From Alphaproteobacteria bacterium (GTDB taxonomy: Bacteria > Pseudomonadota > Alphaproteobacteria > UBA2136 > UBA6156): a DNA stretch of 64,000 bases. This document shows, piece by piece, positions 1 through 64,000 of the stretch. Where the stretch lies: the NCBI GenBank assembly GCA_036261915.1, contig DATAJX010000001.1, positions 83,875 to 147,874 on the forward strand. Direction: 5' to 3'. Each line of letters begins with the position of its first letter. The stretch's first letter is position 1. The notes beneath the pieces were generated by a model. The model had not been told where the DNA came from. It saw only the letters and a program-made list of their open reading frames with translations, and searched no databases. The position numbers were made by a program, and so were the translations under genes.

Positions 1-825
1 GCCACGCTCGGCCTCAACGCCAAGCCGCTGGCCAGTGGCAAATCACCTGTTGTGTTGCATGCCGAAAAACTCAGCCACACCTACACACGCCCGGGCTTCT
101 GGCCGTTCAAAAAGGCCGAGCACCTGCAAGCGCTCAGCAATGTCTCGCTCTCCCTGCAAGCAGGCCAAACCTTAGGTGTGGTGGGTGAAAGCGGTAGCGG
201 CAAAAGCACGCTCGCCCGTGTGCTTACCCGGCTGACCGAACCCGCCCATGGCGGCAAAATCGTGGTGCTTGGCCATACCTTCACGGGCCTCGAAGGCAAT
301 GCCAAACGCCTTGCGCGCAAAAACCTGCAAATGGTGTTTCAAGATCCTTCCGCCGCGCTCAACCCTTATCTTACGGCGGGCGAAAGCGTCGCCGAAGGCG
401 TGCGCGCCCACAACCTCATCGGCCCGAAAAAGATCCGCGCCTACGTCGACAAGATCATGGCCGATTGCGGCCTGCCGTCCGACAGCTACGACAGATACCC
501 GCACCAGTTTTCGGGCGGCCAAAAGCAGCGCATCTGCATCGCGCGCGCGCTGGCGCTCAAACCCAAAATCATTATCGCCGACGAAGCCGTGAGCGCGCTC
601 GACGTCTCCATCCAGGCGCAAATTCTCAAGCTGCTGGCCTCCATCCAAAAAGCCGAACGCACCAGCTACGTGTTCATCAGCCACGATCTCCGCGTGGTCA
701 GCCACCTCGCGCACAACGTGCTGGTCATGCACAACGGCAAGGTGGTCGAAAGCGGGCCCACGCAAAAGGTCTTCAGCAAGCCGCAGCACGCCTACACCAA
801 AAAATTGCTTTCCGCGGTTATCTAA
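1..825 (+). CDS. Oligopeptide/dipeptide ABC transporter ATP-binding protein (OppF/DppF-like), 5' partial
   Basis: Open frame runs from window base 1; Walker A GESGSGKST, ABC signature LSGGQKQR, Walker B IIIADE, C-terminal OppF-type extension. Confidence 0.85.
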   Translation, partial: ATLGLNAKPLASGKSPVVLHAEKLSHTYTRPGFWPFKKAEHLQALSNVSLSLQAGQTLGVVGESGSGKSTLARVLTRLTEPAHGGKIVVLGHTFTGLEGNAKRLARKNLQMVFQDPSAALNPYLTAGESVAEGVRAHNLIGPKKIRAYVDKIMADCGLPSDSYDRYPHQFSGGQKQRICIARALALKPKIIIADEAVSALDVSIQAQILKLLASIQKAERTSYVFISHDLRVVSHLAHNVLVMHNGKVVESGPTQKVFSKPQHAYTKKLLSAVI

Positions 826-832
826 ACCACAG

Positions 833-885
833 TCGTCATCCTCGCGCTTTCTTCAAGCGCGGGGATCCACTCTTAATCCTTACTT
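833..885. repeat. Dispersed hairpin repeat family A, copy 1
   Basis: GTCATCCTCGCGC-loop-GCGCGGGGATCCAC-CTTA(A/T)T-CTTA shared with 43116..43165; both copies abut the stop codon of a minus-strand gene. Confidence 0.55.
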
Positions 886-2793
886 TACTTTCGCAGCCAG
901 CTTTTCAGCCTCTTCCAGCCACTTGCCGGCGCTGCCCAGCAAGCCGTTTTCCCAGAACGCCGGGTCGGTCGGGTCAAGCCCGAAAGGTGCCAGCAACGCC
1001 ACGCCATCCTTGGTGCCGCCGGCGCGCAGCAGGTCCAGGTACAGCGGCTCGAATTTCGCCCCCACGCGCTCGCGGCTGCTCATCAAGCTCTGGGTGAACA
1101 GTTCGCCGAAGGCATAGGCGTAAACATAAAAGGGGCTGTGGAAGTGCCCGATGTAACTCCACAGGTTGTTGGTGTTCTCATAGGTGAACACGTTGCCGCT
1201 CACGCCATAAAGCTTCTGCGTGGTGGCGGCCCATACCGCTTCAATATCTTCAACGCCCAGCTTGCCGTCGCGGCGCTTGGCATGCAGTTCCTGCTCAAAC
1301 AGGCTGAAGCCGATCTGCCGCACCACGGTGTTCATAAAGTCGTTCAGCTTTTCCACCAGCAGCACCAAACGCTCCTTGTCGGTGCGGGTCGAGGCGAGCA
1401 AATGTTCAAACGTCAGCATCTCGCCAAACACACTGGCGGTCTCGGCGTACACCATCGGCGCATGCCACATCAGCGGCCCTTGCGCCTGTGCGGCCAGCAA
1501 CCCGTGCACCGCGTGGCCCAGCTCGTGCGCCAGCGTCGCCACGTCGCGCGGCGTGCCCATAAAGTTCAGCAGCATGTAGCTCTTGTCGCCGTCGGGCAGC
1601 ACCGCGGTGGCGTCGTAGGCACCGCCCACCTTGCCGCTGGCGGGCGGGGCATCCACCCAGCCGCTGTCCAGCACGGTGTCCACCAGCTTGCCCAGCGTGG
1701 GGGAAAAACTGGTGTAAGCGCCGCGCACCACGTCGCAGGCCTCGGCCCAGCTCATCTTGCTTTTGCTGGAAAAGGGCAGGGGTGCCTGCCGGTCGCTCCA
1801 TTTCAAATTCTTCTGCTTCAGCAGCTGCGCCTTCAACCGGTAAAAACGCTGGCACAAGGCGGCACCGGTGCCCATCGCGGCATCGTGCAGCGCTTTCACC
1901 GTGGCGTCGTCCACCTGGTTGCCCAGGTTGCGCGCGCTCATGGCGTGGGGGTAGTTGCGGGCGGTATCGTCAACAGCCTTGTCGCCCATCATTACGTTCA
2001 ATGCGCGGGCCTGGAAGTACGGCAGCTTCTGCGCCGCCAGGCCGTCGTTCACAACCTGTAACACCTTGGCGCGCACTTTCGCGTCGTGGCTTTCCTCCAG
2101 CACGTGCAGCATTTCCGGCAGGCCTTTCTTGCTTCCGGCCCATGCAAATTCCAGCTTCGATTCGATCTCGTCCATCATGTCATCCCACTCGCTGGGGCCG
2201 AAGGGGTCGCGCAGGGTCAGCGCCTCCTCAACCTCCTCGCTCAGGTAGTGCTTGGCCAGCGCGCGGGTGTGTTCCAGCATCGGCTTGTGGTGGGCCACGG
2301 CGTTGTCCTCGCGGCACAGGCGCTTAAAAATGCCTTCATCAAGCTTTGCCACTTCCAGGTCAAAGAACGTGAAGTGCTTGGCATGCGCGGCGGCCAACGC
2401 TTCGCTCACGCGGCTTTGTGTCTTGCGTAATGCCGTGTTGCCGGTATCGCGGCTGGCCGAAAGGAACATGTAATAACCCAGCTTGTTCTCGCGGCGGGTC
2501 AGGTCGGCCAGCGTGGTCAGCGCGGCACCCAGTCTGGTGTTCAACTGGCCGCGGTAGGTCTTGTCGAAGTCCGCCATGCTTGCCAGCAGCGCGGCAAGGT
2601 CGCGCTCGATCGCCGGATCGGTGGGGCTGCTGTAAAAAGTGGTCAGGTCCCAGCGCACGTTCTCGGCGCCGGTTTTGGTCGTGGCCATCTTTTTCGCAGG
2701 CGCCTTCTTCACGGCCTTGGGTTTCGGTTTTGCCGAAGCCTTCGCCTTGGTTGCTTTTTTGGGTGCAGGTTTTTGGGGTTTCGCTTTAGCCAT
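880..2793 (-). CDS. pepF: Oligoendopeptidase F (M3B family zinc metallopeptidase)
   Basis: HELGH zinc motif (HELGHAVH), M3 family-like overall; start chosen at internal ATG 2793 (ORF extends to 2937); Lys/Ala/Pro-rich N-terminal tail. Confidence 0.8.
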   Translation of the reverse strand: MAKAKPQKPAPKKATKAKASAKPKPKAVKKAPAKKMATTKTGAENVRWDLTTFYSSPTDPAIERDLAALLASMADFDKTYRGQLNTRLGAALTTLADLTRRENKLGYYMFLSASRDTGNTALRKTQSRVSEALAAAHAKHFTFFDLEVAKLDEGIFKRLCREDNAVAHHKPMLEHTRALAKHYLSEEVEEALTLRDPFGPSEWDDMMDEIESKLEFAWAGSKKGLPEMLHVLEESHDAKVRAKVLQVVNDGLAAQKLPYFQARALNVMMGDKAVDDTARNYPHAMSARNLGNQVDDATVKALHDAAMGTGAALCQRFYRLKAQLLKQKNLKWSDRQAPLPFSSKSKMSWAEACDVVRGAYTSFSPTLGKLVDTVLDSGWVDAPPASGKVGGAYDATAVLPDGDKSYMLLNFMGTPRDVATLAHELGHAVHGLLAAQAQGPLMWHAPMVYAETASVFGEMLTFEHLLASTRTDKERLVLLVEKLNDFMNTVVRQIGFSLFEQELHAKRRDGKLGVEDIEAVWAATTQKLYGVSGNVFTYENTNNLWSYIGHFHSPFYVYAYAFGELFTQSLMSSRERVGAKFEPLYLDLLRAGGTKDGVALLAPFGLDPTDPAFWENGLLGSAGKWLEEAEKLAAKVK

Positions 2794-3014
2794 GGGCCCG
2801 AACCTACCCGCACCGACATCCAACCGCAAGTACGGCATCATCCGCGTACCTAAAAGGGCCATAAATAAACAGCCGCGCACCAAAAGTGTACAGCCAACCG
2901 ACAGCGGCGCATCACTTCCGCACGCTTTTTCCGTCAAACGGCCGCCCTATATATTGTATGTAAGCGCGGCACGCCGGGTTGACCAAACCGCCCCCAAACG
3001 CTACCCATGACGCC

Positions 3015-3674
3015 ATGCATATCAACGACACGCTCATCCGGGAATTCGACGAAGCCATGAAGCAGGAACGCCTGCTCGAGGTCTGGCATAAATTCCGCTG
3101 GTATATTATCGGCTTGGTCACCTTCATCGTGTTGGCCGTGGCGGGGTGGCAGGGTTGGCAGGCATGGCAACTGCACCAGGCCCGCAGCATGGCCGAACGT
3201 TACTACGCCTGGACCAAACTGCCCGAAAAGGAGCAGCAGGCCAAACTGCCCGAACTCCTGCAACGCAGCACCCAAGGCTACCGCGCCCTCATCGTCTTCA
3301 AACAGGCGCAAGAGCAAGGCAAAACCGACGCTGTGGCCGCCGACCGCACCTATGCGCTGGTGTACGGCGACCGTGGCCAGCCCCAGTGGCTGCGCGAAAT
3401 GGCCCGCCTGAACGCGGCCATCATCCTGCTGGGCCGTAACGATACCCTGGCGCAGGAGCACCTCTCGGTACTCGCCCAGCAACCCGAAGAAGCCAAGGCA
3501 GGCCCTGCTTATCCGGCCGCGCTCGAGCTGCTGGCCATGTTGGCCATCCGCCAGGGCGATACCACCACCGCCAACGGTTACCTCAACCGCATGGTGGCAT
3601 TGCCCAACCTGCCGGCCGATAGCCGCGCCCGCGCCCGTTTGTGGCTGGGTGCGTACTCCACGTTGGCCAAATAA
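3015..3674 (+). CDS. YfgM-like membrane-anchored TPR-like protein (ancillary SecYEG/chaperone family, DUF2659-like)
   Basis: N-terminal MHINDTLIREFDEAMKQERLLEVWHKFRWYIIGLVTFIVLAVAGW resembles E. coli YfgM N-terminus (acidic start, single TM), TPR-like C-terminal region. Confidence 0.55.
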   Translation: MHINDTLIREFDEAMKQERLLEVWHKFRWYIIGLVTFIVLAVAGWQGWQAWQLHQARSMAERYYAWTKLPEKEQQAKLPELLQRSTQGYRALIVFKQAQEQGKTDAVAADRTYALVYGDRGQPQWLREMARLNAAIILLGRNDTLAQEHLSVLAQQPEEAKAGPAYPAALELLAMLAIRQGDTTTANGYLNRMVALPNLPADSRARARLWLGAYSTLAK

Positions 3675-3790
3675 CCTCACATTTCTGCCGTCCGGGGGTT
3701 GTGCTTTGGCATTGGCGCCCCATCTGGAGAACAGAGATTGACGCGGAGGGCCGTGGCCCTTACGCTGGACTGAATAAAAGGAGCTTTGTG

Positions 3791-3997
3791 ATGGCCGGTT
3801 TGTTTGCCCAAGTGCGTTTGCCCGTTGAACTGAAAATGAAGCCCACCAACGGCTTGATCGAAATCCAGCCCCTCGAGGTCAGCCCGTCTGAAGACGCGTT
3901 TTTCGGTGGCTACGCCGAAGACATGCTGGCCGACCTTGGCGCCGACCTGGTGGTCGATGCCCCCAAGGCGCGTATCAGCCGTAAAATACAAGGTTAA
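3791..3997 (+). CDS. Small hypothetical protein (68 aa)
   Basis: ATG 3791 preceded by AAAGGAG 8 nt upstream; stop 4 nt before the TTG start of the downstream ybjQ-like gene. Confidence 0.4.
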   Translation: MAGLFAQVRLPVELKMKPTNGLIEIQPLEVSPSEDAFFGGYAEDMLADLGADLVVDAPKARISRKIQG

Positions 3998-4001
3998 TCA
4001 A

Positions 4002-4331
4002 TTGCTTATCACCACCACGCCCTTTGTCGAGGGCTACCGCATCCGCAAATACGGCCCGCTTGTGGCGGCCGAGGCGGTGATGGGGACGAACATCTTCCGC
4101 GATTTTTTCGCCAAGGTACGAGATGTAGTGGGTGGCCGCAGCAGCGCCTTTCAGGCCGCCCTGGCAAACGCCCGCGAGCTGACTTTACGGGAAGTAACCG
4201 AGCAGGCGGAGCGGGCGGGTTGTAATGCTATCATAGGGTTAGATATAGATTATGGCGAGATCTCGGGCGGCGGGATGACCATGCTGATGGTGGCTGTTCA
4301 GGGCAGTGCCGTATTTATTGAGCCTGCATAA
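4002..4331 (+). CDS. ybjQ: YbjQ/UPF0145 family protein (heavy-metal-binding-like domain)
   Basis: LITTTPFVEGYRI...GTNIFRDFFAKVRDVVGGRS...IIGLDIDYGEISGGGMTMLMV matches the UPF0145 signature; TTG start at 4002 chosen by alignment with the family N-terminus (MxxxTTP). Confidence 0.7.
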   Translation: MLITTTPFVEGYRIRKYGPLVAAEAVMGTNIFRDFFAKVRDVVGGRSSAFQAALANARELTLREVTEQAERAGCNAIIGLDIDYGEISGGGMTMLMVAVQGSAVFIEPA

Positions 4332-4355
4332 TCAATAAGTTACGCGAATTTTGTT

Positions 4356-4380
4356 GCGCCCCTGGGGGGCGCTTTGTGTA
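4356..4380 (+). terminator. Rho-independent terminator after ybjQ
   Basis: GCGCCCC-tgg-GGGGCGC hairpin followed by TTTGTGT. Confidence 0.6.
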
Positions 4381-4413
4381 TACTACCTTAGGTTGCAATA
4401 ATAGGGAGGAAAA

Positions 4414-5436
4414 ATGCAGGAAAACCAAGGATGTTTTAGTGATGCGCGGTGGGCGCTTTTTTGGAGCGCGGATGTGCTGCGACGTCGATATTTGCCGAAG
4501 ATTGGGGCTTTTTGGCGCGAAATTGATGCCGAAGGGTCGCGCGAACTTGAAAGCCTGCAGACCGGGGTGTCGGGGAGGGCGGAAAAAGGGGTGGAGAAGA
4601 TACGGCTGCCCGATGACGAGGAGGGGCGGCATGCGTTGGCGCTGAAGGTGGAGGATGTGCTGCGCGGGATGGGGTTGCCCCATGGATTGTTATTGCGGCA
4701 ACTGGCCTGGGGGGATGCGTGGTGCGATGCCGCCTTGCGGGCCGCGATGGCTCACCGCGAAAAGGCTCGGCGCGAAGGCGTGCGCGTGCGGGTGAACTAC
4801 GTGACCCGGCAACTGCCGTTGACGGCCGAGCAGCAGGCGCAGAAGGACCAACTGACGCAGATCATGAACGACAGCCTGACGCAGATACAAAAGCTATCGA
4901 GCGGTGACTACACCGCCGATGCCGCTACCCAGAAAGTGCTGGACCAGTGGAAAGAGGCGCAGCAGAAAATTGTGGATAGTGGTTTTGTGACCCGTACCCA
5001 GCAGGAGGAGCAGACCTTGGCCGCTCGAGGTATTGGTGACAGTAGCGCCGCGCAGAGCGTGCGGCGCCAGCGCCGGTTGGACCAGCAAAGTGCCACGCAG
5101 AATCTTCAGAACGCTGAAGATGAAATGGGTAGCCAGGTGCGCAGCCAGAACCTGCAGCTGCAGCAGCAGCTGTATAACCTTGCTGCCAGCGGCATTGACA
5201 GCAAGCAGGCTGCGGCACAGGCCGCGGCAGCCACCAGCCTGAGCGGCAGTTTTGCGCAGGATGCGCGGCGCCAGGCCAGCCTGCTGGATTACTATAACAA
5301 GAGCAATAGTGGCGGCGGGTATAGCGTTTTCAACCAATCGCTGCAGAGCGGGTTGGGGGGAGGCCTTTCGAAGGTATTTGGTTTGCCGGGTACTTTTTTG
5401 GGAACCTTGTTTGGAAATAACAACGGGAGGAACTGA
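4414..5436 (+). CDS. Hypothetical Gln-rich coiled-coil protein with Gly-rich C-terminus (340 aa)
   Basis: GGGAGG RBS 5 nt upstream of ATG; Q/A-rich central region, C-terminal GGGLSKVFGLPGTFLGTLFG glycine-zipper-like segment; lower local GC; no family recognised. Confidence 0.55.
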   Translation: MQENQGCFSDARWALFWSADVLRRRYLPKIGAFWREIDAEGSRELESLQTGVSGRAEKGVEKIRLPDDEEGRHALALKVEDVLRGMGLPHGLLLRQLAWGDAWCDAALRAAMAHREKARREGVRVRVNYVTRQLPLTAEQQAQKDQLTQIMNDSLTQIQKLSSGDYTADAATQKVLDQWKEAQQKIVDSGFVTRTQQEEQTLAARGIGDSSAAQSVRRQRRLDQQSATQNLQNAEDEMGSQVRSQNLQLQQQLYNLAASGIDSKQAAAQAAAATSLSGSFAQDARRQASLLDYYNKSNSGGGYSVFNQSLQSGLGGGLSKVFGLPGTFLGTLFGNNNGRN

Positions 5437-5437
5437 A

Positions 5438-5785
5438 ATGGCTGATTTGACTTTGAAGCAATGGCACGAACAGCAATTTTTGCCCTGGAAGCAGGCCGTG
5501 GCCAAGGTGATGGAGAAGCGCCAGGAAGAACGCGAGATGTTCCAGCAGCATGTGGGCCAGTTGCAAAGCATACTGGCTTTGCTGCTGGAGGGGCGTAACC
5601 GTCAGGCCGTGCTGGCGTGGAATACGCTGCACCTGAAACCGACTCTGGCCGATATACGGCTGGGGAGCGACAGCGAGACCGTGACCCTGATGCCGCTAAG
5701 CGGTGAGCCGTTACAGATGGGGCTGGATGAGATTATCGCCGACCTTCAGCGCATGCTGGACGAACGCGGCAACAGCCTGAAGTAA
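5438..5785 (+). CDS. Hypothetical acidic protein (115 aa), translationally coupled to upstream gene
   Basis: ATG 5438 immediately after upstream TGA, GGGAGG 7 nt upstream; no recognisable domain. Confidence 0.5.
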   Translation: MADLTLKQWHEQQFLPWKQAVAKVMEKRQEEREMFQQHVGQLQSILALLLEGRNRQAVLAWNTLHLKPTLADIRLGSDSETVTLMPLSGEPLQMGLDEIIADLQRMLDERGNSLK

Positions 5786-6322
5786 TTACTCGGTGTCGTC
5801 GTCTTGCGCCTGTTCAAGCAGGCGGGCCTTGATGTCTTCGGCCAGTTTGCGGTCGGCGTCGGCATCGGTGGTTTCGGTGGTGATCATTTCGGCCAGCAGT
5901 TGCTGCCAGCTTTCGTCGAGCGCTTGCGGAAACACGCGCTGGTCGAGGTAGATTTCCCAGAAGTTGGCGACTTCGTTGGCCAGGCGGGGATCGATGATGC
6001 TTTGGCGCTGGTAGCCGAGGATGGCGGTATCATGCAGCGACACGATGACCTGTTTGCGCGTGTGGTAGCTGAGGTTGCCGTGGTAGCCCTTGCCGAGCAC
6101 GGGTTCGAGCAGGCGATACAGGTCGGCTTCGTCTTGCACCAGGCCGGGGGCGCAGCGAACATCGTGCGGCAGCAGGTAGCCGTAGCGGGTGATGAGGTCG
6201 GCCGTGGCAGGCGGAAAGTCGAACGCGAGTTCTTTGCCCTCACGGGTCAGCAAAATATTGTAACGCAGCGGCGTTAAAGGGTTGGGAGCGCCGGCAGAGG
6301 GCGTGGTTTCGGGGTTGCTCAT
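5786..6322 (-). CDS. Hypothetical protein (178 aa)
   Basis: Long ORF, convergent with 5438..5785 (stop codons abut: TAATTA); no family recognised. Confidence 0.45.
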   Translation of the reverse strand: MSNPETTPSAGAPNPLTPLRYNILLTREGKELAFDFPPATADLITRYGYLLPHDVRCAPGLVQDEADLYRLLEPVLGKGYHGNLSYHTRKQVIVSLHDTAILGYQRQSIIDPRLANEVANFWEIYLDQRVFPQALDESWQQLLAEMITTETTDADADRKLAEDIKARLLEQAQDDDTE

Positions 6323-6397
6323 GCCGCCAACTTATAGGCGCGCGGCGGCCTCGGCAAGCCGGGTGCCTGCGCATAAGGCGCGGCGGAATATAAGGGA

Positions 6398-6577
6398 ATG
6401 GATATGGAGAGCAGGGAGATTATCGGCGAAATCCGCCAGATTCGGTTTGAAATACGTGAGTTAAAAGAGGAATTGCAACGTTACAAGGGGTTTGTGGGCG
6501 GCGTGGCCTGGTGCCTGAGTGCGTTGACGGCGGTTGTGGGTTTTGTGTGGGGCACGTTGAGTTCGGGGAGCCACTGA
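6398..6577 (+). CDS. Small membrane protein (59 aa), candidate holin/spanin-like component
   Basis: MDMESREIIGEIRQIRFEIRELKEELQRYKG followed by hydrophobic helix FVGGVAWCLSALTAVVGFVWG; stop TGA overlaps the amidase ATG (TGATG); below the 60-aa cut-off of the ORF track. Confidence 0.45.
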   Translation: MDMESREIIGEIRQIRFEIRELKEELQRYKGFVGGVAWCLSALTAVVGFVWGTLSSGSH

Positions 6578-6951
6578 TGCGGGTGATCAATAAACATATC
6601 ATTCATTGCAGTGACAGCGAGGTGGGCGATGTGAAGCTTATTCGCCAATGGCACATTGAGCGCGGCTGGCAGGATGTGGGGTATCATTTTATCATTCGGC
6701 GTGATGGCGAAATTGAAGTGGGCCGCACGCTGGAAGAAATGGGTGCGCATTGCCAGGGGCAGAACGCCGACAGCATTGGCACGTGTTTGGTGGGGGTGAG
6801 GGATTTTACGCCCGGCCAGTTTGCGGCGTTGAAGCGTGTGCACGGGATGGTGCGAAGCCTGTTCCCCGGTGTGCGGGTGTTTAATCACTGCCAGTTCAAT
6901 GCCGGTAAGACCTGCCCCAATTTTGATGCGCATGACATATTGGGAGAATAA
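6577..6951 (+). CDS. N-acetylmuramoyl-L-alanine amidase (Amidase_2/PGRP, T7-lysozyme-like endolysin)
   Basis: KHIIHCSDSE...WHIERGW.DVGYHFIIRRDGEIEVGR...HC.G.N..SIG.CLVG...NHCQF...CPNFD matches the PGRP/AmpD zinc amidase fold; GGGGAG RBS 7 nt upstream of ATG 6577. Confidence 0.8.
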   Translation: MRVINKHIIHCSDSEVGDVKLIRQWHIERGWQDVGYHFIIRRDGEIEVGRTLEEMGAHCQGQNADSIGTCLVGVRDFTPGQFAALKRVHGMVRSLFPGVRVFNHCQFNAGKTCPNFDAHDILGE

Positions 6952-6953
6952 CG

Positions 6954-7364
6954 ATGGGTACTTTGGTGCTGCCTGTTATTCAGGTAATTATTGGTTACTT
7001 GCTAGCGCGTAAGACCGAAGTAGCTCGTGCTACCGGCCTGGCCGAGGACGGTGTAGCCAAGGTGGGCGAAGCCTTACAGAATTTCATGACGCAGGATACT
7101 GCTGCCCAACAGAAGATTTATGACGAGATGGATAAAGCCCGGCAGGCCGACGTAGCCACATTGCCCGGTGCGCCGCCCGTTGTGCTGCTGTTGCGCGGAC
7201 TTGTTCGGCCGGTGATTACGCTGGTGGCTTTTGGCTGGTATGTGGCGGCCCGTGCAAATGGCGTGACTTTGGGCAGTGAGGATTACGCCATTATTGGTGG
7301 GGTGGTTGCTTTCTGGTTTGGATTTCGGCCTTTTGAAAAGGGTTTTCGCCAGCCCAAGCCATGA
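6954..7364 (+). CDS. Three-TM membrane protein, putative holin-like
   Basis: Three predicted TM helices (res 3-18, ~75-100, ~112-125); immediately downstream of endolysin-type amidase (2 nt gap). Confidence 0.5.
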   Translation: MGTLVLPVIQVIIGYLLARKTEVARATGLAEDGVAKVGEALQNFMTQDTAAQQKIYDEMDKARQADVATLPGAPPVVLLLRGLVRPVITLVAFGWYVAARANGVTLGSEDYAIIGGVVAFWFGFRPFEKGFRQPKP

Positions 7365-7460
7365 CGGCGGCAATATCACACACGTGTTGCATTTTTTTGC
7401 CAAGCGCTTTGTAACATGTTAGAAATTCGGCATTCTGAATAAACACAAGAAATGCGTTAA

Positions 7461-8093
7461 ATGGCTGCCCAACAGACAAACATGGAAGAAATTCTAACCT
7501 CCATCCGCACCACGCTGGCGGAGGAAACGGCTAAGGCGGGCACCCCCGCGGCTACGGCTGTGGCTGAAGAGATGTCGGATGAAGAAGTGCTTGCGCTCTC
7601 GGAAGCCGATGTGATGCCCGCTGCCAATGCCGAAGAAACGGTGGACCTTGCCGCGTTTGGACAGGAAGGTGAAGTGAAGATGCAACCCGCCGCGAACGTG
7701 AGCGCCAATGCCGATGTATTGGGTGAGGGGCCTGAAACTCCAGTTGCAGCAACAGCTGCCCCGGCTGCTCCTGTTGAAGCCGCCGCTGCCCCGGCCGCTA
7801 CACCTGCGCCCGCCAAGCAGGCTGATGACCTGGATAAGCTGATTGCGGAGATCGCTTCGGAGCCCGCACCTGCTGCTGCCCCGACAGTGCCTGCTGCATC
7901 TGCCGGTGTTGCGAATGCCCCGGTTTCGTTGGGTTTGGTGGGCGACGTGGCCGATCTGCAAGTGGCTTTGCCGGCCGAAGTTTTGGCCGCTGCCCTGCGC
8001 CCGCTGGTGCAAACCTGGCTGGAACAGAACCTTGCCGGGGTGGTTGAGCGCCTTGTGCAGGCTGAAATCAGCAAGCTTTCCAACGCCGAGTAA
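7461..8093 (+). CDS. popZ: PopZ-like polar organizing protein (DUF2497)
   Basis: N-terminal MEEILTSIRTTL and C-terminal LRPLVQTWLEQNLAGVVERLVQAEISKL match the PopZ conserved N/C termini flanking a low-complexity A/P/E-rich linker. Confidence 0.7.
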   Translation: MAAQQTNMEEILTSIRTTLAEETAKAGTPAATAVAEEMSDEEVLALSEADVMPAANAEETVDLAAFGQEGEVKMQPAANVSANADVLGEGPETPVAATAAPAAPVEAAAAPAATPAPAKQADDLDKLIAEIASEPAPAAAPTVPAASAGVANAPVSLGLVGDVADLQVALPAEVLAAALRPLVQTWLEQNLAGVVERLVQAEISKLSNAE

Positions 8094-8163
8094 CCCCTGC
8101 AAAAACAGCATTTTGGGCCGTTTATGGCTTGATTCCTGCGTCAAACTTTCATAAAGATGAGAG

Positions 8164-10809
8164 ATGCTCGACACACGGTATGATTTTAAGGCGATTGAAT
8201 CGCGGCTGACCTCGGAATGGGAAAAGGCCGGGTGCTTTGATGCCGTGCTCGATGGCCGCAAGCCGTTTGCCATTATGATGCCGCCGCCCAATGTCACCGG
8301 CACGCTGCATTTGGGGCATGCGCTGGATAATACATTGCCTGATATCCTCATTCGTCGTGCCCGCATGCAGGGGCTTGCTGCGTTGTACCAACCAGGCACC
8401 GACCACGCCAGCATTGCCGTGCACGTGGTGCTGGAACGCCAATGGGCCAAGGAAGGCAAAAACCGTTTTGATTACGGCCGTGAGAAGTTCCTTGAAAAGG
8501 CGTGGGAGTGGAAAGACTACTCTGCCGGTATCATCACCACCCAGTTGCGCCGCCTGGGTATCAGCTGCGACTGGAAGCACGAACGTTTTACCATGGACCC
8601 TGCCTATGCGGCAGCCGTGAACGAGGCCTTTGTGACCCTGCACCAGAAAGGCCTGATTTACCGTGGCCAGCGTTTGGTGAACTGGGACCCCAAGATGCAA
8701 ACCGCGGTGAGCGACCTTGAAGTAAAGCACAAGGAAGTGAACGGCCACCTGTGGCATGTGCGTTATAAATTTGCCGATGGCTTCAAGTATAAGGGCGAAG
8801 ACGGCATTGAAATTGCCACCACCCGGCCCGAAACCATTTTGGCCGATGCCGCCATTGCCATTAACCCGAAGGACAAGCGCGCCAAGGATTTGGTGGGCAA
8901 AATGGTGGTTGTGCCGGTGTGCAATCGCCAAATCCCCATCATTGCCGATGAGATGGCCGACCCTGAATTTGGCAGCGGCATGGTGAAGGTGACCCCCGCG
9001 CACGATTTTAACGACTTTGCGTTTTACCAGCGCCACAAGGACGAAGCCGATATTCCTCTAATAAACTTGCTGACGCCGGACGCGCACCTGAACGAAAACG
9101 CGCCCGCCGGATATGTGGGGTTGGAGCGGTTTGCCGCGCGCAAAAAAATGGTGGCCGAACTGGAAGAACTTGGCCAGCTGATTAAGGCCGAACCGCACGT
9201 TCATAACGTGGGCCATGCCGAGCGCGATGATATTATCCTTGAGCCTTACCTGACCTGGCAGTGGTACGTAAAAACCGGCCCGCTGGCTGAAAAGTGCCTG
9301 AAGGCTGCCGATAATGGCGATATTGAATTCATTAACGACCGTGACGAAAAAATTTACCGCCACTGGCTGGAGAACATTCAGGACTGGTGTATCTCTCGCC
9401 AATTGTGGTGGGGCCACCGCATACCCGCATGGTATCGCGGTAACGAGGTTTATGTGGGCACCGCCGCCCCGCAAGGCGAGGGCTGGAAGCAGGACGAAGA
9501 TATTCTCGATACCTGGTTCAGCAGCGGCCTGTGGCCCTTTGCCACGCAAGGCTGGCCGCAGGGCGGCGAACGCCTGCAGACCTTTTACCCCAACAGTGCC
9601 ATTACGCCTGGGCGCGATATTCTGTTTTTCTGGGTCATCCGCATGATGATGATGGGGCTGGAACTCACCGGCAAAGCGCCATTCAAAACCATTTACACCC
9701 ACGGGCTTATCAACGATGAGCACGGCCAGAAAATGAGCAAGAGCAAAGGCAATGTGCTAGACCCCATTGGGCTGATGGATGAATTTGGCACCGACGCCCT
9801 GCGCCTGACCATGGCCACCATTGCCAGCAGCGAAGACATGCGTTTTTCGACCGGCAAGGTTGAGCAGAGCCGTAATTTTTGCACCAAACTGTGGAACGCT
9901 GCGCGTTACCTGGCGCTGCAAGATGTGCGTTGGCTGCCCGAGGACGAAGCCAAGTTCGATGTGCAGACCATCAAACACCCCATCAACCGTTGGCTGGTTG
10001 GCCGGTTGGCCGAGATGGCTACGTCGGTCGATAAACACCTCGATGCCTACGCCTTCAACCAGGCCGCGCAGGAAGTGTACCACTTCACCTGGGGCACGTG
10101 GTGCGACTGGTATCTGGAGCTGACCAAACCGCTGCTGCGCGATACCGATGCCGCCGTGGTGGCCGAAACCAAAAATGTGCTGGGTTGGGCATTCGAGAAA
10201 ATTCTGCGCATCCTGCATCCGTTCACGCCGTTTATCACCGAAGAACTCTGGCAGGGCCACACCGTTGCCGAAAAGAACAATTACCTGATGCTGCAACGCT
10301 GGCCTGTTGCGGCCAACTGGCCTGTCGACAAGGCTGCGCGCGTCACCATCGACAGGCTGGTGGCGTTAACCGGCGCGGTGCGTCAGGCCCGCATGATGCA
10401 CAAACTGTCGTTTAAAATTCCGCTCAATATTTTCCGCAAGGGCGAGGGGGCTTTACCCGCCGAATGGCAGGAAATTTCGGCCTACCTGAAGCCATTAGCG
10501 GGCGTGGGCGAGTTCGCCCAGCGCAATAACCCGCCTGCCGCAGGCGAAGCCACGCTGGTGGTCGAGGGCGACGAATTTATTCTGCCGCTGACCGGCCTGA
10601 TCGATCTGGCCGCCGAGCGCGAGCGCTTGCAGAAAGAACTGAACAACCAGCAGGCTGAACTTTCGAAGATCGACAACCTGCTGGGTAACGCAGGCTTTGT
10701 GGCTAAGGCCCCGCCCGCCGTGCTCGAGCAGAACCGCGACCGCCAGAACGTACTGCGCGACAGCACAAACAAAATCGAAGCGCTGCTGAAAGGCCCTTAC
10801 GCGGTTTAA
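8164..10809 (+). CDS. valS: Valine--tRNA ligase
   Basis: HIGH-class motif PNVTGTLHLGHAL, KMSKS motif KMSKSKGN, 881 aa, C-terminal coiled coil. Confidence 0.95.
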   Translation: MLDTRYDFKAIESRLTSEWEKAGCFDAVLDGRKPFAIMMPPPNVTGTLHLGHALDNTLPDILIRRARMQGLAALYQPGTDHASIAVHVVLERQWAKEGKNRFDYGREKFLEKAWEWKDYSAGIITTQLRRLGISCDWKHERFTMDPAYAAAVNEAFVTLHQKGLIYRGQRLVNWDPKMQTAVSDLEVKHKEVNGHLWHVRYKFADGFKYKGEDGIEIATTRPETILADAAIAINPKDKRAKDLVGKMVVVPVCNRQIPIIADEMADPEFGSGMVKVTPAHDFNDFAFYQRHKDEADIPLINLLTPDAHLNENAPAGYVGLERFAARKKMVAELEELGQLIKAEPHVHNVGHAERDDIILEPYLTWQWYVKTGPLAEKCLKAADNGDIEFINDRDEKIYRHWLENIQDWCISRQLWWGHRIPAWYRGNEVYVGTAAPQGEGWKQDEDILDTWFSSGLWPFATQGWPQGGERLQTFYPNSAITPGRDILFFWVIRMMMMGLELTGKAPFKTIYTHGLINDEHGQKMSKSKGNVLDPIGLMDEFGTDALRLTMATIASSEDMRFSTGKVEQSRNFCTKLWNAARYLALQDVRWLPEDEAKFDVQTIKHPINRWLVGRLAEMATSVDKHLDAYAFNQAAQEVYHFTWGTWCDWYLELTKPLLRDTDAAVVAETKNVLGWAFEKILRILHPFTPFITEELWQGHTVAEKNNYLMLQRWPVAANWPVDKAARVTIDRLVALTGAVRQARMMHKLSFKIPLNIFRKGEGALPAEWQEISAYLKPLAGVGEFAQRNNPPAAGEATLVVEGDEFILPLTGLIDLAAERERLQKELNNQQAELSKIDNLLGNAGFVAKAPPAVLEQNRDRQNVLRDSTNKIEALLKGPYAV

Positions 10810-10810
10810 C

Positions 10811-12535
10811 ATGGGTAATTCGCTGTACCAGAATTTACGCGCGGGGCTTATGGCCGCGCTGGAAAGCCTGAAGGCTTCAGGCGCATTACCCTCCGATATC
10901 AGCTTTGCCAACGTGGTGCTCGAAACCCCGCGTGACGCCACGCACGGTGACTTTGCCACCAACGCCGCCATGGTGCTGGCCAAGGCCGCAGCGCAATCGC
11001 CGCAGGCCATTGCGCAAAATATTCTCCCGCATCTGCAAAAGCTCCCCCAGGTTAAAACCGCCGAAGTCGCGGGCCCCGGCTTCATCAATATTTTTGTGCA
11101 TGATGCCGATCTGTTCGCTCAGGCACAGTCCATCCCCCAGCTTAAAAATGCTTACGGCAAGCTCGATTTATCGGGCGGCCAAAAGGCGCTGGTCGAATAT
11201 GTTTCCATCAATCCCACCGGCCCCATTCACGTCGGCCACGGCCGCAATGCGGTGTTTGGCGACGCCATTGCCAACCTGCTGGAAAAAGCCGGATATCCAG
11301 TATACCGCGAATATCTGATGAACGACGCCGGCGGGCAGATCCGCGTGCTGGTGCGCTCGCTGCACGCGCGGTATTTGCAACTGTTCGGCCAGCAGGTCGA
11401 AGTTCCCGCCGACGGCTATCCCGGCGAATACGTCATCGACATCGCCCAAAAGCTGAAAGATCTCGACGGCGACAAGTGGCTGAAGGTCACCGACGACGAA
11501 GAACTGTTCCAGGGCCTGCGTAAATTCGCGGTCGATGCCTGCATGGACATGATCAAGCCCGACATCAAAACCATGGGCATTACGTTCGACAATTACTTCT
11601 CCGAATGGGACATGCACCAAACCAGCCGCATGCCCGAAGCCGTGAAGCTGCTGCGCGATAAGGGCTACGTGTTCGAAGGCACGCTGCCGCCGCCCAAGGG
11701 CAAAGAGGTGAAGGATTACCGGCCGGTCGAGCTTACGTTGTTCAAGGCCACCGCATTCGGTCTCGAAGAAGACCAGCCCATTTATAAACGTAATGGTGAA
11801 CCGACATACTTCGGTCAGGATATCGCCTACCACTACGACAAGCTCCAGCGGGGCTACCAGCTGCTCGTTACTGTCATTGGCGCGGCGCAGGCCGGCTCAT
11901 TCCGCCCGCTCGAAAAGGCCATCGAAGCTCTGACCGGCGAAAAGGGCCACTACCACCCTGTGCCGTACGAACTGGTCAAGGTGCTGCGCGATGGCCAGCC
12001 GGTCAAACTTTCCAAGCGCGCCGGCAACATTGTGTTGCTCAGCGATGTGCTGGCCGAAACCGGCGCCGACGCCTTCCGCTTCACCATGCTTACGGTCAAG
12101 CCCACCACGCTGCTCACGTTCGATCTCGCCAAGGCCGTGGCCAAAAACATGGAAAACCCGGTGTTCTACGTGCAGTACGCACACGCGCGCCTGTGCTCGG
12201 TGTTCCGCCAGCAAGCCGAACTCGGCCTTACCGACCTGCCCGGCCTTACCCCGCAAACTGTTACGCTTACCCCGGCCTCCCGCGCTGTGCTGCAAATGCT
12301 GGTGCAATACCCCCTCGTTATCGAACTCGCCGCCAAAGCGCTCGAACCGCACCGCCTGGCCACCTATGCGCACCAACTGGCAGGGGCCATCCACCACTGG
12401 TACGCGGCCGAAAAATGGCTGAACCCCGAAGATAAAGCCGCCACCGCCAGCGCCCTGGCCGTGGCGCAGGCCGCGCAAACGGTTATTGCCGATGCGCTGG
12501 CGCTGTGTGGTGTTTCTGCACCACAGAGTATGTGA
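10811..12535 (+). CDS. argS: Arginine--tRNA ligase
   Basis: 574 aa class I aaRS with PTGPIHVGHGRNA HIGH-type motif; typical ArgRS length and C-terminal DALR-like region. Confidence 0.9.
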   Translation: MGNSLYQNLRAGLMAALESLKASGALPSDISFANVVLETPRDATHGDFATNAAMVLAKAAAQSPQAIAQNILPHLQKLPQVKTAEVAGPGFINIFVHDADLFAQAQSIPQLKNAYGKLDLSGGQKALVEYVSINPTGPIHVGHGRNAVFGDAIANLLEKAGYPVYREYLMNDAGGQIRVLVRSLHARYLQLFGQQVEVPADGYPGEYVIDIAQKLKDLDGDKWLKVTDDEELFQGLRKFAVDACMDMIKPDIKTMGITFDNYFSEWDMHQTSRMPEAVKLLRDKGYVFEGTLPPPKGKEVKDYRPVELTLFKATAFGLEEDQPIYKRNGEPTYFGQDIAYHYDKLQRGYQLLVTVIGAAQAGSFRPLEKAIEALTGEKGHYHPVPYELVKVLRDGQPVKLSKRAGNIVLLSDVLAETGADAFRFTMLTVKPTTLLTFDLAKAVAKNMENPVFYVQYAHARLCSVFRQQAELGLTDLPGLTPQTVTLTPASRAVLQMLVQYPLVIELAAKALEPHRLATYAHQLAGAIHHWYAAEKWLNPEDKAATASALAVAQAAQTVIADALALCGVSAPQSM

Positions 12536-12656
12536 TTTTGTAAATCATCGCAGATTTCCTGCATTTCCCTATTTGTGTTTGCCTGTTTATGCATCACATT
12601 GCCCGACATGGTCTGGTCAATTCCAGCCGTTTAATTGTGGAGAGAGAAGTAAAAGT

Positions 12657-13403
12657 ATGGGTGATTTGATGATGCGCTGGCTCAAGCTTAGCCTTGTGGC
12701 GCTGGTGGCCTGCGGTTTTATCGGCATGGTCGTGTATGCATTGTGGATGCGCGACGAGATCCGCTCCGCCCAGGTCGAACCCGCCCTTATTTCCCCGCCC
12801 GATACCGCCATCAAGCGTCGCCCCGACGAACCCGGCGGCATGGCCATCCCCAACCGCGATAAACTGGTGTTCGACCTGCTCGACGAAGCCTCCACCGGCG
12901 TTTCCGCACCCGCCCCGGCACCTGTCGCCGGTTCGGTGGCGGAGCTTCCTCTGGCTGGTGCCGCTACCCCCACCATGGTGGTTACTGTCACCACCGCCGC
13001 TACAGCTTCGCCCAGCGCCATTCCCGCCATTGCGCCCGCCGCCATGCCCATGCCTGCGGCCGCCCCGGTCGAAAATGCCAAGGTCGCGGCACCCACCCAA
13101 CCTGTTGCGGTGGCCGAAACCAAACCTGAACCCAAGCCCGAGCCGAAGGCCGAACCCAAAGCCAAGTCCGGCGGTTGGGGCGTACAACTGGCCGCCGTGG
13201 GCAGTCAGGCCGATGCCGCTAAAATGGCTGCATCGCTGCAAAGCAAAAATGCACCGCTCAAGGGCCTTACCATTGTCACGCCCGATGCCGGCAACGGCCG
13301 TTGGCGCGTGCAGTTCTTCGGCATTGCCAACAAGGCCGCCGCCGCCAAGGTGTGCAGCGAATTGGGCAGCAAGCAACCTTGCTTCCCTGTCGCTAATAAG
13401 TAA
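12657..13403 (+). CDS. SPOR domain-containing membrane protein
   Basis: N-terminal TM, Pro/Ala-rich linker, C-terminal SPOR domain (GGWGVQLAAVGSQADAAKMAASL...WRVQFFGIANKAAAAKVC); start set at ATG 12657 with GGAGAGAGAAG upstream. Confidence 0.7.
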   Translation: MGDLMMRWLKLSLVALVACGFIGMVVYALWMRDEIRSAQVEPALISPPDTAIKRRPDEPGGMAIPNRDKLVFDLLDEASTGVSAPAPAPVAGSVAELPLAGAATPTMVVTVTTAATASPSAIPAIAPAAMPMPAAAPVENAKVAAPTQPVAVAETKPEPKPEPKAEPKAKSGGWGVQLAAVGSQADAAKMAASLQSKNAPLKGLTIVTPDAGNGRWRVQFFGIANKAAAAKVCSELGSKQPCFPVANK

Positions 13404-13419
13404 CCTTTGCCCGCCTAAC

Positions 13420-13448
13420 AACCAGCCCCGTTTGGGGCTGGTTCCATA
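13420..13448 (+). terminator. Rho-independent terminator after SPOR gene
   Basis: CCAGCCCC-gttt-GGGGCTGG hairpin followed by a T-rich run. Confidence 0.6.
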
Positions 13449-13468
13449 TATAGTGTAGTATCGGCGGT

Positions 13469-14557
13469 ATGACCTTCAGCATCCGCACTCCGCAAATCTC
13501 CCCCGTGCTTCTCGGCCTGTCCGGCCCAGCGCTTACCGCGCCCGAAATCGCCCTCATCAAAAAAATAAATCCCATGGGCTTTTTGCTGTTTGCGCGGAAT
13601 ATCGAAACCCCCGAACAAACCCAAAAGCTCTGCGCTCAACTGGCCGAACTCTCACCGCTTACGCCGCCGCTCATCGCGGTCGACCAGGAAGGCGGCCGCG
13701 TCCAGCGCGTGCATTTTGAAGGCCGTTTGCCCCCCGCCAAAGCCTTCGGCGACTGGTACGAAACAAACCCCGAAACCGCGCGCGAAGCCTGCCGCCTCAA
13801 CCATATTCTGCTGGCCGCCGAACTCACCGCCGTCGGTGCCCACTGGGCGCTCACCCCGGTGCTCGACGTCGCTCACGCCGCCACCCACGCCATCATCGGC
13901 GACAGGGCATTTTCCTCCAACCCCGCCACGGTGGCAGCACTGGCGCAGGCCGCGCTGCAGGGCTTAAGGGAAGGGGGCTGCTTCGCCTGCCTCAAACACG
14001 CCCCCGGCCACGGCCGTGCCGCCGCCGACAGCCACGTCGAGCTGCCAACCGTCAACGCTTCGCAAGCCGACATCGAAGCCGACGCCCAACCCTTCAAGCA
14101 GCTCGCCCCGCACGCCCCATTCATCATGACAGCCCATATCCGCTACCCCGCGCTCGACCCTGCCAATTGTGCCACCAATTCAAAAACCATCCTGTCACAT
14201 ATGCGAAAAAATTGGCAGTTCGACGGCCTCATTCTGGCCGACGACCTCGGCATGCAAGCCCTGCAAGGCAGCTATGCGCAGAGGGCGCAAAACGCGCTGG
14301 CCGCGGGGTGCGATGTGGTCATCTGCAGCTTCAGCCAGCTCAAGGCGGGCATGGCGGGCACGGTCTATAACCGGGCCGATGCCGATGCATTGGCCGCCGC
14401 AAACCTGCCGCCGCTCAACCCGCGCGCGCTGCAATTCCTGCAAAACCTGCCGGTGCCCACCCCCGCCGGCCCGCAAACAATTGCCGAAGCCCGCGCCAAA
14501 CTTAAAGCCCTATGGGCTGACGGCGCCGGGCGTTTGGGCTATACACTGGCGCTGTGA
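13469..14557 (+). CDS. nagZ: Beta-N-acetylhexosaminidase (GH3)
   Basis: GH3 NagZ motifs incl. KHAPGHGRAAADSH, 362 aa. Confidence 0.85.
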   Translation: MTFSIRTPQISPVLLGLSGPALTAPEIALIKKINPMGFLLFARNIETPEQTQKLCAQLAELSPLTPPLIAVDQEGGRVQRVHFEGRLPPAKAFGDWYETNPETAREACRLNHILLAAELTAVGAHWALTPVLDVAHAATHAIIGDRAFSSNPATVAALAQAALQGLREGGCFACLKHAPGHGRAAADSHVELPTVNASQADIEADAQPFKQLAPHAPFIMTAHIRYPALDPANCATNSKTILSHMRKNWQFDGLILADDLGMQALQGSYAQRAQNALAAGCDVVICSFSQLKAGMAGTVYNRADADALAAANLPPLNPRALQFLQNLPVPTPAGPQTIAEARAKLKALWADGAGRLGYTLAL

Positions 14558-15396
14558 AAATTCTCTTTACCACGCTGTTCCTGCCCACCGGCCTCGTGCT
14601 CATCGGTATCGCCGCGGCGTTGTGGGCACTGTGGCGCAAGCCCAAACAGCGCTCGCTGGCCATCGCCATTCTGGGCACCACGCTGGCAGGCGGCTACCTG
14701 CTGGCCACGCCGCTGGTCGGGCGCGCGCTCGGCCTGGCGCTGTTCAACAGCGTGCAGGCGCGCGAGCTCGCCAGCCTGTCCGAAGCCGACGCCATCGTCG
14801 TCCTCACCGGCGGCATTTACGATTCCGGTCCCATGGGCTGGCTGCCGCGGGCCGAAAGCATCCAGCGCCTGGCGGTGGCTTACGAAGCCCAGCGCCGCAT
14901 CAACCTGCGCCTGCCGGTCATCGTGTCCGGCGGCCACACCGAAGGCGTACAAAACCCGTCCGAAGCCCGCGTTGCCGCCGATTTCTTCGCCCGCAACCGC
15001 TCCGAGATCACCCCCACCGAACTTGAAGAAGCCAGCACCGATACCTACGAAGCCGCGCTGCAACTGGCCCCGGTGCTCAGCCACCGCGGCGCCCGCAACG
15101 TGCTGCTGGTCACGTCCGATACCCACATGCTCCGCGCGCTCGCCGTGTTCCGTAACCACGGGATCGACGCCGTGCCGCTCCCGGCCATGAGCCTGCCGCA
15201 CAACATGGGCATCCGCGCGTTCCTGCCGTCGGTCTACGGCGTCATGCTGTCCAGTTCTGCGCTGTACGAAATGTACGGCCTCGCCGCCTCGCTGCTCAGC
15301 GGCAAAATAGGCCTGCGCGATCTCACCTATTCCACCCACCCCACCCCTCCGGCAAAACCCGCCGCAGTCCCCACCCAAATCATAGAAAGCGAATAG
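14554..15396 (+). CDS. YdcF/DUF218 family membrane protein (SanA/ElyC-like)
   Basis: N-terminal TM then DUF218-like region (AIVVLTGG...VSGGH...LLVTSDTHMLRA); GTG start overlapping the nagZ stop. Confidence 0.65.
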   Translation: MKILFTTLFLPTGLVLIGIAAALWALWRKPKQRSLAIAILGTTLAGGYLLATPLVGRALGLALFNSVQARELASLSEADAIVVLTGGIYDSGPMGWLPRAESIQRLAVAYEAQRRINLRLPVIVSGGHTEGVQNPSEARVAADFFARNRSEITPTELEEASTDTYEAALQLAPVLSHRGARNVLLVTSDTHMLRALAVFRNHGIDAVPLPAMSLPHNMGIRAFLPSVYGVMLSSSALYEMYGLAASLLSGKIGLRDLTYSTHPTPPAKPAAVPTQIIESE

Positions 15397-15398
15397 CC

Positions 15399-15596
15399 AT
15401 GTTCGGTCTCAGCCTCGGTCATATCATCATCATCCTTGTCATCGTCCTCATCTTTTTCGGCGTCGGCAAACTGCCCAACGTGATGGGCGACCTCGGCAAG
15501 GGCGTAAAGGCCTTCAAAGAAGGCATGGGCGAAGGCCCGGCCAAACCCGTCCGCAAACCGGCCCGCAAAAAGGCCAAAGCCAAAAAGCGTAAGTAG
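15399..15596 (+). CDS. tatA: Sec-independent protein translocase TatA
   Basis: MFGLSLGHIIIILVIVLIFFGVGKLP...KAFKEGM typical TatA/E; Lys-rich tail. Confidence 0.9.
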   Translation: MFGLSLGHIIIILVIVLIFFGVGKLPNVMGDLGKGVKAFKEGMGEGPAKPVRKPARKKAKAKKRK

Positions 15597-15758
15597 GTGA
15601 TTCCGGGCCTCAGCCTTGGCGAGATCATCGTCCTGCTGCTGGTCGGCATCATTTTCCTGAAGCCCGAAGACCTGCCGCGCGTCGCCAAACAGGCGGGCAT
15701 CTGGCTGGTCACCATCCGGCGGTACGTCCACGGCATGATGGCCGGGCTGGGCGAATAA
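15597..15758 (+). CDS. tatB: TatB-like (second TatA/B family member, unusually short, 53 aa)
   Basis: GTG start right after tatA stop; VIPGLSLGEIIVLLLVGIIFLKPEDLPRVAKQAG matches TatA/B N-terminal TM+hinge; positioned between tatA and tatC. Confidence 0.55.
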   Translation: MIPGLSLGEIIVLLLVGIIFLKPEDLPRVAKQAGIWLVTIRRYVHGMMAGLGE

Positions 15759-15759
15759 C

Positions 15760-16464
15760 ATGGCACTCCGCACCGGCTCCGCCCTGGTTCCGCACGTGGC
15801 CGAACTCCGCCGCCGCCTGCTGCGTAGCCTTGGCCTGCTCCTGGCCGGCACCATCACGCTGTTCCAAACGCAAACCCATTGGCTGCCGTTCTTCACCGCG
15901 CCGCTCACCAGCATCCCCAACGCGCACCTGCAATTCACCACCGTCACCGGGCCGTTCGTCAGCCTGTTGCACCTGTCGTTCCTGCTCTCGCTGGTGTTCC
16001 TCATGCCGTGGTTCGTGTACGAGGTCTGGGCCTTCGTCGCCCCCGGCCTGCGCCGGTCCGAGCGCCGCAAAAGCAGCCTCACGCTGCTCGCCATCCCCAC
16101 GCTGTTTTACGTGGGCCTCGCCACCGCGTTCTTCACCGTGCTGCCCGCCGCGCTGCATTTTTTGCTGGTCTCGCCGCTGCCCGGCCTGGTCATCGCGCCA
16201 ACGCTCGAAAGCTACATCACCTTCACCGGCATGCTGTGCCTGGCCTTCGGCATCACCTTCAACCTGCCCGCGCTGCTGTTCGCGCTCATCCGCACCGGCG
16301 TGGTCAAACCGGCCGCCGTGCGGCAATCCCGCCGCTTCGTCGTGGTCGGCATTTTTGCGCTGGCCGCCGTCATCACGCCGCCCGATCCCCTCAGCATGCT
16401 GCTGCTGGCCATCCCCCTCTGGCTGATGTTCGAAGCCACGCTCCTGCTTGCCAAACCGCGCTAA
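15760..16464 (+). CDS. tatC: Sec-independent protein translocase TatC
   Basis: 234 aa polytopic membrane protein, TatC-like, follows tatA/tatB. Confidence 0.85.
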   Translation: MALRTGSALVPHVAELRRRLLRSLGLLLAGTITLFQTQTHWLPFFTAPLTSIPNAHLQFTTVTGPFVSLLHLSFLLSLVFLMPWFVYEVWAFVAPGLRRSERRKSSLTLLAIPTLFYVGLATAFFTVLPAALHFLLVSPLPGLVIAPTLESYITFTGMLCLAFGITFNLPALLFALIRTGVVKPAAVRQSRRFVVVGIFALAAVITPPDPLSMLLLAIPLWLMFEATLLLAKPR

Positions 16465-16483
16465 AAAAGCCATTCTCCGCGCC

Positions 16484-17749
16484 ATGATCGATCCCACGCT
16501 CCTCCGCACGCCCGAAGGCGTCCAAGCCGTCAAAACCGCCATCCAAAACCGGGGCGGCAATCCTTCCATCGTCGATAAAGCCGTCGAAGCCGACGCCGAA
16601 CGCCGTAAGGCCATGGGCAACGCGCAAAACCTGCAGGCCCAGCGCAACGCGCTGTCCAAGCAGATCGGCGAAGCCAAGCGGGCAGGGGAAAGCGCCGCCG
16701 ACCTCATGAAGCAGGTCGAAGCCGTCAACGCGCAGATCGACGCCCTGAACGACGACTCCGGCAATCCGCTGCTGGCCGAGATCCCCAACATCCCGCAAGC
16801 CGACGTGCCGGTAGGTAAGGACGAGAGCGACAACCTCGAGATCCGCAAATGGGGTACGCCCAAGCAATTCGATTTCACACCCAAGGCCCACGACGACGTG
16901 GCCGAAGGCCTCGGCATGCTTGATCTCCCCACCGCCAGCAAAATCTCCGGCGCGCGCTTCGCGTGGCTGCAAGGCCCGCTGGCCCGGCTCGACCGCGCCA
17001 TGTACCAATACACGCTCGATTACCTGAGCACCGAAAAAGGCTTCACCGAAGCCGTGGTGCCCTACCTCGTGCACGCGCCCGCGCTGGTCGGCACCGGCCA
17101 GCTGCCCAAGTTCGAAGAAGACCTCTTCAAAACCACCGACGGCCGCTTCCTCATCCCCACCGCCGAGGTGCCGCTCACCAACTACGCGGCCGACACCATC
17201 TTCAAAGAGTCCGACCTCCCCATCAAGTTCACCGCGCACACGCCCTGCTTCCGCTCCGAAGCCGGCAGCGCGGGGAAAGACACCAAAGGCATCCTGCGCC
17301 AGCACCAGTTCGACAAGGTCGAAATGGTCATCCTCGCCACGCCCGAACAGTCGGCCAAGCTGCACGAAGAAATGACCGCCGCGACAGAAGAGCTTTTGCG
17401 CCGCCTCGAACTGCCCTACCGCACCATCATGCTCTGCACCGGAGACATGGGCTTCGGCAGCACCAAAACCTACGATATCGAAGTCTGGGTGCCCTCGCAA
17501 AACACCTACCGCGAACTCTCGTCCTGCTCCAACTGCGGCGATTTCCAGGCCCGCCGCATGAAGGCGCGCTACAAAAAAGAAGGCGCGAAGGAAACCACCT
17601 TCATCCACACGCTCAACGGCAGCGGGCTTACCCGCCGCGCGCTGGTCGCCATCCTTGAAAACTTCCAGAACGCCGACGGCTCGGTCACCATCCCGCCGGT
17701 GCTGCGTCCGCACATGGGTGGTTTGGCCAAACTCGAAAAAGCCAAATAA
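16484..17749 (+). CDS. serS: Serine--tRNA ligase
   Basis: N-terminal coiled-coil arm (MIDPTLLRTPEGVQ...), class II core motifs, ~421 aa; start moved to ATG 16484. Confidence 0.9.
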   Translation: MIDPTLLRTPEGVQAVKTAIQNRGGNPSIVDKAVEADAERRKAMGNAQNLQAQRNALSKQIGEAKRAGESAADLMKQVEAVNAQIDALNDDSGNPLLAEIPNIPQADVPVGKDESDNLEIRKWGTPKQFDFTPKAHDDVAEGLGMLDLPTASKISGARFAWLQGPLARLDRAMYQYTLDYLSTEKGFTEAVVPYLVHAPALVGTGQLPKFEEDLFKTTDGRFLIPTAEVPLTNYAADTIFKESDLPIKFTAHTPCFRSEAGSAGKDTKGILRQHQFDKVEMVILATPEQSAKLHEEMTAATEELLRRLELPYRTIMLCTGDMGFGSTKTYDIEVWVPSQNTYRELSSCSNCGDFQARRMKARYKKEGAKETTFIHTLNGSGLTRRALVAILENFQNADGSVTIPPVLRPHMGGLAKLEKAK

Positions 17750-18412
17750 GTGCATCTCAAGAACATCCAGCCTAACGCCACCCGCATGCGCCGCATGCTC
17801 GAAAGCATCCGCGCCAAGGGCATCACCGATCCCAAGGTGCTCGAAGCCATGTCCCGCGTCCCGCGCGAGTTGTTCCTGCCGCACGCGCTGGGCGCCGAGG
17901 CCTACGACGATAACGCCCTGCCCATCGGCGAAAAGCAAACCATCTCGCAACCCACCGTGGTGGCCGAAATGACCGCGGGCCTGCAACTCACGGGGGCCGA
18001 AAAAGTGCTCGAGATCGGCACCGGCTGCGGCTACCAAACCGCCATCCTGTGCCGCCTGTCCAAACGGGTCTTTACCATCGAGCGCCACCCGCGCCTGTCC
18101 ACTTCGGCGGTCGAACGCCTGCACGCCATGGGCTACACCAACTTCGCGGCATTGGTGGGCGACGGCACCATGGGCTGGCCGCAACAGGCACCGTTCGATG
18201 CCATCATCGTCACCGCCGCGGGCCCGTCCATCCCGCCCGCGCTCATCAGCCAACTCAAGCCCGGCGGCAAACTGGTCATTCCGGTGGGCGAGGCTTCCAC
18301 CCAAAAACTCGTCCGGCTCACCAAGGCCGAATCCGGCCAAACATTCGAGCAGGTGCTCGGCCGCGTCAGCTTCGTGCCGCTCATCGGCCAGCAGGGCGTT
18401 AAGGCGTCTTGA
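17750..18412 (+). CDS. pcm: Protein-L-isoaspartate O-methyltransferase
   Basis: LEIGTGCGYQTAIL SAM-binding motif and PCMT-like overall; alternative ATG start at 17786. Confidence 0.85.
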   Translation: MHLKNIQPNATRMRRMLESIRAKGITDPKVLEAMSRVPRELFLPHALGAEAYDDNALPIGEKQTISQPTVVAEMTAGLQLTGAEKVLEIGTGCGYQTAILCRLSKRVFTIERHPRLSTSAVERLHAMGYTNFAALVGDGTMGWPQQAPFDAIIVTAAGPSIPPALISQLKPGGKLVIPVGEASTQKLVRLTKAESGQTFEQVLGRVSFVPLIGQQGVKAS

Positions 18413-18429
18413 GATAATCCCGCATAATA

Positions 18430-18461
18430 AAAAACCCCAGCTGGTGCTGGGGTCAATTTTT
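18430..18461. terminator. Bidirectional rho-independent terminator between convergent pcm and TPR gene
   Basis: CCCCAGC-tggt-GCTGGGG hairpin flanked by A-tract and T-tract. Confidence 0.65.
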
Positions 18462-18469
18462 GTGAAATA

Positions 18470-19132
18470 TCACTTGGAGCCTTTTTCCAACAGGGCCGCC
18501 TTGGCAATATCTGCCGACGCGGCCTGCTGGTTACCCAAAACCATAAGGCTCATGGCACGGCCTCTATAGGCATTCACATCTTCAGGCGATAATCCGATAG
18601 CGGCTGAATAAGCCGCCACTGCTTCGATATGCTTCTTCTGGCGTTGCAAAACATTACCTTTTTCACGGTGGGCGCGTCCGCAAAGGGGGTCGGTCTGCAA
18701 GGCCAGGGTTATAAACCGCCATGCCACTGCATCAGGGTAATTGCCCAGCTTGGTGTTGATATCCTGATCATTCACGATACCTGCAATACCAGCCATTGCC
18801 TCAGCCGCTTCTTTTTTGTTTTGGTGCACCGCTTCGTTAAAGGTTTTCTCGCTCAGGGCAATATCACCTTTATCTCGCAAAACAAAACTGGTGAAGAGTA
18901 ACCTCTGCCATTGCTGGTCAGGAGGAGTTCTTTTTGTAAGATCCTCGCAGGCGGTTTCCCGTTTGGACCAGTCAATGGGCTTGCCTGGAGGTGGACCTGC
19001 AGAACACAGCATAAATTGACTGAAAAACGGAGTCAGGCTTTTCACCCAGTCCACATCGTAAAAGGCGTAAGTTTTCACTGGATTGTTCAAAGCCAGCAGG
19101 GTTGCCAGCCACGCAATGTTTTTTAAACGCAT
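18470..19132 (-). CDS. Secreted TPR/Sel1-like repeat protein (220 aa)
   Basis: Signal peptide MRLKNIAWLATLLALN; TPR-like helical repeats; visibly lower GC than flanks. Confidence 0.55.
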   Translation of the reverse strand: MRLKNIAWLATLLALNNPVKTYAFYDVDWVKSLTPFFSQFMLCSAGPPPGKPIDWSKRETACEDLTKRTPPDQQWQRLLFTSFVLRDKGDIALSEKTFNEAVHQNKKEAAEAMAGIAGIVNDQDINTKLGNYPDAVAWRFITLALQTDPLCGRAHREKGNVLQRQKKHIEAVAAYSAAIGLSPEDVNAYRGRAMSLMVLGNQQAASADIAKAALLEKGSK

Positions 19133-19367
19133 GGGGTATGCTCCATAAAAGGTAAGGTGAGCGGGGTACTATTTATATAAGTAATTGAAATGAATCGTTT
19201 ACACAAGCTAAAAGGCAAACCTTGAAAAGGAGATTCTGCTGGCTAAAAGTTTGCGTTGCCTTGTCCATCATTTGTATACGTTAACCCTTTGCCACACCTG
19301 CCAAAAAACCAAGCCGCAAAACGCGCAATGGGCTACAGCAAGGGCCGCAACCTGCTATAGTGGCGGC

Positions 19368-20282
19368 ATGAAAACCAACCTTCTTGCCCTGCTGGCCGCC
19401 ACCATCCTGTCCACCAATGCGTTCGCGCAAAACGTGCAGGTCGATGCCGCCAGCCTCCAGCAACGGCTCGACCGCATCGAACAACGCCTGTCGGTCACCG
19501 AAAACCGGGGCAGCAACACCACCAACGGCATCAGCACCATGGCCAGCGGCAACGGCTCGCCCACGGGTACGGCCATGGCCGACCTGCAAGAGCGCATGAG
19601 CCTGCTCGAACGCCAGGGCGACCAGGTCAACGGCGGGGTCGAACGCCTCAGCCACGCGGTCGAACAGCTGGCCAAGCAGCTCGACCTCATGAGCAAGGAT
19701 TACGACCAGCGCCTCACCGCGCTCGAGCAAAAAAGCGCCGCAGCGCCCAAGCCGGCGGCCACGCCTGTAGCCGCCGCGGCCGATAATACCTCCGCCACCA
19801 CACCCGCCGCCGCCCCGGCCACGTCCGATGTGCCCGCCAACCTTTCCGCCACCGAGCATTACAACAAGGCCTACGCCTACCTCACGGCGGCCGACTACGC
19901 CAACGCGCTCAAGTGGCTCAGCGCGTTCACCGAACGCTTCCCCGACGACAAACTGGCCGACAACGCCTGGTACTGGCTGGGCGAGGTGCACCTGGTGCAA
20001 AACAACCCGCAACAGGCGCTGGTCGCGTTCAAAGAGGGCCTGCAAAAATTCCCCAAAGGCGCCAAGGCTCCTGCCAATCTCTACAAAATGGGGCTTGCCC
20101 TCCAGCAGCTCAAGCAGGATTCGTTCGCCAAATCCAGCTGGGAAAAACTGCTGAAGGATTTCCCCAACGCGCCCGAAACCGCCAAGGCCAAGCAAAAGCT
20201 CGAAGAACTTAAAAAGGCCGAAGCCGCCGCAGCCCCCAAGGCCGCCGAAAAACCGGCCGCAAAACCCGCGGCCAAAAAATAA
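19368..20282 (+). CDS. cpoB: Tol-Pal system protein CpoB/YbgF
   Basis: Signal peptide, N-terminal coiled coil, C-terminal TPR (YNKAYAYLTAADYANALKW...WYWLGEV); conserved position upstream of tilS-ftsH; Lys/Ala/Pro-rich C-terminal tail. Confidence 0.8.
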   Translation: MKTNLLALLAATILSTNAFAQNVQVDAASLQQRLDRIEQRLSVTENRGSNTTNGISTMASGNGSPTGTAMADLQERMSLLERQGDQVNGGVERLSHAVEQLAKQLDLMSKDYDQRLTALEQKSAAAPKPAATPVAAAADNTSATTPAAAPATSDVPANLSATEHYNKAYAYLTAADYANALKWLSAFTERFPDDKLADNAWYWLGEVHLVQNNPQQALVAFKEGLQKFPKGAKAPANLYKMGLALQQLKQDSFAKSSWEKLLKDFPNAPETAKAKQKLEELKKAEAAAAPKAAEKPAAKPAAKK

Positions 20283-20318
20283 CTTGCTGCCGTTAGTTAA
20301 GGTAACTACAAAAGGCCC

Positions 20319-21239
20319 ATGAAGGGCCTTTTTCTCGACTGGTTCACTCCCGGCAGCCGCTGGGGCATCGGGGTGTCCGGCGGAGGCGATTCCATCGCCC
20401 TGCTGCACCTGCTGGTGGCGCAGTTCGGCGCCGCCCCATTCCAGGCGGTGCTGGTCAACCACGGCTGGAACGCCGCCTTCGCCAAAAAGTGCCAACAGGC
20501 CGTGGCGCACGAATGCAAAAAATTCGGCGTACCGCTCACGATCATCAAAACGCCCGGCGGAAAAGCCAAAACCAACGCCGAAGCAGCCGCGCGCAAATCC
20601 CGCTACACCGCCTTCGCGCAAGCCTGCGCCGAACATACCCTTTCCGGCATCGCGCTCGGCCACACGCAAACCGACGTGGCCGAGCAGTTCCTCATGCGCG
20701 CGGGCAAGGGCAGTGGTCTAGCGGGCCTCTCCGGCATCCCGGCACAAAACACCGTCGCAGGCGTGCAGGTCGTTCGCCCGCTGCTTACCATCAGCCGCGC
20801 CGACCTGCGCACCTGGCTCAAGCGTAAAAAGATCCAGTGGGTCGAAGACCCCGGCAACGCCGCCAGCACACGCGGAAAGATCCGCAGCAGGCTCAAAGGC
20901 AACTGGCTGCCCGAACAGTCCATCGCCGCCAGCACATCAAGCCTGGCCCGCGCGAATGCGGCGCTCGAGCAGTGGCTGGCCAAGCTCCTGCAAAACGTCA
21001 CGGTCACCAAAACCGGCTGGTCGTGTGAGCGCCAGTGGCTGCTCCAGTTGCCCGAAGAAATGTCCCTGCGCCTGCTGGGCACCCTGGTGAAGGACGACAC
21101 CGCCGACTTCGCCCCCCGCACCGGCAAGCGCCAAACGCTGCTGGCAAAGATCACGGCATCCGAAAAAGGCACCGCCACCCTCGGCGCGTTCAAACTCAAC
21201 TGGGCCAAAGGCGCCCTCCACGGTACCCGCCTCACATAA
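20319..21239 (+). CDS. tilS: tRNA(Ile)-lysidine synthetase
   Basis: PP-loop SGGGDS motif near N-terminus; conserved tilS-ftsH neighbourhood. Confidence 0.85.
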   Translation: MKGLFLDWFTPGSRWGIGVSGGGDSIALLHLLVAQFGAAPFQAVLVNHGWNAAFAKKCQQAVAHECKKFGVPLTIIKTPGGKAKTNAEAAARKSRYTAFAQACAEHTLSGIALGHTQTDVAEQFLMRAGKGSGLAGLSGIPAQNTVAGVQVVRPLLTISRADLRTWLKRKKIQWVEDPGNAASTRGKIRSRLKGNWLPEQSIAASTSSLARANAALEQWLAKLLQNVTVTKTGWSCERQWLLQLPEEMSLRLLGTLVKDDTADFAPRTGKRQTLLAKITASEKGTATLGAFKLNWAKGALHGTRLT

Positions 21240-21244
21240 CAAAA

Positions 21245-21272
21245 ACCCGCCACCATAAGGCAGCGGGTCTTT
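21245..21272 (+). terminator. Putative terminator after tilS
   Basis: ACCCGC...GCGGGT stem with long loop followed by CTTT; weaker than the others. Confidence 0.35.
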
Positions 21273-21287
21273 GCATCGATACTCAGC

Positions 21288-21587
21288 CTAACCGGCCAAA
21301 AATTCATATTCGGTAGTGGCTCCACCGCCAAAATCAACCTTGGCCCTGCCGGTCGAGTCACATGAAAACGAAGGCTGCGAGCCGATCGAATTGAATAATT
21401 CGATATCACTTCTGGCTAGCCGCTTCACTTCCATTTCCTGCAACCAGGTGCAGGGCTTGAACTTCAGCGGACGGATAGCCTCCGCCATCTTCGCTTCGTC
21501 GCTGCGCAGTTTTTGCAGCTTGTCGTCCTTCATCTCTGAAGAACACACCAGCAGCAAAGCCAGTGCCGAAACCATAATGCCGTTCAT
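21288..21587 (-). CDS. Small putative lipoprotein (99 aa)
   Basis: ATG 21587 with GGAG RBS 7 nt upstream; signal peptide MNGIMVSALALLLVCSS (possible lipobox LLVC); lower local GC. Confidence 0.45.
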   Translation of the reverse strand: MNGIMVSALALLLVCSSEMKDDKLQKLRSDEAKMAEAIRPLKFKPCTWLQEMEVKRLARSDIELFNSIGSQPSFSCDSTGRAKVDFGGGATTEYEFLAG

Positions 21588-21687
21588 GGGGGTATCTCCG
21601 TGCGGAACAAAAAAGCGATAGGCGCAAACAGCGCGCCGGGTGCCTCTCTCATATGGGTTCCGCATGTAAAATTTCAATAATCAAAAG

Positions 21688-21720
21688 CGTAAAAAAGCCC
21701 CCCTGTTTGCACAGGGGGGC
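21688..21720 (-). terminator. Rho-independent terminator downstream of 21766..22305
   Basis: GCCCCCCTGT-ttgc-ACAGGGGGGC 10-bp stem with A-tract on + (T-tract on the minus strand). Confidence 0.7.
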
Positions 21721-21765
21721 TTCGTTACTGCCGGATAGGGAGGGCATTCCCCTCCGGCAATCGGC

Positions 21766-22305
21766 TTACTTGGGGGCAGGGCTGGCGGCAGGCTTGTTAA
21801 AGACCGCCATCGTATCCTCGAACTGCGAACCCTTGTAGGGCTGCACGGGGTTGGCCGTTGTCACGCGGCTGGTCTGCACCGTCAGCGGTCCTGTGTTGGT
21901 CACAGGCGCGGTTGCCGGGGCATTGGCCACCGGGGCCCGCATGGCTTTCGGCTTGGCCGCCACCTTGGGGGCAGCGGCAGGCTTCTTGGCCACGGCCTGC
22001 TTCACCGGCTTGGCGGCGGGCGCCGCAACCGTCTCCACGCCGTCAAACAGCTCATTGCCGTCGGGGCTGAAAAGCACAAAACGCTTTTCAGTCACGCCGC
22101 CGGGCATGGGCCTGTCCACGGTCACCTTGCAGTTGCCGTCCTTGGTCGGCGTGCCCACCGGCCAGCTCACGTCATACTTGTCCATGGCGTCGTACACCTT
22201 TTGGGTGCAGCCGCTTGCCGCATGGGCCTGGGCAAACATGCCAAGGCCTGCAAAAAGGGCGGTTCCAAGGGCAAGGCCCGCAATGCGCGTCATCATTTTC
22301 ATCAC
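21766..22305 (-). CDS. Secreted hypothetical protein with Ala/Lys/Pro-rich segment
   Basis: Signal peptide MMKMMTRIAGLALGTALFAGLGMFAQAHA; Cys-containing N-terminal domain, AKP-rich low-complexity C-terminal half. Confidence 0.55.
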   Translation of the reverse strand: MMKMMTRIAGLALGTALFAGLGMFAQAHAASGCTQKVYDAMDKYDVSWPVGTPTKDGNCKVTVDRPMPGGVTEKRFVLFSPDGNELFDGVETVAAPAAKPVKQAVAKKPAAAPKVAAKPKAMRAPVANAPATAPVTNTGPLTVQTSRVTTANPVQPYKGSQFEDTMAVFNKPAASPAPK

Positions 22306-22409
22306 AAAGTTCCTTCTGGTGTCTCGGGCGGCAAAAGCCGCCCAATAGGGGTGTAAGTCCCTGTTAAATGGGGCAGAATACCGATTTTACAAGTTCTTTA
22401 CGCCGGTTT

Positions 22410-22447
22410 TTGTTGCCGGGGTGGGGTAGGGGCTATAAAGTGCGCCC
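22410..22447 (+). promoter_or_regulatory. Putative sigma70-type promoter for a leaderless ftsH transcript
   Basis: TTGTTG (-35) - 18 nt - TATAAA (-10, 22434..22439) - 8 nt - ATG; no SD between the -10 element and start codon. Confidence 0.4.
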
Positions 22448-24376
<1,929 letters not shown>

Positions 24377-24381
24377 AAAAA

Positions 24382-24406
24382 TCCCCGCCACCGGCGGGGA
24401 TTTTAC
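24382..24406. terminator. Bidirectional terminator between ftsH and convergent zinc-ribbon gene
   Basis: TCCCCGCC-acc-GGCGGGGA hairpin flanked by AAAAAAA and TTTT. Confidence 0.75.
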
Positions 24407-24415
24407 CATTCGATA

Positions 24416-24886
24416 TCAACGTCCCGCGCGGCGGGGCAATCCGCGGAACAGTTCATTCATCGGCATCTTGGGTTGGCGTATCTGCCGCACCCACTGGCGC
24501 CGGGGCTTGCAGGCGGGGCAGCCGCGCCGGTCGTTGGTCTGCACCAGTCCAAACTCTTCCCAGTTTTCATGGGCCGGGTTTCTCAGGCAGCCAAAGGTGT
24601 TCCTGTTGCGGGCACCCCGCCATTCTCCAACCACCCGCACGCCCAGCGGTTCAAGGCGGCTGGCCGGGTGGCCCTTGCCCTCGTTCAGGGCCTGCGCGCA
24701 CTCAGGGCAACCACGGCCCAGCTTGGTCACGTCATAAGGAGTGGCTTTCCATTCGTGGCCGCAAACCTTGCAAAACCAGCGTTCCGGATAACTCAACCGG
24801 GTCAAATCCGGCCCCATGTAGGCCATGTCGCCACGCTGGGCGGCAAATTCACGCAACACGCGTCCCTTGATCAGTGGATGGGCCAT
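24416..24886 (-). CDS. Zinc-ribbon domain protein (two CxxC...CPxC modules)
   Basis: CKVCGHEW...CPEC and FGCL...CPAC paired-Cys motifs; start set at ATG 24886 with GGAGG 5 nt upstream. Confidence 0.5.
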   Translation of the reverse strand: MAHPLIKGRVLREFAAQRGDMAYMGPDLTRLSYPERWFCKVCGHEWKATPYDVTKLGRGCPECAQALNEGKGHPASRLEPLGVRVVGEWRGARNRNTFGCLRNPAHENWEEFGLVQTNDRRGCPACKPRRQWVRQIRQPKMPMNELFRGLPRRAGR

Positions 24887-24993
24887 GTCAGCCTCCATAA
24901 AAAGAAATAACGGTTTCAACGCCCCACTGCCTTAATTGTATACATTTGTCAACAGTTGGTGAAACCGCCCCCCTATGCTAAAACCCGCACCTC

Positions 24994-26361
<1,368 letters not shown>

Positions 26362-26368
26362 GTCGGCC

Positions 26369-27181
26369 ATGCCGCATCCCATGGGCGGGTGCTGGGCAAA
26401 GCTCGAAAGGGCAAAATCCACGGTGGCCGAACTGGAAAAAAGCATCACCGATTACCTGAAGCCCGGCTCGCCCCACTTCACCATCACCTCCGGGCATTTC
26501 AATCAGTTCACCGAATTCGGCTACACCGTAGCGGGCAAACCTTTGCCGCTGTCGTTCGCGGTCATGGCGGGCGAGGTCCTGCACCACCTGCGCTCCGCGC
26601 TCGACTACGCGCTATGGGCGTTGGCCAGTCAAAAGATCGAACCCGGGCGCGACCTTCAATTTCCTTTATGCGACAATCCCTCCGATTTTCAGGAAAAGCT
26701 CCGCCGTAAAAGCTTCAAAGGCATCAGCGAGCAGGGCAGGGCGCTTATCGAACAACTGCAACCCTACAACAGCCAGCCCGATCCCCACCTCTCCACCTTC
26801 AAGGCCCTGTCCGAATATAACAACATCGACAAACACCGCCTGCTCCTGGTCGTCTCCGCCGCGGCGCAAATCGGCAATACCATCAAACTGGGTGATGACG
26901 GCAAGGCCACGGGTCCCACCGTGATTAAGGGTTTCGGCCCGCCCGACGAAGTCATGGTCACCGAAGAAGGTACCCGCGTGTTCACCATTTATTTCGACGG
27001 CCCCCATCCGCACGCCAACGCCCAAATGGAGATAAAGCTGAAGGCCTATTTCGCCCCCGTTCCCCACATCCTGCCCAAGGTCGAATTCATCTCCGGGCTG
27101 CAATTGCTGTGCGCCAACGTCGAAGATGCGCTCAAACGCCTTCAAGCTCTGTTCGATAGGGAATTCCCTCCCATGGGCTAA
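26369..27181 (+). CDS. Hypothetical protein (270 aa), unknown function
   Basis: ATG 8 nt after glmM stop; no recognisable motif; followed by a strong terminator. Confidence 0.5.
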   Translation: MPHPMGGCWAKLERAKSTVAELEKSITDYLKPGSPHFTITSGHFNQFTEFGYTVAGKPLPLSFAVMAGEVLHHLRSALDYALWALASQKIEPGRDLQFPLCDNPSDFQEKLRRKSFKGISEQGRALIEQLQPYNSQPDPHLSTFKALSEYNNIDKHRLLLVVSAAAQIGNTIKLGDDGKATGPTVIKGFGPPDEVMVTEEGTRVFTIYFDGPHPHANAQMEIKLKAYFAPVPHILPKVEFISGLQLLCANVEDALKRLQALFDREFPPMG

Positions 27182-27202
27182 CTGCCCATCCAAAAAACAA
27201 AA

Positions 27203-27230
27203 GGCCCGCCATTCCGGCGGGCCTTTTTTG
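27203..27230 (+). terminator. Rho-independent terminator after 26369..27181
   Basis: GGCCCGCC-attcc-GGCGGGCC hairpin followed by TTTTTT. Confidence 0.75.
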
Positions 27231-27295
27231 TCAGCAACCTTACGCCGCCGGTCAGCTCCATTCCGCAAATGTAAGCTTGCTTACACGTGCAAATA

Positions 27296-27425
27296 TGAAA
27301 AAGCGGCTTTGAGGCCGCCCCGACATTCCCGCATCACCCGCGCATCATTCACGCTCGTTTAAAGGCCAAATCGCATCACAAGTGTACAGCTCAACATCAC
27401 TCGCGCATCACCTGCGCAGCATTAT
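27296..27425. repeat. Dispersed repeat family B copy 1 (cgcatcac-rich element)
   Basis: ~105-bp segment CCGACATTCCCGCATCACCCGCGCATCAT...TGTACAGC...CGCGCATCAC similar to 45442..45556. Confidence 0.5.
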
Positions 27426-27760
27426 TGCCCTTCTTGAGGCGTCTTGGCGATGAACGACATTTCCGTAAGCCGCGTCACCGGGTTGTAGCCATTCAGCTTC
27501 ACGAAAGCATACGGGTGGCGGCGCGCGCAGCTCTCCACGTGCGCCATCAGTTGCCCGGCGGTCAGCGCCTGCGGCTGGCCCTCGGCGCCAAAGCGCGTCG
27601 GCAATATCGGCCACTGCCGCCAGTAAAAATCGGCATGGGTCGGGGTCTCGCTGAATTCGATGCTGGCCACCCAACCGTTGGCAATGAGCGTATGCGCCTG
27701 CGCCTCAATTTGCGCATTGCTCAGTGGTGGCAAAAAAGCAAAAGTTTCAAATCTTTGCAT
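27422..27760 (-). CDS. RuBisCO small-subunit (RbcS/CbbS)-like protein
   Basis: MQRFETFAFLPPLSNAQIEAQAHTLIANGWVASIEFSE....FYWRQW.......VKLNGYNPVTRLTEMSFI aligns along its length with form I RbcS (cf. RFETFSYLPPLSD.QIAAQIEYMI..G..P.IEF......FYW.MWKLP); ATG 27760 7 nt after the NUDIX stop. Confidence 0.8.
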   Translation of the reverse strand: MQRFETFAFLPPLSNAQIEAQAHTLIANGWVASIEFSETPTHADFYWRQWPILPTRFGAEGQPQALTAGQLMAHVESCARRHPYAFVKLNGYNPVTRLTEMSFIAKTPQEGQ

Positions 27761-27767
27761 CACGTCC

Positions 27768-28166
27768 TCAATCTATCCTGTTAATTTGTTTCAGCCAGTC
27801 GAAGATCAACACGGCGGCCCCGCCCACGCGCGGTCGGTCGGCATGGCCAAGCCACGCCATGTCGTCTATCTCGCTCGCGGGTTTCAGCACGCCGGTGTAA
27901 TCGCCGCCGTAGCAGGCAATGCGCACCAGCGTGCCTTCAGGCTTGCCGTGGGCCTGCGCTTCAAAGGTGTCCAGGTACTCCAGGTTCTCCGGCGCCAGTT
28001 GCACGTTCAGTTCTTCACCGATTTCGCGCACCAGCGCCTGCTGGTCGGTTTCACCGGCCTCGCGCTTGCCGCCCGGAATATAGTAAACCTGCTGGCCGCG
28101 GCTGCGCACCATCAGCACGCGGCGGTTCTCCACCCGCAGCCAGCCCAGCTTATCAATGCTCGCCAT
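27768..28166 (-). CDS. NUDIX hydrolase
   Basis: NUDIX box GGKREAGETDQQALVREIGEELNV (Gx5Ex7REUxEE); start ATG overlaps the stop of the upstream RbcL-like gene (TAATG). Confidence 0.8.
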   Translation of the reverse strand: MASIDKLGWLRVENRRVLMVRSRGQQVYYIPGGKREAGETDQQALVREIGEELNVQLAPENLEYLDTFEAQAHGKPEGTLVRIACYGGDYTGVLKPASEIDDMAWLGHADRPRVGGAAVLIFDWLKQINRID

Positions 28167-29905
28167 TACGCGTCGTCCTCGGGTTCGTCATCGTCCTTGC
28201 GCGGCGCAAACGGCTTGATGTTATCCGGCTTGGGGGCAGGGAAGGTCTGCACCTCGCCACCGGTGGCCTTGCCCACGCCGGGGTTGGTGCCGGTCCCGCC
28301 AATCACACCGAACAGGAACGCACCCTCGTGCCAGTGGTCCAGCGCGGCCTTCAGCTCGGGGCAATAGCGCGCGGCCTTGCTCAAAATGGTGCGGCCTTCC
28401 ACGGCCAGGCTCACACCCTCGTTACGGGCCTGAACCAGCGCTTCAATGGCGGTACGGTTGGCAATGGCACCGGCCTGGCTGCCCCAGGGGTGTCCCATGA
28501 TGCTGCCGCCACATTGAATGACCACATGGTCGCCCATCGCATCGATCAGGCGGGGGAAGTGCCACGGGTTGTGCCCGCCGCCCACGGCCGGAATGGCCGG
28601 GTTCAACCCATGGAAAGGCTGGCTCACATAGTGCCCGGTGTCGGGCGCAGCCTGCACCAGGTCGTCGCGCAACGCGGCCATCACGCCGCTCACCTGGCGG
28701 CGGTTGGTCACGCTGCCGCGCAGCGGGCTGGCGGTGCTCACCATGTCGCAACCGGCCCAGCGCAACAGCTTGGCATGCAACTGTTCGCTCATCATGTCGC
28801 CGCTCAGGGCGCGGCCGCCCATGGCGCACAGCACCATCTCGTTCTTGCGGCACCACTCGGTCAGGCTGTGCAATGCGGCCCAGCCAATCGCCACGCTGTC
28901 CACCATCACCATGGCCATTTCCATGTCCTTGGCCCACAGCGCGCGCTCCAGCATCAGGTCAACAGTGGGTGCGGTAATATTGCAGGCATGGCTTTTAAAC
29001 TCATTGGTCTCGCGCATGGCGGCATGGGCGGCTTCTGCGGCGTACCTGAAGCGCTCGCGCCAGCCGTTGGTGGGTATGCTGTGCAGCAAAACCGGGTCGG
29101 CGCAAAAATCGGCCCCGCCCACCAGGGCCTCGTACACCGCGCGGCCATATTGACGGGCACTCAACCCCTGCATGGGGCGGATGGTACAGCTCATCAGCGG
29201 GCGCCCGTGCTTGTTCATGGCATCGCGCAAGCCGCGCACGCCAAAGGCCGGGCCGCGGAAGGTCCGGGCCAGCAGTTCCGGCAATCTAATATCCATCAGC
29301 CGCGCGCCGGTGCCGGTCAGCGCCGCGCTCACCACGCTCAGCACGCCGGGCACGCTGCCGCCTTCAATCAACAGGTGGGGCACCAGCAGGTGCAGCCGTA
29401 TCCGGCGCGGGCCCACGGTCTCGGCATGGGTCACGGCGGGCTGCGGCTGGGTCGGGTCGGCATATTCCTGCGTCCAGCTGTCCACCCATACGCCTTGCAT
29501 GGCGCTGCTTATCAGCTTGCTGGCGCTGGCGGGGGTGTGGTCCGTATCGGCCAGTTCCAGCACGGCGGTTAAAGCGGTCTCCGGGCTCAGCACGGCCGAA
29601 GCCCCGCCACCCACCACCGGCACATTATCCGCCTGCGGCGCCACCAAACTGTCCAGCGGCACCCCCAGCGCCCGGGCGATCTTCACCACGCTGCCAAAAC
29701 CGGGGTTGGTATGCCCGCTCAATATCCGGCTCAGGCTGGCCATGCTCACGCCACTGGCCCGCGCCAGCTCGGCCGAGCTCATGCCCTTGCCCGCCAACAA
29801 TTCCTTAATAACGTCGCCCAAGTTTTCCGAATGTATCATGTTGCGTTTATGGAATACCCCTTGCAAATACGCAACCAAAAAACCGCCTTTTCCGGCAAGT
29901 CTCAT
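28166..29905 (-). CDS. HTH(XRE)-RuBisCO large-subunit-like fusion protein (non-canonical active site)
   Basis: Residues ~25-85 are an XRE-type HTH (LGDVIKELLAGKGMSSAELARASGVSMASLSRILSGHTNP). The rest aligns with the RbcL N- and C-domains (FRGPAFGVRGLRDAMNKHGRPLMSCTIRPMQGLSARQYGRAVYEALVGG; GGGHNPWHFPRLIDAMGDHVVIQCGGSIMGHPWGSQAGAIANRTAIEALVQARNEG). The catalytic K175/K177/K201/D203/E204/H294/H327/K334 equivalents are replaced. Real start may be the internal ATG ~29839 (MIHSENLGD...). Confidence 0.8.
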   Translation of the reverse strand: MRLAGKGGFLVAYLQGVFHKRNMIHSENLGDVIKELLAGKGMSSAELARASGVSMASLSRILSGHTNPGFGSVVKIARALGVPLDSLVAPQADNVPVVGGGASAVLSPETALTAVLELADTDHTPASASKLISSAMQGVWVDSWTQEYADPTQPQPAVTHAETVGPRRIRLHLLVPHLLIEGGSVPGVLSVVSAALTGTGARLMDIRLPELLARTFRGPAFGVRGLRDAMNKHGRPLMSCTIRPMQGLSARQYGRAVYEALVGGADFCADPVLLHSIPTNGWRERFRYAAEAAHAAMRETNEFKSHACNITAPTVDLMLERALWAKDMEMAMVMVDSVAIGWAALHSLTEWCRKNEMVLCAMGGRALSGDMMSEQLHAKLLRWAGCDMVSTASPLRGSVTNRRQVSGVMAALRDDLVQAAPDTGHYVSQPFHGLNPAIPAVGGGHNPWHFPRLIDAMGDHVVIQCGGSIMGHPWGSQAGAIANRTAIEALVQARNEGVSLAVEGRTILSKAARYCPELKAALDHWHEGAFLFGVIGGTGTNPGVGKATGGEVQTFPAPKPDNIKPFAPRKDDDEPEDDA

Positions 29906-30017
29906 GTAAGCAACCTAAAAAAACTGTGTGTTTATGGCCAAAAAAGCCCAAAAACCCATTGTCCTGCAAGCAAGGCTTTGGCATGTATGCACCGTTAATA
30001 ACCTAAGGAGTACATAC
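29906..30017. promoter_or_regulatory. Divergent intergenic control region between HTH-RbcL-like operon and OMP gene
   Basis: 112-bp AT-richer spacer between divergently transcribed genes; expected location of both promoters and of any operator bound by the XRE HTH. Confidence 0.4.
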
Positions 30018-30626
30018 ATGAAGCAAGTAGCAATTTTAACCGTTGTGGCAGCAGGCCTTATCGCAAGCAACGCCATGGCAACCGACGGCGCCTACATGGG
30101 CGTGCAGGGCGGTTATAGCTCGATCAAGGCCAAGCAAGAAGGCAACCTGAACGGCGCCGGCCTCAGCGATACCAACAACGCCGACGGCGCACAGCTGGGT
30201 GTGTACGGTGGTTACGGTAAAACCTTCAACAATGTTTATCTGGGCGCCGAAGTCGAAGCCAACGGCACCAACAACAGCATGGATCCCAACTACAGCGGCA
30301 ACGCCACCAAGTTCAAGCAGGAGTACAACTACGGCGCCGCAGCGCGTGTGGGCTATAACTACAACGATTGCCTGATGCCCTACGTTCGCGCCGGTGTTAC
30401 CCGTGCCAAGTTCAACCAGGTGGGCGGCAACCTCGACGACAGCCAAACCAAAACCGGCTTCGCCCCGGGCGTGGGTCTCGAATACCACGTGGCCGACCAC
30501 ATGAGCGTACGCGGCGAACTGGTCAGCACCTACTACGGCCGCATGGACAGCTCCAACAGCACCTCGGGCGTCAGCAGCAAGCTGAACGACCGCGTGGCCC
30601 GCGTCGGTCTCACCTACAACTTCTAA
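30018..30626 (+). CDS. Outer-membrane beta-barrel protein (OmpA-like/OmpW-type small barrel)
   Basis: AAGGAG RBS 7 nt upstream; signal peptide MKQVAILTVVAAGLIASNAMA; alternating amphipathic strands rich in Y/G/N; C-terminal ...GLTYNF. Confidence 0.7.
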   Translation: MKQVAILTVVAAGLIASNAMATDGAYMGVQGGYSSIKAKQEGNLNGAGLSDTNNADGAQLGVYGGYGKTFNNVYLGAEVEANGTNNSMDPNYSGNATKFKQEYNYGAAARVGYNYNDCLMPYVRAGVTRAKFNQVGGNLDDSQTKTGFAPGVGLEYHVADHMSVRGELVSTYYGRMDSSNSTSGVSSKLNDRVARVGLTYNF

Positions 30627-30647
30627 CGAAGTTACCGTTACCTATCC

Positions 30648-30680
30648 AAAAAAACCGGCCTGTGGGGGCCGGTTTTTAAA
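30648..30680. terminator. Bidirectional terminator between OMP gene and tRNA
   Basis: AACCGGCC-tgtggg-GGCCGGTT hairpin flanked by AAAAAAA / TTTTT. Confidence 0.7.
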
Positions 30681-30684
30681 TTTC

Positions 30685-30761
30685 TGGTGGCGCCTCACGG
30701 ATTCGAACCGCGGACACGAGGATTATGATTCCTCTGCTCTAACCAACTGAGCTAAGGCGCC
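30685..30761 (-). tRNA. tRNA with CAT anticodon (elongator Met or Ile2/lysidine type)
   Basis: Reverse complement GGCGCCTTAGCTCAGTTGGTTAGAGCAGAGGAATCATAATCCTCGTGTCCGCGGTTCGAATCCGTGAGGCGCCACCA folds as cloverleaf; anticodon loop ATCATAA; G1-C72 pair so not initiator. Confidence 0.85.
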
Positions 30762-30864
30762 ACACGGGGCGATAGGTAGCCTTACTGCCATAAAGTGTCA
30801 ACAAGGCGTTCACAATTAGCCAATAAAAGGCTACATTGCGCGCCTTATATAGAGAAAAGACCCC

Positions 30865-32127
30865 ATGCAGCGCACCGCCTACTTCCTTAAAACCACCAAA
30901 GACGTCGCCAAAACCGAAGTCAGCCGCAATGCGCAACTGCTCATCCGCGCGGGTATGGTCAACCAGTTGATGGCCGGGGCCTACAGCTATTTGCCGCTGG
31001 GCCTGCGGGTGCTCACCAAAATCGAAAACATCATCCGCGACGAAATGAACAGGCTCGGCGCCGGCGAGTTGCTTATGCCCGCGCTGCAACCGCGCGAGAT
31101 ATGGGACGTCACCGGCCGCTGGGATAAGATAGACGTGCTTTTCAAGCTCAAGGGTGCGGGCGATCGCGACCTGGCACTGGGCCCCACGCACGAAGAAGTT
31201 ATCACCCCGCTGGCCGCCACGGTCATCAACAGCTACCGCGACCTGCCCACCGCCGTTTACCAGGTGCAAACCAAGTTCCGGAATGAGGCCCGTGCCAAAA
31301 GCGGCCTGCTGCGCGGGCGCGAATTCCGTATGAAAGACATGTACAGCTTCCACGCCACGCAGGAAGACCTCGATGCCTTTTACGAAAAGGCGACCGAAGC
31401 CTACCAGCGCATCTACCAGCGCGTGGGGCTGGGCGATTTAACGTTGCGTACTTTCGCCTCGGGCGGCGCCTTCAGTAAATACTCGCACGAATTCCAAACG
31501 CTCACCGAAAGCGGCGAAGACATCGTTTATAAGCTTCCCAACGGCGATGCCATCAACGAAGAGATCATCACCGAACGCGAAGCCATCGCCGACCTGATTC
31601 CAAACTATAAAGAAGGCGACGAAGCCAAACTGCAAAAAGCCAAATCCATCGAGGTCGGCAACATCTTCAAGCTCGGCACCCGCTTTTCCGAGGCCTTCAA
31701 CCTTACCTACACCGATAAAGACGGCAGCGTAAAACACCCGGTCATGGGCTGCTACGGCGTCGGCCCCAGCCGCGTCATGGGTACGGTGGCCGAAGTGCTC
31801 TCCGACGAAGCCGGCCTCATCTGGCCGATGGAGATCGCGCCTTTCCACGTCGGCATCGTCAACCTGCGGGTGTCCGACGACGGCTGCAACATCGCCACCG
31901 CCAAACTGAATGATATCCTCACCGCCCAGGGGTTCGAAGTGCTGGTCGACGACCGCGACACCGGCGCGGGCGATAAATTCGCCGACATGGACCTCATAGG
32001 CCTGCCGTGGCAGGCCACCATAGGCCCCAAGGGCGTGGCGGCGGGCGAAGTGGAATGGAAAAACCGCAAAACCGGCCAAAAGCAAAGCCTGCCCATGGGC
32101 AAGTTGCCCGAAGGCTTGTCTCTTTAA
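30865..32127 (+). CDS. proS: Proline--tRNA ligase (short bacterial form without INS editing domain)
   Basis: Class II aaRS; N-terminus RNAQLLIRAGMVNQLMAGAYSYLPLGLRVLTKIENIIRDEM typical of ProRS; 420 aa. Confidence 0.85.
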   Translation: MQRTAYFLKTTKDVAKTEVSRNAQLLIRAGMVNQLMAGAYSYLPLGLRVLTKIENIIRDEMNRLGAGELLMPALQPREIWDVTGRWDKIDVLFKLKGAGDRDLALGPTHEEVITPLAATVINSYRDLPTAVYQVQTKFRNEARAKSGLLRGREFRMKDMYSFHATQEDLDAFYEKATEAYQRIYQRVGLGDLTLRTFASGGAFSKYSHEFQTLTESGEDIVYKLPNGDAINEEIITEREAIADLIPNYKEGDEAKLQKAKSIEVGNIFKLGTRFSEAFNLTYTDKDGSVKHPVMGCYGVGPSRVMGTVAEVLSDEAGLIWPMEIAPFHVGIVNLRVSDDGCNIATAKLNDILTAQGFEVLVDDRDTGAGDKFADMDLIGLPWQATIGPKGVAAGEVEWKNRKTGQKQSLPMGKLPEGLSL

Positions 32128-32134
32128 AAAGAAA

Positions 32135-32158
32135 AACGGCCCCAGCAGGGGCCGTTTC
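32135..32158. terminator. Bidirectional terminator after proS
   Basis: AACGGCCCC-agca-GGGGCCGTT hairpin. Confidence 0.65.
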
Positions 32159-32380
32159 CTATTCAAGCCGTTTGGCCGTGGTGCACAGGCAGGTGCCGTC
32201 GGTAAACTTCAGGCACACCACCGGGTCGAGCAGGGCCTTACGGTCCTTCGGCGGGGGCTCAACGTAATAAACCTCACCCACCTGTCCCACATAATCCCCG
32301 AATATGTCCTGAAACATCTGGGGCTGCGGGGCCTCCTTCAACTTGGCCATGTCTTTCACGGCCCAGCTACGCATACTCAT
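32159..32380 (-). CDS. Small hypothetical protein (73 aa)
   Basis: ATG 32380 overlaps the stop of the upstream small gene (ATGA); no family recognised. Confidence 0.4.
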   Translation of the reverse strand: MSMRSWAVKDMAKLKEAPQPQMFQDIFGDYVGQVGEVYYVEPPPKDRKALLDPVVCLKFTDGTCLCTTAKRLE

Positions 32381-32559
32381 ACGGGGTTCTCCAAAAGGCG
32401 GGTGAGTTTCCAATCGCCGGTTTGCGGGTCTTTGTAATCAACCAGTACGCGTTCATCGGCCACATGCACCACCACAGCTTCAAAGGTGCCGGAGCGAGTA
32501 GGGGTGCCGTCGGGTAAATGCAGGGTAATGGTCACCCTGCTGCCTACAATCAGGGGCAT
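32377..32559 (-). CDS. Small hypothetical protein (60 aa)
   Basis: GGAG RBS 7 nt upstream of ATG 32559; beta-rich small protein; coupled to 32159..32380. Confidence 0.4.
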   Translation of the reverse strand: MPLIVGSRVTITLHLPDGTPTRSGTFEAVVVHVADERVLVDYKDPQTGDWKLTRLLENPV

Positions 32560-32653
32560 TCAGGGCTCCGTTTGTTAAAAAGGTATCGGTTTCGTTAAGC
32601 TATTGATAGTATACATTGTAAATTGCGGCAACCCTGTGCTACCTAAAGAAATC

Positions 32654-33887
32654 ATGCCGAATTTAATCACCACCTTCGTCGCCCGCTACGCCCGTGGCCG
32701 TCGCGGCTTCACCCGGGTGGTCACGGCCTGCAGCGTAGCGGGCATTTTGCTTGGTGTTGCGGCGCTCATCATTGTCATGGCGGTCATGTCGGGCTTCCGC
32801 GACGAACTCATCGGCCGCATCCTTGGCATCGCAGGCCACGCCACGGTCGAAGTCGCTGGCCTCACAACGCCCGAAGCCACCCTCATGGCGGCCGATATCA
32901 AAAACCTCAAAGGCGTTACCAGCGCAGTGCCGTATATTTCCGGGCAGGTGATGATCTCGGCCAACGGGCAGGCGGGGGGCGCCATCATCCGCGGCCTCAA
33001 CGTGGCCGACATCCCCCAATCGGTGCGCAGCCACCTGCTGCAAGGCACGGCCGACCTCCAACCGGGCGACATCCTCATCGGCGAACGCCTGGCCGCCACC
33101 CTGCGCGTGGGCGTGGGCAGCGGCGTCACGCTCATTTCGCCGCAAGGCCTGCGCACGCTCATGGGCTTCGTGCCGCGCATCGAAACCTTCCGCGTCGGCG
33201 GCATCTTCAAAATCGGCATGGTGCAGTTTGATAGCGGCATGGTGCTGGGCAACATGGCCGATTTCCAAAAGTTCCTGCAGCTTGATAACCGCGTCTCGGC
33301 GCTCGAGGTCCGCGTGGCCGATCCCGAAAAGATCGAGCCGCTGGGCTGGAAGATCGGCGAAGTCGCCAGCTACCGCGCCGGCAGCAACATGGCGGTCAGC
33401 GTCAACACCTGGCAGCAGCAAAACGTCGATTTCTTCCGCGCCCTGCAGGTCGAGCGCGTCACCATGTTCATCATCCTCAGCCTCATCGTCATCGTCGCGG
33501 CCTTCACCATCATCACCGGGCAAATGATGCTGGTGAACGATAAACTGGCCGACATCGCCATCCTCCGCACCATGGGCGCCACGCGTTCCCACATCCGCCG
33601 TATCTTCCTCATGAACGGCCTGCTGCTGGGCGGCATGGGCATCGCGGGCGGCGTGCTGCTCGGCGTCATCGTGGTGTTCAACATGACAGCCGTAGTCGGC
33701 GGCATCAAAGCTGTTACAGGCATCGAGCTGTTCCCCGCCGATGTCTACTTCCTCTCGCAACTGCCCAGCCGTCTCGACGGCACCGACATGTTCGGCATCG
33801 TCGGCATGGCGCTGTTCCTCACGCTGCTGGCCAGCTGGTATCCGGCCTGGCGTGCCGCCCAACTCGACCCCGTGGAGTTGCTGCGCC

Positions 33888-33895
<8 letters not shown>
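32654..33895 (+). CDS. lolE: Lipoprotein-releasing system transmembrane permease LolC/E
   Basis: FtsX-like 4-TM permease with large periplasmic MacB-like domain; followed by lolD. Confidence 0.8.
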
Positions 33896-34565
<670 letters not shown>

Positions 34566-34611
34566 GCATTTCCCGCCCCATATGAAAGGGGTTGATAACA
34601 GGGAGGCCTCA

Positions 34612-34809
34612 ATGGCCAACAATGTAACGTTTGATCACTATGCTCACGACGAAGACGAGCGCCCCTACCGCGCCAAACGCCGCCGCAAAAGCGATTTCCG
34701 CCATGGCGGTGGCGCTTCGGTCCGCAAGGCCCAAAACCTCATCGCCCGCGAAGCGCTGCCCGAACGCGGCAGCCCCCAGTCTTCCTACAATCTACAGCGC
34801 CAGCGCTGA
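34612..34809 (+). CDS. Small basic hypothetical protein (65 aa)
   Basis: GGGAGG RBS 5 nt upstream of ATG 34612; Arg/Lys-rich; followed by a perfect palindromic terminator. Confidence 0.45.
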   Translation: MANNVTFDHYAHDEDERPYRAKRRRKSDFRHGGGASVRKAQNLIAREALPERGSPQSSYNLQRQR

Positions 34810-34813
34810 ACGA

Positions 34814-34848
34814 AACGGCCCGGAGATATCTCTCCGGGCCGTTTTGTC
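34814..34848 (+). terminator. Rho-independent terminator
   Basis: AACGGCCCGGAGAT/ATCTCCGGGCCGTT perfect palindrome followed by TTTG. Confidence 0.7.
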
Positions 34849-34911
34849 TGGCCACCCCTCCAGCCGCAAAAAAGTGGAGAAAGATTAACCCTGTTTTACC
34901 GCGCCAAGCCC

Positions 34912-34946
34912 TTCAAGTCACGCCGCAAAAGGGCTACATTACGCCC
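34912..34946 (+). promoter_or_regulatory. Putative promoter for a leaderless dnaE transcript
   Basis: TTCAAG - 17 nt - TACATT (34935..34940) - 6 nt - ATG; no SD. Confidence 0.35.
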
Positions 34947-37900
34947 ATGGCACCCGGCTTCATCCCCTTAACCGTCAAAACCAGCTTTTCGCTGCTGGAA
35001 GGGATGATCCAGCCCAAGCCGCTGGCCAAAACCGCCGCCAAACTGGGCTATCCGGCTATCGGAATTACAGACATCGGCAACATGTTCGGCGCGGTCGAAC
35101 TTTCCAAATACCTGCCCGAGCAGGGCGTGCAGCCCATCCTGGGCACCGAACTGCCCCTCTGGCTGCCCACCGCGCCGGGCAAGCAGCGGCAGGCGGGTTA
35201 CGTTAGCCTGCTGGTGCAAAACCACACGGGCTGGCAAAACCTGTGCAAACTCATTTCCATCGCGCAGGCCGCCAAACTTACCGAAGGCCGCGACGGCCTC
35301 GATATGTCCCAACTGCTCGAGTTCAACGCGGGCCTCATCCTGCTCTCCGGCCCTTATCATCGCGGCGCGGCCGATATGTGGCGCCAGCAGGGCACGCTGC
35401 TCGAAAACCTGACCACGCTGCAACAAATTTTCGGCGACAGACTCTACGTGCAGCTCGAACGCCACGGCTCGGCGAACGAAACCGAGATCGAAAGCGCCCT
35501 GTGCGCCGCCGCAACTCAATTACAACTGCCGCTGGTCGCCACCAACGATGTCCGCTTCTTCGAGCCGTCGCAGCAAACCGCATGCGAAGTGCTGCTCTCC
35601 ATCGGCGACAGTACCACTATGGCCGACCCCAACCGCCGCAAGCTCACGCCCAACCACCGCCTGCGCACCCCGGCCGAAATGATGGAACTGTTCGCCGATA
35701 AACCTTCGGCGCTGGCCAACACCGTGCACATCGCCAAACGCTGCGCCTTCCTGCTGCAGCAGGTCAGCGTCAAAAAAATGTATATGCCCAAGTGGATATT
35801 CTCCGAGGGCGAAGAGGTCTCGCAAACCATCCGGCGCGAGGCTGAAAAAGGCCTGCAAAAACGTCTGGTCGAAGAAGTGCTGCCGCTGTGCGACAGTTCC
35901 GAGGCCGAAGAAGCCGCCGCGCAAAAATATAAAGCGCGCCTCGAATATGAACTCGAAACCCTCATCACCATGGGGTTCGAAGGCTACTTCCTCATCACGT
36001 CCGATTTCATCCGCTGGGCCAAAGGGCAGGGCATCCCGGTTGGCCCGGGCCGTGGGTCGGGTGCCGGTAGCCTGGTGGCCTGGAGCCTGCAGATCACCGA
36101 CCTCGATCCCATCCGCTGGAACCTCTACTTCGAACGCTTCCTCAACCCCGACCGCGTCAGCCTGCCCGATTTCGATATCGATTTCTGCCAGGATCGGCGC
36201 GAAGAGGTCATCGCCTACGTGCGCCAGCGCTTCGGCGCCGACAGGGTCGCGCAGATCATCACTTTCGGTACGCTCAAGGCCCGTGCCTGCATTCGCGACG
36301 TCGGCCGCGTGCTCGGCCTCGGCTACAATTTCTGCGGCGAGGTCGCCAAGTTCATCCCCGAAGGCGCCAACCCGCCCGACCTGCCCACCGTGCTGAAAAC
36401 CGACGAACGCCTGCGCGCCCGGTATGATGAGGAAGAGGACGTCAAAACCCTGCTCGATACCTCCATGCAGCTTGAAGGCTGCTACCGCCACGCCAGCACC
36501 CACGCCGCCGGTATCCACATTGTGGATCGCCCCATCACCGACGTCGCGCCGCTCTACGTCGATCCGCGCGCCAGCCTGCCGGCAACAGCATTCACGTGGG
36601 ACGACGCCGAAAAAGCCGGGCTGGTGAAGTTCGACTTCCTCGGCCTCAAAACGCTCAGCGTCATCCGGCTGGCGCAAAACATGGTGCAGGCTTCGCACAA
36701 GCCCGATTTCGACATCATGAAAATTTCGCTGTCCGATCAAACCCCGTTCGACATGCTCAAAAAGGGCCAGACCCTCGGCGTGTTCCAGATCGAAGGCGCG
36801 GGCATGACCGAACTCACCCGCAAAATGCAGGCCGACGACCTCGAAGCCTTGAGCGCGCTCATCGCCCTCTACCGCCCGGGCCCCATGGAATGGATCCCGC
36901 AGTACATCAACGTGCGGCTGGGGAAGGAAGAACCGGTCTACCCGCACCCGCTGCTGAAGGACACGCTCGAAGTTACCTTCGGCATCGCCGTGTACCAAGA
37001 GCAGGTGATGCAAATGGCTCGCGTGCTGGCAGGCTACACGCTGGCGGGCGCCGACCTGTTGCGCCGCGCCATGGGTAAAAAGCAACCCGAGGAGATGGCG
37101 AAAGAACGCACCAAGTTCGTCACCGGCGCGGCCGTCACAAACGGCATCGAAGAGGCCATGGCCAACAGCATTTTCGACCAGATGAGCGCTTTCGCAGGCT
37201 ACGGTTTCAACAAGGCGCACAGCATGGCCTACGCGCTTATCTCGTACCAAACCGCGTGGCTCAAGGCCAACTACCCGCTCGAGTTCATGGCCAGCACCAT
37301 GACGTACGATCGCGGCGATACCGATAAAATTTTGCGCTACAAGCAAGAGCTCGGCCGTATGGGCTATAAGCTGCTGCCGGTTAGCATCAACAAAAGCGGC
37401 GTGTTCTTCGAAGTGCAGGAAGGCAACCTGCGCCACGGCCTGGCGGCATTAAAGGGCGCGGGCGAAGAAGCCATGCGCCGCGTGGTGGCCGAGCGCGCCA
37501 AAAACGGCCCCTACAAAAACATGTGGGATCTCGTCAGCCGCAACGATCCCCACACCCTCAACCGCCGCCAGTTCGAAGTGCTGGCCAAGGCGGGCGCATT
37601 CGATGACTTCGAGTCCAACCGCGGCATGGTCATGGCCAACCTCGATATTTACCAGAACTACGGCAGCGCCTGCCTCGAGCAACGCGAAAGCGGCCAAACC
37701 GACATGTTCGGCGGCAGCGGCGGAACGCCGAGCGCCGACCCCTACAAGCAAAGCCTGCAACCGCCACTGCAACTCGACGTCCTGCAAAAACTGGCGTTCG
37801 AACAGGAAGCTATCGGCTTCTACCTCTCCGCCCACCCGCTCGATTCCTGCCAGAAGGAACTCGCCCGCCTGCACAGCTACAAACAGCTGTCCGAGATCGA

Positions 37901-38390
37901 AGAGTTCGGCGCGGCAGGCGGCGGCGCAGCTACGGTGGCGGGTATCGTGCTCAGCCTGCGCGAGGTCAAAACCAAAGCAGGCGCGCGCATGGCCGTGGTC
38001 ACGCTGTCCGACCCCACCGGCCAGGCCGAGGTCGCCATCTTCCCCGAAGCCTACGCCGCGCAAGGGCACCTGGTGCGCGAAGGCAGCAGCACCGTCATCA
38101 CCATCAAGGTCAGTCAGGACGGCGAACGCCTTCGCATCTTCGCCGAACGCATCCGCGCGCTCGAAGACGCGCTGTCCGAACGCTCCGAGCTCCTCATCAC
38201 GCTGGCCGACGCCAATCAAACCATCCGGGTGCAGGATATGTTGCGCCAGGCCGGGCAGGGGGGCACCACGGTCAAGCTGAACGTGCCCACCGGGCAAGGC
38301 CGCGCCACGGTGCGCCTGCCGGGCGGCTTCCGTATCAAGCCGGGCCTGCTGGCCAACCTGCAGGGCCTTTCAGGCGTTTCTGTCCAATAA
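34947..38390 (+). CDS. dnaE: DNA polymerase III subunit alpha
   Basis: 1147 aa; N-terminal PHP domain (GYPAIGITDIGNMFG), polymerase core and OB-fold C-terminus. Confidence 0.95.
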   Translation: MAPGFIPLTVKTSFSLLEGMIQPKPLAKTAAKLGYPAIGITDIGNMFGAVELSKYLPEQGVQPILGTELPLWLPTAPGKQRQAGYVSLLVQNHTGWQNLCKLISIAQAAKLTEGRDGLDMSQLLEFNAGLILLSGPYHRGAADMWRQQGTLLENLTTLQQIFGDRLYVQLERHGSANETEIESALCAAATQLQLPLVATNDVRFFEPSQQTACEVLLSIGDSTTMADPNRRKLTPNHRLRTPAEMMELFADKPSALANTVHIAKRCAFLLQQVSVKKMYMPKWIFSEGEEVSQTIRREAEKGLQKRLVEEVLPLCDSSEAEEAAAQKYKARLEYELETLITMGFEGYFLITSDFIRWAKGQGIPVGPGRGSGAGSLVAWSLQITDLDPIRWNLYFERFLNPDRVSLPDFDIDFCQDRREEVIAYVRQRFGADRVAQIITFGTLKARACIRDVGRVLGLGYNFCGEVAKFIPEGANPPDLPTVLKTDERLRARYDEEEDVKTLLDTSMQLEGCYRHASTHAAGIHIVDRPITDVAPLYVDPRASLPATAFTWDDAEKAGLVKFDFLGLKTLSVIRLAQNMVQASHKPDFDIMKISLSDQTPFDMLKKGQTLGVFQIEGAGMTELTRKMQADDLEALSALIALYRPGPMEWIPQYINVRLGKEEPVYPHPLLKDTLEVTFGIAVYQEQVMQMARVLAGYTLAGADLLRRAMGKKQPEEMAKERTKFVTGAAVTNGIEEAMANSIFDQMSAFAGYGFNKAHSMAYALISYQTAWLKANYPLEFMASTMTYDRGDTDKILRYKQELGRMGYKLLPVSINKSGVFFEVQEGNLRHGLAALKGAGEEAMRRVVAERAKNGPYKNMWDLVSRNDPHTLNRRQFEVLAKAGAFDDFESNRGMVMANLDIYQNYGSACLEQRESGQTDMFGGSGGTPSADPYKQSLQPPLQLDVLQKLAFEQEAIGFYLSAHPLDSCQKELARLHSYKQLSEIEEFGAAGGGAATVAGIVLSLREVKTKAGARMAVVTLSDPTGQAEVAIFPEAYAAQGHLVREGSSTVITIKVSQDGERLRIFAERIRALEDALSERSELLITLADANQTIRVQDMLRQAGQGGTTVKLNVPTGQGRATVRLPGGFRIKPGLLANLQGLSGVSVQ

Positions 38391-38418
38391 AAAACAGCCC
38401 CCGCGGGGGCTGTTTTGT
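38391..38418. terminator. Bidirectional terminator between dnaE and convergent small gene
   Basis: ACAGCCCCCGCGGGGGCTGT hairpin flanked by A/T tracts. Confidence 0.75.
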
Positions 38419-38426
38419 CGTCACGC

Positions 38427-38744
38427 CTATTTTATCCAGATCGTATTCGCCGCCGCCGCAGGCCCGTCCACTTCCTCAATAGTCACGCCCTTCGGGTTCT
38501 TGGTGGCCAGCAGGTCGCGCAGCACTTCCAACCGGCCGGTGGCCAGTTCGCGTTGCGTGGCGGGCAGGCGTACTTCAAAGGTGCCCTGGCCTTTCTGCGC
38601 GGCGGCCAGAAGGGGCTTCATCGGGGCGTTGTCGGCGGGGGCCAGCCATTTGTTGGCGCCACGGTAGGTCAGCACCATGCCGTCATCGGCCTGCGCGCTC
38701 AAGGCGAACATACCGGCCAGTAAAATAAACCGGTATTTCATCAT
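38427..38744 (-). CDS. Small secreted hypothetical protein (105 aa)
   Basis: Signal peptide MMKYRFILLAGMFALSAQA; immediately downstream of ppiD on the same strand. Confidence 0.5.
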   Translation of the reverse strand: MMKYRFILLAGMFALSAQADDGMVLTYRGANKWLAPADNAPMKPLLAAAQKGQGTFEVRLPATQRELATGRLEVLRDLLATKNPKGVTIEEVDGPAAAANTIWIK

Positions 38745-40661
38745 CTATTGCTCCACCGTGTTCGGTGTCGTCCCGAACACCCCATCCAGCCGCTGCTTGT
38801 TCAGCTTCACGCGGCTCTGGCGGGTCAGGTAATCAATCAGCATGGTCTCGGTCTGGGCCTGCAACTGCTGGGTATAGGCATTGGCGGTGTTGTTGGCTTC
38901 TTCCTGCGTGGGGTCGGCTAACTGGCGGCCGGTCACCTGCACCAGGCGCATTTCATCACCTACCTGCAGCGGCACATCCAGCACGCCGTTCACGGGCAAC
39001 GAAAGCACGTCGCCGCGCTTGTCCTTCAGCCAGTCGGGCGCGGGGTTGGCAGGTCCCATGGTCAGACTGCTCATGGTGGCATTGTGCACATTCAAATTGC
39101 GGGCAACCTGCTCAAGCCCGCCGCTGCCCGGCTTGCGGGCGGCGGTCAGCACGTTCTGGGCGGCATTCAAAAGCCCGGCCTGCTGCTGGGCCTGCTTGGC
39201 GGCTTTCAGCACGTTGTCTTTTATCTGGGCCAGAGGGCGCTGGCTGGCCGCCTGCACCTTGGTCACCTGCACATAGGCAAGGCCGTTGCGGGGCAGGTTG
39301 ATGGGCTCGCTCACGTCGCCTTCACCGGTCTTGAAAGCCACGGCCATAATATTGCTGTCCGGGTGTTCGGCACCGGGCTCGATCAGGCTGTAGCGCTGCA
39401 GCTTCAAGCCTTTCTGGCCGGCGATCTTGTCCAGCGTGTCGCCGGCGGCAACGGCGTCGGCAATCTGGTTGGCCAGGTCAACCATGGTCTGGTCGGCCAG
39501 TTGGCGGCGCAGGGCGTCGGCGATCTTGTCCTTCACGGCACTCAATGGTTGCTGGTGCGGCGGCTCAATGCTTTCCACGCCAATAATGTGCCAGCCGAAG
39601 GGGCTCTTCACCGGCGCACTGATCTCGCCCACCTTCAGGCCAAAGGCCACGTCGCCAAAAGTGGCCACAACGTCCTTCTTGGCAATCAGGCCAAGGTCGC
39701 CGCCGCTGCTCTTGCTGCCCGGGTCAAGGGTGTGTTCGCGGGCGGCCTTCTCAAGGTCTTTCAGGTTCTTGATCTCACCGGCCATGCGCTTGGCCACCAC
39801 TTCGCTGTTCACCAGCACGTGGCGCACGCGGCGCTGCTCGGGCAAGGCGTACTCGGCCTTGTGCAGGTTATAGTCCTTTTCCACCTGCTCGTCGGTCACG
39901 GTCAGGCTCTTGGCCAACTCGGCGCTGTCCAGCACCAGCACGTTAAAGCTGCGCTTTTCGGCAATGGTGCCAAGGCTGGGGTTGGCCTTGTAAAACTGCT
40001 CAAGGTCGTTGTCGGTAATGGCCGGGGGCGTCGGCAGGCTGGCCGGGCCGATGGCCAGCACATTCAACGTCAGGGTCGAGTGCACCAGCGCGCTCAGCGG
40101 ACGCACGGCGGCAGCGGTGGGGCTGGGGGTGGCCACCAGTTCGCTCAACAACCGCACGCTCAGGTCCTTGCCCATCTCGTGCTCAAATTCGCTGGTGCTC
40201 ATGCCGTTGCTGGCCAGGCTTTGCTGGTAGCGGCTCAGGTTGAAAACCCCGTTCTGATGAAAATTCGGAATGGCCGAGATCTCATCACGCAACTGGGCGG
40301 TGGCGGGTATCAGCGCAAGGTCGCGGGCGGTGTGGCGCAGCACAAGGCGGTGCACCAGGTCGTTCACCACACTGGGGCCAATGTTCATTTGCGCCAGCAG
40401 GGCAGGGGGCACGGGCTGGCCGCCCAGCATCTGCTGAACACGCTTCAGGCTCTGGTCGTAGGCGCGCTGGGCCTGGCCCACGCTCACGCCTTCGCCGTCA
40501 ACGCTCAAGGCTTCGTTGCCCAGCTGGTTGGTTAAATATTCCCCGACGCCCCAGGCGCCAAAGCTCATGGCCAAAACCACCAGCATCACCTTGGCCGGCT
40601 TGGTTTCCCCTAACTTCCTGAAAAAATGCAGCATGGGCGCTATATATAGCGTAACGGGCAA
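38745..40661 (-). CDS. ppiD: Periplasmic chaperone PpiD (SurA-N domain plus parvulin-like domain)
   Basis: N-terminal membrane anchor MLHFFRKLGETKPAKVMLVVLAMSFGAWGVGEYL as in PpiD, parvulin-like segment (GDLGLIAKKD...GEISAPVKSPFGWHIIGV); likely start at ATG 40634. Confidence 0.75.
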   Translation of the reverse strand: MPVTLYIAPMLHFFRKLGETKPAKVMLVVLAMSFGAWGVGEYLTNQLGNEALSVDGEGVSVGQAQRAYDQSLKRVQQMLGGQPVPPALLAQMNIGPSVVNDLVHRLVLRHTARDLALIPATAQLRDEISAIPNFHQNGVFNLSRYQQSLASNGMSTSEFEHEMGKDLSVRLLSELVATPSPTAAAVRPLSALVHSTLTLNVLAIGPASLPTPPAITDNDLEQFYKANPSLGTIAEKRSFNVLVLDSAELAKSLTVTDEQVEKDYNLHKAEYALPEQRRVRHVLVNSEVVAKRMAGEIKNLKDLEKAAREHTLDPGSKSSGGDLGLIAKKDVVATFGDVAFGLKVGEISAPVKSPFGWHIIGVESIEPPHQQPLSAVKDKIADALRRQLADQTMVDLANQIADAVAAGDTLDKIAGQKGLKLQRYSLIEPGAEHPDSNIMAVAFKTGEGDVSEPINLPRNGLAYVQVTKVQAASQRPLAQIKDNVLKAAKQAQQQAGLLNAAQNVLTAARKPGSGGLEQVARNLNVHNATMSSLTMGPANPAPDWLKDKRGDVLSLPVNGVLDVPLQVGDEMRLVQVTGRQLADPTQEEANNTANAYTQQLQAQTETMLIDYLTRQSRVKLNKQRLDGVFGTTPNTVEQ

Positions 40662-40770
40662 GGCGTAAAGGCAAGCGCCTCACAACGGTGCCACTCCAAA
40701 GTGCGTACAATTGCATTTGCTTTAAGCTTTATGCTTTACGCGGCGCGCCGCTTCATTTAAACACCCCTGC

Positions 40771-41139
40771 ATGACACCCATCCTGCTTCTGGTTAATGCC
40801 CTGGTCGCCATCCTCATGGTCATCCTCATTCTTCTGCAGCGGAACGATCCCGCCGCGGGCGGCATGTTCGGCGGCACGGGCGGGGGCAGCCAGCCGGTGG
40901 TGCGCAATCCGCTCGCCAGGCCCACGGCGTTCCTGGCGGCTGTGTTCCTCATCAACTGCATTACCATCGCCTATCTCACCAAGGGTCACGAAAACGCCAG
41001 CACCATCATGCACGCCGAACAGGCAGGCGAACTCACCGGCGTTTCAAATACCATCCCCGACCTCCCGGCCCCGCAGGTGCCCGGTGTGTCGTCAACCGTA
41101 TCGGTCAGCGCCAGCGCGGTGGTAAGCCCCACTAAATAA
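40771..41139 (+). CDS. secG: Preprotein translocase subunit SecG
   Basis: N-terminal TM, GGMFGG..GG motif, second hydrophobic segment; conserved position upstream of pyrG. Confidence 0.8.
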   Translation: MTPILLLVNALVAILMVILILLQRNDPAAGGMFGGTGGGSQPVVRNPLARPTAFLAAVFLINCITIAYLTKGHENASTIMHAEQAGELTGVSNTIPDLPAPQVPGVSSTVSVSASAVVSPTK

Positions 41140-42848
41140 TGCGCGACGTTTCCGCCCCCATCGCCAAACCCGCCAAACCCGGCCTTAAAAAACTCCCCTC
41201 TACCAAATTCATCTTCGTCACCGGCGGGGTCATGAGCTCGCTGGGCAAAGGCCTCACCGCCAGCGCACTCGGCGCGGTGCTGCAGGCGCGGGGCTTCTCG
41301 GTCATCCAGCAAAAGCTCGACCCCTACCTCAACGTCGATCCCGGCACCATGTCGCCCTTCCAGCACGGCGAGGTCTACGTCACCGCCGACGGCTGCGAAA
41401 CCGACCTCGACCTCGGCCACTACGAACGCTTCACCGGCGTGCCCACCGGGCAATATTCCAATACCACCAGCGGGCAGATATACTGGCGCATCCTCAGCAA
41501 AGAGCGCCGCGGTGACTACCTCGGCAAAACCGTGCAGGTCGTCCCGCACGTCACGGGCGAAGTAAAAAACTTCGTCAAACTGCTCGACGGCGCGGCCGAC
41601 TTCGCGCTCATCGAGATCGGCGGCACGGTGGGCGATATCGAAGGCCGCGCCTTCATCGAAGCCATCCGCGAATTCGGGCTCGAAAAAGGCGAGGCCAACA
41701 CCCTCTACATGCACCTTACCTACGCGCCTTATTTACGGGTGGTGGGCGAGATCAAAACCAAGCCTACGCAAAACGCGGTGCGCGAACTGCTCGAAATGGG
41801 CATCAAGGCCAACGTGGTGGTGGTGCGGGCCGAAGTCACCGTGCCCGACAACGAACTGAAAAAAATAGCCATGTTTGCGGGCCTCAAGCCCAGCCATGTG
41901 GTCAGCTGCCCCGATAGCCCCACCATTTACAGCGTGCCGCTCACCCTGCATGCCAACGGGCTCGATGCCGCCGTGCTCGACCACTTCGGCCTCAAGGCGC
42001 CCAAGCCCAACATGGCGCGCTGGCAGCACATCGCAGGCACCATCATGCAGCCGCCGCGCAAGGTTAAGATCGCGGTGGTCGGCAAATACGTCCAGCTGGG
42101 CGATGCTTATATTTCACTCAACGAAGCCCTCCTGCACGGCGGTTTCGCGCACGACGCCAAGGTCGAGATCGACTTCGTCGACAGCGAAGCGCTCGAAAAA
42201 CTGTCCGAAAAAGAAGTCGCCAAACGCCTCTCCGGCGCAGCAGGCATCCTCGTCCCCGGCGGCTTCGGCTATCGCGGCACCGAAGGCAAGATCCGTGCCA
42301 TCGCCTACGCGCGCAAAAACAACGTGCCGTTCTTCGGCATCTGCCTCGGGCTGCAAATGGCCATCGTCGAGGTCGCGCGCAACGCGGCCAAACTGGCGGG
42401 TGCCGGCAGCACCGAATTCGCCACCGACATGGGCAAGGCACTCAAACACCCCGTCATCAGCCTCATGACTGAATGGGATGCCGGCAAGGTGAAGCGTACC
42501 GACAAAGAAAACATGGGCGGCACCCTGCGCCTCGGCAACTATCCCTGCAAACTGGGCAAGGGCACGCTGGCCAACAAACTGTACAAGGCCGACAAGATCA
42601 CCGAGCGCCACCGCCACCGCTACGAGTTCAACCCCACCTACCGCAAACAGCTCGAAGCCGCAGGCCTCATCTTCTCCGGCACCAGCCCCACCGATCCCGA
42701 CCTGGTCGAGATCGTCGAACTCGACGCCAAAAAATCCGGCCATCCCTTCTTCATCGCCTGCCAGTTCCACCCCGAATTCCAAAGCCAGCCGCTCGCCCCC
42801 CACGCGCTGTTCGCGGGCTTCGTGGGGGCATCGCTCAAGCGCAAATAA
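41139..42848 (+). CDS. pyrG: CTP synthase
   Basis: KFIFVTGGVMSSLGKGLTASALG N-terminal P-loop, C-terminal glutamine amidotransferase (GICLGLQMAI...HPEF); ~22-aa N-terminal extension, so true start may lie downstream. Confidence 0.9.
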   Translation: MRDVSAPIAKPAKPGLKKLPSTKFIFVTGGVMSSLGKGLTASALGAVLQARGFSVIQQKLDPYLNVDPGTMSPFQHGEVYVTADGCETDLDLGHYERFTGVPTGQYSNTTSGQIYWRILSKERRGDYLGKTVQVVPHVTGEVKNFVKLLDGAADFALIEIGGTVGDIEGRAFIEAIREFGLEKGEANTLYMHLTYAPYLRVVGEIKTKPTQNAVRELLEMGIKANVVVVRAEVTVPDNELKKIAMFAGLKPSHVVSCPDSPTIYSVPLTLHANGLDAAVLDHFGLKAPKPNMARWQHIAGTIMQPPRKVKIAVVGKYVQLGDAYISLNEALLHGGFAHDAKVEIDFVDSEALEKLSEKEVAKRLSGAAGILVPGGFGYRGTEGKIRAIAYARKNNVPFFGICLGLQMAIVEVARNAAKLAGAGSTEFATDMGKALKHPVISLMTEWDAGKVKRTDKENMGGTLRLGNYPCKLGKGTLANKLYKADKITERHRHRYEFNPTYRKQLEAAGLIFSGTSPTDPDLVEIVELDAKKSGHPFFIACQFHPEFQSQPLAPHALFAGFVGASLKRK

Positions 42849-42853
42849 AAAAA

Positions 42854-42876
42854 GCCGTCCCGAAGGACGGCTTTTC
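42854..42876. terminator. Bidirectional terminator after pyrG
   Basis: GCCGTCC-cgaa-GGACGGC hairpin flanked by AAAAAA / TTTTC. Confidence 0.75.
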
Positions 42877-42878
42877 AT

Positions 42879-43049
42879 TTAGCTGAACAGGTTCACAACC
42901 CACATGAACCACGAGTTCGGGGCGGGGCGGATGCCGAACGCAACGGCGATCACCGTCACCAGCACCGCCAAAAATATAAAGCGGCACCACATCGAATTGG
43001 AAAGTATCGGCCTTGGCTTGCGGGGCCGGTCGTCATCATCAAACGTCAT
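42879..43049 (-). CDS. Small membrane protein (~56 aa)
   Basis: ATG 43049 with GGAGA RBS 6 nt upstream; acidic N-terminus MTFDDDDRPRKPRP then one TM helix; below the ORF-track length cut-off. Confidence 0.35.
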   Translation of the reverse strand: MTFDDDDRPRKPRPILSNSMWCRFIFLAVLVTVIAVAFGIRPAPNSWFMWVVNLFS

Positions 43050-43115
43050 GGAATGTCTCCAGTGAGGGGAACTTACCTCTCATATGGGGCCAAAACCGGC
43101 AATTTCAACCGCAGC

Positions 43116-43165
43116 CGTCATCCTCGCGCCTCTTTGCGCGGGGATCCACACTTATTCTTATCTTA
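43116..43165. repeat. Dispersed hairpin repeat family A, copy 2
   Basis: GTCATCCTCGCGCCTCTTTGCGCGGGGATCCACACTTATTCTTATC, ~80% identical to copy 1, immediately downstream (minus strand) of the VirB11-like stop codon. Confidence 0.55.
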
Positions 43166-44131
43166 AGCTTTCAACTGCTTGAAGTACCCGGCCACCCCCG
43201 TGCCCTGCCGGGTGAGTTGAATGACGCCGTAAATATCGTCCTCAAGCTGGCGCTTCAGCACGGTCAACGCGCTTTCGGCCACTTCGCCGTTCAGCATCAC
43301 GCGGTTGATGACGGCATCCAGCGCGCTGGCCGGGTTGTTGGCGTGGATGGTCGCCATGCTGCCTTCGTGGCCGGTGTTGATGGCCGAACAGAAAGCGAAG
43401 GCGTTCTCCTTGCGGATTTCGCCCAGCAGGATGCGGTCGGGCCGCATGCGCAAACAGGCGTTCAATATCTCGCGTATCTCGCGGCCGCTCGGGTCGCGGT
43501 TGGCACCGCCGAAAATAAGGCCCGCGTGGTTCACATGCGGTACTTCAAGCTCCGGCACGTCCTCCAGCGTAATCAACCGTTCCCCGGCAGGAATGTGCTT
43601 CAGCGCCGCATTCATGAAGCTGGTCTTCCCGGTGCTGGTCCCGCCACTGATCAGGATGGTCTTCTTCCCCTCAATGGCGGCCACCAGTTGTTCCTTGGTG
43701 CCGGGCGGAAGGATGAAATCGTCCAGCGTATAATCCTTCCGCTTGGCAATGCGGATGCTCATGGTGAAGGCCTTGGTGGTGTGGTGCCCGGCCACGATCT
43801 GCACGCGGTGCCCGCCGGGCATCTTGCAGCTCATAATGGGGTGGCTGGGGGTGAACACCTCGCCGCTCAGGTTGGCCAGCATGCGCGCGCTGTCTTCCAG
43901 CTGTTCCTGGCTCAGGTCCGGGGCATCCACCCATTCCCAGTGGCCGTCCGGGTACTCAAAACCAACCTGCCCCGGTTTGTTGATGATGACCTCCTTGATG
44001 CCCGGCCTGCCAATATAGGTCAGCAGCGGCCCCAAAAAGCGGGCTTCCACCTTGTTCAGGCCGTATTGCGCGGCCATGGCTTCAATTTCGGGCGTCAGGG
44101 CCTTCCCGGCCTGGTTGATGAGGTTCGACAT
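43163..44131 (-). CDS. VirB11/TrbB-family type IV secretion ATPase, orphan
   Basis: VirB11-like blocks: INKPGQVGFEY, MPGGHRVQIV, Walker A GGTSTGKTS, ERLITLEDVPELEV, LRMRPDRILLGEIR, His box GHEGSMATIHANNP; start set at ATG 44131. Confidence 0.8.
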   Translation of the reverse strand: MSNLINQAGKALTPEIEAMAAQYGLNKVEARFLGPLLTYIGRPGIKEVIINKPGQVGFEYPDGHWEWVDAPDLSQEQLEDSARMLANLSGEVFTPSHPIMSCKMPGGHRVQIVAGHHTTKAFTMSIRIAKRKDYTLDDFILPPGTKEQLVAAIEGKKTILISGGTSTGKTSFMNAALKHIPAGERLITLEDVPELEVPHVNHAGLIFGGANRDPSGREIREILNACLRMRPDRILLGEIRKENAFAFCSAINTGHEGSMATIHANNPASALDAVINRVMLNGEVAESALTVLKRQLEDDIYGVIQLTRQGTGVAGYFKQLKA

Positions 44132-44282
44132 AAAACCAATATGGGGCGGGCAGGGGCCTCTAACCAACAAAAACCTCTAAAAACCGGCAATAAATACCAC
44201 CCCCTGTGGCTCGAAAACCGGGCCTCGCCACCCGTATGCCACCCACCCCGGTTCATTTCGCCATTAAGCAAAAATCCGAAAC

Positions 44283-44313
44283 AAAAAGCCCACCCGCAAG
44301 GGTGGGCTTTTTT
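44283..44313. terminator. Terminator downstream of HA-domain gene
   Basis: GCCCACCC-gcaa-GGGTGGGC hairpin flanked by AAAAA / TTTTTT. Confidence 0.7.
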
Positions 44314-44561
44314 CATTGGGGGCGCCCCGAGCGGCTGGTCGGGATATCCCATGTCCACTTCGGAATGCAGCTCAGGGCCTTGAACAACTCGGGCGACAGT
44401 TGGGCGTTCTTGTAGCGGGTGCGCATTTCCAGCACCCACAGGCCCAGCGGCCTTTCGGTCTGGAACGATACGTTGGTATGGCCATGCTTGCGCGCATAGG
44501 CCCGCAGCATCTCCAGCCTGTGCTGGGTTCGCTTACTCAGGTACGCGGGGTGGCAACCCAT
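44313..44561 (-). CDS. Stand-alone helicase-associated (HA) domain protein (82 aa)
   Basis: LEMLRAYARKHGHTNVSFQTERPLGLWVLEMRTRYKNAQLSPELFKALSCIPKWTWD matches the HA-domain consensus (..F..HGH..VP...LG.WV..QR.....L...R...L..LGF.W). Confidence 0.6.
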   Translation of the reverse strand: MGCHPAYLSKRTQHRLEMLRAYARKHGHTNVSFQTERPLGLWVLEMRTRYKNAQLSPELFKALSCIPKWTWDIPTSRSGRPQ

Positions 44562-44609
44562 GGGAGCCTCCTGCGGTAAAACGGTATGGAAGGGAGCGCT
44601 GTGTATACG

Positions 44610-45212
44610 TTAAAGGCTTTGCGGCGGCAACAGCAAACCGGCGTGTTTTACCAGCAAGGCGTCCACGGCTTCCATATCCGCAACAACCCCCAACGCGGCA
44701 AGGCTGGTCACGGGTTTGTCCAGCCCGCAGGGCCTTATCCGGGCATACGCGCCCAAATCAGGCGCCACGTTCAGCGCCACGCCGTGGTACGCCACCCATT
44801 TCCTCACCCGCACGCCAATGGCGGCGATCTTGGCTTCACCCACCCAAACCCCCACATCGTCGGTGATCTCGCCCTTCACCCCCAAATCGGCCAAAACCGC
44901 CACCATCCACATCTGCAAGCGCTTAATGTAGGCCCGTATATCTCGGTCCTCCAGCCTCACAACCAGGTAAACCACCCGCTGCCCCGGCCCGTGGTAAGTA
45001 GTCTTGCCGCCGCGCCCGGTGGTAAGCACCGGAATATCCCCCGGGTTCAAAACCTCACCCGCTTCGGCGCTGCTCCCGGCGGTAAAAACCGGCGCGTGCT
45101 CGCAAAAAATCACCTTTTCCGGCCCACCGGCCAGCACATCGGCCAAGGTTTCCTCCATGCGCAGAACACCCTGTTCGTAAGGGGTCAGCCCGGGCCACGT
45201 TTCAAATTGCAT
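44610..45212 (-). CDS. lipB: Octanoyltransferase LipB
   Basis: LipB-like (TYHGPGQRVVYLVVRL, KIAAIGVRVRKWVAYHGVALNV); start set to ATG 45212 because the longer ORF would overlap the tRNA-Leu. Confidence 0.85.
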   Translation of the reverse strand: MQFETWPGLTPYEQGVLRMEETLADVLAGGPEKVIFCEHAPVFTAGSSAEAGEVLNPGDIPVLTTGRGGKTTYHGPGQRVVYLVVRLEDRDIRAYIKRLQMWMVAVLADLGVKGEITDDVGVWVGEAKIAAIGVRVRKWVAYHGVALNVAPDLGAYARIRPCGLDKPVTSLAALGVVADMEAVDALLVKHAGLLLPPQSL

Positions 45213-45270
45213 AAGGGTATATATAGACGGCTTGCGGGAAGGGGGCAAACAGGCTAAACACAGGCCGCGT

Positions 45271-45355
45271 GCGCTCGTGGCGGAATTGGTAGACGCGCTG
45301 CCTTGAGGTGGCAGTCCGTAACAGGGTGTGGGTTCGAGTCCCTCCGAGCGCACCA
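45271..45355 (+). tRNA. tRNA-Leu (GAG)
   Basis: GCGCTCGTGGCGGAATTGGTAGACGCGCTGCCTTGAGGTGGCAG...GGTTCGAGTCCCTCCGAGCGCACCA; anticodon loop TTGAGGT; long variable arm typical of Leu. Confidence 0.9.
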
Positions 45356-45441
45356 AAATCACTCCAAAGGAGTGTTTCATAAGGGCGGAGCCGCGCCCAC
45401 CAGGCGTAGCGCGTGGGTGAAGGCGGAGATTTTTTCTCTAC

Positions 45442-45556
45442 CCGACATTCAAGCGCCACCCGCGCATCATCCGCGCTCGCTTTGGGTCTTAAAACCGACA
45501 AAACTGTACAGCAAACCGACAGCCGCGCATCACTCCCGCATCACATGCGCGCCATG
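45442..45556. repeat. Dispersed repeat family B copy 2
   Basis: CCGACATTCAAGCGCCACCCGCGCATCATCCGCGCTCG...CTGTACAGC...CCGCGCATCACTCCCGCATCACATGCGC similar to 27319..27422. Confidence 0.5.
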
Positions 45557-45626
45557 CTTTCGTCATTCTTGCACCACCGCACAAACCCCCTTGGTGTACA
45601 CCGCAAAACGTGGCACGGTGGCACCC

Positions 45627-46580
45627 ATGCGCGCGCTCATATACGTCATAGTCCTTTTGTTTCAACTGGTTGCGGCCATGCCTGCCCACGCGGCCCCCGC
45701 CGCCTTCGGCGATTCCATCGTCGCGGTGGTCAGCACCACGGTCATTTCGGGCCGCGAGCTGCAACAGCGCGTCGCCCTCACCTCGCGCCAGCTGGGGGGC
45801 GATAAATCCCTCTCCGAGGCCGATAAAAAGTACATCGAAAACAAAAGCCTGGTCATTCTTATTGACGAAGAGCTTCAACGCCAGTTCGCCGCCGCCAACG
45901 GCATCACCGTCACGCCCGAAGACCTCAAGCGCTACCGTGCCGCCGTCGGCGAGCAGGTCGATCTCACCAAGCTCGGCAAGGGGCTCGAAGATCCCCTCAA
46001 GCGCAAAATGGAAGCCGAGATCCGCTGGCAAAAGATCATCGCCGAGATCGTCCGCCCGCGCATCAACATCAGCCAGGCCGAGATCGACCAGCTCATCGCG
46101 GGCATGCTCAAGGGCCGCCACGTGGTCGAGCGCGACATCTCGCAAATATTGCTGGCGGTGAACGACAAGGCCGAAGAAGAAAAAAAGCACCAGAAGATCA
46201 TCGAGATCGCCGACAAGCTTAAAAACGGCGCCAAATTCGAAGACATGGCCAAACAGTTCAGCGAAGACGACAGCGCCAAAAACGGGGGCAAAATGGGCTG
46301 GTTCGCCAGCGGCGAGCTTAACCCCCAGCTCGAAGAAGCGCTCGATAAACTCGAACCCGGCCAGGTTTCCGGCATCATCCGCACGCCGCTGGGCTGGCAC
46401 CTGATCCGCATCGACAATTCCCGCACCACCAAGCCGCTCGAAGACAACGAGGCCAACATGGCGCAATACCGCACCCGCGTGCGCGAGCACCTTACCGCCA
46501 ACCGCGTCGAGCTCGAGGCCCGCCGCCTGATGCGCGAGATCCGCCAGCGCTCGTTCGTCGATATCCGCAAGGCGTCGTAA
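45627..46580 (+). CDS. surA: SurA-like periplasmic peptidyl-prolyl isomerase (SurA N-domain plus one parvulin domain)
   Basis: Signal peptide MRALIYVIVLLFQLVAAMPAHA, SurA_N-like chaperone region, parvulin domain (GGKMGWFASGEL...GIIRTPLGWHLIRI); upstream of rsmA as in the conserved surA-(pdxA)-ksgA arrangement. Confidence 0.75.
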   Translation: MRALIYVIVLLFQLVAAMPAHAAPAAFGDSIVAVVSTTVISGRELQQRVALTSRQLGGDKSLSEADKKYIENKSLVILIDEELQRQFAAANGITVTPEDLKRYRAAVGEQVDLTKLGKGLEDPLKRKMEAEIRWQKIIAEIVRPRINISQAEIDQLIAGMLKGRHVVERDISQILLAVNDKAEEEKKHQKIIEIADKLKNGAKFEDMAKQFSEDDSAKNGGKMGWFASGELNPQLEEALDKLEPGQVSGIIRTPLGWHLIRIDNSRTTKPLEDNEANMAQYRTRVREHLTANRVELEARRLMREIRQRSFVDIRKAS

Positions 46581-47363
46581 GTGTCCGTTTCGCCCGATAA
46601 AAAGCTGGGCCAGCATTTTTTGCACGACGCCCGGGTGGTCGAGCGCATCGCCACCTCCATTGCGGGGCTCTTGAAGCCCGGCAACCTGCTGCTCGAGATC
46701 GGCCCCGGCACCGGCGCGCTCACCAGGCCGCTGCTGGCGCTCAACCACCCCATGGTCCTGCTCGAAAAAGACGCCCGCTGCGTCGAAGCCCTGCAACCGC
46801 TGCTGCACGGCCGCCCCGACATCACCCTCAACCAGGCCGACGCGCTGGAAGCCGACTGGCCCGCACTGCTGCAAAACCGGCCCACCGTGGTGGTGGGTAA
46901 CCTGCCTTACAACGTGGGCACCGAGATCGTAGCCGACCTGTTACACGTCGCCAACGGTGGAGCACCCATCACCCACATGGTGTTCATGCTGCAAAAAGAG
47001 GTCGTGCAACGCCTGTGCGCCATTCCCGGCAACGGCAACTGGGGGCGATTGGGCGTGCTGGCCGACGTGCTCAGCGACCGCGGCAAACTGTTCGACGTCC
47101 CGCCCGGCGCCTTCAACCCGCCGCCCAAGGTCATGAGCAGTATCGTTCAACTCACGCCGCTGCCAAAGCCGCGCTTTCCGGTCGATATGAAAAAGCTCGA
47201 CATCCTGCTCCGTACCGCCTTCGGCCAGCGCCGCAAAATGCTGCGCGCCAGCCTGCGCGAAAAACTCGACGAAACCGTTTTTGCAAAACTGAATATCGAC
47301 CCCACCGCCCGGCCCGAAACCCTCACCACCCAGCAGCTCTGCCAACTGGCCAACAACCTGTAA
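46581..47363 (+). CDS. rsmA: 16S rRNA (adenine1518/1519-N6)-dimethyltransferase
   Basis: KKLGQHFLHD N-terminal motif, SAM-binding EIGPGTGALT, NLPYNV motif. Confidence 0.9.
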   Translation: MSVSPDKKLGQHFLHDARVVERIATSIAGLLKPGNLLLEIGPGTGALTRPLLALNHPMVLLEKDARCVEALQPLLHGRPDITLNQADALEADWPALLQNRPTVVVGNLPYNVGTEIVADLLHVANGGAPITHMVFMLQKEVVQRLCAIPGNGNWGRLGVLADVLSDRGKLFDVPPGAFNPPPKVMSSIVQLTPLPKPRFPVDMKKLDILLRTAFGQRRKMLRASLREKLDETVFAKLNIDPTARPETLTTQQLCQLANNL

Positions 47364-47366
47364 AAA

Positions 47367-47390
47367 AGCCCCCGGGAAGGGGGCTTTTTA
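47367..47390. terminator. Bidirectional terminator between rsmA and ppiA
   Basis: AGCCCCC-gggaa-GGGGGCT hairpin flanked by AAAAA / TTTTT. Confidence 0.75.
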
Positions 47391-47402
47391 AACCAAGCAA
47401 TA

Positions 47403-47993
47403 TTACTTGGTCTTGGCAGCGGTCTTGCTGGGCTTGGCCTTGGCTTCGTCGCTGGCCACGGTCATCTTCACGATCTTGTCCGGGTCGGTCACGGCGCCGT
47501 TGTCGTAGGGGTCGCCTTTCTTGATGTTGTCGACGTACTGCATGCCGTCGATCACCTTGCCCCACGCGGTGTACTGGCCATCAAGCCCGCCGTTGTCGGC
47601 CAGCATGATGAAGAACTGCGCGTTGGCGCTGTCCGGGTTACCGCTGCGCGCCGCGCTTACAATGCCGCGGGCGTGATGAATGTCGTTGAATTCGGCCTTC
47701 AGGTCGGGCTTGTCGCTGCCGCCCATGCCGTCGCCGCGGGGGCTGCCGGTCTGGGCCATAAAGCCGGCAATAACGCGATGCCACAGCTTGCCGTTGTAGT
47801 AGCCTTCGCGGGTCAGTTCCTTCACGCGGGCCACATGGTTGGGGGCCTTGGCGGGATACATTTCAATCACCACGCGGCCGTCCTTCAGGTCCAGGTACAG
47901 CGTGTTATCGGGGTCGGTGATCGCGGGTGCGGCATTGGCTTTGGCCATGAACAGTGCTCCTAATACGGTTGCAAAAAAGACGGCTTTTTTCAT
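47403..47993 (-). CDS. ppiA: Periplasmic cyclophilin-type peptidyl-prolyl cis-trans isomerase
   Basis: Signal peptide; cyclophilin motifs (YNGKLWHRVIAGFMAQTG, FFIML.D...LDGQYTAWGKV). Confidence 0.85.
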   Translation of the reverse strand: MKKAVFFATVLGALFMAKANAAPAITDPDNTLYLDLKDGRVVIEMYPAKAPNHVARVKELTREGYYNGKLWHRVIAGFMAQTGSPRGDGMGGSDKPDLKAEFNDIHHARGIVSAARSGNPDSANAQFFIMLADNGGLDGQYTAWGKVIDGMQYVDNIKKGDPYDNGAVTDPDKIVKMTVASDEAKAKPSKTAAKTK

Positions 47994-48016
47994 TTTTATG
48001 CTCTCTGTGTTTTATC

Positions 48017-48106
48017 TGGCGGAGAGGAGAGGATTCGAACCTCCGAAGGTGTTACCACCTCAACGGTTTTCGAGACCGCCGCATTCGACCACTCTGCCAC
48101 CTCTCC
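48017..48106 (-). tRNA. tRNA-Ser (CGA)
   Basis: RC GGAGAGGTGGCAGAGTGGTCGAATGCGGCGGTCTCGAAAACCGTT...GGTTCGAATCCTCTCCTCTCCGCCA; anticodon loop CTCGAAA; long variable arm; 90 nt. Confidence 0.9.
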
Positions 48107-48155
48107 GCGCGGGTAGCGAATTAGCATTTTGTACGCGGCTTGTCATCAACCCCCG

Positions 48156-48180
48156 CAAAAAAGGGGCCACGGCCCCTTTA
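48156..48180 (-). terminator. Terminator downstream of DUF4142 gene
   Basis: AGGGGCC-acg-GGCCCCT hairpin with A-tract on + side. Confidence 0.6.
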
Positions 48181-48192
48181 AATCGCAGCCGG

Positions 48193-48696
48193 CTATTGCG
48201 CCAGCTTGGTGGCCATATCCAGGTGCTTGCGCAGCGTGGGCAGGGTTTTGGCGGCATATTCGCTCACCACGCCGTCCTTGGCCTTGGCTTCCTTTTCGTA
48301 CATCGCAATGTCGTCCTTGTGGTCCTCTATCGCGTGCTCGGTAAAGGCCTGGTCGAACTGCGTGCCCTTCAGTGCCGCAAGCTTGTAGTACATGTCTTGT
48401 TGCGCCTTGCTGGGCTCGGTGGGCACCGGCTGGCCGATGGCGGTGGCGGCCACGGCAGCCGCACGGTAGGCGGCCGAATGGTCAGCCCGCAGCGTGGTGC
48501 CAAAACTCTTCACCTTGGGGTTGTCGCTGTTCTGTTCGGCCAGCTTGCCCATGTTCACTTCGGCCAGGTTGCCTTCAAGCGCACTGGTAATGAACTTCTC
48601 GGCGCTGCCCTCGGCCACGGCGGTGGCGGCGCTAAATATGCCAATGCCCACCAGCGCGGTGGTGTAGGTGCCAAACTTCAGGGTGGGGAACTTCAT
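48193..48696 (-). CDS. DUF4142 domain-containing secreted protein
   Basis: Signal peptide then two DUF4142-like repeats (KFITSALEGNLAEVNMGKLAEQ...; FDQAFTEHAIEDHKDDIAMYEKEAKAKD). Confidence 0.65.
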   Translation of the reverse strand: MKFPTLKFGTYTTALVGIGIFSAATAVAEGSAEKFITSALEGNLAEVNMGKLAEQNSDNPKVKSFGTTLRADHSAAYRAAAVAATAIGQPVPTEPSKAQQDMYYKLAALKGTQFDQAFTEHAIEDHKDDIAMYEKEAKAKDGVVSEYAAKTLPTLRKHLDMATKLAQ

Positions 48697-48773
48697 GCGG
48701 TTTCTCCTTGTTACCTCGCCAGCCTGACGGCGATGCGGTAAAAAGTCTGTAAGGGTAAGCGCACCTGCGCATA

Positions 48774-48809
48774 AAAAACGGCCCCGGTTTTACGGGGCCG
48801 CCTTTTTCA
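48774..48809 (-). terminator. Terminator downstream of MazG-like gene
   Basis: CGGCCCCG-gtttta-CGGGGCCG hairpin flanked by AAAAAA / TTTTT. Confidence 0.65.
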
Positions 48810-49211
48810 TTTTTTCACCAGCGGGGTTTTGTGGGGCTCAAGGGCAAACATATCGTCAAACCGGCTACCCGGCGGGCAATGGGCCAGGGTTACGTAGTTC
48901 TTTCTCGAAAACCCACCGCGCTCCCTGAACTTGGCCGAACGCATCTGTTCCATCTCGGCCAGCGTGTAGTTGCTTTCGCGGCAGATCTCGCGCACCACCT
49001 CAATAATGTCGGCAAGCTCCTCAACGCGTTTCTTGGGGTTGGTGGCGGCCTTCATCTCGGCCACTTCCTCACCCAGTTTGGCATGCAGTTTTTGCAGGTA
49101 TTCTTCACGTTCAAGCGGTTCGGCAACCTGCACCTGCACGTCGTCGGCCTGCATCCGTGCAATGTCGTTTTTGCGCACCAGTTTGTTCAGGGTATAAGTG
49201 TTCAGCCGCAT
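48807..49211 (-). CDS. All-alpha NTP pyrophosphohydrolase (MazG/HisE-like) family protein
   Basis: LNKLVRKNDIARMQ...EEYLQKLHAKLGEEVAEM....EELADIIEVVREI pattern of MazG-like nucleotide pyrophosphohydrolases; GGAGGG RBS 8 nt upstream of ATG 49211. Confidence 0.5.
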   Translation of the reverse strand: MRLNTYTLNKLVRKNDIARMQADDVQVQVAEPLEREEYLQKLHAKLGEEVAEMKAATNPKKRVEELADIIEVVREICRESNYTLAEMEQMRSAKFRERGGFSRKNYVTLAHCPPGSRFDDMFALEPHKTPLVKK

Positions 49212-49276
49212 GGGAAGGGCCCTCCGGTAAAACGGGAAAAATGATGCCCCTGTATACCTCATCCGGCCCGTAAAGA

Positions 49277-49298
49277 AAATGGCGGAAGCGGTGGGATT
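49277..49298. repeat. 22-bp direct duplicate of the tRNA-Ser(TGA) 3' end (att-like)
   Basis: AAATGGCGGAAGCGGTGGGATT at 49277..49298 is identical to 49321..49342 (RC of the tRNA acceptor/T-stem 3' end incl. CCA). Confidence 0.7.
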
Positions 49299-49323
49299 AC
49301 CGATCGCCCCCGCTCCCGCAAAA

Positions 49324-49411
49324 TGGCGGAAGCGGTGGGATTCGAACCCACGGATGGTTGCCCATCAGCGGTTTTCAAGACCGCCGCAATCGACCACTCT
49401 GCCACACTTCC
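49324..49411 (-). tRNA. tRNA-Ser (TGA)
   Basis: RC GGAAGTGTGGCAGAGTGGTCGATTGCGGCGGTCTTGAAAACCGCT...GGTTCGAATCCCACCGCTTCCGCCA; anticodon loop CTTGAAA; long variable arm; 88 nt. Confidence 0.9.
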
Positions 49412-49480
49412 GCCGCCCTTCTAGCATACAATGCCCAAAACCACATAGAGCCTGTACAAATTTACGTGGTAAAAAACCCC

Positions 49481-50455
49481 ATGCAAAAACATCTGGGGTT
49501 GTTGTTTGTGGTGCTGCTGGCCGGTTGCGCCAATGCGCCGTCCGAAAAAGCAGGTACTGCCGGCAGCACCGCACCGTCGGCCGCCAATGCCGATTTCACC
49601 CGCTTCTACAAGCAGTTCAGGGCCACGCTCAGTCCCAGCCAGGCCAAACTGTTCACCGATAGCTTCAACGGCAACGTGGTGCCCTACCGCGTGGCGCAAA
49701 AGGCTGCCAGGTCGCAACCCGAACTCACCAAAACGTTCGAGGAATACGTCGGCCCTATGCTCAAGGCCGAACGCGTCTCCGTCGCCCGTGCCAGGCTCGA
49801 AGAGAACCGCGACGTGCTGGAACAAATAGCCCTTAAAACCGGTGTCCCGCCCGAAGTGGTGATCGCGCTCTGGGGCATCGAAACCAACTTCGGCAACTCG
49901 CAGGGCAAGCACCCGGTCATCCCGGCGCTGGCCACGCTGGCGTGGGAATCGCACCGGCAGGAGTTCTATCAAAAAGAACTCCACGCCGCACTCGACCTCA
50001 CCGAGCAGAACAACTTCGGGCCCGACATCAAAGGCAGCTGGGCAGGGGCCTTGGGCCAGCCGCAGTTCATGCCCAGCACCTACTTGCGCGCGGGGGTCGA
50101 TGGCGACGGTGACGGCCGCGTCGATCTGTTCAACGACCTGCCCGACGTCTTCGCCAGCACCGCCAACCTGCTCAAACTCAACGGCTGGAAACGCGGGCTG
50201 GCGTGGCGCATCACGCTGCCCGAAAACGCCCCGGCTCCTAACCTGAAACTCAACGAGCGCGGCCTGTCCGAACCGTTCGATCCCAGCGGCTACAAACTGG
50301 CCGGCATCGCCGGTGGCGAAAAGTACCGCTATTACCGCCCCACCAGTGGCCCGGCGTTTTTGCTCGGCCCCAACTTCACCGCCGTGCTGCGCTGGAACAA
50401 CTCCAGTTACTTCGCCTATTCGGTGCTGGCCCTGGCCGATATGTTGAAGGATTAA
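49481..50455 (+). CDS. mltB: Lytic murein transglycosylase (MltB/SLT_2 family) lipoprotein
   Basis: Lipoprotein signal MQKHLGLLFVVLLAGCAN; MltB-like blocks (GVPPEVVIALWGIETNFG, GALGQPQFMPSTY, DGDGDGRVDL). Confidence 0.8.
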   Translation: MQKHLGLLFVVLLAGCANAPSEKAGTAGSTAPSAANADFTRFYKQFRATLSPSQAKLFTDSFNGNVVPYRVAQKAARSQPELTKTFEEYVGPMLKAERVSVARARLEENRDVLEQIALKTGVPPEVVIALWGIETNFGNSQGKHPVIPALATLAWESHRQEFYQKELHAALDLTEQNNFGPDIKGSWAGALGQPQFMPSTYLRAGVDGDGDGRVDLFNDLPDVFASTANLLKLNGWKRGLAWRITLPENAPAPNLKLNERGLSEPFDPSGYKLAGIAGGEKYRYYRPTSGPAFLLGPNFTAVLRWNNSSYFAYSVLALADMLKD

Positions 50456-50459
50456 ACAT

Positions 50460-51488
50460 ATGCGCTTCGCCCCCCTCGCTGCCACCGCCCTGCTGTTCAC
50501 GGCCTTAGGCGGATGCACCGAACTCCAGGTCGCCTCGCACCTGTTCAAACGCAGCAGTTCCGGTTGCGCGGCCGAAGGCATGAACAAGGTGGGCGAGCCT
50601 TATATGGTCGACGGCGTGCGCTACACCCCGGCAGGCAGCAGCGCGGGCTATAAAGAAAAAGGCATCGCCAGCTGGTACGGAGACGATTTCCACGGCAAGG
50701 CCACCGCCAACGGCGAGTGCTACAACATGTACGCCTATACCGCCGCCCACAAAACGCTGCCGCTGCCCACCGTGGTGCGGGTCACCAATCTCGAAAACAA
50801 CAAAAGCGTGGTGCTGAAGGTGAATGACCGCGGCCCGTTCGTGCGCGGCCGCCTGATCGACCTGAGCTACGCCGCCGCCCAAAGCCTCGACATCGTCCGC
50901 ATGGGCAGCGCACCGGTCATGGTCGAAGCCATCGGCGGGCCGTTCAACGGGTCTAATGCTGCCAGTGCCAGCGCGCAAATGGCAGCCACCGGGGGCGGGC
51001 AGGCCGAAACACTCGCCGCCAGCGGCCCCACCGCCGCCGTGGCCGAAGACCTTCCGGCCGATGTGCCCGCGCCCGGCACCGCAGGCGTCGCCGCCATCGT
51101 CAACCCGCTCGACAACATCAAGTCCGGCGTGCCGCCCACCCCGGCCACGGTCGCCAGCGCCAACGCGGGCGTGCCTGCTCCGGCCAAGCCGCAAACCTTG
51201 CCGCCCATCCCCGCCAGCGGCCCCAAACCCGCCACCCTGCCGCTCGAGCATAGCCGCGTGTTCGTGCAGGTGGGCGCCTTCGGCGAAAGCGCCCGCGCCG
51301 CCGACGTCAAGGCCGCGCTCGAAAAGATCGACGCCACCGCCCATTTGCAACAGATCACCAACGCGGCAGGCGCCAGCCTCACGCGGGTGCGCAGCGGCCC
51401 GTATAATAACGTGGCCGAGGCCGAAGCCGCGCTGGCCAGGGTCACCGGCAGCTTCCCCGGCGCCAAGATTGTGGTGGAAAACAAATAA
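50460..51488 (+). CDS. rlpA: Septal ring lytic transglycosylase RlpA (DPBB plus SPOR)
   Basis: Lipoprotein signal ...ALGGCT; DPBB domain (GIASWYGDDFHGKATANGECYNMY...AAHKTLPLPT.VRVTNLENNKSVVLKVNDRGPF); C-terminal SPOR domain. Confidence 0.85.
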   Translation: MRFAPLAATALLFTALGGCTELQVASHLFKRSSSGCAAEGMNKVGEPYMVDGVRYTPAGSSAGYKEKGIASWYGDDFHGKATANGECYNMYAYTAAHKTLPLPTVVRVTNLENNKSVVLKVNDRGPFVRGRLIDLSYAAAQSLDIVRMGSAPVMVEAIGGPFNGSNAASASAQMAATGGGQAETLAASGPTAAVAEDLPADVPAPGTAGVAAIVNPLDNIKSGVPPTPATVASANAGVPAPAKPQTLPPIPASGPKPATLPLEHSRVFVQVGAFGESARAADVKAALEKIDATAHLQQITNAAGASLTRVRSGPYNNVAEAEAALARVTGSFPGAKIVVENK

Positions 51489-51533
51489 CCACTCGCCTTG
51501 CGCGGCAGGGGCCATGGTGGCATTCTGCCGCGC

Positions 51534-52667
51534 ATGAAAAACATCCTTCTCGCCACCAGCGCCCTGGCCCTCATCGTTAATCTCGCCGCTGCCGCCGCAC
51601 CGGCGCCGTTCAGCCTCAACGCCAAGTCGGCCTACGTGTTCCACCCGGCCACCGGCACCGTGCTGCTCAATCAAAACGGCGATCAGCAAATGGGCCCGGC
51701 CAGCCTCACTAAAATGATGACGCTGTACCTCACCTTCCAGGCGCTGAAGGAAGGCCGCCTCAAGCTCACCGACCAACTTCCGGTGTCCGAAAAAGCCTGG
51801 CGCATGGGCGGCAGCAAAATGTTCGTCAAAGTGGGCACTACGGTCGATGTCGAAAGCCTCATCCGCGGCATGGCCATCGTTTCCGGTAACGACGCCTGCG
51901 TGGTGATGGCCGAAAAACTCGGCGGCACCGAAGAAGGCTTCGTGGCGATGATGAACAAAAAAGCCACCGACATCGGCATGACGCACACCAACTTCACCAA
52001 CGCCAACGGCTGGCCCGACCCCGCCGAGCGCACCACCGCGCACGACATGGCGCAACTGCTTACCGCCATTTTCCGCGATTTCCCCGAGTATAAAAAGTAC
52101 ATGGCCGAAGAGGAATTCACCTACAACGGTATCAAGCAGCAAAACCGCAACGGCCTGCTGCACGCCAACGCGGGCGTCGATGCGGGCAAAACCGGCCACA
52201 CCGAAGAGTCGGGCTACCACCTGGCCGCCACGGCGGTCGAAAACAACGAACGCCTCGTCAGCGTGGTCATGGGCACCGACGGCTTCAGCACGCGCGAAGG
52301 CGAAACCCTCAAGGCTTTCCGCACCTTCTTCGCCTCTAACAAAACGGTCAACGTGTTCCAGCCGGGCGACGCCGTGGTCAAAGACGTCCCCGTCTGGGGT
52401 GGCCCGCGCGCCATGACCGACCTCACCGTCGCCGCACCCGTTGGCGTCTACATCAGCCAGCTGGAGCACGAAAAGACCAACGCGCAGGTCAGCTACAACA
52501 AGCCGCTGGTCGCACCTATCGCCGCCGGCACGCCGGTGGGCGAAGTGCGCGTCACGCTCCCCAGCGGGCAGGTGGTCACCAGCTCGCTGGTGGTCGGCAC
52601 GGCCATCCCCAAGGGCGGTTTCTTCACCCGCTTCGCGCAGGTCGTGGCCAGCAAGTTCGGCCACTAA
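51534..52667 (+). CDS. dacC: D-alanyl-D-alanine carboxypeptidase (PBP5/6 family)
   Basis: Signal peptide; SxxK (PASLTKMMT), SGN (IVSGNDA), KTG (GKTGHT) motifs. Confidence 0.85.
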   Translation: MKNILLATSALALIVNLAAAAAPAPFSLNAKSAYVFHPATGTVLLNQNGDQQMGPASLTKMMTLYLTFQALKEGRLKLTDQLPVSEKAWRMGGSKMFVKVGTTVDVESLIRGMAIVSGNDACVVMAEKLGGTEEGFVAMMNKKATDIGMTHTNFTNANGWPDPAERTTAHDMAQLLTAIFRDFPEYKKYMAEEEFTYNGIKQQNRNGLLHANAGVDAGKTGHTEESGYHLAATAVENNERLVSVVMGTDGFSTREGETLKAFRTFFASNKTVNVFQPGDAVVKDVPVWGGPRAMTDLTVAAPVGVYISQLEHEKTNAQVSYNKPLVAPIAAGTPVGEVRVTLPSGQVVTSSLVVGTAIPKGGFFTRFAQVVASKFGH

Positions 52668-52743
52668 TGCCGCTGGCCAACCTGGCGGTATACAGCTATA
52701 ACGGGTTCAACATTCCGAACCCGTTTTTTTAAAGAGGAATCCC

Positions 52744-53394
52744 ATGAAAACAGACCCTCGTTTCATTGTCATCGAAGGCCCCGACGGCGCGGGTAAAACC
52801 ACGCAAATAGGCCTGCTTAAAAAGGCCTTTGCCGCAGTCGGCATCAACGCCGTGTTCCAACGCGAACCCGGCGGCACCAAACTGGGCGAAATGATCCGTC
52901 CCATCGTCAAAACCCACATGTACCCCGGCCTCACCGTGGGGCAGGAGCTGGTGCTGTTCAATGCCTCCCGCATCTCATTCATCTACGAAGTGCTCAAACC
53001 CGCGCTTGAACGCGGCGAGTGGTTCATCGCCGACCGCTACGCCCACAGCACGCTGGCCTACCAAACGGCGGGCGGGCTCGATACCGCGCTGGTAGCCACG
53101 GTGGTCAACGCTGCAGTGGGTGAGGTCTGGCCCCACCTTACGTTCATTTTCGATATTTCGCCCAACGAAGCCCTCAAGCGCAAAGAAGCCAACCCCGAAG
53201 ACGGCACCCGTATGGAAGACAAAGGCCTCGAATTCCACCAGCGCGTGCGCGAAAACTACCTGCTGATGGTCGAAAATAACCCCGACACCACGGTGGTTAT
53301 CAACGCCACCCAAACCGTGGCCCAGGTGCACGGGCAGATGCTGGAGCAGATCAACACCCGCTTCGGTCTCAACCTGCAACCTCAAATATCGTGA
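52744..53394 (+). CDS. tmk: Thymidylate kinase
   Basis: P-loop IEGPDGAGKTT, DRY-like motif (ADRYAHSTLAYQ). Confidence 0.9.
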   Translation: MKTDPRFIVIEGPDGAGKTTQIGLLKKAFAAVGINAVFQREPGGTKLGEMIRPIVKTHMYPGLTVGQELVLFNASRISFIYEVLKPALERGEWFIADRYAHSTLAYQTAGGLDTALVATVVNAAVGEVWPHLTFIFDISPNEALKRKEANPEDGTRMEDKGLEFHQRVRENYLLMVENNPDTTVVINATQTVAQVHGQMLEQINTRFGLNLQPQIS

Positions 53395-53426
53395 CCAAAC
53401 ATGGCCCCACCTGCTAAGGTGGGGCC

Positions 53427-54155
53427 ATGCCAACTTCCATAAGCGCTTTACCCGCCCTCATCGGCCACGCCGACGTCATTAAACAGCTCGAAACCTTGCT
53501 GGCCGCGGGCCGCCTGCCGCACGCGCTGCTGCTGCACGGGCCGCGCGGCATGGGCAAGCGTGTGCTGGCCAACCAGCTGGCCTGGCGGCTTATCGCGGGC
53601 GGGCAGGGGATGCAGGTCAATCAAAACAGCCCCGCCTACCACCAGCTGGCCGCCGGCAGTAACCCCGATTTCCACGTACTGGAGGTGGAGGAAAAAGCCA
53701 AATCCATCAAGATCAAACAGGTGCGCGAACTGCTCGGCAACCTGCTGCGCACCGCCGACACCCAGCGCGTCGTCATCGTCGACAGCGTCGACGACCTCAC
53801 CGACGAATCGCCCCACGTCCTGCTCAAAACGCTCGAAGAACCGCGCCCCGGCCTCACCTTTATCCTCATTTCGCACGGGCTGGGCAACGTGCTGCCCACC
53901 ATCCGCAGCCGCAGCCGGCTGGTGAGGGTAGGGACCCTCAGCGCCACCGAGCAGATGCTGGTGCGCGCCGCCAACCCCAGTTACGCCCCGCCGCCCGAAG
54001 ACGACCTCGTCACGCTCATGCACCAACTGGCCACCAACCCCACACCCGAAAACGCCATGGCCTACCAAAAAATCGCCACGCTGCGCGCTAGGCAGTCAAG
54101 CATGAACCTCCCCGCCGCCCTGGCGGCCGAAGCCGGGCGCCTGCTGGTCAAATGA
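53427..54155 (+). CDS. holB: DNA polymerase III subunit delta-prime (short form)
   Basis: LPHALLLHGPRGMGKRVLA clamp-loader AAA+ motif; conserved tmk-holB-tatD order. Confidence 0.75.
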   Translation: MPTSISALPALIGHADVIKQLETLLAAGRLPHALLLHGPRGMGKRVLANQLAWRLIAGGQGMQVNQNSPAYHQLAAGSNPDFHVLEVEEKAKSIKIKQVRELLGNLLRTADTQRVVIVDSVDDLTDESPHVLLKTLEEPRPGLTFILISHGLGNVLPTIRSRSRLVRVGTLSATEQMLVRAANPSYAPPPEDDLVTLMHQLATNPTPENAMAYQKIATLRARQSSMNLPAALAAEAGRLLVK

Positions 54156-54934
54156 TCGACTCCCACGCCCACCTCACACACCGGCGCTACACGCAGGAAG
54201 AGCCGCCCGCCCCCCCTGCCGATATCCTCAGGCGGGCAGGGGAGGCCGGCATCGAGCAGATCCTCGCCATCGCTTGCGAATTAAACGAGTGGCAGGAAAC
54301 GCTTGCGCTGGCCACCATACATAAAGGCCTGTGGGTCGCTGCCGCATTGCACCCCGGCAGCGTCGATACCGCCGAAATGCTTCCCACGCTTGAAGAACTG
54401 GTGGCACTGGCCGCCCATCCCAAGCTTATCGCTTACGGCGAAACCGGGCTCGATGCCAAAGCGGGCGAGGTGCCTTCACCGTCGCAAACCGGCATGTTCA
54501 TCAAGCACCTCATGGCCGCGCGCCAAACCGGGCTGCCGGTGTGCCTGCACACCCGCGGCGCCGAAGACCTGGTGCTCGACATCCTGCAAGATTTCCCCGA
54601 CGTGAACTTCGTCTACCACTGCTTCACCGGCACCGCCGCGCAGGCTGCGCGGGTGCTCAAACAGGGAGGCTACATTTCGCTGTCGGGCATCGTCACTTTC
54701 AGCAATGCGAAGGACCTGCAAGCCGTCGCCAAAACCATCCCGCCCGAGCGCCTGCTGCTCGAAACCGACGCCCCCTACCTCGCCCCCACGCCTTTCCGCG
54801 GCAAACGCAACGAACCCGCGCTCGTGGCCGAAACCTACAAGTACGTGGCCAACCTGCTGGGCATGCCGCTCACGCAACTGGCGCCGCAGGTTGCAGCTAA
54901 CTTCCACGCGCTGTTCCCGCGTGCCAAACTCTAG
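54152..54934 (+). CDS. tatD: TatD family metal-dependent hydrolase
   Basis: MIDSHAHL, GETGLD, HTRGAED, ETDAPYL motifs of TatD/YcfH. Confidence 0.85.
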   Translation: MIDSHAHLTHRRYTQEEPPAPPADILRRAGEAGIEQILAIACELNEWQETLALATIHKGLWVAAALHPGSVDTAEMLPTLEELVALAAHPKLIAYGETGLDAKAGEVPSPSQTGMFIKHLMAARQTGLPVCLHTRGAEDLVLDILQDFPDVNFVYHCFTGTAAQAARVLKQGGYISLSGIVTFSNAKDLQAVAKTIPPERLLLETDAPYLAPTPFRGKRNEPALVAETYKYVANLLGMPLTQLAPQVAANFHALFPRAKL

Positions 54935-54936
54935 CC

Positions 54937-56034
54937 ATGGCCGCCGATAACAACGACAACAACCAGCCAAAAAAAACCGGTTTCATGGCCGGGTTCAGCA
55001 AGGCCGTGCGCGAGATCTCGGCCGAGATCAAAAAGGATCTCAACAACGCGCCGCCGCCCAAAGCGGGCGAGGGCAGCGGCTACAAAACACCCGATCACCT
55101 GGTCAAGGCCGTCAGCGCGGCGCAAAGCGGGTTGGCCTTTGTCGAAACCCCGGCCGAGCCGGGCGCCACCATTCCGCAGGCGCCGTTGCAACCGCACAAT
55201 TTCAACGTCAAACCACTCAACCCATGGCAGGCTCTGCGCGAATCCGGCAGCCAAAAAAAGTTCGCGACAGACGCGTACTACCACGCCTACACACCGGCCG
55301 ACCTCGCCCACTACGTGCGCCAGCTGCCGCAGGGCGTACCCACGGTCAGCCTGCTGTGCGCCGAGGCGGGCGACGAATTGCTGCTCGAAGGCTTCCAGGC
55401 CACGCTGCGTGCCGTGCCGTCGCTGTTCGGCGCCACCGGCTTCAGCCCGCGCAACCTGCAACCCGATGCCGACACGCTCGACACCACCCTCACCGAACTG
55501 CTCAACAACAATCCCAAGATCCTGGCGGTCGGCCCCGTGGGGCTCGACCTCACCTACACCAGCCACAACCTCGCCCAGCAGGCCGAGCAGATGACCCGCC
55601 AGCTCGAGATCGCCGCCGATTTCGGCCTTCCCGCACTGGTGTTCCAAAACGGCGCGCTCACCGAACTGCGCGATATCTTGGAGCAGGGCATCAGCCTGCC
55701 GCAAAAGCTGGTGTGGCTGAAACCCATCCAGACCGAGGCCGAACTCGAGTTTATTCAAGAGTATAATTTCTACGTGGCCTTCAGGGCCGAGATCACCTGG
55801 CCGAAAGAAACCTTCTACCGCGAGGCGGTAAGGCAAATATTGCCGCACCGCTGGCTGGCCGGGTCGGGCAACTCGCTCAAAAGCACGCACAACCGGGCAG
55901 GCCACTTCAACAGCGCCGCGGGGATGAACGAGATCATCGACACGCTGGCTGAACTCCTGAAGGTCGATGTCAACGCGCTGAAGGAGCGGCTGAACATGAA
56001 CTTCGCCGCGGTCTACGGCCCAGCCGCAGCCTAG
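54937..56034 (+). CDS. Divergent TatD-like paralog with N-terminal extension (metal ligands degenerate)
   Basis: ILAVGPVGLDLTYTSHNLAQQAEQMTRQLEIAADFGLPALVF resembles the TatD core (AIGE.GLD...EQ...F..QL.LA..L.LPV.IH) but lacks the HxH and ETDAP motifs; ~100-aa N-terminal low-complexity extension. Confidence 0.5.
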   Translation: MAADNNDNNQPKKTGFMAGFSKAVREISAEIKKDLNNAPPPKAGEGSGYKTPDHLVKAVSAAQSGLAFVETPAEPGATIPQAPLQPHNFNVKPLNPWQALRESGSQKKFATDAYYHAYTPADLAHYVRQLPQGVPTVSLLCAEAGDELLLEGFQATLRAVPSLFGATGFSPRNLQPDADTLDTTLTELLNNNPKILAVGPVGLDLTYTSHNLAQQAEQMTRQLEIAADFGLPALVFQNGALTELRDILEQGISLPQKLVWLKPIQTEAELEFIQEYNFYVAFRAEITWPKETFYREAVRQILPHRWLAGSGNSLKSTHNRAGHFNSAAGMNEIIDTLAELLKVDVNALKERLNMNFAAVYGPAAA

Positions 56035-56261
56035 GCAGGGGAAGGCCGCAGGGGGCCCAAAACAGGGCCGAATTCCAGCCTTTCCATACCCCACAAGCTA
56101 TTTTACATAACATACATTATGCGAAGTAATGATATGGTCTGAACCCACTCCATAAGGCCATTTCAAGACCCTCACACAACCTCATACCCAACCTCCAAAC
56201 CCGTTTAAACGCGGTCTGGCGAAGCCTGTTTTCGCCCTCATTCCACATCCACAACAACTAC

Positions 56262-56296
56262 AAAAAAATGGACACCGGAAAAATTTCCGGTGTCCA
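56262..56296 (-). terminator. Terminator downstream of 56306..57091
   Basis: GGACACCGGAA-aaat-TTCCGGTGTCC hairpin with AAAAAAA on the + side. Confidence 0.7.
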
Positions 56297-56305
56297 AAAT
56301 TCATG

Positions 56306-57091
56306 TCAGTGCAACTTCCCCTGCGCAAGCAGGTCGCGTGCCGTCCACCACTGTTTCTGATGAACGATTTCAGGCAGCGTCCGTACGTTGGCAACCGCAT
56401 CCATGCCGTTACGCCATGGAATATCCAGGTTCTCACCGTTCTTGAAGCGAATCAAAAACGGATAACGCGGGATTTCGGGCGGGTCTTTCTTTAATCGGCC
56501 CGTCGCCTTGCCCGACATTGACCAGATCACCCCCCTTGCCTTTGGCTCTTCCGCAGTCCGGGCGGGCGGCGGCGTCACCAAAACCTCCTCCGGTCGGGCC
56601 ACTGGGGCTTCCGGTGGGGTGGGGTCGGCTGGCAGGGGCTGCTGGGTCAGCAGCATAGGCTCCGGTTTGGCCTCCTTAAAAAGGCCAAGCTCGTCGGTAA
56701 TGGCCAGGGCCAATCCTTGCAACCGGCCCATGCGTATGGCCAGCCGCAGTTTCTGCGCCTCGCTGGGCTTGCCGTCAGGGTCATAAGGCTCGGTCTTGTC
56801 GGCGGCTTCCTTGCGGAAGATCTCGATAATCCGGCCCACGCCCTCAAGCACTTCACGAATATTCTCCAGCCGCGCATCCTTGCCCTTCATCAACAGCTTG
56901 TTGGTTTTGGGGCTGATATGCGCGGGGTCGTCGTGCTTGCCGTCCAGGTATTCCTTGATGTTCTCATCGCCCCGGCGTCGCGCCAGAAGCTCCAGAATAT
57001 CAAGGCCGATACCGAATTCAGCGGCTTCCTCCTGCAGTTTCCGTACAATCTCCATCTCTGAAGGCGTCGGGTCTTGGGGGGTCTCGCTCAT
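56306..57091 (-). CDS. Hypothetical protein (261 aa)
   Basis: Long ORF downstream of asnB on the same strand; Pro-rich central linker; no family recognised. Confidence 0.5.
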   Translation of the reverse strand: MSETPQDPTPSEMEIVRKLQEEAAEFGIGLDILELLARRRGDENIKEYLDGKHDDPAHISPKTNKLLMKGKDARLENIREVLEGVGRIIEIFRKEAADKTEPYDPDGKPSEAQKLRLAIRMGRLQGLALAITDELGLFKEAKPEPMLLTQQPLPADPTPPEAPVARPEEVLVTPPPARTAEEPKARGVIWSMSGKATGRLKKDPPEIPRYPFLIRFKNGENLDIPWRNGMDAVANVRTLPEIVHQKQWWTARDLLAQGKLH

Positions 57092-57172
57092 GCGATCTTC
57101 TCCATGAAAAAAGGGATTAAACTCAGGTTTAACCCCTTCTACAACCTTATTGTATACAAATCAAGTGCAGGC

Positions 57173-59089
57173 TTAAACAGTGGTATTCAACAGGTTTTTA
57201 CGCCACCACACAATAAAGCAGGCGGCCAGCAGGGTATAAGCGCCATCCACTTCCCCCCTCACCGTGGCCTGAAACCACCGCCGGGTGTTCTCGGCATCCA
57301 GCCAGTCGGCGTCCTTGCTGCGCAGGGTATCCATCACCATGGCCCTCCCCTCGCCCAGCAACCAGTTGCGCACGGGGGCTCCAAAACCGGCCTTTTTCCG
57401 CCACAAAACACTGCTTGGCAGGCGTGGCTTCACCGCCTGCTTGAACATCCACTTCAAACTCAGGTTATGCAGCTTGATGCTCGGCGATACATCCGACATG
57501 AAATTCATCAACCGCTTGTCGATCAAAGGCACCCTAATTTCCACCCCATGCGCCATCCCGGCCTTGTCGGCATAGTTCAGGTTGTGGTCGGGCAAAAATC
57601 CGGCCAGTTCCATAAACAGCAAGCGGTTCACCGGGTCCTGCCCTGCGCTGTGGGCCTGCGCCTCGTCCAGGGCGTTGATCCACCCCCCCGCCAGCTGCTT
57701 GCGCCACTCGGGCTGCAGCAGTTGCCACGCCGCCGGGTGGCTGTTGGTGCGGAAGGCCTGCCGCAAAAACTTCTCTTCATCCAGCGCCAGCAAACCGGCC
57801 AACTGGTCGGCACGGCGGCCCAGCGCGCCCATCTTCGCCTTGCTCAAATACGGCGCGCTGAATTTCAAAAGCCCCGAGATCATGGGCGCGTTCTTGCCCG
57901 CATACTGCCGCAAGCGGGCCGAAAGATGCCGCCGGTAGCCCGTGAAAATATCATCGCCGCCGGTGCCGCTCATCAGCACCTTAATGCCGTCGGCGCGCGC
58001 CTGCTTGCTAATATCCTCCACAAACAGCGGCGCCGGGTCGGCGGTCGGTTCGTCCAGCAACGCGGCCAACCCAGGCAAGCGGCCCAGCACGTTGTTGCTT
58101 TCCACAATCATGGGCGTCAGCGGCACCTTCAAATGCTCGGCCACCTTGCGCGCGTACATCAAATCGTCGCTGAAGCCTTCAGCCTTCATGCTGCTGTCAT
58201 TGAAGCCGATGCAGTACGTATGCGCAGGCCTGTGTCCGGTGGCCACCATGCTGGCCACCACGGCGCTGCTGTCCACGCCGCCGCTCATGAAGGCCCCCAG
58301 CGGCACATCCGCAATGCACTGCTCGTTCACCACGGCATCCAGCAAATGCAGCAACTGTTCCGGCGTGCGGTCGGGGTGGTAAAACGGCTCGCCGTTCTCA
58401 ATGTTCGGCAACGCGGGGGTAAACCAGCGCTTCATCTGCACCTGCACACCGCCCTCGCCGCGACGCGCCAGAAGGCAATGCCCGGGTCGTAGCTTCTTGA
58501 TGCCGTTCACCGGCGTGCGCTCGCCCGGGCTCCACAGCAGGGTCAGGTAGTCGGCCAGCGCAGCAGGGTCGGGGCTGGTGTCCACGCCGGGCAGCTTCAG
58601 CAGCGTCTTCAGCTCGCTGGCAAACGCCAACCCTTGCGCGGTGCGGGCGTAGTACAGCGGCTTGATGCCCGCATGGTCGCGCGCAATGAACAGCTCCTGC
58701 TTTTCGGCATCCCAAATCGCAAAAGCGAACATCCCTTCCAAACGGCTCAGCATGCCTGTGCCCAGCATGTCATATAAGGGCGCCAGCACACCGGTGTCGC
58801 TGTTCTGGTTATAGGTGTACCCGCGCGCGTTCAAATCGCCGTGCAGGGTTTTGTAGTTGTAAATCTCACCATTGAAGATCACCTGGTAGCGCCCATCCAC
58901 CCCCGGCATCGGCTGGCTGGCGGCGGCGGTCAGGTCAATAATGCTCAAGCGCTGGTGGGTCAGCACAATGCCGGTGGCGGGGTTGGCCCACACGCCGTGG
59001 CCGTCGGGCCCGCGGTGCGCCTGGGCGGCTTGCAATACCCCGGCCAACTCGGGGTTGAAACTGCCAAACAAGCCTGCAATGCCGCACAT
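57173..59089 (-). CDS. asnB: Asparagine synthase (glutamine-hydrolysing)
   Basis: N-terminal MCGIAG Ntn-amidotransferase start, PP-loop SGGVDSS. Confidence 0.9.
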   Translation of the reverse strand: MCGIAGLFGSFNPELAGVLQAAQAHRGPDGHGVWANPATGIVLTHQRLSIIDLTAAASQPMPGVDGRYQVIFNGEIYNYKTLHGDLNARGYTYNQNSDTGVLAPLYDMLGTGMLSRLEGMFAFAIWDAEKQELFIARDHAGIKPLYYARTAQGLAFASELKTLLKLPGVDTSPDPAALADYLTLLWSPGERTPVNGIKKLRPGHCLLARRGEGGVQVQMKRWFTPALPNIENGEPFYHPDRTPEQLLHLLDAVVNEQCIADVPLGAFMSGGVDSSAVVASMVATGHRPAHTYCIGFNDSSMKAEGFSDDLMYARKVAEHLKVPLTPMIVESNNVLGRLPGLAALLDEPTADPAPLFVEDISKQARADGIKVLMSGTGGDDIFTGYRRHLSARLRQYAGKNAPMISGLLKFSAPYLSKAKMGALGRRADQLAGLLALDEEKFLRQAFRTNSHPAAWQLLQPEWRKQLAGGWINALDEAQAHSAGQDPVNRLLFMELAGFLPDHNLNYADKAGMAHGVEIRVPLIDKRLMNFMSDVSPSIKLHNLSLKWMFKQAVKPRLPSSVLWRKKAGFGAPVRNWLLGEGRAMVMDTLRSKDADWLDAENTRRWFQATVRGEVDGAYTLLAACFIVWWRKNLLNTTV

Positions 59090-59274
59090 GGGCAGTATTA
59101 GTACATGAAGCAGGGGCGTTCGGTAAAGTAAACGTTATGTAAGCTTTGTGTCGGCCACCTTACAGCGCGTCTGTTTCGTATTGAAGCTTCCGACCACGCG
59201 CCTACCATGCACGTGTAGGCAAGGTAAAAAACAAATGGGTTACCTACCGCCTGCGTAAATGGAGGAAACGACAC

Positions 59275-59577
59275 ATGAAAAAATATCTGCTCGGGTTACT
59301 CGCCGTGGCTGGCCTCGCCGCCGCCGCAGGTAACGTCAGCGCCGACGACTGGCACGGCGGCCGCCCCGGCGGTCACGCGCCGCAACGCGGCTGGCACGAT
59401 AACCGTGGCGGCCACAACTGGCACGGCCCGGTGGCCTATTATCGTCCGGCGCCGTACCGCTACTACCGCCCGGCCCCGGTGGCTTACTACCGTCCGGCCT
59501 ACTATCGGCCGGTAGCCTACTACCCCGCGCCGTACTATGCGCAACCCGGCCTCGCGCTGTCGTTCAACATCCGCTAG
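59275..59577 (+). CDS. Small secreted Tyr/Pro/Arg-rich repeat protein (100 aa)
   Basis: Signal peptide; repeated YYRPAP(V/Y) units; own terminator. Confidence 0.5.
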   Translation: MKKYLLGLLAVAGLAAAAGNVSADDWHGGRPGGHAPQRGWHDNRGGHNWHGPVAYYRPAPYRYYRPAPVAYYRPAYYRPVAYYPAPYYAQPGLALSFNIR

Positions 59578-59589
59578 CGCGGTGTCAAA

Positions 59590-59624
59590 AACGCGGCGTC
59601 CGGTCCCTCGGCGCCGCGTTTTCC
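59590..59624 (+). terminator. Rho-independent terminator
   Basis: AACGCGGCG...CGCCGCGTT stem followed by TTCCCC. Confidence 0.5.
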
Positions 59625-59682
59625 CCTCTGATTTTTTATACGAACCATGCTGAAATACCTTAGTAACAGGAGAACATAGAAC

Positions 59683-60099
59683 ATGAAAACCTATCTGCTC
59701 GCCGCAGCTACTGCACTGCTCACCCTCGGCGCCGCCGGTACCGCCTTGGCCCAAAACCAATGGCACGGCGGCACGCACTTCCGAGGGCACGATTGGGATC
59801 CCCCCGCTGGCCACCAATGGAAACGCATTCCCCCGGGCCAAGCCAAAAAGCGCCTATACTACGCACCGCGCCATAACGTGGCCGTGCGCGAATATGTCTA
59901 CTACCCGCAGGCCCGCGCCTATTACGCCCCCTGGAACAAACGCTGGTACTACCGCAACGGCAACCGCTGGGTGGTACGCCAAAGCGCACCGCTCAACATC
60001 AACCTCGGCAACGGCATCAACATCAGCCTGGGCGCCGACGTTCCCTATACCTACGACACCTACGTCGTGAACAACTACCGTACCTACTATCCGTACTAA
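59683..60099 (+). CDS. Small secreted Tyr-rich protein (138 aa)
   Basis: Signal peptide MKTYLLAAATALLTLGAAGTALA; YY.P/YYAP/WYYRNGNRW motifs. Confidence 0.5.
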   Translation: MKTYLLAAATALLTLGAAGTALAQNQWHGGTHFRGHDWDPPAGHQWKRIPPGQAKKRLYYAPRHNVAVREYVYYPQARAYYAPWNKRWYYRNGNRWVVRQSAPLNINLGNGINISLGADVPYTYDTYVVNNYRTYYPY

Positions 60100-60116
60100 C
60101 GCCCAACCTCCGGCCC

Positions 60117-60146
60117 GGCCCCGCCCAGCGCGGGGCCGTTTTTTAT
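60117..60146 (+). terminator. Rho-independent terminator
   Basis: CGGCCCCGC-ccag-GCGGGGCCG followed by TTTTTT. Confidence 0.75.
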
Positions 60147-60263
60147 CCGTAAGCGAACGCGCCGCATATGTAAAAAAGCGCAGCCGAACAACCCCGCGCC
60201 GGCCCGCAATAACTCACACGGCCGTACAATGCCGCCAGTTCAAACACAGGGAGAGAACGGGAA

Positions 60264-60818
60264 ATGAAAAACATCAAAACCTTCACCGCCATGGTCATGG
60301 CACTGGCGGGCGGCGCCGCCAGCATCGCGGCCGCTCAGGTGCTCACCACCGGCGGCACGGCGGGCAGCAGCCTCAACAACGGCGCCAACATCGGCGCGGG
60401 CAACCACACGGGCGCCAGCGTCGATACAAATAACCCCACGTCGTCCGACATCCGCGCCAAGGTCGGCGTGCAAGGCACCGCGCAGGCGCGCGATAACCTC
60501 AGCAACAACCCGGTGCCCAACACCACCACACCGGCCGAAATGGGCCCCGGTAATACGGGGGCAGGCAGCGTGCAGGGCAGCACGCACACCGCCGCGCAGG
60601 TCAAGGGCGCGGCCCGGCTGGCCGACGTCTTGCCCAAGGGCAGCGCAAGCTACACCTACTATCCAAAGGCGCAGGTCTATTACAGCCCCGGCACGTCCAC
60701 CTATTATTACAGCCAGCGCGGCCAGTGGTACTCGGGCAATGCCATCCCGGCGGGGGTCAATCTCGGCACCGGAAGCACGGTCAAACTCAACGGCAAGGGC
60801 ACCATCACCACGCCGTAA
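60264..60818 (+). CDS. Secreted Gly/Thr/Asn-rich protein with C-terminal Tyr-rich module (184 aa)
   Basis: Signal peptide; C-terminal YTYYPKAQVYYSPGTSTYYYSQRGQWYSGN related to the two upstream small proteins. Confidence 0.5.
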   Translation: MKNIKTFTAMVMALAGGAASIAAAQVLTTGGTAGSSLNNGANIGAGNHTGASVDTNNPTSSDIRAKVGVQGTAQARDNLSNNPVPNTTTPAEMGPGNTGAGSVQGSTHTAAQVKGAARLADVLPKGSASYTYYPKAQVYYSPGTSTYYYSQRGQWYSGNAIPAGVNLGTGSTVKLNGKGTITTP

Positions 60819-60829
60819 GTCCGTCGCAA

Positions 60830-60858
60830 AAAAAAGGCGCCCCATGGCGCCTTTTTTA
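60830..60858. terminator. Bidirectional terminator
   Basis: GGCGCC-ccat-GGCGCC followed by TTTTTT (A-tract upstream). Confidence 0.75.
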
Positions 60859-62994
60859 AATCGAAAGCAACACCGGCTGCCCGGTTTTCACGCTCTCGGC
60901 CGCCGCCAGAATCACATGACTGCTATGCAACAGCTCGGCCACCGGCACAGGCACGGGCGCGCGGCCGCGGCAGGCATCGGCAAACGCCTGCAACGCAGCG
61001 GCATGGCCCTTGTCGGCGCTGCCGAAAAACCCCCGGCACTTCAGTGTGCGGCCGTTCCAGAGCGTAGTCTTGTAATTGGTCATCACGCCGCTGTTGCCGC
61101 CGCCGCTCACGCTCACCATTTCCTTCGGCGCCTGCGGGTGGTTCTCCGACGTGTATAAAATCACGCTCAAACTGCCGTCGCGGTGGCGCAAGGTTATGCT
61201 GTAGCAATCCTGCCCCTTCCCCGCCGTGGCGGTCACGCTCTGCACCGGGCTGCCGGCAAGGTAAAGCGCAAGGTCGGTAAAGTGGCAGGCTTCGCCCAGC
61301 AAACGGCCGCCGCCTTCGGCCCCGCTCTGCCAGTTGGCGTCGTCCAGCTTGCCCGCGTTCACGCGTATCATGATCTGTTTCGGCCCGCGCACTTCGGCCA
61401 GCTTGTCGCGCAGCGGCTGCAGGTAGGGCGAAAAGCGCCGGTTGAACCCCACCATCAACACCTGCGGGTGTGCCCGGTGCGTGGCCTCGATCTTTTCCAG
61501 GTCCTTGGCGGTCAGGCTCAACGGCTTTTCCACCCACACGTGCTTGCCTGCCTTCAGCGCACTCACCACCTGCGCGGCATGCGCGCTGTGGCGGGTCGAA
61601 ATCACCACCGCATGGGTGTTGGCATCCTCCAGCAGCGCGTTCTCGCCGGTCGCGGCAAACGTGGCCTCGAATTTCTCCATCGCATGCGCGGCGGTCAACC
61701 CGCCCTTGCCTGCGATCCCGGCCAGCGCCACGCCATCGGTCTTCTTCAGCAACGGCAGCAACGTACCGCGTGCAAACGCACCCGGGCCCAGCAGGCTCAC
61801 GCCCAGCTCATCACGGCGCAACGCCACGCTGGTATAAGGCTGCTCGGCCTGCAACTCGGGGTAAGCCAGCACCACGCCCAGCGTGTCGCCACCCTTGGCG
61901 ATCATCTCATAAGCCTTCAACGCGTCACCGAATTCAAACATGTGGCTGGTCAGCAAACCCACATCCAGCGTGCCCGCCGCCATCAGTTCTAAAACTTCGC
62001 GCAGGTGGTCGGCTTCGGTGTGCGGCACATACCCGGCCGGGTAGGCCACGCCCTGCTGCTCAAACGCCGGGTCGTAGCGCCCTGGCCCGTAGCTGCGGCT
62101 GGTCTTTACCGTCAGTTCCTTCTTCATGAAATCCGCGTAAGGGAAGGCCGTCCCCACCTTGCCCACCAGCACCACCGTGGCGCGGTCGCGGGCCCAGGCC
62201 GCAGCCTGGGCAATCGGCCCGTCGCTGTCGGTCGCGGCACAGATCAAAACCGAATCAAACCCCCGCCCGCCGGTAAACTCGGCAAAAGCGGCATCAGCTG
62301 CGGCGGCACCGCTCGCGGCCAGAATCGCCCCACCCTGCACAGCCAGGTCCCCACGCTGCCTGTTCGGGTCAAACCCGGCCACCTGGGCCCCGGCGGCGGC
62401 GGCAATCTGCACCGCCAACTGCCCTACAAGACCCAAGCCCATCACCAGCACGCGGTCGCCCAACGCCACACCGGCATTGCGCACGCCCTGCAACGCAATG
62501 GCCGCCAGCGTGGCATAACACGCATGTTCAAACAGAACACCCTCCGGCATCTTCGCCGTCAAATTCTTCGGCACGGCATTCACCTGCGCATGGTTGGCCA
62601 AACCGGCACCGGCCATGGCCACGCTGTCGCCCACGGCGTACAGGTGCGCCACGCTGGCACCCACCGCCATCACGGTGCCCGCGGCGCTGTAACCCAGCGG
62701 CAAAGGTTCGTCCAAACGGCCGAACACGCTCTGCAGCGTCGCCGCCAGCCCGTCGCGCTTCAGCTTGCCCATGGTCTTGGCCACCAGGTCGGGGCGGCTT
62801 TTGGCCTTACCCACTAAACTCTTGCTGGCAAATTCCATCACCATGCGCTCGGTCCCGGCTGAAATCAGGCTGGCCTTGGTGGCCACCAAAACTTCGCCCG
62901 TCCCCACGCTGGGCAGCGGCACGGTTTTCATCTCAATTTTGCCTTTGCGCACGTTCTGGGTGATCTGCTTCATCTTGTTCTTCCGTTTAAGCAA
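60856..62994 (-). CDS. Bifunctional oxidoreductase: zinc-binding MDR alcohol-dehydrogenase-like N-domain fused to Gfo/Idh/MocA C-domain
   Basis: N-terminal MDR fold (GTERMVMEF... Rossmann GLGLVGQLAVQ), C-terminal Gfo/Idh/MocA region (HAVVISTRHSAHAAQVVSALKAGKHVWVEKPLS, EACHFTDL); polysaccharide-biosynthesis-type fusion. Confidence 0.7.
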   Translation of the reverse strand: MLKRKNKMKQITQNVRKGKIEMKTVPLPSVGTGEVLVATKASLISAGTERMVMEFASKSLVGKAKSRPDLVAKTMGKLKRDGLAATLQSVFGRLDEPLPLGYSAAGTVMAVGASVAHLYAVGDSVAMAGAGLANHAQVNAVPKNLTAKMPEGVLFEHACYATLAAIALQGVRNAGVALGDRVLVMGLGLVGQLAVQIAAAAGAQVAGFDPNRQRGDLAVQGGAILAASGAAAADAAFAEFTGGRGFDSVLICAATDSDGPIAQAAAWARDRATVVLVGKVGTAFPYADFMKKELTVKTSRSYGPGRYDPAFEQQGVAYPAGYVPHTEADHLREVLELMAAGTLDVGLLTSHMFEFGDALKAYEMIAKGGDTLGVVLAYPELQAEQPYTSVALRRDELGVSLLGPGAFARGTLLPLLKKTDGVALAGIAGKGGLTAAHAMEKFEATFAATGENALLEDANTHAVVISTRHSAHAAQVVSALKAGKHVWVEKPLSLTAKDLEKIEATHRAHPQVLMVGFNRRFSPYLQPLRDKLAEVRGPKQIMIRVNAGKLDDANWQSGAEGGGRLLGEACHFTDLALYLAGSPVQSVTATAGKGQDCYSITLRHRDGSLSVILYTSENHPQAPKEMVSVSGGGNSGVMTNYKTTLWNGRTLKCRGFFGSADKGHAAALQAFADACRGRAPVPVPVAELLHSSHVILAAAESVKTGQPVLLSI

Positions 62995-64000
62995 TTTTAT
63001 GGGTCACATCGTTGCGGTTCTGGAATATCCCGCAAGGGTCCACCACCATCTTCCCGGCCAGCGCTCCATCGGGCAATGCCTTAAAGGCACTGTGCGCGGT
63101 CAAACTCACCACCACCTTGGCGGCGGCCACGGCGGTGGAAAGCGGCACAATGGCGTAATCGTTATGTTTACGAATATGCGGCTCCACGATCAGGCAATGA
63201 AACCCCGGGCGCTTCTTCAGTTCCTCGATCACGGTGATGGCGGGGCTCTCGCGCAAGTCATCCACATCCGGCTTATAGGCCAAGCCCAAACAGGCAATAC
63301 TGCACGGGGTGCCCCCGGCGGCGGCCACGGCCTTCTCGATCTGCTCCACCACCCACAGCGGCTTGTCGTCGTTGGTGGCGCGGGTGGCCTGCATCTGCGG
63401 CGTCAGCTCGGGCGCCTCGGCAATAATGAACCACGGGTCCACCGCAATGCAGTGCCCGCCAACGCCGGTGCCGGGGGTCAGAATATTCACGCGCGGATGA
63501 TGGTTGGCCAGTTTAATGACATTCCACACATCCAAACCCATCTTGGCGCACACGGTACTCAGCTCGTTCGCAAACGCGATCTGCGCATCGCGGCTGGCGT
63601 TCTCCACCAGCTTCACCATCTCAGCCTCGGCGGCGGTGCAGGGCAGCAACTGGCCGGTGCAAAAGCTCTGGTACAACGCCAAACCGCGCCCGGTGGCCTG
63701 CGGCGTCAATCCACCCACCAGCCGGTCGTTCTCCACCATTTCGCGTACGGTGGCGCCGGGTATCGCGCGCTCTGGGCAAAACACGTAATCGATCTTGTCA
63801 GCCAGTTCCGGGCGCAAGCGCTCAACCACATCCTTCACATGCTTGCGGGTGGCGCCCACGGGGCTGGTGCTTTCCAAAACCACCAGGTCGCCGGCCTTCA
63901 GCACCGGCGTCATGCTGGTAACCCCGGCTTCCACAAAACTCATGTCCGGGGTGTGCAGTGCGTGGTCCACCGGGGTGGGCAGGCTCAAAATGAACACGTC
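62987..64000 (-). CDS. UDP-sugar 6-dehydrogenase (WecC/WbpA/TviB family), 5' partial
   Basis: Central and C-terminal UDPG/MGDP dehydrogenase domains (catalytic-Cys region, GLAYKPDVDDLRESPA); N-terminal Rossmann part lies beyond the window end. Confidence 0.7.
   Translation of the reverse strand, partial: DVFILSLPTPVDHALHTPDMSFVEAGVTSMTPVLKAGDLVVLESTSPVGATRKHVKDVVERLRPELADKIDYVFCPERAIPGATVREMVENDRLVGGLTPQATGRGLALYQSFCTGQLLPCTAAEAEMVKLVENASRDAQIAFANELSTVCAKMGLDVWNVIKLANHHPRVNILTPGTGVGGHCIAVDPWFIIAEAPELTPQMQATRATNDDKPLWVVEQIEKAVAAAGGTPCSIACLGLAYKPDVDDLRESPAITVIEELKKRPGFHCLIVEPHIRKHNDYAIVPLSTAVAAAKVVVSLTAHSAFKALPDGALAGKMVVDPCGIFQNRNDVTHKIA

What the first reader, a model, noticed from the sequence alone, without database searches (positions are those of the whole stretch)
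42879..44561. Orphan VirB11/TrbB-family secretion ATPase flanked by a tiny membrane protein and a stand-alone helicase-associated-domain mini-gene
The 322-aa ATPase has all VirB11 hallmark blocks (Walker A GGTSTGKTS, Asp box, LGEIR, His box TIHANNP). No other T4SS/T2SS/pilus components are present within 20 kb on either side, so it is not part of an obvious apparatus. Immediately upstream on the same strand is an 82-aa protein that is essentially a single helicase-associated (HA) domain. That domain normally occurs in tandem at the C-termini of SNF2/helicase-like proteins rather than alone. Downstream is a 56-aa acidic-tail membrane protein with a strong RBS. The ATPase gene ends in a copy of repeat family A.
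Basis: partly seen in the sequence, partly recalled or inferred. Interest (0 to 1): 0.55.

Follow-up and report, generated by a model that had tools for sequence, protein, structure and literature searches.

The report
Conserved solitary VirB11-like ATPase gene
The secretion-type ATPase is real and belongs to a slowly evolving family that always sits alone among housekeeping genes in uncultured Alphaproteobacteria, but the two small genes beside it are recent, lineage-specific neighbours and not its partners.

Summary
All three ORFs exist at the stated coordinates on the minus strand. They are a 322-aa VirB11-type ATPase with every catalytic motif, an 82-aa single-HA-domain protein, and a 56-aa one-helix membrane protein. 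They do not form a module. The HA gene is a lineage-specific insertion between lipB and the ATPase and carries its own terminator. The 56-aa ORF has no homologue in about 24 related loci.

The ATPase itself is the interesting part. It belongs to a monophyletic clade found only in uncultured Alphaproteobacteria (locus GC 30-62%, at least 50% identity). Between the same genome pairs it is as conserved as CTP synthase. In every sampled context it is solitary among core genes: lipB, acpP-fabF, lpdA, hpf, lpxC. Its nearest outgroups (40-46% identity) include a genuine VirB11 inside a complete plasmid-type virB/virD4 operon, so the clade most likely derives from T4SS VirB11.

The most likely role is motor of a chromosomal, split-locus T4SS-type machine, as recently shown for H. 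pylori ComB11. A T4SS-independent, exapted function is not excluded. Whether other T4SS genes exist elsewhere in these genomes could not be tested. Interest is moderate: a new variant of a known kind.

The parts
42849..42876 (.). GC-rich hairpin with T-runs on both sides. It is an intrinsic terminator shared by the convergent pyrG (+) and the 56-aa ORF (-).
   Evidence: Terminator scan; sequence read.
42879..43049 (-). 56-aa ORF: acidic/basic N-terminus (MTFDDDDRPRKPRP) followed by one transmembrane helix. It is lineage-specific.
   Evidence: ORF list. GC3 is 0.77 against 0.44-0.48 at the other codon positions, and the hydropathy window reaches 2.56. GGAG lies 7 nt upstream of the ATG. No Pfam, NCBIfam, PHROG or PADLOC hit. 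No homologue in related loci.
43104..43158 (.). REP-like palindromic repeat (CCTCGCGC-loop-GCGCGGGG) just beyond the ATPase stop codon. The second copy is at 822-878.
   Evidence: blastn-short, alignment A4, pattern search giving 2 hits against 0 expected.
43163..44131 (-). 322-aa VirB11-clade ATPase with an N-terminal domain and a RecA-like C-terminal domain. All catalytic motifs are intact.
   Evidence: Family scans. Alignment A1 has 80 invariant columns. PDB sequence search. AF2 model, pLDDT 86. Foldseek top hits are Brucella VirB11 and HP0525, TM 0.73. GC3 is 0.83, like the host genes.
44132..44312 (-). 181-nt untranslated spacer upstream of the ATPase. It has no SD before the ATG and no sigma-70 consensus hit. 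The promoter must lie here because a terminator precedes it.
   Evidence: No Rfam family reaches its gathering score.
44283..44312 (-). Intrinsic terminator (AAAAAGCCCACCC-TTGC-GGGTGGGCTTTTT) directly after the HA stop codon. It is conserved in the L090 homologue.
44313..44561 (-). 82-aa stand-alone HA (helicase-associated, DNA-binding) domain protein. It is a lineage-specific insertion downstream of lipB.
   Evidence: Pfam PF03457, E = 2e-11. Only 2 other clusters exist in 5.8 billion proteins. dN/dS is 0.30. The context in L090 is lipB-HA-terminator.
44610..45212 (-). lipB (octanoyltransferase, ~200 aa). It is the conserved upstream neighbour of the ATPase in the high-GC branch of the family.
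   Evidence: Pfam/NCBIfam; gene call in L001; synteny.
45271..45355 (+). tRNA-Leu(gag), divergent from lipB. It explains the spurious N-terminal extension of the long lipB ORF.
   Evidence: ARAGORN; Rfam tRNA.

Best explanation
The ATPase is a vertically inherited core chromosomal gene. It belongs to a VirB11-derived clade that is spread through a broad set of uncultured Alphaproteobacteria. In the high-GC branch of the family, to which the window belongs, it lies immediately downstream of lipB and was probably co-transcribed with it.

In the window's lineage a small HA-domain gene with its own terminator was inserted between the two genes, so the ATPase is now a separate transcription unit. 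The 56-aa membrane ORF is a separate, lineage-specific gene. There is no HA-ATPase-56aa module.

Mechanistically the protein is a catalytically intact, two-domain traffic ATPase, presumed to be hexameric. I think it most likely docks on the cytoplasmic face of a T4SS-type (MPF-T-derived) inner-membrane complex whose other genes lie at other chromosomal loci. There it would supply ATP-driven conformational work for assembly or substrate transfer, as H. pylori ComB11 (HP1421) does with ComB4.

Shown: identity, fold, intact motifs, monophyly, solitary position, strong conservation, and the lack of linkage to the flanking small genes. Inferred: the hexamer, membrane docking, and the existence of T4SS partners elsewhere.
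For: Family and fold:
- Pfam T2SSE, with VirB11 as the best NCBIfam model.
- The best PDB sequence hit is Brucella VirB11.
- The AF2 model (pLDDT 86) matches Brucella VirB11 and HP0525 (TM 0.73) ahead of CpaF.
- All Walker, Asp-box and His-box residues are invariant across 29 family members.

Origin:
- The family is monophyletic in 59 of 60 NJ bootstraps.
- The nearest outgroup representatives are 40-46% identical.
- One of them, P0127 (44%), lies in a complete virB3-4-5-6-8-9-10-X-virB11-virD4-repA operon.
- Plasmid VirB11 proteins reach only ~36% identity.

Core-gene behaviour:
- Between the same genome pairs the ATPase is 76% and 74% identical, against PyrG 72% and 70%, LipB 56%, SecG 54-60% and PpiD 36-39%.
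- Its GC3 matches the host genes.
- It occurs in loci with GC from 30% to 62%.
- It is always solitary among housekeeping genes.

Precedent: H. pylori comB11 is a VirB11 gene in an operon with fliI, ileS and murB, far from comB2-4 and comB6-10. It is a core gene, and its product binds ComB4 (PMC13395361).

Not a module.
Against: - No other T4SS gene was seen anywhere: not in the 64-kb window, and not within 10 kb of the gene in about 24 related loci. The rest of these genomes could not be searched, so the partner apparatus is purely inferred.
- The protein scores below NCBI's VirB11 equivalog cut-off (230.3 against 249.95).
- Conservation equal to that of CTP synthase across such a wide GC range is unusual for a T4SS component. 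It would fit a housekeeping role equally well.
- Branching order outside the family is poorly supported. The family plus its nearest sister group was recovered in 18 of 60 bootstraps.
Confidence: 0.5

Rival explanations
1. Exaptation. The clade descends from a T4SS VirB11 but now works without any T4SS, as a housekeeping ATPase with a different, still unknown client. That client could be a membrane or envelope process or a nucleic-acid transaction.
For: - It is always solitary, and its neighbours differ between lineages but are always core genes.
- Its conservation equals that of PyrG.
- It falls below the VirB11 equivalog cut-off.
- The family has a distinct, invariant N-terminal-domain signature, CKMPGGHRVQ.
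- Its neighbours are recurrently acyl-ACP or lipoate enzymes: lipB, acpP-fabF, lpdA, lpxC and an Aas-like protein.
- The ComB11 paper itself notes hints of an extra, non-T4SS role for a core VirB11.
Against: - No VirB11-family protein has been shown to act without a T4SS.
- No conserved partner gene was found that would point to a client.
- The neighbour pattern was noticed post hoc.
- The absence of a T4SS from these genomes has not been shown.
Confidence: 0.3
2. The ATPase is the motor of a type-IV-filament-like system built from non-canonical GspG-like pseudopilins.
For: - In the low-GC branch (L092/L093, L104, L107) the ATPase is followed convergently by 1-4 tandem ~195-aa proteins.
- Those proteins match Pfam T2SSG above its cut-off and share an invariant pilin-like N-terminus.
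- The ATPase and at least 8 such paralogues lie on the same 1.35-Mb contig.
Against: - The pilin family is large and dispersed, with at least 8 copies per genome, so adjacency can arise by chance.
- The genes are convergent, not co-oriented.
- L108 in the same branch lacks them.
- No copy occurs in the window or in any higher-GC locus.
- None of the top 120 pilin hits lies on a contig of a high-GC family member, judged by contig-length fingerprints.
- No platform protein (PilC/TadB) or prepilin peptidase is seen nearby.
- The phylogeny points to T4SS VirB11, not PilB or GspE.
Confidence: 0.1
3. HA protein, ATPase and 56-aa membrane protein form a functional three-gene module. In this reading a DNA-binding adaptor, a motor and a membrane anchor act together.
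For: The three genes are on the same strand and adjacent in the window. The HA domain binds DNA (Mills et al. 2013, cited in PMC12191111).
Against: - A terminator separates the HA gene from the ATPase.
- The HA gene is absent next to the ATPase in every other relative.
- The HA homologue in L090 has no ATPase downstream.
- The 56-aa ORF has no homologue elsewhere.
Confidence: 0.03
4. The gene is a decaying remnant of an integrated conjugative element.
For: A tRNA-Leu gene lies nearby. In L082 an integrase and type I R-M island sits beside lipB.
Against: - The ORF is intact and has all catalytic residues.
- 80 columns are invariant across the family.
- Its GC3 matches the host genes.
- Its position is syntenic across distant genomes, and it is as conserved as PyrG.
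- In L082 the island lies on the far side of lipB.
Confidence: 0.02

Closest known systems
H. pylori ComB11 (HP1421), the VirB11-family ATPase of the ComB competence T4SS (PMC13395361)
   Same: It is a VirB11-family ATPase encoded in an operon of unrelated housekeeping genes, far from all other T4SS genes. It is a core gene of its lineage.
   Different: - For ComB11 the partner T4SS (comB2-4, comB6-10) is known and an interaction with ComB4 has been shown. Here no partner has been identified.
- The taxon differs: Campylobacterota against Alphaproteobacteria.
- The window protein is only ~26-27% identical, over structure-based Foldseek alignments, to HP0525, the other H. pylori VirB11 homologue. 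ComB11 itself was not compared.
Canonical P-type VirB11 (Agrobacterium/Brucella VirB11, PDB 2gza; H. pylori HP0525, PDB 1g6o)
   Same: It has the same two-domain fold, the same Walker A/B, Asp-box and His-box motifs, and a similar length of ~320-330 aa. VirB11 is the best HMM and structure match.
   Different: - Sequence identity is only 33-38%.
- It scores below the TIGR02788 cut-off.
- It is never adjacent to virB10 or virD4.
- It is chromosomal, syntenic and slowly evolving, rather than plasmid- or island-borne.
Rickettsiales rvh T4SS (scattered chromosomal virB genes; PMC2653234, seen only in the result list, not read)
   Same: From my own knowledge, not tested here: it is a chromosomal, vertically inherited alphaproteobacterial T4SS whose genes are split over several loci.
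   Different: From my own knowledge, rvhB11 stays clustered with virB8-10 and virD4. The VirB11 of a Rickettsiaceae MAG (L022) is only 34% identical to the window protein and falls outside the family.
CpaF/TadA Tad-pilus ATPase (PDB 8rkd, 9e24)
   Same: It belongs to the same superfamily and gives a nearly equal PDB sequence E-value (7.5e-33 against 1.7e-33).
   Different: - The solved CpaF chains are 420-500 residues long, against 322 aa here.
- No tad or cpa genes lie nearby.
- NCBIfam TadA-type TIGR03819 scores 160 bits against a cut-off of 373.
- In the tree the family sits with the VirB11 proteins.
HA domain PF03457 (NMR structure of Bacteroides vulgatus BVU_0683 residues 627-691; Mills et al. 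2013, cited in PMC12191111)
   Same: The 82-aa protein matches the HA profile over 55 of its 64 positions. Three helices are predicted.
   Different: It stands alone rather than being fused to a helicase or nuclease. Only two other clusters of such 82-aa proteins were found.

Membership tests
VirB11 (T4SS traffic ATPase) | Walker A, Asp box, Walker B and His box of the secretion-ATPase superfamily | tested here: met
   GGTSTGKTS, ERLITLEDVPELE, RPDRILLGEIR and GHEGSMATIHAN are present and invariant in 29 homologues. Pfam T2SSE, 4.9e-28.
VirB11 (T4SS traffic ATPase) | Two-domain (NTD + RecA-like CTD) fold, ~330 aa, matching solved VirB11 structures | tested here: met
   AF2 pLDDT 86. Foldseek hits: 2gza E = 1e-24; 1g6o/1nlz TM 0.73.
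VirB11 (T4SS traffic ATPase) | Score above NCBIfam equivalog cut-off (TIGR02788, 249.95 bits) | tested here: not met
   230.3 bits. It is the best model but falls below the cut-off.
VirB11 (T4SS traffic ATPase) | Phylogenetic placement among VirB11 proteins of genuine T4SS operons | tested here: inconclusive
   The family is monophyletic (59/60). The nearest groups include P0127, which lies in a full virB/virD4 operon. Sister relations are weakly supported (18/60).
VirB11 (T4SS traffic ATPase) | Encoded with, or functionally coupled to, VirB4, VirB6, VirB8-10 and VirD4 | tested here: not met
   None was found in the 64-kb window or within 10 kb in about 24 related loci (gene tables). Genome-wide presence is not testable with these tools.
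VirB11 (T4SS traffic ATPase) | Hexameric assembly and ATP hydrolysis | not testable with these tools
   Needs biochemistry. Only a monomer model was made.
TrbB (P-type conjugative transfer ATPase) | Score above TIGR02782 cut-off (304.55 bits) | tested here: not met
   133 bits.
CpaF/TadA (Tad pilus ATPase) | HMM membership and tad/cpa gene neighbourhood | tested here: not met
   TIGR03819 scores 160 bits against a cut-off of 373. No CpaE, TadB/C or secretin homologue lies near any family member.
Split-locus chromosomal T4SS with remote VirB11 (ComB11 type) | VirB11 gene embedded in a housekeeping operon and conserved as a core gene | tested here: met
   lipB-ATPase spacers are 7-74 bp in relatives. 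Conservation equals that of PyrG.
Split-locus chromosomal T4SS with remote VirB11 (ComB11 type) | Remaining T4SS genes present at other loci of the same genome | not testable with these tools
HA domain (PF03457) | Score above Pfam gathering threshold | tested here: met
   44.4 bits against 28.4; residues 13-64 match profile positions 6-60 of 64.
HA domain (PF03457) | Occurrence fused to, or repeated in, a helicase or nuclease | tested here: not met
   It is an 82-aa stand-alone ORF bounded by an RBS and a terminator. Its homologues are also 82 aa.

The most novel reading that the evidence does not exclude
A VirB11 from a conjugative T4SS was domesticated early in a large, still uncultured branch of Alphaproteobacteria. 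It now acts as a T4SS-independent housekeeping motor that evolves as slowly as CTP synthase. Its client is unknown. The two leads are the dispersed family of non-canonical GspG-like pseudopilins next to it in low-GC members, and the recurrent acyl-ACP/lipoate gene neighbourhood.
Probability: 0.3. Interest if true: 0.75.

Novelty: new variant of a known kind. Interest (0 to 1): 0.45.

Why it matters
VirB11 ATPases are regarded as dedicated parts of type IV secretion machines and normally travel with them on mobile elements. A VirB11-derived clade that is solitary, syntenic with core genes and as conserved as CTP synthase across widely diverged, uncultured Alphaproteobacteria points to one of two things.

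The first is an ancient, chromosomally fixed, split-locus T4SS, like ComB in H. pylori or rvh in Rickettsiales. Its biology could be DNA uptake or effector delivery, and it is unknown in these abundant environmental and marine lineages.

The second is the first case of a VirB11 exapted to a non-secretion role.

Either outcome gives a clean, testable entry point. It also corrects the database label ('T2SS/T4P/T4SS family ATPase'), which hides a well-defined orthologous group.

Tried and rejected
- **Genome-contig scan.** It returned almost only canonical VirB11/CpaF loci at 30-38% identity and a single 1.8-kb family fragment. The planned survey of named genomes, and any whole-genome search for virB genes, was therefore lost. 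The loci were reused as outgroups and as a source of T4SS/Tad query proteins.
- **Repeat searches.** The repeat finder on the whole window and a 31-nt exact-ish pattern missed the repeat after the ATPase, because the two copies differ by a 3-nt indel. blastn-short found it.
- **Shared promoter motif.** A putative motif, CCGCCCCATAT, is not enriched: 3 hits against 1.45 expected.
- **Promoter scan.** The sigma-70 scan found no promoter in 42700-44800.
- **Phage and defence libraries.** PHROGs gave only weak P-loop hits. PADLOC gave nothing. The viral-contig scan found no family member. Phage or defence origins are rejected.
- **Extra Pfam labels.** The labels on longer homologues are P-loop cross-hits (nSTAND3 and similar, all below their cut-offs), not real extra domains. 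PF27713, also listed, did not appear in that scan.
- **HA protein structure.** There was no PDB sequence hit. The single-sequence AF2 model was poor (pLDDT 58), and its Foldseek matches were meaningless (all E > 4).
- **Rfam.** It found only the tRNA.
- **Literature.** Searches for orphan or solitary VirB11 in Alphaproteobacteria found no description of this family.
- **One failed call.** A strand folding failed on its length limit and was not repeated.
Full report
**What is at the coordinates**

The window is a GC-rich (61%) stretch of housekeeping genes. On the minus strand, between the convergent pyrG (41139-42848, +) and a divergent tRNA-Leu(gag) (45271-45355, +), the order is as follows:

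- lipB (44610-45212)
- an 82-aa ORF (44313-44561)
- an intrinsic terminator (44283-44312)
- a 181-nt spacer
- the ATPase (43163-44131)
- a 55-nt palindromic repeat (43104-43158)
- a 56-aa ORF (42879-43049)
- a bidirectional terminator (42849-76)

The 256-aa 'lipB' ORF in the mechanical list runs into the antisense of the tRNA. The real gene is about 200 aa.

**Check of the observation**

The ATPase matches Pfam T2SSE at 4.9e-28. Its best NCBIfam model is VirB11 TIGR02788 at 230 bits, just under the 250-bit cut-off. It scores 160 bits against the TadA-like TIGR03819 and 133 bits against TrbB. All four nucleotide-binding motifs are present.

The 82-aa protein is one HA domain: PF03457, E = 2e-11, above the Pfam threshold. 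It is coding. Against a 77%-identical homologue of the same length (L090), dN/dS is 0.30, and both the RBS and the terminator are conserved.

The 56-aa ORF has a GGAG Shine-Dalgarno sequence and one hydrophobic helix. Its GC3 is 0.77, against 0.44-0.48 at the other two codon positions, which is the coding signature of this genome. Its acidic run is N-terminal, not a tail.

The 'repeat family A' copy is a REP-like element that lies 5-59 nt beyond the stop codon. It has one other copy in the window, at 822-878, also just after a stop codon.

No T4SS, Tad or pilus gene was detected in the whole window. I tested this with 7370 ORFs taken from 79 canonical VirB11/CpaF loci, and only generic ABC-type/FtsH-type ATPase hits appeared.

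**The three genes are not a module**

The ATPase has many close homologues. The HA protein has only two other clusters in 5.8 billion proteins. The 56-aa ORF has no homologue in any related locus.

In the closest relative (85% identity), lipB and the ATPase are 62 nt apart with no HA gene. Two unrelated-sized small ORFs follow. In L082, L083, L087 and L094 the spacer is 7-74 nt.

The only HA homologue with context (L090) sits after a 92%-identical lipB and ends in the same terminator. It is followed by unrelated genes on the opposite strand, not by the ATPase.

The HA gene therefore travels with lipB. It is an insertion that, in the window's lineage, cut the ATPase off from the lipB transcript. 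The proteins downstream of the ATPase in relatives are 166, 147, 140 and 261 aa long, and are unrelated to each other and to the 56-aa ORF.

**The ATPase family**

Homologues at 50-85% identity occur only in uncultured Alphaproteobacteria MAGs and metagenomes. This includes Tara Oceans scaffolds, and the loci have GC contents from 30% to 62%.

An exhaustive search of 1.84 billion cluster representatives shows the following tiers:

| Tier | Identity | Bit score |
|---|---|---|
| The family (a handful of 50%-identity clusters) | 52-58% | 310-396 |
| Intermediate tier | 40-46% | 196-252 |
| The mass of VirB11/CpaF proteins | lower | below 185 |

In an NJ tree of 159 sequences the family is monophyletic in 59 of 60 bootstraps. 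One member of the intermediate tier, P0127 (44%), lies in a complete virB3-B4-B5-B6-B8-B9-B10-X-virB11-virD4-repA operon. The clade therefore most probably derives from a conjugative-type VirB11.

Plasmid VirB11 proteins reach only about 36% identity. No family member was found in viral contigs.

The AF2 model (pLDDT 86) matches Brucella VirB11 and H. pylori HP0525 (TM 0.73) ahead of CpaF, FlaI and PilT.

**Solitary and core**

I examined nine contexts from exact-protein look-ups and fifteen metagenomic loci. In all of them the gene is alone among core genes:

- lipB-ATPase-(variable)-pyrG-secG: window, L082, L083, the P0002 contig, L094
- lipB-ATPase: L087
- lipB..glyoxalase-ATPase-recO-era-rnc: L085
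- sucA-sucB-..-lpdA-ATPase: L088
- lptCAB-rpoN-hpf-ATPase: L089
- ATPase-acpP-fabF-mltG-gmk: L091, L099, L105
- ftsZ-lpxC-ATPase: L103, and L101 with an intervening gene
- next to an Aas-like acyltransferase and gatCAB: L097

None contains a homologue of any T4SS or Tad component.

Between the same genome pairs the ATPase is 76% and 74% identical. PyrG is 72% and 70%, LipB is 56%, SecG is 54-60% and PpiD is 36-39%. Eighty columns are invariant in a 29-sequence alignment whose rows fall to 48% identity to the window protein. Its GC3 (0.83) matches the host genes. This is the behaviour of a vertically inherited core gene, not of cargo on a mobile element.

**Mechanism**

The sequence and model show a catalytically competent two-domain traffic ATPase. 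What it drives is inferred.

The best precedent is H. pylori ComB11 (HP1421). It is a VirB11-family ATPase encoded in an operon with fliI, ileS and murB, far from comB2-4 and comB6-10. It is the only ComB gene present in every strain, it binds ComB4, and it is essential for DNA uptake (PMC13395361).

By analogy I favour a motor of a chromosomal, split-locus T4SS-type machine (confidence 0.5).

The main rival (0.3) is exaptation to a T4SS-independent housekeeping role. It fits the exceptional conservation, the sub-threshold VirB11 score, and the lack of any conserved partner.

A third reading (0.1) comes from the low-GC branch. There the ATPase is followed convergently by 1-4 tandem GspG-like pseudopilins with an invariant, non-canonical N-terminus, KxAMFGLDARIALAIFGALSVISGAALYSAI. 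That family is large and dispersed, with at least 8 copies on one 1.35-Mb contig. It is also absent from the window and from all higher-GC loci, so the adjacency may be fortuitous.

**The HA protein**

The HA domain is a small helical DNA-binding domain. Its only structural study is the NMR structure of Bacteroides vulgatus BVU_0683(627-691) (Mills et al. 2013, cited in PMC12191111). Here it stands alone, is under purifying selection, and is most likely co-transcribed with lipB. Its function is unknown, and nothing links it to the ATPase. My own structural attempts failed.

**Verdict**

The 'orphan ATPase' interpretation is right and generalises. The suggested association with the two small flanking genes is not supported.

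The ATPase clade is an uncharacterised, well-defined variant of VirB11. I rate it of moderate interest (0.45). It would rise substantially if whole-genome screens showed that no T4SS accompanies it.

Noticed in passing
L107 1079-3524 (four tandem copies); L092 11041-11625 and 14405-15028; L104 1226-1807: These are ~195-aa GspG-like pseudopilins (Pfam T2SSG above its cut-off). They share a 29-residue invariant, non-canonical N-terminus (AMFGLDARIALAIFGALSVISGAALYSAI, no Glu at +5). They form a large multi-copy family in low-GC marine Alphaproteobacteria MAGs, with 1813 hits and at least 8 paralogues on one 1.35-Mb contig. In three loci they lie convergent with the solitary ATPase.
   Followed up: partly
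L082-L105 (neighbours of the ATPase orthologues): In independent contexts the immediate neighbours are repeatedly enzymes of acyl-ACP or lipoate metabolism: lipB, acpP-fabF, lpdA after sucAB, lpxC, and an Aas-like acyltransferase/AMP-binding protein. This pattern was noticed post hoc and could be coincidence.
   Followed up: partly
window 822-878 and 43104-43158: There are two copies of a ~55-nt REP-like palindromic repeat (stem CCTCGCGC/GCGCGGGG). Both are in the same absolute orientation, and each lies just beyond the stop codon of a gene on a different strand. No Rfam family matches.
   Followed up: partly
window 45271-45355 (+); L082 1-9052: tRNA-Leu(gag) lies directly upstream of lipB, and the long lipB ORF starts inside its antisense strand. 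In relative L082, two integrases and a type I restriction-modification/nucleotidyltransferase island sit directly upstream of lipB, where the window has this tRNA gene. In L083 a transposase occupies the same side. I did not check L082 for a tRNA there.
   Followed up: no
L091 10001-11434; L099 9596-10888; L105 9515-10906; proteins P0080, P0087, P0096: Marine members of the family carry 100-230-residue N-terminal extensions. In the two I read (L099, L105) they are Lys/Glu-rich, and none has a Pfam domain. The window protein lacks such an extension.
   Followed up: no
window 44132-44170: The ATPase ATG has no Shine-Dalgarno sequence and is preceded by CCCGCCCCATATTGGTTTT. This may indicate a leaderless or very short-leader transcript. 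The same CCGCCCCATAT string occurs at 34573, but it is not statistically enriched.
   Followed up: partly
L109 1-13976: This is a complete plasmid-type virB3-virB11/virD4/repA cluster from a metagenome. Its VirB11 (P0127) is 44% identical to the window protein, and a 733-aa protein with no Pfam hit lies between virB10 and virB11.
   Followed up: no
window 45383-45483 (+): There is a weak Rfam match to the Rhizobiales sRNA Atu_At1 (34 bits against a gathering score of 60, E = 0.004), just downstream of the tRNA-Leu and upstream of surA.
   Followed up: no
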